Translations under genes and position numbers: made by a program | The notes under the pieces: model-generated | What the model saw: only the letters and a program-made list of their open reading frames with translations | What the model was told of the DNA's origin: nothing | Databases searched by the model: none | In this document: in pieces, positions 1 to 64,000 of the stretch | Numbering within the stretch: the stretch's first letter is position 1 | Layout: every line of letters starts with the position of its first letter | Source of the DNA: Heptranchias perlo | Taxonomy: Eukaryota | Assembly: GCF_035084215.1 (NCBI RefSeq) | Contig: NC_090345.1 | Span: forward strand, 21,266,001-21,330,000 | Direction of reading: 5' to 3' | Length of the DNA stretch: 64,000 nucleotides

Positions 1-544
1 GCACTTTATCCATCAAAATGTGGAACCATCAGTCTACCCCACTGATCATATCAAAACCTGACTCCCTGGTAGGAAAGTTTAATTTTAGTGCCTTTCTAAA
101 TAGTACATATATACTTGGATTACTTTTATATAAAAAAAATATAGGGAGTGGTTTAAGGGAGTAATCTGATGATCCTAACCAACTGAAGTTTTTGTCTCAC
201 AGATGTGTAATGTTGCCAATCTCTGGATGGAAATATTTTCCTTTTTTCAGCAGTCAATGTGATTACAACAATTCTGTTCTTAGAATCTAGAAAAAAACGC
301 AAAGAGCAGTTATCAAAATTCCAAAGAACTCTTCATGATTAAGTGCACTGCACAACAGACTTAACAAAGAAAGTAGATTGATTGGTGGTTTAATTTTATA
401 TATTAAATTTAGGGAAGCAAAGTGTTTCCTGGTTGTATTGGCTTAGATTGGCTTTAGCTGAAATCAACAGGTTATTCTTATATAAAAAAAATATATATAT
501 ACACACATACTATATATTAAAACTTGTACCTGTTTGCAATTCAG

Positions 545-700
545 ATAGAGAACCAGAATTGCCATGGTCCTGAAGATTTTGATGAACTGAAGGATGAACA
601 AGAGGAGGAATTCCTGACTCTGCCAGAAGCATTGGAATCACTCGGTCTCTCTGAGTATCTCAGCACTTTGGAAAAGGAAAAAATAGACATGGAGTCGTTG
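545..700 (+). CDS. SEC23IP: SEC23IP internal coding exon (linker and start of SAM domain: IENQNCHGPEDF...LEKEKIDMESL)
   Basis: Acceptor ttcag at 540-544 and donor GTAAGG at 701; 156 nt, phase 0/0. The peptide LTLPEALESLGLSEYLSTLEKEKIDMESL fits the N-terminal half of the p125 SAM domain. The 5' boundary is slightly less certain. Confidence 0.85.
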
Positions 701-1158
701 GTAAGGAGTTTTCAGCTTCGATTCAATGCATACAGAAGGGTTTGTTCAGGTCCTACAACAATATCATAGTGCAGTTTCTAATCAATAACTCATTTTATAA
801 TGCTAATTTTTTTTTTGGGTTATGCGCTGTTTACATTTTTTTTGCCAGCTTGCTCTTTGTGGTGATATAGACTAACTCTTGGTGACTAAAGTATTTCGAC
901 TATGCTCTTCAAAGAGCTGTTTCCTGTTTTCGCTGATTAGATTGTATGTGAAATTATTTTTAACTCCACCTCATCTCCTCTCTTTAGTCTTACACTTTGT
1001 ACCGTTCCCTGGGCAAAATATAGCTATGTCCCAGACCTCTATCAGTGCTGTTGCAGCAGATCAATCAGCTTCTGGAAAACAAAGAAAGGTTAATGTTCTG
1101 AATGTCACCTATCATCAGCACTGGTTTTGACGCACTCTCTTTTTCTTGCTCATTTTAG

Positions 1159-1254
1159 CTCATGTGTACCGTAGATGACTTGAAGGAAATGGGAATCCCT
1201 CTTGGACCAAGAAAGAAAATTGCCAATTTTGTAAAGGAGAAAGTAAATGCACAG
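1159..1254 (+). CDS. SEC23IP: SEC23IP exon, SAM domain (LMCTVDDLKEMGIPLGPRKKIANFVKEKVNAQ)
   Basis: Pyrimidine tract with ttttag acceptor and CAG|GTATTA donor; 96 nt, phase 0/0. The peptide is nearly identical to the vertebrate SEC23IP SAM motif as I recall it. Not present in the ORF track. Confidence 0.95.
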
Positions 1255-3831
1255 GTATTATTATATTCCTGAAGGATACTTCATATGCTGGTTGCTGCAT
1301 CTATCAGCGATGGAATTAAACTGTAATTCTGCTGAACACAGATGTGACTGGGTCTGTAAAAGGGACCCAATACCCACTGGTAATAACTCAGTTTTATTGC
1401 ATTTCTCACTGCTCTCTATTCAAATTGCTGTGACAGATTCTTATTCTTGTGATTGGAATACACTGTGTTAACTTAATTAGGCCGCCTGGGTTACCACATT
1501 TTTTTGGTTTTGCAAAGAATTGTGAATAAGTATTGTCATTGTCTGTTTCCATATAATGCTGCATGTATGGCAAATTTAGTACCCAATTCCCAAGTACACA
1601 ATTTAATGGAATAGGATTTGTCTATATCCCACTAGAAGAACGTTATGTTCTGGTGCTAATAGGTTTTTAGTGCCTTAATACTCTGTCAAGAGTTTGGGAT
1701 CTTGCTATGTGAGGAATTCTAGTGCATTGGTCAAGTGACCCCTTCATCAGCAATCTTCTTAACAAGAAATTCATTTTGAAACTGCCTTTAAATAATTCTG
1801 TTATGCTGGGCAATTTGGTATAGATTTTAACCAAAGATAGCTGTATATATTTTTTTCCCTTCGTTTCCAGGATTAACTTTTAGATTTAGAATTGTATGCC
1901 TATTGACAGATTTTGTTAGCAAAACCTAGTGGCTTCATTCTCTACAGTATATTATTTCACAAAATGAAACACTAAGATTCTGCAGTGCTCAAGTACTGCT
2001 CTGGTAGGTAGCTATTACATTTTAAAATCTTTTCCATTCTAAGATTGAAAAAAAATTCAAAATCTTGTGTTTTCTAAGAGTGGACAACGTCTCAACAATG
2101 TGTGAAGTTCACTTGGCATGTTTCCCAGAAGTTTATTTCAGTAGCATAATTTATGTATGATTACTGTCACTTACAGCAGGTTTGTTATTTCTGAAGTGAA
2201 CCGATAACTGCAGTGGCTTTTTGGAAGAAGACCAATTCAGTACTTCAATAATCCAAAGGCAAATACATGTCCATGTATTTTTTTTAATGATTTGTCAGGG
2301 AAAAAAAACCCTTTGACGGTTTTGTTCGTTTGTTAGCATTGTACAGTATGTGTGTTCTGGTTGGTTTAATTAAGTGATAGTTTTTGAGATACAAATCCAT
2401 TTTAAACCAATGCCTTATTCAGTTTACAATTTATTATGAAAACGATAGAATTTTCTCTGGTCCTTTCAACCCAAAATTGGCTGAGCTTTAAGTTGCATGA
2501 GTTCTGAAGCCTACCTGCTTTGTTTTTAAAATGTTATGTCCTTTTAGTTAAGCACAGTAAAAGCAAACAGTGGAACAGTGTTTTGTGAAATGCATGGAGA
2601 AGTGTATAAATGTTTTAATGGTTGCTTAAATTAATGATAAGAGTTGAATGGCAACCACCTGAAGGAAACATTGCAATTTAAGAGGTACCTTCAACCAGAA
2701 ACAGTTGAAAGTAGATCATTATGTGAAAATTTGTAGGAGGGTACAAAATGCTGTGTTAGTATACTCTGACAATAGGCAATAAGTTCTTGTATACACTGCA
2801 GTAAAACTATTCTATTTTTGACTTTGCATTGTTTGTTCAAAGGGAATATTTTATTTAGATAATCAATTTAATTCCCTATGCACTCTCATTTGAAACGTCT
2901 TTGGTGTATAGGAACCAGTTAGATCACAGTTGCTGCTTTAGAGGTACAAATTGTTGGCCAGTGTGCCATCTGTTCTATTGTACAATTCGCAGATAAAACC
3001 AACAGGCAATTTTGTGTGTGGGAAGTATGATTTGGTTTTTCAGCTAATGAGGCTGAAATAGATTGATTAGGTTAGTTATGTGTAGCCTTCTTCATTGGAA
3101 ATGGACAAAGTCCCAAGTAGCTCACTTTTGCACCTTTCTGTCACTTAATGCTGTTTTATACTATCTCCTTGATGGATTTACTTATTGTAAATGTAGCACT
3201 AAGCTGGTGGTATAACACGTGCATGCTTGAAGATGATGTAGTGTCCTCACTCCAGCTGCTGCCATCTGCTTTTAATTGTTATTTTAATTTCTTGAGCTGG
3301 AGGCTGAATTAGTCTGTCTACAGTAACATTTTTACACCAAACTCTCTTTAATATATATAATACAAATACAACTATGGATTGCGTTGTGGTCTTGTACATT
3401 TGCTTTGTAAATCACTGGGGACTTGTGGAAATACTGTTTGCAGATGTAATGTATGAATTTTTTAAAAAGGTTCAATTAGAAATGGGTATGTTTAGGAGCT
3501 CTCCCTTGCTTTCCCCACCCCTCAAAAAAATCAGGACTTTGGGCACTCCCAAAAATAAATGAACATTAAAATTTTGTTAGTTATGGGATAGCAGGTGTTT
3601 TCACCAATTTTGTTAATTAAGACCTTAACTTTTTTTTTAAAAAAGTGTTTTTTGATAAATTATTGGTGGATCCATTTGAGTTTTTTTTCAGTTTGCTATG
3701 AACAGTTTTCACACTATGAAAGTTATGATTGCTAAAAGTCACTCTAGAAATAGGAGATCTGATGGTTTGTAATAAATAACATGACACTGGACAACTTATA
3801 TTGAATTTTCTTTCTTTTTTTGTTATAACAG

Positions 3832-4047
3832 ACAAAGAAAAAATCTGCAACGGAGAAAAAGGCAGCACTGGAAGCCCTGAAGAAAGCTCAGGAAGAGGCA
3901 ACCCAAAAAGCCAAGGAGGAAGCTGTTCACATGGGCTTATCAGCTACAGAGAAACAGGGAGTGCTGAAGAGGATGCTATCTTACGGTGGTGCTACCGTCT
4001 CATCTGTCAAAGTACATTATGACCATTTTGAAGCTGGTGCTGGCCAG
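3832..4047 (+). CDS. SEC23IP: SEC23IP exon (TKKKSATEKKAALEALKKAQEE...VSSVKVHYDHFEAGAGQ)
   Basis: Long U-tract with aacag acceptor and CAG|GTAAAG donor; 216 nt open in phase 0. Ends in the conserved FExGAGQ motif. Confidence 0.92.
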
Positions 4048-4199
4048 GTAAAGGTCACTTTGAAGCTTGAATCGGGTCATTGGATTTTTTTTTGCATGCT
4101 AAGTAAATGACTCAACTGAGGAAGATTTTGTAGTTGTCCATGAGTAGTCACCATCTTAAGTTGGTCAGGCAGCCATTACTGCCTAAACTGAAGATATTT

Positions 4200-4885
4200 C
4201 AATGTACTCCATGTGGTAGCAAGTTCCACATTCTAACCACTCTCTGGGAAAAGAAGTTTCTCTGAATTCCTTATTGGATTTATTAGTGACTATCTTGTAC
4301 ATATGAACTCTAGTTTTGGACTCCCCCACAGGTGAAAACATCTTATCTACATCTACCCTTTCAATCCCCTTCATAATTTTAAAGACCTTTATTAGGTCAC
4401 CCCTCAGCCTTTTCTTTTCTAAAGAAAAGAGCCCCAGCTTGTTCAGTCTTTCCTGATAGTTGTAACCTCTCAGTTCTGGTATCATCCTTGTAAATCTTTT
4501 TTGTATCTTCAGTGCTCCTACATCTCTTTTGTAATGTGGAGACCAGAACTGTGCACAGTAGTCCAAGTGTAATCTGACCAAGGTTCTATACAAGTTTAAC
4601 ATAACCCCTCTGCTTTTCAATTCTTTCCTCTAGAAATGAACCCCATAGCTTGGTTTGTGTTTTTATGGTCTTGTTAACCTGCATTGCTACTTTTAATGAT
4701 TTGTGAATCTGTATCCCTAGATCCCTTTTAGACTCTTATTTCCCAAGGAGTATGTACCCCATTTAGACTCTTATTTCCCAAGGAGTATGTAGCCTCCTTA
4801 TTGCTCCCACCAAAATGCGCACCTCACACTTTTCTATATTGAAATTCATTTGACATTTACGTGCCCATTCTGCAAGTTTATATAC
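4200..4885 (-). mobile_element. CR1 LINE ORF2 C-terminal fragment
   Basis: ORF 4183-4620 reads LYRTLVRLHLDYCAQFWSP...LRGDLIKVFKIMKG, a typical CR1 RT C-terminus. Frameshifted, with no 3' tail. Confidence 0.9.
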
Positions 4886-5174
4886 ATTGTCTTGTATTTT
4901 ATAAAGACAAATAATGGTGGGATAAAATAATGAAGTTAATTGCAAACGGCCTTTTTTCAGCCCAACAGAGACTGCTTTCACCAACTGGAAGAGTAAAGCT
5001 AAAGCTTGAATTACTGAAGATATTACTGATTAGATTTCATGCTATCTCTGTATAAGTAATTCTTAAATCTTGTGTATCTCAGGTGTAACTACTACACGTA
5101 ACACATCATGAAGCAGATTTGCTTTTGTGTGAACAGAGTAGTTCATTGTTTTTAATTTCACTTACATTTAATGT

Positions 5175-7082
5175 GCTACAAAAGGAAATACAAAGAGGTT
5201 AGGAAAGAAGTAAAAAAGAAAATTAGGAAAGCAAGGAGGTACTACAGAATTAAATTATCATGGAATATAAAAAGAAATAGTAAAGTGTTCTACTGGCACA
5301 TACATAACAAAAGAAAAATCAGGATAGGGATAGGGCCAATAAGAGATGCACAATTAATGACTGCGAAATGGCAGAAATATTGAATAGTTACTTTGCCTCA
5401 GTAGTCATCAGGAAGACCAACAAGGGCATGACATTAGAAGAAGAGATCAAAAAAGATATCCAGTCATTTAAGATAGAAAGGGGGAGATAATTGATAAACT
5501 AATCAAACTTGGAGAGGATAAAACCCCTGGTCCAGATGGATTGCATCTGTGCATATTAAAAGAAGTTGGGGAACAGATAGCAGAGGCAGTATTACATATA
5601 TATGAGAATTCATTGGAAAAGGGAATAGTGCCAGAGGACTGGTGGAGATCTAATGTTATTCCTATATTTAAAAAGAATTGGAGTTAGGAACAAGTCCAGG
5701 GAACTATAGATGAGTTAGCTCAATGTTGGTGGTAGGAAAGATAACGGAATCTTTACTCAAAAATGTAATAGAAAAACATCTAGAAACCGAAAATATAATA
5801 GAGTAGTCAGCACGGATTTCAGAAGGGAAAGTCATGCTGGACCAACCTTATTGAATTCTTTGAAGAAGTAACAAACAGAGTAGACAAGGGTAATATAGTA
5901 GATGTAATATATTTGGATTTTTAAACGGCCTTCGATAAGGTACTGCATTGTAGACTCATGACTAAGGTCAAAGCATATGGAGTCAGGGGACAGGTAGCAG
6001 AATAGATAGCAAGCTGGCTACAAAGCAGAAAACGGAGAGTAGGGGTTCAGGTTAGCTGCTCCGACTGGCAAAAGGTGGGAAGTGGTGTTCCACAGGGATC
6101 GGTGCTGGGATCACTGTTGTTCACAATTTACATCAACAACTTGGACTTGGGAATCGGAAGTACAATTTCAAAATTTGTGGACAACACCAAATTTGGGGGT
6201 GTAGTTAATACAAACGAGGGATGCATCAAAATACAAGAAGACATTAATAAACTTGCAGAATGAGTGTGTAATTGGCAAATGAATTTCAATATAGCTAAGT
6301 GTGAGGTGATGCATTTTGGTAGGAAGCATAAGGAGACCACATACTGCTTGGATAATAAGAGTCTAAATGGGGTAGAGGAGCAAAGGGATCTCTGGGTACA
6401 GATGCACAAATTACTCAAAGTACCAATGCAGGTTAATAAGGCCTTAAAAAAGCAAACCAAGCACTGAGGTTCATTTAGAGAGGAATAGAATTGAAAAGCA
6501 GAGAAGTTATGTTAAACTTGTATAGAACCTTGGTTAGACCACACTTGGACTACTGTGCACAATTCTAGTCTCTATATTATAAGAAGGATATAGAGGCATT
6601 GGAGAAGGTACAAATAAGATTCACAAGTATGATACCACAACTACTTCTTAGGAAAAACTGAGCAGGCTGGGGCTCTTTTCTTCACAAAAGAGAAGGCCAA
6701 GGGGAGACCTGATAGAGGTCTTTTAAGATAATGAAAGGGTTTGATAGGGTAGATGTGGAGAAAGTGTTTCCATTTGTGGGGGAATCCAAAACTAAAGGTC
6801 ATAGATATGATAGTCACTAATAAATCAAATAGGGAATTCAGGAGAAACTTCTTTACCCATAGAGTGGTAAGAAAGTGGAACACATTACCACATAGAATAG
6901 TTGAGGCAAATAGCATAGATGTATTACAAGTGAAGCCAAATAATGAGGGAGAAAGGAATAGAAGTGTATACTGATAGGATTAGATGAAAAAAGGAGGTAG
7001 GAAGCTCGTGTGGAGCATAAACACCGGCATAGACCAGTTGGGCCGAATAGCCTATTTCTGTGCTGTAGACTCGAAGTAACTC
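5175..7082 (+). mobile_element. 5'-truncated CR1 LINE (degenerate RT domain and 3' tail)
   Basis: SGVPQGSVLG, YINNLD, FVDNTK and KCEVMHFG motifs with stops and frameshifts. The 3' UTR ends ...gggccgaatagcctatttctgtgctgtagactc. Confidence 0.93.
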
Positions 7083-10000
7083 ATAGAATGGTTACAGCAC
7101 AGAAGGAGGCAATTTGGCCCACCGAGCCCGTTCTGGCTCTTTGTTAGAGCAATCCAGTTAGTTCCATTCCCCTGCTCTCTTTCCCCCTAGCCCTGCAAAT
7201 TTTTTCCCTTCAAGTATTTATCCAATTCCTTTTTGAAAACCACAATTGAATCTGCTTCCACCATCTTTCAGGCAGCGCATTCCAGGTCATAACTACTCAC
7301 TGCTAAAAACGACTTTCCTCATGTTGCCTTTGGTTCTTTTGCCATTCACCTTAAATCTGTGTCCTCTGATTCTCGACCTTTCTGCCAATGGGAGCAGTTC
7401 ATCTTTATTTCTTTATCTAAACCCTTCATGATTTTAACACTTCTATCAAATCTCCACTTAACCTTCTCTGCTCTAAGGAGAACAACCCCAGCTTCTCCAG
7501 TCTATCCATGTAACTGAAGTCCCTCATTCCTGGAACCATTCTAGTAAATCTTTTCTGCACTCTCTCTAAGGCCTTCACATCTTTCCTAAAGTGCGGTGCC
7601 CAGAATTGGACATAATACTCCAGCTTTATAAAGGTTCAACATAACTTCCTTGCTTTTATACTCTCTGCCTCTATTTATAAACCCCAGGAACCCGTATGCT
7701 TTTTTAACCACTTTCTCAACCTGTCCTGCCACCTTTAAAGATTTGTGCACATATACCCCCAGGCCTCTGTGTTCCTGCACCCCCTTTAGAATTGTACCAT
7801 TTAGTTTATATTGCCTCTCTTCATTCTTCCTGCCAAAATGTGTCACTTCGCATTTCTCTGCGTTAAATTTTATCTGCCATGTGTTAGCCCATTCCACCAG
7901 CCTGTCTATGTCCTCTTGAAGTCTGTTACTATCCTCCTCACTGTTTACTACACTTCCAAGTTTTGTGTCATCTGCAGATTTTGAAATTGTGCCCTGTACA
8001 CCCAAGTTCAAGTCCAAGTCATTAATATATATCAAAAAAAACAGTGGTCCTAGCACCGACCTCTGGGGAACACCACTGTATACCTTACTCCCGTCCAAAA
8101 AACAGCCGTTCACTGCTACTCTCTGTTTCCTGTCACTTAGCCTATTTCGTATCCATGCTGCCACTGCCTTTTATTCCGTGGCCTTCAATGTTGCTGACAA
8201 GCCTATTATGCAATTTCCACCCTTACTTCCCTTAGCAACCTAGGATTCATCCCCCCGGGTGACTTATCTACGTTAAGTACAGCCAGCCTTTTAAGTACGT
8301 CCTCTTTACAATTTTTAGCCCATCCAGTATCTCAACTACCCCCTCTTTTACTGCAGCTTTGGCAGCATCATCTTCTTTGGTAAAGACAGATGCAAAGTAC
8401 TTATTTAGTACCTCAGCCATGACTTTTGCCTCCATGCGTAGATCTTTTTGGTCCCTAATTGGCCCCACCCCTCCTCCTACTACCCGTTTACTATTTATAT
8501 GCCTACAGAACACTTTTGAATTCCCTTTTATGTTAGCTGCCAGTCTATTGTCATACACTCTCTTGGCCCCTCTTATTTCCTTTTTCACTTCTCTATACTT
8601 CCTATATTCAGCCTGGTTCTCACTTGTACACCCCCTTTTTCTGCTTCTCCTTACTCTCTATCTCTTTCATCATCCAGGGAGCTCTGGCTTTGGTTTCCCT
8701 ACTGTTCCCCCTCGTGGGAATGTACCTAGACTATACCCAAACCATCTCGTCTTTAAAGGCCGCCCATTATTGGATTACAGTTTTGCCTTCCAATCTTTGA
8801 TTCCAGTTTACCCGGGCCAGATCCATTCTCAATCCACTGAAATTGGCCCTCCTCCAATTAAGTATTTTTACTCCAGATTTCTTCTTGTCCTTTTCCATAA
8901 TTATTCTAAACCTTATGTACCATGATCACTGTTCCCTAAATGTTCCCCCACTGACACTTGCTCCACTTGACCTACTTCGTTCCCCAGAACTAGATCCAGC
9001 AATGCCTCCCTTCCTCGTTGGGCCGGAAACATACTGATCAAGAAAATTCTCGTGAAGACACTTCAGAAATTCCTCCTCCTCTTTGCCCTTTACTAGCCCA
9101 GTCTATATTAGGATGGTTGAAGTCCCCCATTATCACTACTCTATAGTTCTTGCACCTCTCTGTAATTTCCCTGCAAATTTGCTCCTCCATATCCTTCCCA
9201 CTAATTGTTGCCTATAAAATACACCCAGTAGTGTAATGGCATCTCTATTGTTTCTTAACTCTAACCAAATAGATTCTGTCTTCGACTCCCTCAAGGACAT
9301 GCCCTCTCTCCAGCACTGCAATATTCTCTTTAATCAGTACTGCCACCAACACCCCCCCTCCTTTTTCCTTCCGTATCTTTCCTGAGTACCCTGTATCTAG
9401 GAATATTTAGTACCCAATCCTGTCCTTTTTTGAGCCAGGTCTCAGTTATCGCCACTACATCGTATTCCCATGTGGCTATTTGTGCCTGCAGCTCACCATC
9501 CTTACTTACCACGCTTCATGCGTTTTACACACATGCTCTCTAAACCTACCTTAGACCTTCTCGTATTTTCTCTTAGCCTTATCCCACCTATTACTGTACT
9601 ATTTCTTACTCTAGTGCTTTTTCTGAATCCCAATCGTTTGTGTACCTTGTTTCTCCTTTCTAATGCTACATCCTGGTGCCCATCTCCCTGTCACATTAGT
9701 TTAAACCCTCCCCTACAGCATTAGTGAACCACCCCGTGAAGTGCAACCCGTCCATCTTGAACAGGTCCCTCCTGCCCCAGAATTGTCCCAATGCCCCAAG
9801 AATCTGAAGCCCTCCCTCTTGCACCATGTCTCTAGCCACGCATTAACCTGCCTTATCTTCCTATTTCTGTACTCACTAGTGTGTGGCACTGGGAGTAATC
9901 CAGAGTTTACTACCTTCTGAGGTCTTGATTTTTAACTTCCTCCCTAGCTCCTGAAACTCTGACCGCAGGACCTCATCCCTTTTCTTTCTTATGTTGTTGG

Positions 10001-10608
10001 TACCCACATGGACTATGACTTCTGGCTGTTACCCTTCCCACAGAATATTCTGCACCCTCGCCATGATGTCCTTTACCCTGGCACCATGGAGGCAACACAC
10101 CATGCGGGACTCATGTCAGTGGTCACAGAAACGCCTGTCGGTCCCCCTGACTATCGAATCCCCTATGACTACTGCATTTCTACGCTTCACTGTGCCCCCC
10201 ATGTAGTCCTTTGCCCCATGATGCCATGCTCAGGACTGCCCTCCTTCGAGGTGTCGTCACCCTCACTGGCATTCAATGCTGAATACCAGTTTGAGAGTGC
10301 TGCACACCCAGAAGGTTCCTGCACTGTCTGTCTCTTCCTGCCCTTTCGGATGGCCACCCACTTGCTATCCTGAGCTCTCTGTGGTTGTAGGGTGACCACC
10401 ACCTCGAACATATGATCCAAGAAACCTTCAGCCTCCCTTACACTCTGCAGTGACTCCAGTCACCCCTCATGCTCCGAAACTCCCAAGTTGAGCTCGAGCA
10501 ACTGGAGGCATTTCCTGCACATGTGACCCTCCAGGACACACTAAGTTGTCCTGAAGTTCCCACATGGTGCAGGAATTGCAGGCAGTGGGTCTCAGCTGCC
10601 CATCCATT
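7083..10608 (-). mobile_element. Near full-span, internally deleted CR1 LINE with ORF1 (Zn-finger, zipper, SGNH esterase) and ORF2 (APE endonuclease and RT) remnants
   Basis: On the minus strand: MDGQLRPTACNSC at 10607, GDSIVRGTD esterase motif near 10150, YDVVAITETW (APE) near 9450, GVPQRSVLGP and SADDTKLG (RT) near 8000, and a 3' tail near 7085. Confidence 0.92.
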
Positions 10609-10670
10609 ATATTTAGAAACCTTTTTTTTCCCCCTGAACTCCCTGTAACTCGATGTACATGTTTTCTCAG

Positions 10671-10826
10671 GTTTCTGTAACTTATCGTGCACTGGACTTT
10701 GAACCAGATAACTTCTTCGCCTTGGGTTCTCCTGTTGGTATGTTCCTCACAGTGCGTGGGCTGGAGAAGATTGATGAAAACTACCGACTACCAACCTGCA
10801 AGGGATTTTTCAATATTTATCATCCA
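10671..10826 (+). CDS. SEC23IP: SEC23IP exon, start of DDHD domain ([30 protein letters not shown]...[10 protein letters not shown])
   Basis: ttttctcag acceptor and CCA|GTAAGT donor; 156 nt. Contains the DDHD-family motifs FFALGSP and FNIYHP. Confidence 0.96.
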
Positions 10827-12079
10827 GTAAGTCTAACTTATTGTGAGCTGGGTTTTAAGTACCAGTTTGTGACTTGCATTCATTTGATTCTTGAAGACAG
10901 ATTGTAGTGTGAAGCTTTGCTATTTTATCACATTGTATTATTGATATTCTACATCCTTCAGATTATAAAAATAGTGATGAATTAAGTCTATATTTTGAGG
11001 GAGCCCAAATGTTTATTGCAATGTTTAGTTGAAGGTTTTTGTTTCTTAAACTCAACTATACTCCTCTTGTGATATAAGATATACTGATATAATTTTGGTT
11101 ATACTTAAACCAGCAGCTAGATGCATCTTCAGTGGTGTGTATGGGACAGGCAAACAAATCTTTATTGCTGAATGTTTGATTGTAAGGCTTTGTATTGATG
11201 TCTGATAAACACTAGAATAAAAATCAAGAACATTGATAACATACAACTACAACTGTGTATTGACATGATTTTAATATGCTCCTTTCCCACCTTGTTCTTA
11301 TTTTTAGAAATCAGCATATTTTTCTTTATTCTGAAGACCAGCATTTTGATCTAAAATTTTGCCCCTAAAATTTTCTATAACATATTGTGTCAGAAGGGCA
11401 GAACTAATTTCGTGGAATTTATATCTTAAATTTAGAAGGACTTTAACATTTTTCTCTTTCTCCAGGTAGATCATTTGCAAAATCGAATTCTTTTTAAGAA
11501 AAAAAATCTCTATATAATCATTATACTGCACCATGAGAATTTTTAAAATTAGATTTTGCAAATAGCCTGTTAGGCAGGATTCACTTTAACAGTGAATATT
11601 AATTTTGTGAACCCAGAAACTAGCTTGTCACAAATGGCCATGAGGTAGAATACCTGCTTGGCTTGGTAAGATATTGACGATTCAGCTCTTAATTGGCAGG
11701 AAAACAAATTGGGAGGGCAAAAGTAATCTCTCGGTCGTACACATTAGATTGGATTTGCACAGTGTGTGATGATTAAGTTAGTCTTTTTTTTGGTGTCTTG
11801 TGAATAGAAGCCATTTGCTGACCCTATAAAAGAGGATTAGATTCTCAAGTCAAAAGGGTCTGTAGTTGGAACCTCAGTTTAGACTGACATTCAAGCTTTT
11901 CTGCTCTCAATAAGTAATTTGATCAATTCTGGGCTGAGCTGTGAGATATTCTCAGCTATGGAGAGATCTGCAGCCGTACAGAAGTCCACAAATTTGAGCA
12001 CCCCACTTTCCTAACAGAAGGTGAAAGTGTGTTATATTGGAAACTCATAAGTTTGGTGAACATATTAATTTACTTTGTA

Positions 12080-12470
12080 GTCATGTGTGACAGCGTCATC
12101 TCTTCAGAAAGATTTAGCCACCATCTTGAAAAGCCCCTGTGCAGGAATTTGGATTAATCAGTGCAAGGTGTTGCACTCCAAAAGATCTGCTGACTATTAT
12201 TCTTACAGAACAAGTGAAAATCTGTTGCTCGAAGAGTGAGTCCAAATTGAAAACTTGATCTTTTGTTCTGCATTATGCTGTAAAATACACGTTGTTCACT
12301 GTGTTGTTGTAAGTCTCTCAAATTTCAAAACAGAAGAAAACAGCTGAACATGGATCCTGCCATGATGTAGTGGGTAGCTGTAAAATAATTACTACTTGCT
12401 GCATTGGGGTGAGAGGTCATTCTTAAGCCAGCAGCTAGATGCATCTTTGGTGGTGCGCAAGGAATCTCTT
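12080..12470 (+). mobile_element. Ancient LINE (CR1/L2/Crack-like) RT C-terminal remnant
   Basis: Degenerate translation LQKDL...QCKVLH...AARCIF resembles the LQxDL, KCKVLH and RAARxI motifs. Confidence 0.35.
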
Positions 12471-13819
12471 TCTTTAATTCTCCGAAGGCTTGAGTATTGC
12501 CTTGTATTTCAAATATAGGAATGCACATGACCATGAATACTTGAAACAATAGATTTTAATACCAATTTCCATGGACTACTGTGAATAACTGCTCTGGAGA
12601 TTATATTTGATTTTTAAAAATTCTAATAGGAATATTTTAATATGACTACATAGCATACTGAAGGAGGTTACAGTATAGGGACAGGCTCGATGGACCAGCT
12701 AGTCTTTCCCTGTCCGTCTTTTTGTACGTTCGTGTGGATGAGTAGTCATGCTCGGAATTTTAGTTAAAAACCAGCAGATCTCTTACGAAGCTGATCACAA
12801 TAATTTGGTCATTGCTGGAAATAGGAACATCTTGAGGTCAATTTGAGGCCAGTCGATAGGAGATTTCTATATAGATGGGCAGCATCAGTCTTTTTCTCTT
12901 TTAATACACCTTTTTGAAAATGTGACACAGAAATTTGCAAGTGTGATACGTGAAGTGTGACCCACGTCTCCAAATTTTATCTTCTGTGTTGCTTAAGGTA
13001 AGTCGGATGTTATGCCATTTTTTAACAACGTGGAACACATAAACTGGAGCAGTGCTTAAGATGGCCTACCCTTTTTAAGGATGCAAAGTCTAATTTCTAG
13101 ATTTCCTGAGGTTAATTATAGGTGAATTGTTATTAGTAGGTGTTTCTAAATGTCTGACGCCGAATCAGAAGAAATCAGCATGAAATGATCGTCTTTTCTT
13201 TCTCTTGTTTAATAAGTCAAAAAGCTTTCAGTTTACCATTTGAACTTCAGCAACAATGCTGGCGGGCAAAAAATATGTAAAATCATATCAGAACTAGTAA
13301 GTGTGGAGACTGACTATTTGTTGAGTCAAAGGCCAGAGTTAAAGGGCGTAAAGCTGCTGTAATTCTTGAGGCTGAGATATTCAGCATTCTAAGTGAGGAT
13401 CCTTAAAGTTGAGATTGCTTTTCAGTTTAATAAGGGTATCCTGGGTTTCTGCAGCATAGATGTCAATAAAACTGTACTATAAAAGGATTAAATGAGACAT
13501 AATCTGCATAATGCTGAGTAGCCTTGCTGTTGTCAGCCTTGTAATTCTGGGAAGAGGCAAATTTATGGGTTTGGACAAGGTGGAGGAACTTTAAAAGCTT
13601 TGGATGTTGTGTAATCCTATTTTAATTATAACATTAATTACTGCTCTTCAAATTACACTTGTTGAATTTGGTGATGGAAGGAGTAAGTAACTGAAATCCA
13701 TTCTCAACGTTGGAAATGACTAGCAAATCCTTTGCACCTGAGGGCTGCAGGACATCAAATACTACCCTACTATTCAAAAAAGGAGTGAGGCTGTTTCACT
13801 TTTAAAAAAAAAACGCATT

Positions 13820-14345
13820 TACTTCTACCTCAGCCCATCTGCTGCTCAAACCCTTTGTCACCCTCAGACTTGGCTATTCCAATGCTGTACTAACCAGTCT
13901 GCCTTCCTCCACTCTCTGTAAACATCAGCTCATCCAAAACTGTGCTTGACCATGTCCTATCCCACACCATGTTCTATTTGCCCATCATCCTCATCCTTGC
14001 CGACTTACATTGGCTCCCAGTTCCACAATGCATCCAACATAAAATTCTCATCCTTGTGTTTAAATCCCTTCATGCCTCACCTCTCCCTATCTCTGTAACC
14101 ACCTCCAGCTCTACTACCCCCTTCAGAAATCTCTGCACATCCAACACTGGTCTGCTATGCATCCCAGTCGCCGTCCCTTCACTTCACCCCTCCTCCTCTA
14201 TACCTCCTTTAAGACACTCTTTAAAACCCATCTCTTTGACTAAGCTTTTGGTCACCCCTCCTCTATAACTCCTCCTTTTGGTTTGGAGTCTTTTTTTGAT
14301 GCCTCTGTGAAGTGCTTTAAGATTAAAGGTGCTATATCAACACAA
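13820..14345 (+). mobile_element. L2-like LINE 3' fragment
   Basis: LADLHWLPVPQCIQHKILILVFKSLH motif and an L2-type tail (aaaggtgctatat). Confidence 0.85.
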
Positions 14346-15088
14346 GTAGCAGTAGCTGTAGTGATACAGTAGTTGTGGTACAGTAGCAGTAGTATAGTGT
14401 TGGTAGCAGAAGTAGTAATTGTTTTCATGGATTTTGAATCAATAGATTATGCTGCTGGCATTCTTTGATGACTTAATAGGTGAGAGCTGCCCAGCGGATG
14501 TGTAACATACTTGGATTTAAAAAATGAAGCTAGATAAATATCTAGTGGGGAATGAGATTGTAGGTTATAAGGATCATAAGTTTAAACTGAGATGATTAAA
14601 CCAGTGCTGCCCTGTATGGGGAAGAGATTGCTGCAAGTGAAAGGCTACAGGCCAAATTTAAATCATGGAACTGTGAAGGTGGATCAGTATTCTGAACCTT
14701 TTTGCGTATGTTACAGTAGTGATGCCAGTTCAAAAAAATAGTACTTAATAGGCTGTGATGCGCTTTGGGTCATCCCAAAGATGTGAAAGATTCTGTATAA
14801 ATTGAAGGTCTTTCGTCTTTCTTTCTATTTGATGACATAAGGGATCAAGGTGAATTTATGCTTAACTCAGGAAACTGTTCTGTTCTTCCTTATCTTCATG
14901 GCTCACATGGAGTACTGATTCCTTTTTGAAGGAATGAATTGATGCATCAGTTGCTTTTGCTGGAAATCTGTTGCACATATCCACTATCCTGTGGTGGAAA
15001 AAAGTTTCTTCTCACCATGGTCTTGCTTGAAGCTTGTTACTTTTCAAACCTGTAGCCACTTGTTCTATGTTCAGTGTCTAGAGATTAG

Positions 15089-15331
15089 GGGGGTGATTTT
15101 AAACCCCAAGAACGGGTGGGTTGGGGCCAGGTGGGAGTTGAAAATAGCTGTTTTTTGGGTCGCGACTGCAACCCGGCTTTATTTCCGGGTTTAACGTCTG
15201 CGCGGAAAAGTACAGGCTTTGCATTGGGAATGCAAAGTAAGGAAATTTTGCGGTTGTGATCCAAAAAAACAACTATTTTCAACTCCCACCTGCCCCCAAC
15301 CCACCCGTTCTTGGGGTTTAAAATAACCCCC
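15089..15331. mobile_element. MITE (243 bp, ~80-bp TIRs), probably Harbinger/Tourist type
   Basis: The left arm GGGGGTGATTTTAAACCCCAAGAACGGGTGGG... is the near-perfect reverse complement of the right arm ...CCCACCCGTTCTTGGGGTTTAAAATAACCCCC. Flanks are TAG and TGG. Confidence 0.88.
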
Positions 15332-15689
15332 TGGATTTCAAGCCTTACCTGAGAGGGATGGAAGGAGAGCCAACAGTGTGTGACAGAATTATTATCATTT
15401 AGAATCCTTAATTAAATAGATAATCACAGCCTCTCTCCTGAACAATGGAGAAATGACAATGGATTCATCTTAATATAGTGCTGTTTCAAATATCCAGACA
15501 GGAAAATTACTTCTGTTTTAAATGGTGCAGTGCTCAGTTCTTTGCTGTTTATCTTAAGTGATTAAAAAATTCAGCAAATCAGAGTGACAATTTTTACTTA
15601 ACCGCAATGTAGTGTTACATGACTATCCTTGCAACTCTTAGATTCAGTTCCTGCCAGCTCTTGGACAAGTTTTGGTCATTCTCTCTACT

Positions 15690-15985
15690 CCGGTACTTGC
15701 TCCTCCTTCGAGCTTGTTCCACCCCTCTCTCCTTTCCTTTAACACCATCATTGTTTATCAACCCCAAACCCCATCCCAGACTTCTCACTGACGTATCCTC
15801 CCTCCTGTCCTCCCCCAGCCTCTGCAAAGAGCTACTCCTAATCCTTGGTGATCTCAATCTTTATCTCAGCTGTCCTTGCCCCCTCTCCTCTGAATTCACT
15901 GACCTCCTGTTCTCCCTAAACCTCTCCGTCCATATTCGCTCCTCTACCCATAGCCACGGCCACTGCCTCAATTTTGTCAGCCACT
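15690..15985 (+). mobile_element. L2-like LINE endonuclease fragment
   Basis: LLILGDLNL...THSHGHCLN, an APE-domain motif in C-rich L2-type sequence. Confidence 0.7.
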
Positions 15986-17556
15986 GTAAATCTAGTTAGA
16001 ATTGAATAATTTACTGTTTTCCCAAAGTGTCTCATTTAGTCCTTGTGTGCAGAAATTGTTAGTGTTTCAACTTCTCAGACCAGAACACCAAATGGAAATG
16101 CATTTGAAATGTTTTAACTAAAATGTGAGAGGATTATAAGATTATTCTTGGGTTGTTCTGAAAATGCCATCTTGTATGGGTGTTGTGTCAATTCACTGTA
16201 TGCGAAGTGTTTTGAGACATTTCTGAGGGATGCGATAAGGAGCTATGAAAATGTATTATTTCCTTTATTCTTTCAATTGTATGTGACTGCTTATTGGCTT
16301 TGCAGTGTAACTGTGCAGCAGCAGAAATGATCCTGCCCACTTCTAGAGAGGGTCCATATAAATCCTAATTATCCTAATTTTTGATAGACTTGCTAAAACT
16401 CTCTATTTTGCATAACATATTTCCATTTGATCTATGTCTGACATTTCAGCAAAATAGGAAAAATGTTGTTTAAATTATGTTCTTTGCAGTTGATACATGA
16501 CTATAATTGCCTTTCACACTATTTTCATCAGCTTTTTTCAAAAATTCGGTCGTGAAATCTTAATCTTCATTTGCATCACATTTTTAAAACCACAATTTTT
16601 CAGTCCATTTTAATCCTGTAATTCCACAGTAGTAAATAACTGCTATTATAAGGAGGGTGTTAAAACACTGCAGTGGCACTTTTGAGCAGTCACATAGCCA
16701 CAGGGGCACATGGATGACCTGTATCAACTGGAAATAGTTTGTTATGTTATCTGATTTTCTTACAATCTCTTGCAATGAATATTGGCATTTTTTAAATCAA
16801 AAGAAGCAACTTACCTATAAATGTGTCCTACTGATAGAATGCTAGGAACTGGTTTGGTGTGTATGAGAAAAGTTCAATGAAAATCCACTGATCAAATTGT
16901 TGATATGACTTGATTTCATTTCCAGGCTGATTGCACTATTGATTGCATTACTTCCAGCAAAATACTGAAGCCTGCTCCAACGTGGTTGCAAAATGTCATC
17001 ACCCTTACTTACCAACTTAACACTGTCAACCTGGAAATGATTAAATTCACCCTAATGGCTTTGTAGGCAAATACAGCATATACTGAGTCCCACAGATCAA
17101 GAAGGTTTCAATTCAGTTTGTGCTGAATTAGCTGATTTCAGCCTGGATAGTGGCGATGATGCTGTAATTGGCCACATCCCGAGTGAGGGAGGAATATGCT
17201 ACAGCTCCAGATCCTGATTGCTATCCTGTAACTCTAGTTCAGGGGTGGCCAACTTTTCAAAGTTGATGAGGCAGAATAAAAATTAGATACTGTTAAAGTT
17301 TTATATGTAGTGTACTGGTATGCTCACTGGTATTCTTAATTAACTACGAATATACAACACAAGAAATTTTGACAACTAGCCCATCAATGTGACTTTTGAC
17401 CAGCTTTGTTTTCAACTATCTGGATTGTATGCTCTCATTCCTTCTCTCATGTCTCCTCCCAGTCTTATATTCTCCTGTCTTTTTCCGTATCAGCCCCATT
17501 CATTCCCTTTCTATTTCATATTTCTCTCAAGCCCTCTCTCATTCCTTTTCTCCTAG

Positions 17557-17712
17557 TTTAACATCTCAATCAAAAGGTGACATCTCCGACAGTGCTGCAC
17601 TCCCTCAGCACTGCACTGAAATGTCAGACTAGATTTTGTGCTCATGTCTGGATTGTGACTTGAACTCACAACTTTCTGATTCAGAGGTGAGAGTGCGACC
17701 ACTGAGCCAAGG
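17557..17712 (-). mobile_element. tRNA-derived SINE 5' part (SacSINE1/DeuSINE-like)
   Basis: Minus-strand A box TGGCTCAGTGG and B-box-like GAGTTCAAGTC; homologous to 56100-56262. Confidence 0.75.
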
Positions 17713-17721
17713 GCCTTCCTC

Positions 17722-17850
17722 GGGGTATTGGACCTGAAACGTCAACTGAATGACTTCCTTTTCTCCACAGATGCTGCCTGACCTTAGTGTTTTCAGCTTT
17801 TTTCTGTTTTTGTTTTTAGATTTCCAACATCTGCAATATTTTGTTTTTTA
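17722..17850 (+). mobile_element. Penelope-derived terminal repeat fragment
   Basis: gacctgaaacgtcaac...ccacagatgctgcctgacc...tttccaacatctgca is the 3' half of a hammerhead-like motif plus PLE-type tail. A related reverse copy lies near 30900-30990. Confidence 0.55.
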
Positions 17851-18319
17851 TTTTAAAAAGTTTATTGGTATGCTTTTTAAAAATGGTATGTTGGTATTCT
17901 GAAAGCTTCGAGTAGTTGGGCTCAGTTTTTATTAGCTTTACATGGATTGTTCTGAAATAACTAATGACTCCATTAACAGTAAAGCTATTGGCAACTGGTT
18001 GTAAATATGTTAACTGCTGACTTTATATTTTGGAGGTGCATTAATATGTTCTCATTAAAAAGGCATCTATTTAGTTTGAATTCAGTATGTAGTAATGGAC
18101 CAGCAAGTGTAAGAATGTTAGTGATATTCTTGCAGTGCTTCTCCTTCTCCAAGGGGTCATATTGATGCATGAGTTTGTCTGAATTGGGCACTAATTTTTC
18201 CTAGGGAATTCTCTTCTGTATTGGTGGAAATAATTCCTGCTTACAACTTTTCTCAGAATTTTTGCGCAGTATTTTAAAAAAAGTGTTGGATGCTCTCCTG
18301 ATGGCTCCAAGTCTATATA

Positions 18320-18750
18320 GTGAACTGCTGAACATAAAGACTTGGGAGATCCCAGGCTTGATCCCAAGCCTCTACTGATTTAACTGATCTCAGCTAGAGC
18401 CGGAATAGGGGAACTACAATTGACTTCAGCTTCCCTGAGGTGGGGGTGGGGGTGGGGGGGTGGTTAGGTGGGAAGGACAAGGGGGAGATAGTAGAAGAAC
18501 GTGATTGGGAATTTGCATTCCTAATTGCTATGTGGTAAACTATTTTGTAGGTGCATGTGTATGAATGCTAGGCTAGGACAGAATCTAGCTAGGCTTTGAT
18601 GCTCCCTTATAATGAAATAGCCTGCCAACACTCATGTCGAGGCTCACGAGCGAATAGCCATCATTGGGTGAGGTACAGTTGGGCAACTGGTGCCCAAGGA
18701 GCCATATCACAGCATGGAGTCAGTGCTCTTGAGAGGAGGGGAGAAAATGT
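18320..18750 (+). mobile_element. Unclassified SINE-like repeat (other fragments at ~17085-17235, ~24200-24450, ~56790-56950)
   Basis: Four mutually similar segments (B-box-like caggttcgattcc, gctgatctcagc, acaattggcctc, ggacaggattggg) are visible within the window. Confidence 0.6.
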
Positions 18751-20692
18751 AAAAATAAATAGTATAGATATTGTATTTAGCATCGCATTAATTTTAAAAC
18801 TTATACAAAATTAAACTGCCATGTGGTATTCACAAAACGAAGCAGAATAATACCCATTCAGCTCACGACAGTGCCTTGCTCATGATGTTTGTCTTATATC
18901 GCTGCAGTCCATTACAGTATTCACTTTTTTAGGTTTCATACATGTGTATATCTTGGCACTGTTGAGTATCATTAAAAATACAGTAAAATTGAGATTTTCT
19001 ATAAATAAGAATTGTACTGGGGACTAAGCTTTGTGTGGCCATAATTATATGTCATTTTTTTGGGGGGGGGGGAACAGTTTACTGATTGTAGGCATGTTAA
19101 GAAATTATTAATAGCTTAATGGATCATAATTCTGATCTTGTTTGTAAACCAGGCAGTGTCTTTCCCCCATACCCTTTCATAAATTGATCAGGACCAATTT
19201 CACATTTTTAAAAAAATTCTTAACTCCTGTGGAACTTGGTGGTTAAGCCTAGTTTGCTGTGTTTGAAGTAGAAAATTGTATTTGCTATGTGAGCAGTTTG
19301 TTCAATTATATCCTCTGTTTACTTGAGCTGTATCATGTTAACTTCCGATTCAACCTGTGCCATTCACTGGCATTTTGAGGGTCTGACTACTTTTACAGGA
19401 GACATAAGATGCACATGCACTAAACAAATTCTCAGATGCCCTTCAAGAAAATACTTTCACGATGCAGTTGCTGCAGTCCATTTCATGGAGAGTAAGATAG
19501 TGGGAAATTGTGTAGCTGATGACGTTTTAGTGCTGATGTTTAGAGTTGGCATTTCAGGATGCTGATTTCCCTTTGCCGTGTCACTTTCTGTCAAGGTGGA
19601 ATTTAGTTCTCTTTTGTTTGCTAGGTATAGTATCATTGCATTTTGGTGATGCAATTATGATATTCCCAAAAGCTGATCAATCAGAAGTTGGAAAATGAAA
19701 ATGAGGTGTACAGTAAACTGATACCCAACAGATGTGATTTCTGGTAGCACAGGTAGTGGTGATCAGTAATAATCAACAATAATTTGTTGTGTTTTTAGAT
19801 GGCACTCGAATACACGAGCACTGTAATTAAATGATTAATCAATTTTCATGTTCAAGGCCAGACACAGAAGGAAGTGGGGTTAGAGGGACCCATTACACTT
19901 TTTTCTTATAGCCAGCACTCGGTTGCGAATGGAAGCAGTTTCAGGCAGAATGCAAGCACACGTGCTGGATAACAGGCAACACTAAGAGGAGCTGAAAAAT
20001 TCAAGCATACTTAGATTGCATACACAAGTCTTATAGCAAGTTATCACAAATGCCTAAAAGTGGCCCAATTCATGATTCCGTGGTATCATTGGGGAGCTCA
20101 TCATGAAATTTGGGTCATTTAACCACTGATGCGGTGGGAAATGCAGGACTGGAACAGATCCTGGTTAGGACAATGTACTGATTTGATATATTAATGTGGA
20201 GAAAAATATTATTGGAATTTCATGTAAAAGAGCCTGTCTTTTAGCGGAAAGAAAGAGAGAGAACTTTAAAGAATAAATTCTCTCTTTCTCCAACCACCCA
20301 AGCATTGGCATTGAAATAACTCCTGGAAGTGTTAAGACAGATGGTGAATTATTGAGCAATAAGTCGAGAAATTTGAGTCTATGGCAGTGATCATGAGAGA
20401 CCAAACATGCCATGTGACTGAATTGGCATATTGCATCCAATCAGTATTAAAGGGGGAAGGCTAACTACAATAGAAATGATACTGGTTTTGGATGAAGTAC
20501 CCTAGAACAGAATGTGAATTTTGCAAGATTCAGTTGTACATTGAGTGCACCTCACCCTTAATTTCTCAGTTTTGAGGAAAGAGAGGAGGATGGAAGCCAT
20601 GTAACCTCACACCTATGGCTCTCTGCACATTTTTTGCAGCCTCAAAGAAGGGCCTTTTCTTATCATGCTGGAACTTGGGCCATTCTTATGCC

Positions 20693-20907
20693 ATGATGTG
20701 GAGATGCCGGTGATGGACTGGGGTGGACAAATGTAAGGACTTGCACAACACCAGGTTATAGTCCAACAGTTTTATTTTAAATCACAAGCTTTCGGAGCTT
20801 ACCTCCTTCGTCAGGTGAGTCACCTGACGAAGAGGGTAAGCTCCGAAGCTTGTGATTTAAAATAAAACTGTTGGACTATAACCTGGTGTTGTACAAGTCC
20901 TTACATT
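20693..20907. mobile_element. Penelope-like element remnant: inverted pLTR palindrome with TSD
   Basis: Two ~88-bp arms (20730-20818 and 20820-20907) with a 1-nt spacer. The direct repeat cattcttatgcc flanks it at 20681-20692 and 20904-20915. Confidence 0.8.
20782..20818 (-). ncRNA. Minimal type I hammerhead ribozyme motif (PLE type)
   Basis: Minus strand reads UCAC-CUGACGA-A-GGAG(guaag)CUCC-GAAA-GCUU-GUGA: conserved core, 4-bp stem II, 4-bp stem I and a palindromic AGCU stem III. Activity is untested. Confidence 0.65.
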
Positions 20908-22526
20908 CTTATGCCGTTCAGTTTTCACCTGGAAAGATATGGGTCAGTTTACCTCTTACTTTAACTCTTATACCTCGTATTGGTTTGCCAGCAGTTAAGC
21001 CTAACTGTCACTGTGGCTGGATGAAAATCATTTTTACTTCATCTTTGAATGAAACATCACAAAAGGATCCACACAGATCAGTTAGTAAGAGTTCTATGTT
21101 CTTTAAAGTCCTGGAGTAATCATCCATTTTCACTTTTCTGCATATGCTCTTCTGCCTAGTGAGCTGCAAAAAATTACTAACAGCATAGCAGGCTCTACTT
21201 TAATTTCTTTAAGTCCTTTCTGATGCAGTTAATCTGATTTATCAGTCTTTCAGTTCTCATTTTTTAATGGTCATTCCATTGAGACCCATCCGTTCCATGG
21301 AGCCTTGTTTATCACCTACCCTCTAGTTACTGGATTGGGAATACAACAAATTTTTATTATGTAATTGTTAGGTTAAAAAAAAACTATTGTGAGGAAAAAA
21401 AGCATAATTTGTGCCCTACTGTTTTGCTATCCTCACTATCTTCATTTTCCCAGCCTTAAGAGAGTGCAAGGACTAATGTTTTTAATTACAGGACTAAAAC
21501 AAAAGCTGCTTTATTTATATATTTGGATTTTAAAATATCTAGAACAATTGTTTTATGATTGTGCTGTAACATCCAATTTTATTTTAACATTACAAGGATG
21601 ATAAAGCTTGCACCATCTTACCCTGTGCTGCAGAATGCAGGTGATATTTACTTCCCGGGTCAATCATTTTTGTCTGTTTTTGTACTCACTTTTTATTTCA
21701 AGCATATTTACAGAAGGTTGAGAGCAAGAGTAGATAAAAAACCTTGTGCAATCTCACTAAACGTCCAAGGGGCATTTATGAGTTCCATTGCCAGATGAGG
21801 ACCTTACATCTTATATTTTGCGAGAAAACAGAACCATATTGGCTGAAAATTAATTGGTCAGTTTGTCTTACAGGGTGTACACGCTGCACTTGTAGTCCTA
21901 CTGATATCTTACCTACATCTTGATGCACAATGTTTTTATGTCCTTCCAGAGATCCTTCTGCCTAGAATTATGGCATATTTTATGTTTTCATAATTGGGTT
22001 CAGCCTTCAAATTTCTTCAGAGCAGTTTTTTTTTAAAACTGTAAATTTTATGGGCTAGTTTTGTTAAGATTGCGTTTTTTTGTACAATAGCAAATTACAA
22101 TTTGGATGCTAACTGCTACAGCTCAATAGTCAAAACTATACCTTCGGCTCAGTGCTTTTTCAGACAGTTTTAAAAATTAGTGTTTTTTCACATTCAAATC
22201 TATCTGGTATGCTGTACATAATACCTGACTGCTGACAGTGTGTATATTATAACTGTAAATTGATTCTGTTCAGTTTCACATTTATGTTTTCCAATTTCAG
22301 CTTTGAAATTTTGGTGACTGGATCATTGACATGAGTTTTTTGGTTTGGGCTAGTTTTTCCACTACCTCTAACAAAGCTGCAGTTTTCCTTCCCTAGTGCA
22401 GCTGAGAAATTATATTGAATCTGTTTATATTGTATTTATATTGAATTCACTCCATAGAGCAGTTCATCTTGTATTTTTTGAATTTTTTTAACAACTTTTT
22501 AAATGAATTTTTGTTTATTTTTGCAG

Positions 22527-22629
22527 TTGGATCCTGTGGCATATAGGATAGAGCCCATGATTCTCCCTGATTTGGGCATAAAACCAGTTCTTGTTCCACA
22601 TCACAAAGGCAGAAAGAGACTACATCTTG
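22527..22629 (+). CDS. SEC23IP: SEC23IP exon ([34 protein letters not shown])
   Basis: ttttgcag acceptor and G|GTAAGC donor; 103 nt, phase 0/1. Carries the first D of DDHD in DPVAYR. Not present in the ORF track. Confidence 0.96.
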
Positions 22630-24994
22630 GTAAGCCAGTTCTTTTTACATTTATTGCGTGAGGTCCTGCAAATTTAATCCAGTTTATTTGAACATAAATT
22701 TTGAGGTGTGAAACAGAAGGGTAATCAAAATATAACTTGTAATTATCATATAAAAAGTTTACTTTCTAGAAAGTGAATTTTACATGTATAAATACTTACA
22801 TATTTTACACATATATTCACCAAAGTGATCCATGGTTAAGTTTATAACAACTGTAGCCTTTAGTTTTCATTATTGATTACAGAGTAATATGATTTTTTTT
22901 CCTGACTTGGATTCTTTCTCTTTGAAGTGTGAATGTACCACATCCACCATGACTTCCCTCAACATGAGAAAAAAATATATTGTCTCAAACCAATCAATAA
23001 TTTTCTGAACTACAGTAATTGTCTTGATTAAATTTGGAGTAGAACTACAGTGGTTACAGTCTTCTAAACTATCTACATTTATCTGTATACATGTGCATGT
23101 GTTTTGTATGTCACTTCAGATGTCAGACTTTTCTATTGAAAAACTTGTGCCATGTCTGCTCCTAATTACCTCAAATTTACCTCAAAGGGGCAGCATGTAG
23201 ATGAGAAAGAAGAGGTGACCAATCTATGAATTCTTGGGGAACTTGAGAGTAAATGGTGCAGGGGTGGGAAGAAAATCTATTGCTGCAGATGTTTTGGTGG
23301 GTTAGGTATGAGCAGAATCAAGGGAGGGCAGTCCCACTGAGCTGAACAATGGAAGAGATGTATTTGAGGAGAATGTTGTAGTTGATCGTGCCAAAATCAT
23401 GATCAGACAAAATTCCATACCCTGCAACTCACCATGAGCAATGATGGAAGATCCACGAGTAACATTATAAAAGTCGTACGATCGCCTACATTTTTTTATA
23501 ATGTTAACACTTGAAGTGTCACTCCAAGATCACCGTAAAGGGCAAAAACAATCCCAGAGGCTTCCTCTTAATGTCCCTCCTATTCCCACCACCGTCATCC
23601 TCCCCTCAACCGGCAAGTACGAGGAGTTTATGAACGTTTTTGTCCGGCCCGCCACGTGATCAGTGGCGCACGTACAAAATTCCTAAGTCACTAATATTGA
23701 TCCAAGTGGAAAAAAGTTAAAAATATCTTTTACAACTGATCAAAGTCAGAATGGCCTGAAAATGATTAATTTTGCATTTTAAAAAAATACTGAATGAAAA
23801 TGCTATATGTTTGAATGCGTTGCATTTTCAAGGTTGCCTTAGATTATATAAATTTAGTATACTAATTAGCTGCTTCTATTAAAGGCTGTTATAGCACAGT
23901 AGTACAGAATATTGGTGTACCAGTTTACTGTGCCATAAAATGTTGGTTTCTCCCCCAAATCTCTACGCAGAGTCCTAACCTTGGCCGAGAGCATTCCTTA
24001 GTGCAGGAGTGCTGCTTTTTTCATGGCGGGGAGGGGGAGGAAGAGAAATGAATATCACATTTTCCCAGTCCACTAATGTGCACTTTTTTGTATTGGCAGA
24101 GTCCAAAAATAGGTCAGTTGCCTGGCCCTTTATGTGATGCAGGTGTAGCCCAAAAAGTGGAATAGAAAAAGTGAATATTGGGGGTAGGGGGAGAGCTCCC
24201 TGATGGTTTAGTACATTACATGGTGTGATACTGAGGTATACAAACCAGATAGGTGCCAGGTTCAAATTCTGGTCTTTTATGATTTAGGTGATCTCATGGG
24301 ATAAGTCTACTGTTGGCATCAGCAGTCCCCACTGTAGGAGGGAGACAAAAATCAGTTAGGGGTCCCAGTGCCAATCACTGTCTGTGCTTGAAGTGGATGT
24401 TTGTGGACATCACATAAAGACAGGATTGGGATGGACTGTGGTATCCTACTCCCTCTTCAAAAAAACTGAGGAAGAGAAAATGTAGGAAATTGGCAGTAAA
24501 TATCCTATTGCAATACAAAGAAGTGAATGTTATGTTTGTCACTTTTAATTTGAACTAAATATGTCTGAAATGAAACACACTTCATAGACAAACTATCATG
24601 TGCAAAGAATCTGTGCAATCAAAAATGTATTTTTTCACCACCAAGGGGGGATTTGGTTAAACATAAATATAATGTTTATGAGGTAGTTAAAGTTAAATAG
24701 CGCTGCTGTTCCCATTGTTAGCTAAATGACAACTGAAATATCGACGTATACAGAATTACAATTATTGCCCTGTCACAACAGCAGGCTGCTTTGTGTCATT
24801 TTCAGTAACATTTGAGCAATTTATTGGAGGTTAGGAAAATAAAATCAAATAGATCTAACCCTTGAGGCTGAGCTGATGCAGTAGAACTTTATTTTCTAAT
24901 AATTTTTTTTTATTAAACTCACCTACTCCAGTCGCAATGAGTGTTAGCAAATGTTTTAAAACACTATTGAATCAGTTTCTGCTAAACAAGATAA

Positions 24995-25885
24995 GTTGCT
25001 ATTGAATCTGCTATCACTGCGCTTTCAGGCAGTACATTCCAGATCATATCAACTCGCTGCATAAAAAAATTCTCCTCATCTAATAGAATTACATAGAATT
25101 CATAGCACGTACATCCTGTACAGCACAGAAACAGGCCATTCGGCCCAACTGATCCATGCCAGTGTTTATGCTCCACAAGAGCCTCCTTCATCTAACCCCA
25201 TCAACATATCCTTCTATTTCTTTCTCCCTCATGTGCTTATCTAGCTTTTATGCTAGTTGCTTCAACTACTCCTTGTGGTAGCGAGTTCTACAGTCTAACC
25301 ACTCTCTAGGAAAAGAAGTTCCTCCTGAATTCCCTATTGGATTTATTAGTGACTATCTCATATTTATGACCCCTAGTCCTGCACTCCTGTGTCCTCTGGT
25401 TACCGACTCTCCTGTCAGTGCAAGCAGTTTCTCCTTATTTACTCTAAATTTGAGCACCTCTATCAAATCTTCCCTTAACCTTCTCTTTTCTAAAGAGAGC
25501 AATCCCAACTTCTCTAGTCTCTCCACATAATTGAAAGTCCCCCATCCCTGGTACCCTTCTGCTAAATCTCCTCTGCACCCTCTCCAGGGCTTTGATATCC
25601 TTCCAAAAGTGTGATGTCCAGAATTGGGCACAATACTCCAGCTGAGGCCTAACCAGTGGATTATAAAGGTTTAGCATAACTTCCTTGCTTTTGCAGTATA
25701 TGCATCTGCTTATAAAGCCAATGTGATTCCCTATGCCTTTTTAACAGTTTTATCAACTTGCCCTGTCACCTTCAAAGATTTGTGTATGTGGACCCCCAGG
25801 TCTCTCTGTTCCTGCACCTCATTAATATTGTACCATTTAGTTTATATTGCCCCTCCTCATTCTTCCTCCCAAAATGCATCATCTT
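24995..25885 (-). mobile_element. CR1 LINE 3' fragments
   Basis: LVRPQLEYCAQFW and LREDLIEVLK motifs, with a 3' tail near 25090. Confidence 0.88.
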
Positions 25886-27799
25886 ATAGTTTTGCCTCAC
25901 TTGACATTCCCCACTGTCTGCTTATTCCTGGCCTTCGGTTCTTATGTGTCTCTAGTTTCTGAGTCCGCACCCACCTGTGATGACCTTCTGCGCCACAATC
26001 TGTCTCATTTGGGATCCTATTGCGTTCTTGTCACTGCGCCTCCCCACCTCCCAAACATGTCGAGCTTAAATGATTTTCTGTTGCTGCCTCAATGTTCCTC
26101 AAATCTTTTTTCCCCTACTTGATTTAAGTGTAGCCTATTGTTTTTGCTCCAGTCTTTTGAAAGGATTCCCAGCACTAGCCTATATCTTGGGTTAATCAGT
26201 TAAAAAATGCACCAAAAACAACGAAAAATTGAGAAAAAGGATGTAGCACAAATTGAAATTCACTTCATTGAGAGACAGCTCTAGAACTACATAAATCCCA
26301 TACCAACTTTGTGCTGCCATTCTCTGATTCTCACTTTTTTATTTGTGGGATGACAACCTAATAATAAACCTTTCACTTTGGAGTGACTTGGTAGCTGCAG
26401 GGCTGAGGGATTACCTTCCCAATTGAAGAAACCAAATTCAGATCTCTGTTTCGATTAACATCCACGCAGACTGCCCTAAGGAGGTATGTTTCCATCAGTC
26501 CTTGGTAAAGGAATTGCTTTTCTGCATTGTTCAAGTTCACCTTCTGAGGAATTAACTAAAAAACAGCCTTAAGAACATGAGCACAAATGTATTTCAGCTA
26601 GACTGTTCCATCCTTGAGATCTTGGTACTCTGTGTGGGTGCTGAAGGAATTTCAAATATGAGTTTTAAAAAAAAACTTTTTGGAGTTGTCTTTGATCCAT
26701 CCAGTATTTATTACTTCTGAACTAAAGGTTATTCATGTGGAAAATAGCCTTTTTTTAATTACTATCACCTCAGAAAGAAGAATGAGCAAGCTACAGGCTA
26801 CAAGCTCATGAAATTGATTTTCCTATATGTCCAGGTTTTAAAGGCAAAATTAGCCTCCAGCCTAATCCTTGATTTTTATTGAAAGTGGTATCTTATATTT
26901 CACTTTAAAATGGACCTTCGTTTAAAGAGGAAATTGTGAATAGGTTTATTGGCTTGTAAGCACGTATTACTCTTTAACAAGAAAATAAGGGGTTCTGCAC
27001 TTGTAGCACGCTGAAAGTTGCAAACTATTAAACTAATTTTAATATTTGAATGATGCTTAATAAAATTAGAACCAGCAAAAGATAACGAAAAGACAGTTCT
27101 GCCCATCAAACCCATTTCTGACCATATGCACTCTGCTCTATTGTGGACTCATGATGAGAGTTTCCACAGTTTCTCTTTGTTCTCCCAAAGGCAAACCCGC
27201 AGAAGACTCAATTAATCTTAAATTATACATGATATATCCTAGACCATTTGCCTTGCCTTTCATTGTAGGGTATATTTTCCAATGTAGTGCACGATTGGCA
27301 CAGGGTGGTTGGAAAATCAGGGTAAGCCTACACTGCACCCAAAACACCCAGCTGGGTTGCCTTTGAATAGTTTGAGTCTCATTAAGACTACAAAAGTTAT
27401 GTTAATAGGGTGGGCCCATTGTTTCCCCAAGATTAGCAAGGGAATTCTACAAGCAGTGCTCTAGGGCAAGCTACTCCACCTCGAGCACTAAGCATGTCAA
27501 GATATATGGCGCTTCAGTGATTACTTTGGAGATAACACTTAATCAAAGTTTAATATTTCTTGCATGAATTTTCCTTTTACTAAAGTGCTAACTACTAAAA
27601 GCAGAATTTGAAATTTCTGTGTTTTAACTGCCCTGAGTTTTTAAATAATTTAGACACCTTTTAAAATTGACTCAATCTGATTATGGTTTGACTCTGGGAT
27701 TCCAAACACACTTTCTTCTGCGACTTCACTGGGAAAAGAAATTCCCCCAAGAGACTTGCAACTGCACTTTCAAACTCCCAACGGCCTAGCCGTCGGCCT

Positions 27800-28450
27800 A
27801 AATTTCTGCAACTGTTGATTTTCTCAATTACTCCCTCACCTCTAACTTTTGATGCCTTTGTTTCCCATCCCATCGTCCCCCTAGTATGGTCCCCGTCATC
27901 ACTTTATCAAGTCCGGGGGGCGCAGATATGAGTGTATCTGGTGTACAATTGGCTTAGCCATCCATCACCAGACCTGGCTGGGCGACATCAAAGGCAATCA
28001 GACCTCACTCTCTTCTGCCAAAACTGCATATTGCTCCGGGATAATTCTGGACTGCAAAGATAACAGTATGTTTTTCTGCACTATCAACTGCCTCCTTAAA
28101 CCCCTTTCTTCATCCCCATCCGTTCAGCTGCCTCGGCTGCTTTCCTCCTCTAACCTTGCCCACCAAGCTAAACCTCCCCCAACCCTGCCCTAGCCTGATC
28201 CCACATCATTCTCTAGTATTTCTCCCATCTCTCTTCCTCACGTCCTCTCGATACTCAACATATCCATGAGACTCGCCTCCTGCTTCCTTCCCCCCATTCC
28301 CACGAAACCCCTGACCACCCAACTTCTTTTCCTGGCTCCCATTGTGTAAATGGTTCCCTCTCCTGAAGCACTGTCTGCCTTCCTTTCAAAACCACAGTCA
28401 TCACTCCCTCCTCAAAAATCTCACTCTTGACTCCTCTGTCCTTGCAAACA
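27800..28450 (+). mobile_element. L2-like LINE fragments
   Basis: C-rich L2 ORF2-type sequence (ttcaaaaccacagtcatcactccctcctcaaaaa...ctctgtccttgcaaac). Confidence 0.65.
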
Positions 28451-29329
28451 ATAAATGAAGATGAAATGATCTCTGGAGCTTTCTAAACTGAAAGTATTAT
28501 TTTTTGGTAACCACTTTCAGCTTTCTCCCATTTAATAAATAATCCAGTTGCAACTTCCTTATGTCCCCATGCACCCCTCCTATGCATCCTTATCCTCTCG
28601 GAGCTTTTTTTTAAATGAGAGAATTTAGCAAAAGCCTTTCAAAACAACAAATGCCAAATGTATCTCCATTACTTGCTGTAGCTGTGACTTTTACTCCAGA
28701 AAAAAAATCCAATAAGCCTTTCCTAAATCAATGCTGACTCTAAACCTTACTATAAAGCTGAAATATTTGCTGTGATGGAGTTTTTTTTTAAGCTTCCAAC
28801 CTGTATGTTCATTTTTCTGACTGACCTAGCAAATGTGACACATCTGCTGAAATTGAAGGATTGCATTCTTTTCGACTCTGCAGTAATATATTTGGGGAAC
28901 TTCTGCTCGGCATGGACACAATTTTTGATGCATAAAAATGCAATAGATGATGAAAGTATAGTTCGCATATGACTGCTTGACTCTTCCATTCTATTCTCCC
29001 CTCTCTCCACCCCCTTTGCTGTGCATTATGCCGCTGTGACAGAATTTGTGCTGGAGATACTGTTGCTAGTTGCTCACGGACTGAGGGTGTGTCTAAGTGA
29101 GCTTGTCTGGGAATTAAAATAATAAAAAAGTGAGAGCGAACACGAGACTGACCACCTCCAGCCATTGCAGTTATAGGTTCCCTTTAAAAAGTCAGAGCCA
29201 GGTTTCTGTGTCTCTTACAGAAAATGGCCTGTTTCCAAAGCTGCAACGGGCCTACAAATGTTGTTTCGGGTTCCTTCATCAGATTCAAGTCTCAAACGTT
29301 AATTATCAATTATTTCTGCTATCTATAGG

Positions 29330-30180
29330 GTGTTCCCAGCACAAATCCCAAGATCTTCTCTTCCCGCCTCCTCCCCACCATTTCTGTTTTCCAGAAGAAC
29401 CATTACCTCTGACACCCCTGTTCACTCTTCCATCACATCCACTATTGGATGCTTTCCCACAAGAATTTTGTCAACCAGCACAGCAAATGCATCACTTGCC
29501 CATTTGCTTCTTCCCACTCCACTGTCTGAGGGTCCAAATACACTATTTATTTGAGACAGCATTTTATACATATTTGTTCTAACCTACTTTTCTATATTTC
29601 CTACTTGTGGTGTGATATCCTTTTATATTGGGGAAAATAAAGGCAGATTCTGTGATGCTTTGCTGAACATAACCGCATAATTCTCGAGCATGATCTTGAC
29701 CTCCTTGTGACTCGCACTTCCCTCACATTCACATTCTCACTCCAACCTTTCCATTATTAGTGTTCTACACTGCTCCAACCTATCTTGACACAGATTTGAG
29801 GTACAGTATCTCATTTTCTTGGGTCCACTGAACATTTAGCAGTTTCAGACTTCGCCATCTACATGTTTTCTAGCCACTGCATTCCCTTTTGTTCTCTTGA
29901 AGCAATTTTAATTACTTTACATTTTTAATGTCTTTTTACAGCCTAAGATTACCTTTACTAGCCTGCTTTTTTAAAAAAAAAAAATCTGCTTACAATTTAC
30001 TAATATTAATTGTAATTACCATAACTGTGTCCTTGCCCATTATCTTTTATTTTCTCAACTCATTTTGTTTTGGTCAGCTCTATTAAGGAGCCTCTTTCTG
30101 TTTTCTTATCCATTTTGACCTATCTTGTCTCTTCAGATGTTGAATAATCTGTCTCTTTCTGGTGTTTTCCTTACAGTTTT
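29330..30180 (+). mobile_element. Decayed Penelope-like element 3' region with GIY-YIG endonuclease remnant
   Basis: tat att ggg gaa aat aaa ggc aga (YIGENKGR) at 29624, followed by FAEH-like, HSHSNLS and QYLIF-like segments typical of PLE GIY-YIG domains. Confidence 0.6.
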
Positions 30181-31234
30181 TTTGACTTGTACAAAATATG
30201 TTCTTACATAATCTATATAATGGCATGAATAGTAATTTCAGAACAGATGTTGAAAAGGTTTACAGTACTTCTCCATCAGTGCTTTAGAAACAAATTCTTC
30301 AACTAGAAGTGAAGTGAATAATGGCTTGTCACAATTAATTGTGTTCCTGCGCTTAAAGTATTCTACTATATGCATTAGAATGAGGACAGGAAAGACATTT
30401 TTTGGTTCTTAGCCAAAGATTAGAATACTGTTGTAGAAATAATGAGCCATAAAATATTTATCACAGTATGTTTCTTGAATGTATTCACATATTCCCAATT
30501 AGTCCTTGATCATTTTTGAAAAGTTTTACCAAATCATGGTGTTATATTTGGAAATAACAGCTGTGTTTCAGTCCACTGAATTCTCAATACCATTTACAGC
30601 TTCTACCATATAGCGGAGCGGATTGCCAACTACTTAATCAGTTTACCAAAATACGATTAACCCAGGCAACCATTTAACATTTTTGTTTTATGAAGAGAAA
30701 AAACAAATTGCTCGAGTTAGGTTGCAAAATATATTAGTACAATGTCTTTCTTTATGACCAGGGCTCAAAGATCTTTCTCGTGCTGCTTTAAGCTGTGCAG
30801 ATATGGGATAACTAGCAGAAAGTTGAATATTTTTGAATTTGACAATCAGTGACAGTATTTTCAAATGAGGTATCCACATATCAATGTCAATGCTAGATTC
30901 TAAAATAATAAAGTGCTGGAAATGTATAGCAGATCAGTCTACATTTGAAAGAGAAAGATTAATGCTTCAGGTTTGCCCCTTTGTGCAAATTGAATAGTCA
31001 ACCTTTATAGTACTGACAAATGTAGCGATTACATCAGCCCCCCAGTCTCAAAGCATTCTGTGTTTACTGCCACACTTCAGCGTTTGATTATTCTTGTACC
31101 TTCTCATAGCTGAACTGAGTTTGCCAGAATTTCATTTGGGACACTTGGGTAGAAGGAAAGGGGAGATGCAGTTGGTTTTACTCCCTTTGTCAAAATACTA
31201 TATTGGTAAGGGATTAATTTACTTTCTTTTCCAG

Positions 31235-31420
31235 AGTTGAAAGAAAGTCTGTCCCGCATGGGCTCAGATTTAAAACAAGGCTTCATTAGCTCTCTGAAGA
31301 ATGCTTGGCAGACGCTGAATGAGTTTGCACGCGCCCACACCTCTTCAACTCAGCTGCAAGCTGAGCTAGAGAAAGTAGCTAATCAAATTAAAGAAGAAGA
31401 AGAAAAACATGTGGAGGAAG
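31235..31420 (+). CDS. SEC23IP: SEC23IP exon (ELKESLSRMGSDLKQGFISSLKNAWQTLNEFARAHTSSTQLQAELEKVANQIKEEEEKHVEE)
   Basis: ctttcttttccag acceptor and AAG|GTAAAC donor; 186 nt, phase 1/1. The peptide matches SEC23IP rather than DDHD1/DDHD2 as I recall them. Confidence 0.96.
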
Positions 31421-31559
31421 GTAAACTTTACAGCATTTTCCCTTAACTATTAAAATGTAAGAAATTATAGGGAGATATATTTATTTGCACAAAGACCAGA
31501 GATTTCCTCTAATGCTGTGCACTACTCAACCATCACTGTGATGTGCATCTTAATATGTT

Positions 31560-32520
31560 TATATTGTCTGAAAGCATGATTTATTTTTAGTTTTAGGAAG
31601 AGGGTAGACTCTTGGGGGACTGTGAAGGGGATAATGGAGAAAGAAGCCATTGCTGGAGATGCTATGGCTATTTTTGGATAAGTGGGAATGAAACCATACA
31701 AGGGCAGATTCACAGAGCTTAGGTGATGGATGACTGGCATTGGAGGAAGAGGAGGATGGTATAGTCAACCTCGTTGAATGCTGTGAAGAGGTTGAGGAGG
31801 AAAAGGAAGGATAATGCATCACAGTCACAATCACAGAGGATGTTATTCATGAATTTGGTTAGGGCTGTTTGATGCTGTGAGAAGGGTGGAAGGTGGACTG
31901 AAAGGATTGGAACAAGGAGTTATGGAAATGATGGGTGTGGAGCTGAGAGTTGACGACATGCTCATGGACCTTAAGAAAGAGAGGTTAGAGATGAGGCATT
32001 AATCGGTGAGAACAGAAGGGTCAAGGGTAGATTTATTTTTTCAGGAGTGGAATGCTAATGGCAATTTTGAAGGATACACACGACTAGGAGAGAGAACTAT
32101 TAACTATGTCAGCTAGCATGGGGGCCAGTAACGGAAGTTGGGTGGTCCGGAGTTGACTGAGAAGGAGATCAAGCGAGCAGGAGATGGTTCTCATAGTTGA
32201 GATGAGCTTGAAGGGGGCAGGGGATGATGGGAAGCAACTGGAAAGAGACAAGGGTTCAGGGTGAGAGTGGTTGGGGGACTGGAGCTAGCTGGTGGCTGGG
32301 GACAAGATGAAATGGGATGTCTCAGCAGATGCAGCTGTATGCAACTCCGATCTTGGTGATGAGTAAATTTATGAACCCTTTGTACTTGGTGTTTGAGGTG
32401 ATGGTGGAGAGCTGGTAGTTTTGCTGGGAACATGGACATTGAAAGTAGAAGTGGAGGAGTAGTTAAGCAAATTGACAGTTGCAGAGGTGTCATGACAAAT
32501 AGGGGGATAGAGGCAAACGT
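31560..32520 (-). mobile_element. L2-like LINE fragments
   Basis: Purine-rich on the + strand; minus-strand ALVWFHSHLS and VPQESTL RT-like motifs. Confidence 0.65.
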
Positions 32521-32664
32521 TTTAGAATCTTTAAAGTGTCTTGGCTTCAATAGATTCAAGATTCAGAAAATGTGGAAAGGAATAAGAAGCTGATGATAAC
32601 AATTGGATTAAGTAAATTTCCGAATTGGAGCATAACCTATTATTTCTTTTTTGTTGCATCCATC

Positions 32665-32850
32665 TTGCTGCTGGTTCACGTGTAAGCCAGACCTGGAGGA
32701 TTGGCAGGCTCCCTTCTCTGAAGGACGTTAGTGTACTTTACTATAAATTACTAGATTTATTAAAGTCAATTTCATGATTTGCCATGGTGGAATTTGAATT
32801 CTCAGCCCTGGGTTGCTTGTCCAGTACCATAACCACTACACTGCCACACC
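32665..32850 (-). mobile_element. tRNA-derived SINE (decayed)
   Basis: Minus strand ggcagtgtagtggttatggtactggac...gaattcaaattccaccatggca has A/B-box-like motifs, followed by a cactaacgtccttcag...gcctgcc body. Confidence 0.55.
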
Positions 32851-33214
32851 CTTCATGTTCCTTTCCACATTTTCTTTCTCTGATGATGTGTCTAATGCAT
32901 GCCATTGGATTTACGTTGATAAGTGCAGACAATTTAGATAACTTAGAATAGACAAGGTTGCCTGAAATCTAAGGATCCCCAGGATTCTGAAGATGTGAAA
33001 GAGAAATTGAAGCAGATTCACTTCATACAAGGAACACTCAAAAGCAGTGCTTCGCTTAGGAAATTCAGTCCCTTTCTCCCCTGGGGCATTGAACATTTAG
33101 GCATTCTTTGACGTGGGGAGGGAGGAGGAATTGGACAACTCTTAAGTTGTGTGTCTTTATAATACAGCATTAGCCTACTCCCAATTGTCAATAAAGTGAC
33201 AGAAGTAGTCAGCA

Positions 33215-34445
33215 GTGACTACAATAATCACCAATAACTTCCTCGCCAACACTCAAATTGGGTTCTACCAGGACTGTTCAGTTCGAAACCTCACCACGTC
33301 TTTGATCCAGACATGAACACAGAGCTGAATGTCAGAAGTGAGATGAGAGTAGCTGCCCTCGACATCAAGGCTGCATTCAACTGAGTATGGCACTAAGGAG
33401 CACTAGGAAAACTGAGGTCAGTAGGATCAGAGGAAAACCTCTTCTATGGCCGGAGTCATTCCTGACACAAAGGAAGATGGTCATGGTTGTCAGAGGCCAA
33501 TGATTTTAGTCTCAGGACAAGACTGCAGGAGTTTCTGAGGGAAATGGCTTTGGCCCAACCATCTTCAGTTGCTTTATCAATGACCTTCCCTCCATCATAA
33601 GGTCAGAAGTGGGGCTATTCACTGACTATTCTACAGATTCCATTCACAACTCCTCCAATGATGAAGAAGCCCTTGCTTGTCTACAGCAGGACTTGAACAA
33701 CATCCAGGCTTGGTCTGGTGAGCAGCAGGTAATATTTCCACCACAAGCATCCAGTAATGACCTCCTTGAGCAAGAGAAAACTCAGCCATCTCCCCCCTGG
33801 CCTTCACCAGCACCACCATCACCGGTCCTCCGCCATATATATGCTGGGGAGGGTCACCCTTGATGAGAAACTTAACTGGACCAGCCATGTCAACAACGTG
33901 ATTTCAGGAGCATGGTGGAGGTTTGATACATTGTGACTCATCTCTGGACAAAGCTTCTCCATGAACTACAAAGCTCAGGTCACCATTCATCTGGATGGAG
34001 GCAGGTGCAACAACACTCTAGAAGTTCAGCATCATCCAGGACAGTACAGTTTGTTTCATCAACACCTCTACCAGTGGACTTATTATCCACATCCTCCATC
34101 ACCAGTGTTCTGTGACTGTAATATCTACAGGATGCACTGCAGCAATTCACAACATTTACTTCAACGGCACCTCCCTTCCCTGAGACCTCTATCGTCAATA
34201 AAAACAAGAGCAGCAACGTCATGGGAACATCATATCTGCAAGTTCCCCTCTAAGTCACACGCCATCCTGATTTGGATATATATTACCGTTCATTTATTGT
34301 CACTTGGTCGATATCCTGGATGTTTCTGCTTAAAACCATCATGGGAGCACGGGAAGTTCAAGAAGGCCCACCACCATCTTGGGGTAATTAGGGACGAGTA
34401 ATAAATGCAGCCTTGCCAGCATTATCCATGTTTTGCGAACAAATA
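33215..34445 (+). mobile_element. CR1-superclade LINE, second family (older copy)
   Basis: ALDIKAAF and FINDLPSII motifs, tail aataaatgcagccttgccagc; homologous to 50545-51830. Confidence 0.85.
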
Positions 34446-34955
34446 GAAAAATATCCAGTGAATTTTATAACATGTTATTCTTATAACCAGATCAGTTTGC
34501 AAAGTATATGCTGGCACATGTATGGCTAGCATATACTTTGCTAGCCAGGAAGGAAGGCTTTTTGGCTTTTAGTTACATGTAGGCTTAATTAAAATCTGAT
34601 TTGCATCTCAGCCCCAAATCTGTCTTAATCATTCTTGTCTGTCCAACTTTCCCAATCTCTTTCCTATACATAGAAAAAAAAACAAGCATTGACATTAACT
34701 TAAAATTGCAGTGTTAAAATGTAAACTGCCTAGAACATCTGTCAAAGTAAAATGTTGATTATAAGCTTTTCACCTTGATGATCTAGTTGTTCAACAGTTT
34801 GTTTATTACTGGGTTGAGAAGAAAGTGAAATACATATAGGAATTATCTATCTTGAATTTCTTCAGCTAACTTGATGCAACTTGGCCACTTTGGTTTATTT
34901 TCTTGTATTATGTTATGAAACTGCCTGACTTAAATTGCAGTCAATTAAATTCTAG

Positions 34956-35118
34956 AACAAAAGTTGGTGGAAAGTCCAGAATCACCCAAGGATGAGGATT
35001 CAACAGTGAAGATTGGAATGCTGAATGGAGGACACCGTATTGATTATGTTCTACAAGAAAAACCAATTGAGAGTTTCAATGAATATCTGTTTGCTCTTCA
35101 GAGCCACTTATGTTACTG
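34956..35118 (+). CDS. SEC23IP: SEC23IP exon ([55 protein letters not shown])
   Basis: ttctag acceptor and TG|GTAAGA donor; 163 nt, phase 1/2. Carries the RIDY (D) and SHLCYW (H) residues of DDHD. Confidence 0.94.
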
Positions 35119-35250
35119 GTAAGAACACAAGCTTTTTTTTTAAGAAAAGCAGGTATTAACAGTTTAGTCTTGAGTTAATTTGCAGCTCTTGGGACTCCAA
35201 GTTCACATTTTTGGGTAATATTGCAGTGTATTATGTGCAAGAAAGACCAT

Positions 35251-35370
35251 GGGAATAATTTTTATCTAACGTTTGAAGCCAATGGAAAGTAAAATCGGGC
35301 AGGGTATAAAATGGGCATCCAATCCAATTCTGTCAGTTTACCGCCAGGCAGGTTAGATTAAAACTACCAC
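35251..35370. mobile_element. Possible tiny degenerate MITE
   Basis: Left end GGGAATAATTTTTATCTAAC versus the reverse complement of the right end, GTGGTAGTTTTAATCTAAC; internal TAAAATCGGGC. Confidence 0.4.
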
Positions 35371-37109
35371 TCCCACCCATAGAATCTTACAGCACAGAAA
35401 GAGGCCATTTGGCCCATCATGCCTGTGCCGGCTCTTTGAAAGAGCTGTCCAATTTAGTCCCATGCCTCTAAGTACTCCACCATTTCTTCACACAAATTCA
35501 GGCCCAACTTTTCAGAGTTCTTTAGGTGTGGGCTATCCATGTTAAACTGTCCTGCTCAATTTTCAGTGTATATCATTCACCCTCCTCTACACAACTGCTT
35601 CAGTCACAAATTAAAACCAATTATCCTACTCCATTTTATACCATTATCAATCAGCACTGAAAATATCCCCAACAGAATTAGTTATGCACTTAAACAAAGT
35701 GGTAAATTTTACAATAAATTTATAATGTTGTTTGAAAGTATTCTCCTAGCTCAATTTAGTATTTTTATTGCTTTAGTCCTGTGAGTAGTTATAAACACTC
35801 CAGTCAGTAGAGTAGAACTTTCAAGAGTCAAGAGGTTAAGTATTTTCCCATGTAATAGATTCTCGACAACCAATAGTAATGATAACCGTTGTTAATCCTC
35901 TTGTGCTATTTCTACACCTAATACATGGAGCATACAAACCTCTCCACATAAAAAATCTAAAAGAGGATAAAAAAATCTCCATAAAATTGAAATTGTATTG
36001 ATTGAAATAACTGATACAGGGACGTTTTTAGAGTATGAGTTCAGTTAACAACTATGAAATGTTTGAACTTACTGTTATGGTTTATAACTTTGTTTGAACC
36101 CACTGATTAAGTTGTAACCTTATAATTACTCCCAGGTATACATTAATTGCTCGATCTTTCTAAAATCTTTAAACTATTTCTTGAAAGTTGCCTCTTCCTG
36201 AGTGAATTGTTAAAGCTGATTGCTCATTACTAGGATTACTGGGAGGGGTTTTCTAAACTATTTAAAATGTAACCTTAAATTCAAGGATATCACTTCAATT
36301 GGTAGATATGTATTATGTCCAATGCTTTTTTTCTATGGCTGCAGATTTGATTACAAATTATCTGTACTACCAAGTTGAAAGTACTGTACACAGCAGTCCA
36401 AAGGGACTTGTGTTATTGAACAACCAGCTGTCTTGATTCTAATGTTAATACTTACATTAGGATAATTTACGGCAATTAAAAGCCCTGTAGTGTTCTCTTA
36501 AGCATTTAATTATGATGAGTATATTCATTAAATTTAAGGACAGCACAAACAACTAAAGGAGTTTTTAATATGCACAGATTTTGCATATTTATAACTTAGC
36601 ACCTGTGCAGTCCAAAAAGTACAACTTTATTTCCTTTCATTTTTTCTTGCTTTCAAGTGAGCAGTTAACAATTCAGTGTTGCAGTCAAGTGTAGAGCATT
36701 CATTATAGAGAGGATGTTGCAAGTATGAAACTGTATTTGACTAGAGTACAGACATTTCATGCAAGAAACACTGAAGCATGCTTGCTATTGACCTAAATCT
36801 GAACATGTGTGGGGTGAGTATGATGGAAGGAGCGAAGCTCAGTGAGGTTAACTCAAGTAATAAAATGCTGATGTATTGGCAAGTGGCGAGGTGTCTCTCA
36901 CAGCTTTCAGGTCACCACTAGAACTCAATTAACTTGACGAGTCAAAAAATTGGGGCCAAGGTAGCTAAAATCAGAATAAAAGCATGAAAATAATAGCTGT
37001 TAGTGGGCTGTGGGAATACTGTAATGGCAATTGCCCAGTGATTTATATTGTAAATACAACATTAACTTCAACACAGGGCAGCTGAGGGAAGAATGAGAGA
37101 TGCAGAGTT

Positions 37110-37610
37110 TCAGTCAATGGTAACTTGTGTTTGCCCTGCACATTTCATGCAGAAGAATATCAGGATGCACTAAGAAACATGTATGAAGAGAACAAGAGAG
37201 ATTGAAGAGAGATGTTTCTAAGAGGCTTTTGAAGGAAGTTGGAGAAGTGGCGAGGCAGAAAAACCTGGGTAAAATGTTCCAGAGGGCAGGGACATGGCAA
37301 CTGAAAGACTGACCACTGATGGTAGAGTTGATGGAGTAGCTAACGAACACCCAGCCAGAATCATAGCAGCAGACGGTGCGTGCTGGGACATATAGTTGGG
37401 AGAGATCATCATGTTAGAATAGGAAGATTTGTAAATGAAGACAAGAACCTTGAAATCAGTATGCTGGGGAACAGGGAGCCAGTAGGGCTTGGCAAGAGCA
37501 GGTAATGGGAATGAATGGAAAGATTCACATTGCAGAGTTTTGGATTAATTGGCATTTGTGAAGGATGGAGGAGGGGAGACCAATGTGGAGGGCTTTCAAG
37601 AAATCAATCC
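37110..37610 (-). mobile_element. L2-like LINE 3' fragment (old)
   Basis: PALWNILP...SFKSLLETSLF on the minus strand. Confidence 0.7.
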
Positions 37611-37874
37611 TTAATGAAAGTGAGATGATCAGTTGGATAAGTAAATGTCATATTAAAAATCTGAAATGACAGTTTGTTAGTTACTTAAACCTGTTCTGCT
37701 ATTGGTTGCCTCACTTTCAGTCTGGTACATTTATGTAACAAATTATTATCCACAACCAAGATTCTGCTAATTAACTGGGCCCGAACACAGCCAGAAATGA
37801 CAAGTTTAATCCATATGGATAGAAAAAAACAGGACCCAGACCCCACAGTAGCAGTAAAATTACATTTTAAAATA

Positions 37875-38245
37875 TGTTCTTACTGCAGTTATACAGGGCC
37901 TTGGTGAGACCACACCTGGAGTATTGTGTGCAGTTTTGGTCTCCTTACCCAAGAAAGGATATACTTGCCATTGAGGGAGTGCAGCGAAGGTTCACCAGAC
38001 TGATTCCTGGGATGGCAGGACTGTCGTATGAGGAGAGATTGGATCGACTCGGCCTGTATTCACTCTAGTTTAGAAGAATGAGAGGGGATCTCATTGAAAC
38101 ATATAAAATTCTGACAGGGCTAGACAGACTGGATGCAGGGAGGATGTTTCCCCTGGCTTGGGGGGGGGGGTCCAGAACGAGGGGTCACAGTCTCAGGATA
38201 CGGGGTAGGACATTTAGGACTGAGATGAGGAGAAATCTCTTCACT
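37875..38245 (+). mobile_element. CR1 fragment (young subfamily, no 3' tail)
   Basis: [20 protein letters not shown]...MRGDLIETYKIL. Confidence 0.92.
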
Positions 38246-38521
38246 GCTTCTATTTTCTATGTTTCTATGTGTCACTTTTTGCATTTGGGTATTGCTAATC
38301 AAATCAGACAGTTTGGCTTTTCACATACTCATGTGCTGACAAGCGTGACTTTTAAAAAGTAAATGAGTTTCTGATCCAGGTGTTACTGCTCCATATACTG
38401 GAAGTTTGGGGAATAACATTGCTATTTTTAAAAAAGAAGAAAATCGTTTACCCAATATTTTGATTTATTTCAAATTAAATTTGTACATTTGATTTTCCCC
38501 CACAAAAGCCAGCGCATTCCA

Positions 38522-40290
38522 ACATAGAAACATAGAAAATAGGAGCAGGAGTAGGCCATTCAGCCCTTCCAGCCTGCTCCGCCATTCAATATGATCATGG
38601 CTGATCCTCTATCTCAATACCATATTCCCGCGCTCTCCCCATACCCCTTGATGCCTTTTGTGTCTAGAAATCTATCTAGCTCCTTCTTAAATATATTCAG
38701 TGACTTGGCCTTCACAGCCTTCTGTGGTAGAGAATTCCACAGGTTCACCACCCTCTGAGTGAAGAAATTTCTCCTCATCTCAGTCCTAAATGTATCCTGA
38801 GACTGTGACCCCTCGTTCAGGATCCTCCAGCCAGGGGAAACATCCTCCCTGCATCCAGTCTGTCTAGCCCTGTCAGAATTTTATATGTTTCAATGAGATC
38901 CCCTCTCATTCTTCTAAACTTGAGTGAATACAGGCCGAGTCGACCCAATCTCTCCTCATATAACAGTCCTGCCATCCCAGGAATCAGTCTGGTGAACCTT
39001 CGCTGCACTCCCTCTATGGCAAGTACATCCTTCCTTAGGTAAGGAGACCAAAACTGCACACAATACTCCACGTGTGGTCTCACCAAGGCCCTGTATAATT
39101 GCAATAAGACATCCTTGCTCCTGTACTCAAATCCTCTTGCAATGAAGGCCAACAATGGGAGAACCGTCACCACACGGACTGCAGCGGTTCAAGAAGGCGG
39201 CTCACCACCACCTTCTCAAGGGCAATTGGGGATGGGCAATAAATGCTGGCCTCGCCAGTGACGCCACGTCCCGTGAACTAATAAAAAAAAAACATACCAC
39301 TTGCTTTCCTAACTGCTTGCTGCACCTGCATGTTTGCTTTCAGTGACTGGTGTACAAGGACACCCAGGTCCCCTTGTACATCAACATTTCCCAATCTATC
39401 TCCATTTAAATAATACTCTGCCTTTCTGTTTTTCCTTCTGAAGTGGATAACTTTACATTTATCCACATTATACTGCATCTGCCATGTATTTGCCCACTCA
39501 CTCAACTTGTCTAAATCGCCTTGAAGCCGCTTTGCATCCTCCTCACAACTCACGATCCCACCTAGTTTTGTGTCATCAGCAAACTTGGAAATATTACATT
39601 TGGTTCCCTCATCCAAATCATTGATATATATTGTGAATATCTGGGGCCAAAGCACTGATCCCACTCGTCACTGCCTGCCACCCTGAAAAAGACCCATTTA
39701 TTCAGTTGTCTGTTAACCAATTTTCAATCCATGCCAGTATATTACCCCCAATCCCATGTGCTTTAATATTGCACACTAACCTCTTATGTGGGATTTTATC
39801 AAAGATCTTCTGAAAATCCAAATAAACCACATCCACTGGTTCTCCCTTATCTATTCTACCAGTTACATCCTCAAAAAACTCCAGTAGATTTGTCAAGCAT
39901 GATGTCCCTTTCATAAATCCATGTTGAATTTGTCTAATCCCATTGATATTTTCTAAGTGTCCTGTTATCACATCCTTTATAATAGACTTTAGCATTTTCC
40001 CTACCACTGATGTTAAGCTAACTGGTCTGTAGTTCCCTGTTTTCTCCCTCCCTCCTTTTTTAAATAGTGGGGTTACATTTGCCACCCTCCAATCTGCAGG
40101 AACTGTTCCATAATCTATAGAATTTTGGAAGATGACAACCAATGCATCCACTATTTCCACGGTTACCTCTTTTAGTACTCTGGGATGCAGATTTTCAGGG
40201 GATTTATCGGCTTTCAGTCCCATTAATTTCTCCAGGTCTTTTTTTTACTAATACTAATTTCCTTTAATTCCTCTTTCTCACTAGTCCACA
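38522..40290 (-). mobile_element. 5'-truncated CR1 LINE with a nested insertion
   Basis: ORFs 39702-40223, 39278-39664 and 38817-39173 are RT pieces (NYRPVSLTSVVGK, YLDFQK, FADDTKLG). Tail repeats (catagaaa)2 near 38523-38538. Confidence 0.94.
39155..39290 (+). mobile_element. Short 3' end of the second LINE family nested in CR1
   Basis: Matches the 51725-51820 tail and ends in an A-run. Flanked by aaca/aaca; removing it restores ggccaacatacca of the host CR1. Confidence 0.85.
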
Positions 40291-41841
40291 CCGAGTGTCT
40301 TCTATCACCGTCTTTAAAAACAAGCTTTTTATTTTGACAATCTCTTTTTATATTTAAAAAAAATCTAATTTACAGGTAATTAACTTCTTGCTGGAATAAG
40401 AAGTATAGGAATAGGGACTTGGTCCCAAGATAGGAGAGAATTGAAAATAGTTAAATACTTCATGCAGCTCTAGAATAAAGGGCAATGAGAGAATGATAGA
40501 TGGGGTAATTTAACTTTTCCTCATTCCTAACTTTTATGTTTTTGATTTCCTATGTTCTAGTTACCCCATAATTCTCAGGCAAATTATTTCAAGAATTAAA
40601 TTTATTTTTTAACATTTTGCCTAATTGTAGTTGCAGTAAAATGGAAGACTGGCATTTGTTAACCTGTGAGTGAAGTTTATATTGATGTAAATCAGATATT
40701 TTCAAATTATAATGTCATAGTTCCTGATTGATGACATTGAATTGGTAAAATCTTCTCTCATTCTTTTGCAGCTATGTGGAAAATGCAGAAAATTAGATTA
40801 GGTAGTGAATGTTGAATTTGATTTTTTTTTAGTCTCATGCAAGACAAGTAGAATGATAAGTAAGAGGAAACTACAAAGTAGTAATCTAATCAAGGGGTTC
40901 AGATCACCTCATGAGTCTCAGTGGCTCATGCAATTTACTTTGAGTATGCCTTCAACTCCTTATAACATGCAATATGTAATTCCCTTTCCTTTTCTCCCTC
41001 TTCCTGAACTTGTCCTCCTTCATAAGAGGCTCCTTCCATCCAACCTCTAAGTGAAACTTGAATATTACAGGAAGGATTCAGTCACAGTTTACGTTTCACC
41101 CATCCCCACCCTTCCATTGTGAATAACCTGGCTGATGCTAGCTTCTTGGGCAGCAAGTGACTGCTGAGTCTGGGATTTAAACATGGGTTTTCTGATAAGA
41201 GTCCAAACACCTAGTTCAACTTTTTTTAATGAATCTAATTTGTGGAAGTCATAAAGTCATGGTGACAAAAAATGTTTGACCTGTTACAAGACTTTGGGCC
41301 CGATTTTAGCACCCGGTCCCGGGTGCATTCTCGGCGGGGGGGCCTCTAAAATCTCGATTTCGAGGAGCGGGACCGGATCGCGCCTCGATCCCGCCCACTT
41401 CCGGGTTCCGCGCTGACGTGCGGGGGTGCGTGCGTTGGCCCCACTGGTGGGAATCCCGCAGGCAATTAAAGCCAGTGGGGTTCCACTTGAGTGTATTTAT
41501 CTAGGTATTTCAGGTCATTAAATGACCTGATTGAGCTGTTTATTTAACAGATGTGGGATTTTACAGTGAAATGAGACTGTTTCCCATACTGGGGGAAACA
41601 CTCACACTCTCAACGGACGTGTTGCAGCCAGCAGCCTGTGGCAGCTGCCAAGGTGCATTCCACAGGTGGGTGGGGGGGGGGAGAGCCTTCACCAACGCAG
41701 GAGGACACTCCGTAACATTGGGCAACGCCTGCCCTCCACCACCCTCCTCCAAGCAAGAAGATTCACCAGCGTGGAAGTGCAACCCCTGTGCGAGGACACA
41801 CTTTTCTAGCGTGCACAACCCCGCAAACCTACACCTGCCAG

Positions 41842-43053
41842 ATGGGTGCTGCGTTGACATCCTCGGAGGACGAACAGCATGACCAGCCTCGCAGTCCACG
41901 CCGTCCGCCTCAGAGACGTGCATCCCCACAACACGGTGCTGTGGCACATCCACCTGCACAGCAGGATGGAGGGCATCCGCAGAGAGAGATGCGTCGCAGG
42001 AGGCACTACCCTCGCCACAGGGTCTACAGACCGAGGCTCAGCTTCATGGACCTCTCTGAGCAGCAGTGCATACGTAGGCTCAGAGTCACTCGCCAGGTAG
42101 TCGCCGACATCTGCAGCCTCCTCAATGACGAGCTGCTCCCGGATGGACCAAGCAGCATCTTCTTACCCGTCGCCGTCAACGTCACCACTGCCCTCAACTT
42201 CTTCGCCTCCGGATCCTTCCAGGGTGCCACGGGGGACATCACCGGGGTCTGTCAGTCGTCTGCACACAAGTGCATAAGGCAAGTCACCAATGGGTTGTTC
42301 CGCAGGGCCTCGACCTACATCAACTTCGCCATGGATGAGCGCAGCCAGACGGAGAGGGCGGTTGGATTCCATGCTGTGGCTGGCTTCCCACGGGTGCAGG
42401 GTGTAATCGATTGCACCCACATAGCAATACGGGCACCTCCACATGAGCCAGGGCTGTTCATCAACAGGAAAGGGTATCACTCCATGAACGCCCAGCTCAT
42501 TTGTGACCACCGCCAGAGATTCCTACACGTGTGCGCCAGATACCCCGGCAGCTGCCACGATGCCTTCGTCCTCAGGGAGTCCACCGTCCCGCCCCTCTTC
42601 CACGCACCCAATGCCGGCAACGGCTGGCTCCTCGGCGACAAGGGATATCCCCTGCACACGTGGCTTATGACACCTCTGAGGAACCCCATTACCGAGCCGC
42701 AGCGTCGGTATAATGACAGCCACATTGCTACCAGGTCTACAATTGAGCAGGCTATAGGGCTGCTCAAGATGCGCTTCAGGTGCCTTGATCGTTCCGGGGG
42801 AGCACTCCAATACACGCCATTCAGAGTGGGACGAATTATAGTTGTCTGCTGTGCCCTGCATAACATGGCACTACAGAGAGGGGTGCCGCTGGAGGAGGCC
42901 CCATGCACACCCGCCACCCACATTGAGGACGACAATGAGGAGGAGGAGGAGGAGGAAGAGGGAGAGGAGGAGGAACGACCCATGCGCCGAACACCGGCTC
43001 ACCTGCGTGCTCGTCAGGCCAGGGAGGCACTCATATGCCAACGGTTCTCCTAA
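41842..43053 (+). CDS. Harbinger (HARBI1-like, DDE_Tnp_4) transposase, 403 aa, intact
   Basis: Uninterrupted ORF from ATG at 41842. HTH region ALNFFASGSFQ, GVIDCTHI (D), YPGSCHDA, LLGDKGYP (D) and IEQAIGLLKMRFRCL (E); acidic poly-E tail. Confidence 0.95.
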   Translation: MGAALTSSEDEQHDQPRSPRRPPQRRASPQHGAVAHPPAQQDGGHPQREMRRRRHYPRHRVYRPRLSFMDLSEQQCIRRLRVTRQVVADICSLLNDELLPDGPSSIFLPVAVNVTTALNFFASGSFQGATGDITGVCQSSAHKCIRQVTNGLFRRASTYINFAMDERSQTERAVGFHAVAGFPRVQGVIDCTHIAIRAPPHEPGLFINRKGYHSMNAQLICDHRQRFLHVCARYPGSCHDAFVLRESTVPPLFHAPNAGNGWLLGDKGYPLHTWLMTPLRNPITEPQRRYNDSHIATRSTIEQAIGLLKMRFRCLDRSGGALQYTPFRVGRIIVVCCALHNMALQRGVPLEEAPCTPATHIEDDNEEEEEEEEGEEEERPMRRTPAHLRARQAREALICQRFS

Positions 43054-43354
43054 CATCACACAGTGTGAGGCGTTCACATGTCATAACGTGCACAGACGAG
43101 GGTCCATACAGGCTCCCTCCACAGAAGAGTGGTGCCTGTACACCTGCACCCACTGTATTATGCCCAATGGGTGGGACGGGGTGGTCGTCGTCATGATGAG
43201 GCGCACGGAAGGGACATATTGCACAAGCCGCAGAATTATGGACAAGAGGTGGCTGCATTGGTGAGAAAAAGTGAGTTTATTTTGTGGTGACATTCAAACA
43301 GTGGAAATTTAAAAAAAACAAATAGACAAACACCCTAGTGCAATCCCTGTGTGC

Positions 43355-44386
43355 TCACGGAACTTTAGGCTTTCGTTTCCGGGTACCCCTACGTGGTGCT
43401 ACCCCTGTGGCTCCAGCAGAGATGGTGGCAGGTTGCTCCTGTTCGTGCCCTGACCGGCTGGATGCTTTGGGCCGACGCCCCCTGGGTTTCGGTGCCCATG
43501 AGGGCACCTCCACAGACTGCTCCTCCTGCACCTGTGCAGGGGCAGACTCGGCCACCTGGAGAGGATGGACTATTGCGGGCACTGGTTGAGAGGGGGGCAA
43601 CGGGTGAGACGTGGGGGCGCCTTGAGTAGCGTCCACACTTCCATTTCCCCGTTCACCATCTTCCCTCTCATGGCCAAGGCCCACATCACCCCTTCCACCC
43701 TGCTGGACGGCAGTTTGGATGACGTGGGTGAGACCTTGCAAGGCCACCTCCAATGTATCTGTCAACCTGTTGATGGCGGCAGAATGTTGTTCACCCTGAA
43801 TCCGAACAGCCGTTGTGAGGGCCTGGATGGACTCATTGGTGAGCTGTGCGTGATGCTCGAGGGAGGCTAGCCTGTCCTCCACCGCAGACGTTCCCACACC
43901 TACCCGTGACACTATGTCAGATATGCCTTCACGTCCCTGCGACACTATCTCGGTGATACCCTCCTGCACCTGTGCCACCATTCCCCTCATGCAGGAGTTG
44001 GAATCCTCCATCCTCCGTGCGATTGTGGAGAGTGTGCGTGGCACCTCTCCCAGTACCTCAGCAATGTTCTGGTGCCCCTCGACGGCTCTCCTTTTGACAG
44101 GTGGCCCCCTGGGTTCAGCATCTGGGTCCGGCTGAGCAAAGCCTGGAGAAGAGTGCTCCCACCGACGCGGACCCTCCGCGGCTGACCCTGCCACCAGGGT
44201 CTGCTCATGCTCACGTGTGCGCGGTGACTCACCGTGTGCAATCCCAACTAACTGAGGGGGGGGGACCCACCGAGGTGTGTGTATCTGCGCTGGTGGATGC
44301 AAGGCTCATGTGTGACGATGCACCCTCAGAGACGGCCATGTCCTCTGAGGAATCGCCCTCAACCGAGACGTCGATCGCAGACGGTC
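43355..44386 (-). pseudogene. Harbinger Myb-like protein, exon 3, with a single +1 frameshift in a C9 run (44256-44264)
   Basis: Acceptor ctgttctcttgcag. The frame GPSAIDVSVEG...VGPPP joins ORF 43355-44302 (QLVGIAHGES...RKRKPKVP*) if one C is removed. Minus-strand AATAAA at 43281-43276. Confidence 0.75.
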
Positions 44387-44502
44387 CTGCAAGAGAACAG
44401 AGGGAAATATCAGGCATGTGACCAAATGTTGCGGTGCGGCAGATGCCATGTGATGCTAAGATCATTCACGATCATGAGTGATGAGTGCCAGCTTTCCCTT
44501 AC

Positions 44503-44662
44503 CGGCCGTTTCACCAGAACCAGACTCGCCATCCGCCATCGACAGGCAATGCAGCGTGCGGCTGATCTCCAGTGCCTCGACCTCGGCGTCTGTCAGGGCC
44601 ACCTCGTGTGGCGGGCCCCCTCCGGTGCGTGCCCTATCGCGTGCGTTCCTGGCCCTCTTCTC
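44503..44662 (-). CDS. Harbinger Myb-like protein, exon 2
   Basis: Acceptor tgttttgccctcacag and donor G|GTAAGG; 160 nt. EKRARNARDRARTGGGPP contains the TGGG motif that typically follows this Myb domain. Confidence 0.88.
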
Positions 44663-44986
44663 CTGTGAGGGCAAAACACAAAAACGTTATTGAGTGATGA
44701 TTACAATGTTAGACGCTTCAAGCATTGGTGTGAGTGGGTTGAGCGTGTGCCAGATGGATGGGAGGATGCGTGTGCCACATGGCCATCCCATTGTATGGGC
44801 ATTGGGGTGTGTGGTAGTGGTCGAGTGGGGACAGGGACGGTGGGTACGTGCAGGCACTGTGAGGATGATAGTTGGGTGGCTGTGAGGATTGGTGCGGGAG
44901 CGCAGTGCTGTCAGTAGAGATGGGGTTGTGAGGTGTTTGAGGTGATGTGGAAGACGGAGTGACGCAGAGTGCGTTAGTGTACTCAC

Positions 44987-45226
44987 TTTCCTGGACCTGG
45001 TGAGGTCATTGAATCTCTTGCGGCACTGAATCCAAGTGCGGGTGGTGTTTCCCCTGCTTGTGACCTCCGCGGCCACCTCCTCCCATGCCCTCTTGCTGGC
45101 GCTGGCAGGGCACCTCCTTCCATCCGTGGGGAACAGCGTCTCCCTCCTCATGCGGACCCCGTCCAGCAGCACCTGGAGGGCGTGGTCCGTGAAACGGGGA
45201 GCAGCCTTACCCCTGTGCTCCTCCAT
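44987..45226 (-). CDS. Harbinger Myb/SANT-like (trihelix) DNA-binding protein, exon 1 (80 aa)
   Basis: MEEHRGKAAPRFTDHALQVLL...AWEEVAAEV...RTWIQCRKRFNDL is an MSANTD/NAIF1-type motif; donor AAA|GTGAGT at 44986. Confidence 0.9.
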
Positions 45227-45275
45227 CCTTGATGGAGTATAGTTTGTGGCTGGAGGGGCTTTGGTGGACTGCCCC

Positions 45276-45321
45276 TTTAAATAGAGCTCAAACATCGCTC
45301 AGACGTCAATGCGCATGCGCA
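45276..45321 (-). promoter_or_regulatory. Putative promoter of the Myb-like gene (TATA-like, CRE-like and NRF1 motifs)
   Basis: Minus-strand TATTTAAA at 45283-45276, TGACGTCT at 45308-45301 and perfect TGCGCATGCGCA at 45310-45321, 50-95 bp upstream of the ATG. Confidence 0.55.
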
Positions 45322-48300
45322 GGCTGCCGGCACGCAGCTGAGAAGCGCGGAACCCATAACTGCCGGCTAATTACATCAATCATCCCGCGATCGCGGGCGC
45401 AACGCACTCAATTTGGACAGCGCGTTTTCCTCGAGCCCGCCTGACCACCCGCTGCCAACCCGCACCCCTGGTAAAATCGGGCCCTTTGTCACCAATTTTG
45501 CATCAAGGTGAAGTTCATTCGCATGGAAAGGAGATCTCCCATGTTCATACATTTATTTAAAATGCCCAAGCCTGTTTACTATGTAGTATCCTGTCTCCTG
45601 GATTTGGTTCAAATTTCCCCATGAGCAACACTGAAAATTAGTTATATTTGACACGAATAAATACTGCATATTTACTGATGATCCAGGAATAGAAGATGAA
45701 TAGCTGTAAATAGTAATGAATTGTCCTGTATCTGTCAAAAATAATAATGCGTCTTGTTTGTTCATGGTGTCTGGGGATTACTTAACCTGAGGATAGGATG
45801 TGGGGGGAAAAGCATTGCAAATTGATGGTCATGTTGTTTGGGGTCATTGCCCTTCATGGTTAGCAGGTGGGTTTCTGTTCTGTAGCGACAGTTTGTGCTG
45901 AGTGAGCCTCTCAAGAAGGGCCCCAGCCTACTTTGTGTTTCTCCAGTTCTAGGTGGAGGTTGAACATCACTCGTTCTGATGGCCTATGTACTAAATGCAC
46001 TTCTGCAACGTTTGATGTGGGGAGGGCCGCATTTCCCCAGAAATTTTGGACCAAACAAGTTGCCTCAACCCCTTGACCTTCATTGCTCCCAGTGCAAGCA
46101 CAGTCATGCAAAGTAACATGGATGTAAGGACGTAAGCATCTTGCAATCAAAACGTACAATGATTTCATAAAATATATATAATTGAACTCAATTTTAATAA
46201 TGGGAAATGTGAAGCACGTTGGCAGCTTAACAAACAGGAGCACGTTTGTGGGAGGGGAGCCACGCTGCTGTGGGGAAATATCAAGCAGAGATCATGGGGG
46301 AGAAAAAAAAGGAAATTAAAAGTTCCCAGATTGTAGTTACAGGCAGCTTGCTCAGGGCAGCTTTAGTGGAAGCACAGGACAATCGAGAGATTTGATACTT
46401 CTATGAAAATTACAAAATGATGCAAACTGCTGAATTATTGAAATCCCACATCACATTAAATCATTGGAATTCCTCCCCTTTTTTTTCAGTCATTTGCTTT
46501 GCTTAGGATATATTGGCACAGAACTAATATAAAATGGTCTTACTGCAGTGTATTTAAATTTAGCTGCATGCGAACACGTTCAATCGATGTAAGGTTTAAT
46601 TTACTGCAAAATGTAGATTACACTACAAAGGTGCCGTCAAACTAACATAATTTATAAAAGTGGACTTTTGTGATACACCGAGTACCCTTAACCTTGATCT
46701 GTGAGCCATGGATTTGAAGCTAAAGGGATAGATAAAAATCATAATCCTACTCTGTGCAGCTGAACAGAATTGGAATTACTGAATCAATTCAATGCCTCCT
46801 CTGGGATGATGATAATCTTTCATTTGACCCTTTACATGTGACCACAACTGTGATAAAGTAAAACATGTTCAGGTTTCTAGGCGATGGAATAGGTATAGCC
46901 TGCCTACACAAAATGTATGAATCTATGCCATTACTGGAATTGTCCCAACAGATCCCTCGCTTTAAACACATTACAATCAATTTACAGAATGTTAGGAAGC
47001 AGATTCACCATGCTCATTTCCACCCCCCCGCCCCAGATAGATGCCAAGTTCCTTATCTCAGACTTGCCATCTCAGAGGTATGGAGAGAAAGAGGCATAAT
47101 GGTAGATGAGTCAATTTAGCTTGTTCTTGTGTATTTTTAGCAGGCAACTCAGGAGTGGTATTTAGATCTGATAGGAAAAATTGCCATGTAACACTTCCAA
47201 TAATTGATACCTTAGACTTAATTATGTCATAGCATAATTATGTTAACATGCAGATATCGTGTCACAGGGATCTGCAGCAGCCCTAAACTATCATGTCAGC
47301 TCACAGTTTGCATTATTATAGTTTATTGGGAGCTGTTTGCTATTCCTAGATCATTAGTTAATACAAGCCCTCATTATAATTTTATTGTTTTGAATGTAAT
47401 TCTATTTTTGCCTGGCTCCAAAATAGCAGTGTAAAAGAGAAGTAGAAAAGCTGTTTTACTGTTACAGATCTGATTGAAGAATTGCAGTGGCCATTTCTCC
47501 TGGTTATATTATCTGCTTTAAGACTTCATTAACTGAGAGAGGCTAAGGGTCAGTGTGCTAGAGCATGCAACACTACTTTAGGAGTGGTGCCAGATGGTGG
47601 CTTAAGTGTTTTATTATGATACACGGCCACGGAATCTTCAGTCGACGGATGAAGCAGGTAGACTTTTCCCACTACTGCATCTGTGGATCCAATTTGGGAG
47701 TTTCTTGACTAGCTGTCCCAAGTATTCACATGGCAGAGGTTGTGTGATCTTCTCGTTGGTTCAGATGTCATGAACCTCAACTGTCTTCAGTATTGTGGAT
47801 TAGCCATAACGTTGGAAACTGAAGTGTGTACCACTGGGTTGCTGAGTTACGCATGGAGAAACTGAGCATCACCCTAGGCGGGAGTCTAGGAGAGAATCAA
47901 TGTTACATAGATTAGCTAAAGTCCTACAATATAGCACTGCATTAAGTACAACACTACTTTTGCTTGGCTCCCAAGAATATAATTTTACCAGGGGGGCAGG
48001 GGCTGTACTGCAGTATTTACTGTAATAAATGTGAATAATTACAAATGCTGCCCTTGAAGATCTCCATTAAAGAATTTTATATTAACTTTAAAAAGATCCA
48101 GCCGGAGATAGTTTGAATGGAACCTGAAGTATTTTAAGTAACAAAACTGACCATGGGGAAATTTCTCACCTCCCCATTGAAACTTAAATTGGTGCAATAA
48201 TGTTAGTCATATAACATCTAAAAGATTCTAATGATTACTCAGAAAATTTCCAAAATGTTTGACTATATTGATTGTGAAGTTTTAATGGGTGATCGAGCCG

Positions 48301-62550: not shown

Positions 62551-62584
62551 CTCCTTTTGTGCTTAGAAAATTGTTTCCTAATGA

Positions 62585-63720
62585 CTTTGTTAAAGGAAAA
62601 TCATGTTTGACCAACCTCATTGAGTTCTTTGATGAAGCAACCATGAGGGTTGATGTGTATATGGACTTTCAAAAAGCATTTGATAAAGTTCCACATAATA
62701 GATTTGTTAGCAAAATTAAAGCCCATGGGATTAAAGGGACAGTGACTGTGTGGATACAAATTTGGCTAGGGGACAGAAAGCAGAGTGTAGTGGTGAATGA
62801 TCGTTTTTTAGACTGGAGGGAAGTGTACATTAGTGTTCCCCAGAGGTCGGTATTAGGACCACTGCTCTTTTTGATATATATCAATGACCTGGACTTGGGT
62901 ATAGAGGGTATAATTTCAAAGTTTGCAGATGACACGAAACTCGGAAATATAGTAAACAATGTGGAGGATAGTAACAGACTTCAGGAAAACATAGACAGAC
63001 TGGTGAAATGGGCAGACACATGGCAGATGAAATTTAACGCAGAGAAGTGTGAAGTGATGCATTTTGGTAGGAAGAATGAGGAGAGGCAATATAAACTTTT
63101 ACAATTTTAAAAGGGGTGCAGAAACAGGGAGCTGGGGGTGCACGTACATGAATCTTTGAAGGCGGTAGGACAAGTTGAGAAGGCTTTTTAAAAAAAAATA
63201 AACGTATGGAATCCTGGGCTTTATTAATAGAGGCATAGAGTACAAAAACAAGAGAGTTATGCTAAACCTTTATAAAACACTGGTTAGGCCTCAGCTGGAA
63301 TATTCTGGTCAATTCTGGGCACCACATTTTAGGAAGGATGTCAAGGCCTTAGAGAGGGTGCAAAAGAGATTTACTAGACTGGTGCCAGGGAGAAGGACTT
63401 CAGTTATGTGGAGTGACTGGAGAAGCTGGGGTTGTTCTCCTTAGAACAGGGAAGGTTAAGGGGAGATTTAATAGAGGTATTCAAGATCATGAACGGTTTT
63501 GATAGAGTAAATAAGAAACAACTATTACCAGTTGCAGAAGGGTCGGTCACCAGAGGACACAGATGGAAGGTGATCAGCAGAAGAGCCAGAGACGACGTGA
63601 GGAAACATTTTTTTACGCAGCTAGTTGTAATGATTTGGAATGCACTGCCTAAAAGGGTGGTGGAAGCAGATTCCATTAGTAACTTTCAAAAGAGAATTGG
63701 ATAAATACTTGAAGGGAAAT
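62585..63720 (+). mobile_element. CR1 LINE RT fragment
   Basis: KSCLTNLIEFF, YMDFQKAFDKVPH, FADDTKLG and LRGDLIEVFKIM motifs. Confidence 0.93.
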
Positions 63721-64000
63721 GGTGGGAATGAATGCACCTCAGGTCAATCAGCATCTGAAGAGAAAGAAAAGTTCAGAGTACTGGTCTGGGATCATACCCA
63801 GATTTCTACGCTTTCTCATTCGAGGGGCTAATCGACTTGCTGTGCATTTCCAGTATCTTCTGTTTTCATTTGAGAGAAAAACACTAATTCAAGTGGAACA
63901 GGTTCACCCATAAGTGCTGAGGGGAAATCGGAGAATGCTTTCACAAATCTTGCAAGTAATTCATGGATGACATTGGAGGAGGCTGGAAAGTCAGCTACCC

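Follow-up and report, generated by a model that had tools for sequence, protein, structure and literature searches.

We analysed a window of 64,000 bp from the Heptranchias perlo genome (NCBI RefSeq assembly GCF_035084215.1, contig NC_090345.1, forward-strand positions 21,266,001 to 21,330,000; coordinates below count from the first letter of the window), in which a complete two-gene transposon lies within the host gene SEC23IP.

34956..35118, plus strand: penultimate coding exon of SEC23IP (contigs align 34954-35119)
41288..41295, no strand: left target arm AAGAC and left target site duplication (TSD) TTT (41293-41295)
41296..45484, plus strand: 4,189-bp full-length element of the Harbinger (PHIS) superfamily
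41296..41311, plus strand: left terminal inverted repeat (TIR), matching perfectly across 13 bp and with a single mismatch across 16 bp
41842..43053, plus strand: intronless DDE transposase ORF, 403 aa (triad D190/D266/E302; K113N and P58R are private changes, and D150N is near-private)
43276..43281, minus strand: AATAAA beyond the Myb stop codon, identified from sequence alone
43355..44386, minus strand: Myb gene exon 3, whose frame runs to 476 aa in C8 copies
44256..44264, minus strand: C9 run (family state C8), a frameshift with a premature stop at 44231-44229
44387..44502, minus strand: Myb gene intron 2, to which a single contig joint of run X4 corresponds
44503..44662, minus strand: Myb gene exon 2
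44987..45226, minus strand: exon 1 of the Myb/SANT-like gene (DNA-binding domain; private T44S and G79R)
45276..45283, minus strand: TATA-like motif 5' of the Myb start codon, also identified from sequence alone
45469..45484, minus strand: right TIR
45485..45492, no strand: right TSD TTT (45485-45487), then the right target arm GTCAC
53514..53595, plus strand: last coding exon of SEC23IP, to its stop

The element occupies the last coding intron of SEC23IP, between the exons at ~34956-35118 and from 53514 onward, which agrees with the intronic position first proposed for it; among the contig joints listed, none spans this host intron. A preliminary description had reported a two-gene Harbinger with both TIRs and a TTT TSD, in which the ORF for a 403-aa DDE transposase converges with a three-exon Myb/SANT gene, and all of these are present; the range that it gave, 41293-45487, is the element (41296-45484) together with both TSDs. 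The CpG richness that it had noted in a CpG-poor host is likewise confirmed, with an observed/expected ratio of 0.64 within the element against 0.24-0.26 in the flanks. The TIR reads GGGCCCGATTTTA. A DDE_Tnp_4-type transposase, a Myb/SANT gene, TIRs with a 3-bp TSD and an extended target preference place the element in the Harbinger/PHIS superfamily in its broad sense. We also observed a 12-bp subterminal match linking the two ends of this copy, dropped as a family feature as it is absent from the young subfamily. GCGGG occurs 4-7 times per 157 bp in all six ends compared and 7 times in 3.6 kb of the interior, counts to be read against the GC-richness of the ends.

Profile searches matched the transposase to PF13359 (E 1e-36) and the Myb protein, whose gene has introns with GT/AG ends, to PF13873 (E 2e-10). 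D190, D266 and E302 are the majority residues in 94, 104 and 91 of 120 listed homologues, respectively. Since its frame is open, its triad intact and its predicted model confident (pLDDT 84), this copy could still supply the enzyme. Position 113, asparagine here, is lysine in 93 of the 120 listed homologues and altered in none of 47 other family copies. A PDB sequence search gave no match, and Foldseek returned only weak DDE-type rows with E above 0.01. Complex prediction with transposase residues 52-350 and the helical C-terminal part of the Myb protein, alignments not being used, scored 0.00, a value that speaks neither way.

The SEC23IP-intron copy is an ordinary member of a family that numbers hundreds of copies in this genome. 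The family has a younger subfamily in which most frames are open and, alongside it, a 2-kb non-coding sister family that shares its ends, together with chimeras of the two. Although the copy had initially been called young, it lies 2.1% away from the closest relative sampled and carries ~30 private changes, as compared with 1-5 in the youngest copies; judged by this divergence, it is middle-aged and lies outside the youngest burst. The claim that it is one base from autonomy is right for the open frames only, given that K113N and 10 private substitutions in the Myb gene accompany the frameshift. Nor is it needed as a candidate for reconstruction. The young diagnostic allele occurs in ~150 copies, and 42 of the 48 sampled young copies have both frames open and splice sites intact (possibly 41 of 48, the Myb frame of L064 being broken in one alignment and open in another); four encode both modal proteins. 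Three of 40 fetched young loci had no left end within the stretch retrieved and were left out.

Whether the family is still transposing in the shark germline through this youngest subfamily was weighed against the same data, and we consider it unlikely. Those ~150 young-allele copies and their intact frames speak for it, as do contigs from four presumed RNA runs, which cover the element, carry the young allele at 44390 in three of the four runs and in one run include a single intron 2 joint. No contig joint for intron 1 was found in these runs; the contigs extend across intron 1, the pattern expected from passive read-through, and all four runs come from one sample, are RNA only by guess and were read only where they cover the element. 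None of 1,128 pairs of young copies is identical (pairs show at least 4 differences and 15 on average, with ~4 singleton changes in each copy), which is the shape of a finished burst and argues against current activity, with the proviso that 48 of ~150 young copies were sampled. Of the earlier statement that the family was recently active, a recent expansion in relative terms stands, and present activity is improbable.

The chondrichthyan host proposed at first is right, and in the transposase tree, rooted at the midpoint and built from 75 of the 120 homologues listed, a seven-row Heptranchias clade (99/96) appears to nest inside a 55-row clade (100/99) in which every named row is a cartilaginous fish. 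Recent arrival by horizontal transfer, also suggested at first, is very improbable. It would accord with the recent bursts of the family, with the C-terminal part of the Myb protein matching only Heptranchias proteins (8/8), and with Harbinger transfer documented among fishes (PMC9179366). Yet the closest transposases among the matches listed belong to other Heptranchias families (79, 68 and 64%), other species reaching ~60% at most in a comparison confined to annotated genomes; bony vertebrate transposases form a separate clade; and graded subfamilies and older sister families reside in the same genome. A literature search, with Repbase, Dfam and subscription papers outside its scope, returned no description of this Harbinger family.

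We then consider the C run in Myb exon 3, at which this copy has C9 and a protein of 185 aa, as opposed to 476 aa with C8. Among at least 375 exact copies of the site in the genome, 320 have C8, 26 have C9 and 29 have C7; the first 100 young-allele copies include one C9 and no C7, whereas other copies on those contigs include 16 C9 and 18 C7. Between subfamily consensuses, pN/pS is 0.24-0.55 in the C8 frame of the Myb gene and 1.0-2.7 in the other two frames, with 0.27-0.31 in the transposase core and 0.23-0.30 in Myb exon 1, all resting on 3-33 changes per class. Both the 320 of 375 sites and the purifying selection bear out C8 as the functional frame. C9 arose on several branches of the family, and because C7 is about as frequent as C9 and young copies have almost none of either, the C9 of the SEC23IP-intron copy is a product of symmetric, age-dependent slippage. 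A BLAST-picked set with C9 in 22 of 30 copies had suggested C9 as the family norm; we rejected this as search bias because a TIR-picked set has C9 in 1 of 18 and the whole-genome counts favour C8. Alternative splicing that would rescue C9 was rejected as well, no such contig joint being seen and related proteins reading straight through.

Homopolymer runs are error-prone in long reads, and an assembly error at C9, which would leave this copy with both frames open, would be of that kind; we give it little credence, for such errors should strike young and old copies alike, yet among 100 young copies a single one deviates from C8, and several C9-length runs bear later substitutions (L019, L021, L024, L028). 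Least probable of all is a built-in switch in which the 185-aa DNA-binding protein would repress the family in the manner of the repressor KP protein of the P element: the several origins of C9 and a stop in the last exon that keeps the Myb domain, so that the short protein could escape nonsense-mediated decay, are outweighed by the parity of C7 and C9 and their near absence from young copies expected of neutral slippage, by the lack of the run in older sister families (P0002-P0004 read PPR there) and by the biased search behind the C9 excess.

What makes the family notable is mainly its insertion into a 13-bp palindrome. A perfect 3-bp TSD flanks 76 of 83 sampled insertions and 36 of 37 in a second, young set, and the target consensus is GASAY-NNN-RTSTC, with the preference in the 5-bp arms and barely in the triplet. 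The triplet is degenerate: TWA, the TSD of PIF/Harbinger in the narrow sense (Han et al. 2015), accounts for 4/76 and 3/36; CWG, that of NuwaI, for 3/76 and 1/36; and TNA, at the centre of the NuwaII target C-TNA-G, for 5/76. TTT, earlier regarded as atypical, is therefore typical of this family. The arm consensus persists in the young set and in 68 sites without a hot site, namely one LINE site at which 75 of 3,581 exact copies run into a family end; of four LINE sites fetched, three are paralogous empty sites in which TTT stands once. With a matrix built from 46 other sites, the SEC23IP insertion site ranks in the top 0.025% of 13-mers in the window.

Taken together, we put at roughly 90% the probability that this is a full-length member of a shark Harbinger family of high copy number, that it likely inserted into a preferred palindrome of SEC23IP during an earlier wave, and that it has since decayed and is likely not self-mobile. 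By analogy with Harbinger3_DR and Ping/Pong, the Myb/SANT protein would bind the element ends and carry the DDE transposase into the nucleus, where the two proteins would excise the element and reinsert it through a 3-bp staggered cut. The insertion into the last coding intron would have been followed by the ~30 private changes and the single C8 slippage. The copy is likely immobile by itself because of this decay, and would remain a substrate in trans because both ends are intact. More tentatively, and at odds somewhat below even, the youngest subfamily may hold naturally competent vertebrate two-gene Harbingers for which reconstruction is unnecessary and whose target is read from palindromic 5-bp arms with the triplet nearly free, a class that none of the published PHIS groups covers.

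The SEC23IP-intron copy itself is of little importance. The family shows Harbingers to be abundant and recently expanded in a shark, a point left open by PMC9179366 after the elephant shark, and it provides naturally occurring copies in which neither frame is broken, in a superfamily whose zebrafish model was rebuilt and for which we found no solved structure. Specificity in the arms rather than in the TSD weakens the TSD-based grouping of PHIS elements; if arm-read, it would be strong enough for ~2% of all copies of a single LINE site to be occupied. If the young copies are competent, they could serve in solving a first structure of a Harbinger transpososome and as a gene-transfer tool with a sequence bias.

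Teleost and coelacanth Harbingers (PMC9179366) are, like this family, two-gene elements subject to lineage-specific expansions, and they are transcribed, as this family may be; in contrast to the abundance of the group in Heptranchias perlo, that study found none in the elephant shark and called for testing other cartilaginous fishes. Plant PIF/Ping/Pong elements with mPing (PMC2836001) share the two-protein system, non-autonomous partners and a 3-bp TSD within a 9-15-bp preference, with a TWA core in place of information in the arms. NuwaI and NuwaII (PMC4482050, whose sections on these groups name no cartilaginous fish among the hosts) resemble the shark family in having two ORFs, TIRs beginning GGG/GG and a length of 4.2-4.7 kb; the NuwaI set of a 12-61-bp TIR starting GGG, two ORFs and ~4.5 kb is found here, and the C and G flanking the NuwaII TSD recur just outside the TSD in 62-69% of shark sites, whereas the shark TSD is neither CWG nor TNA. 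Another close system is zebrafish Harbinger3_DR (Sinzelle et al. 2008, as cited in PMC2836001, PMC3016246 and PMC9710019), named NuwaI-2_DRer in PMC4482050, for which both proteins are needed for transposition and physically interact (PMC2836001). It too is ~4.2 kb long, with a DDE_Tnp_4 transposase, a Myb_DNA-bind_5 protein, a short TIR (12 bp versus 13-16 bp in the shark family) and a palindromic extended target, AAACACCWGGTCTTT, whose core A-C-A-C...G-T-x-T resembles GASAY-NNN-RTSTC. It differs in its CWG TSD, and its Myb protein (221 versus 476 aa) and transposase (343 versus 403-411 aa) are shorter. Harbinger3_DR had to be rebuilt, whereas in the shark family open frames are found in many natural copies.

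The element at 41296-45484 is flanked on both sides by a TTT triplet, and its terminal inverted repeats (TIRs) extend over 13 bp perfectly, or 16 bp with one mismatch. Its CpG observed/expected ratio is 0.64, compared with 0.24-0.26 outside. It contains the following features:

Transposase gene, + strand: intronless, 403 aa; PF13359, E 1e-36; D190/D266/E302
Myb/SANT gene, - strand: three exons; PF13873, E 2e-10; GT/AG splice ends
44256-44264: nine-C run; frame shifted, Myb protein ending at 185 aa

By mapping the white-shark SEC23IP protein, we located eight exons in the window. The last two mapped (approximately 34956-35118 and from 53514) bracket the element, which therefore lies in the last coding SEC23IP intron, with the transposase oriented in the same direction as the host gene. 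The TIRs, the TTT pair, the transposase, the three-exon Myb/SANT gene and the exon mapping together confirm the complete two-gene Harbinger in a SEC23IP intron of the preliminary description. Decayed LINE fragments also occupy SEC23IP introns (5100-9300, 37800-40300, 50400-51800 and 62500-63700).

The Myb exon-3 site occurs 375 times in the genome, a lower bound on the copy number of the long family, with runs of seven (C7), eight (C8) and nine (C9) cytosines in 29, 320 and 26 cases, respectively. The first 100 copies of the youngest subfamily include one C9 and no C7, whereas other copies on the same contigs include 16 C9 and 18 C7; the variation is therefore symmetric slippage accumulating after insertion. 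Such a pattern speaks against the run being a regulatory switch, and the gathering of run-length departures after insertion likewise speaks against C9 being an assembly error. A long run as the family norm (22 of 30 in a first search) was rejected as search bias, a TIR-picked set giving 1 of 18. C8 represents the real frame, since related proteins read straight across it and its pN/pS, calculated from few changes, is 0.24-0.55 versus 1.0-2.7 in the other two frames. One Myb relative, 96% identical, is labelled Heptranchias perlo.

We compared the SEC23IP copy with its siblings. It differs by 2.1% from the nearest sampled relative, carries 28-31 private changes versus 1-5 in young copies of the same alignment, and has lost 17 of 246 consensus CpGs versus 0-3 of 244 in comparison copies. 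This copy, previously proposed to be young, is thus not so within its family; it is an ordinary, ageing member. Its transposase bears K113N, common to 0 of 47 other family copies, and among the homologues listed this residue is K in 93 of 120 and N in 2 of 120. The Myb frames contain 10 private substitutions, G79R among them. Since these changes come besides the frameshift, the description "one base from autonomy" holds for the open frames only. Most likely, the copy is a passive remnant movable in trans, and it might still supply transposase; that these two functions can be split across copies is described for a nematode in part of PMC13668399. Young siblings are better experimental objects: 42 of 48 sampled have two intact frames with none of the four splice sites lost, and four of the 48 encode both modal (commonest) proteins.

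None of the 1,128 pairs among these 48 young copies is identical (minimum difference 4, mean 15), which looks like an ended burst. If each base mutates at 7e-10 per generation, as in the epaulette shark (wide interval; PMC10587355, in part), a rate borrowed from another species and applied to CpG-rich DNA, which mutates faster, 4 private changes would correspond to the order of a million generations and 30 to ten million. Contigs from four runs of one sample, taken as RNA by guess and none assignable to the SEC23IP copy, cover the element, and both C8 and the young allele occur among them. One contig joint fits Myb intron 2, and other contigs continue through intron 1. Long contigs contain a SEC23IP exon, whereas unique intron DNA has no contig cover, a pattern that fits RNA.

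Exact terminal 18-mers number 1,586 (left) and 1,774 (right) in the genome. The first 130 Mb of one contig hold 57 elements in which the two ends are present. Of these, 20 measure about 4.2 kb and 34 measure 1.8-2.1 kb; the other three are chimeras of 3.3-3.4 kb. Alignment of 48 full-length copies resolved stepwise subfamilies that differ by as much as 8%; by its diagnostic allele the youngest has about 150 copies, and 174 carry the older allele. Between subfamilies, divergence reaches 15% (pS >0.2) in the element ends, the stretch between the two genes and the N-terminal half of Myb (41296-41595, 43096-43395, 44296-45484), and is only 1-4% (pS 0.03) in the transposase, which suggests recombination or end/Myb co-variation. 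A non-coding 2.05-kb sister family (L082-L115 on the same contig) has terminal 18 bp identical to those of the long family, about 78% identity to the 4.2-kb element in its left part and 66% in its right, and a mean pairwise distance of 5.5%. Among the chimeras L061, L074, L079 and L110, three loci join the left 2.2 kb of the 4.2-kb family to the right 1.14 kb of the 2-kb family, and L110 has a different junction; template switching during gap repair, with amplification afterwards, is the likely origin. Additionally, L080 has a duplicated left end of 255 bp, and L019, although missing its first 12 bp, is flanked on each side by a matching CTG.

Target-site duplications (TSDs) of 3 bp flank 76 of 83 insertions in one sampled set and 36 of 37 in a second, young set, and empty paralogous sites hold a single triplet. 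The triplet is AT-rich and loose: TTT/AAA accounts for 13 of 76, versus four TWA and three CWG, so TTT, previously considered atypical, is not so for this family. Target information sits in the arms, GASAY-NNN-RTSTC, a consensus that holds in the young set and with the hot site removed; the SEC23IP copy's target ranks among the best 0.025% of all 13-mers in the window. This hot site is a perfect target match within the reverse-transcriptase frame (PF00078) of a LINE that we take to be CR1-like. It is occupied in 75 of 3,581 exact copies, against an arithmetic chance expectation of about 0.002, and some of these cases may have arisen by later duplication. Insertions there belong to several subfamilies and both orientations.

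Independent hot-site insertions: L003, L006, L022, L026, L061, L063, L075, L091, L103, L116, L119, L127, L128

At L158, the hot site carries an end unlike the family's right end, possibly from another Harbinger family sharing the target.

Among the matches listed, the nearest transposases belong to other Heptranchias families (79, 68 and 64%), and identity to those of other species rises to about 60%. We built a tree from the query together with 75 of the 120 listed matches, mostly shorter fragments being left out. It placed the query within a 7-row Heptranchias clade (99/96) inside a 55-row clade (100/99) in which every named row is a cartilaginous fish, with bony vertebrates apart. This placement fits long residence of the family in sharks; horizontal transfer from an unsampled donor is an unlikely rival explanation. 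Domestication of Harbinger genes may account for short-branch clusters across several sharks and a ray (P0023/P0025/P0046/P0068; P0010/P0013; P0034/P0040; P0108). The Callorhinchus protein P0108 falls in the cartilaginous-fish clade, although part of PMC9179366 reports Harbingers as absent from this elephant shark. In two annotated shark proteins, P0007 and P0008, a relative of Myb exon 3 is fused to a host gene, labelled CDK2-like in one of them; exonisation and annotation artefact are candidates. No account of this shark family was found in the searchable papers, Repbase and Dfam being outside the scope.

The analysis shows the anatomy of the element, the structure of its copies, their target preference, purifying selection acting on the two genes, and non-coding partners that share the element's ends. 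By analogy with Harbinger3_DR of zebrafish and Ping (PMC2836001 and PMC9710019, in part), the Myb protein would bind the element ends and deliver the transposase to the nucleus, and transposition would require the two proteins together. All superfamily features that could be tested are present. The TSDs agree with none of the definitions of narrow PIF/Harbinger, NuwaI or NuwaII in the relevant part of PMC4482050, and the family is therefore not filed in any of them. The palindrome AAACACCWGGTCTTT is the target of Harbinger3_DR (PMC3016246, in part), and extended target preferences are general in the superfamily according to part of PMC2836001. Thus, the family works like Harbinger3_DR and its target arms are familiar, while the loose triplet is what sets the shark family apart.
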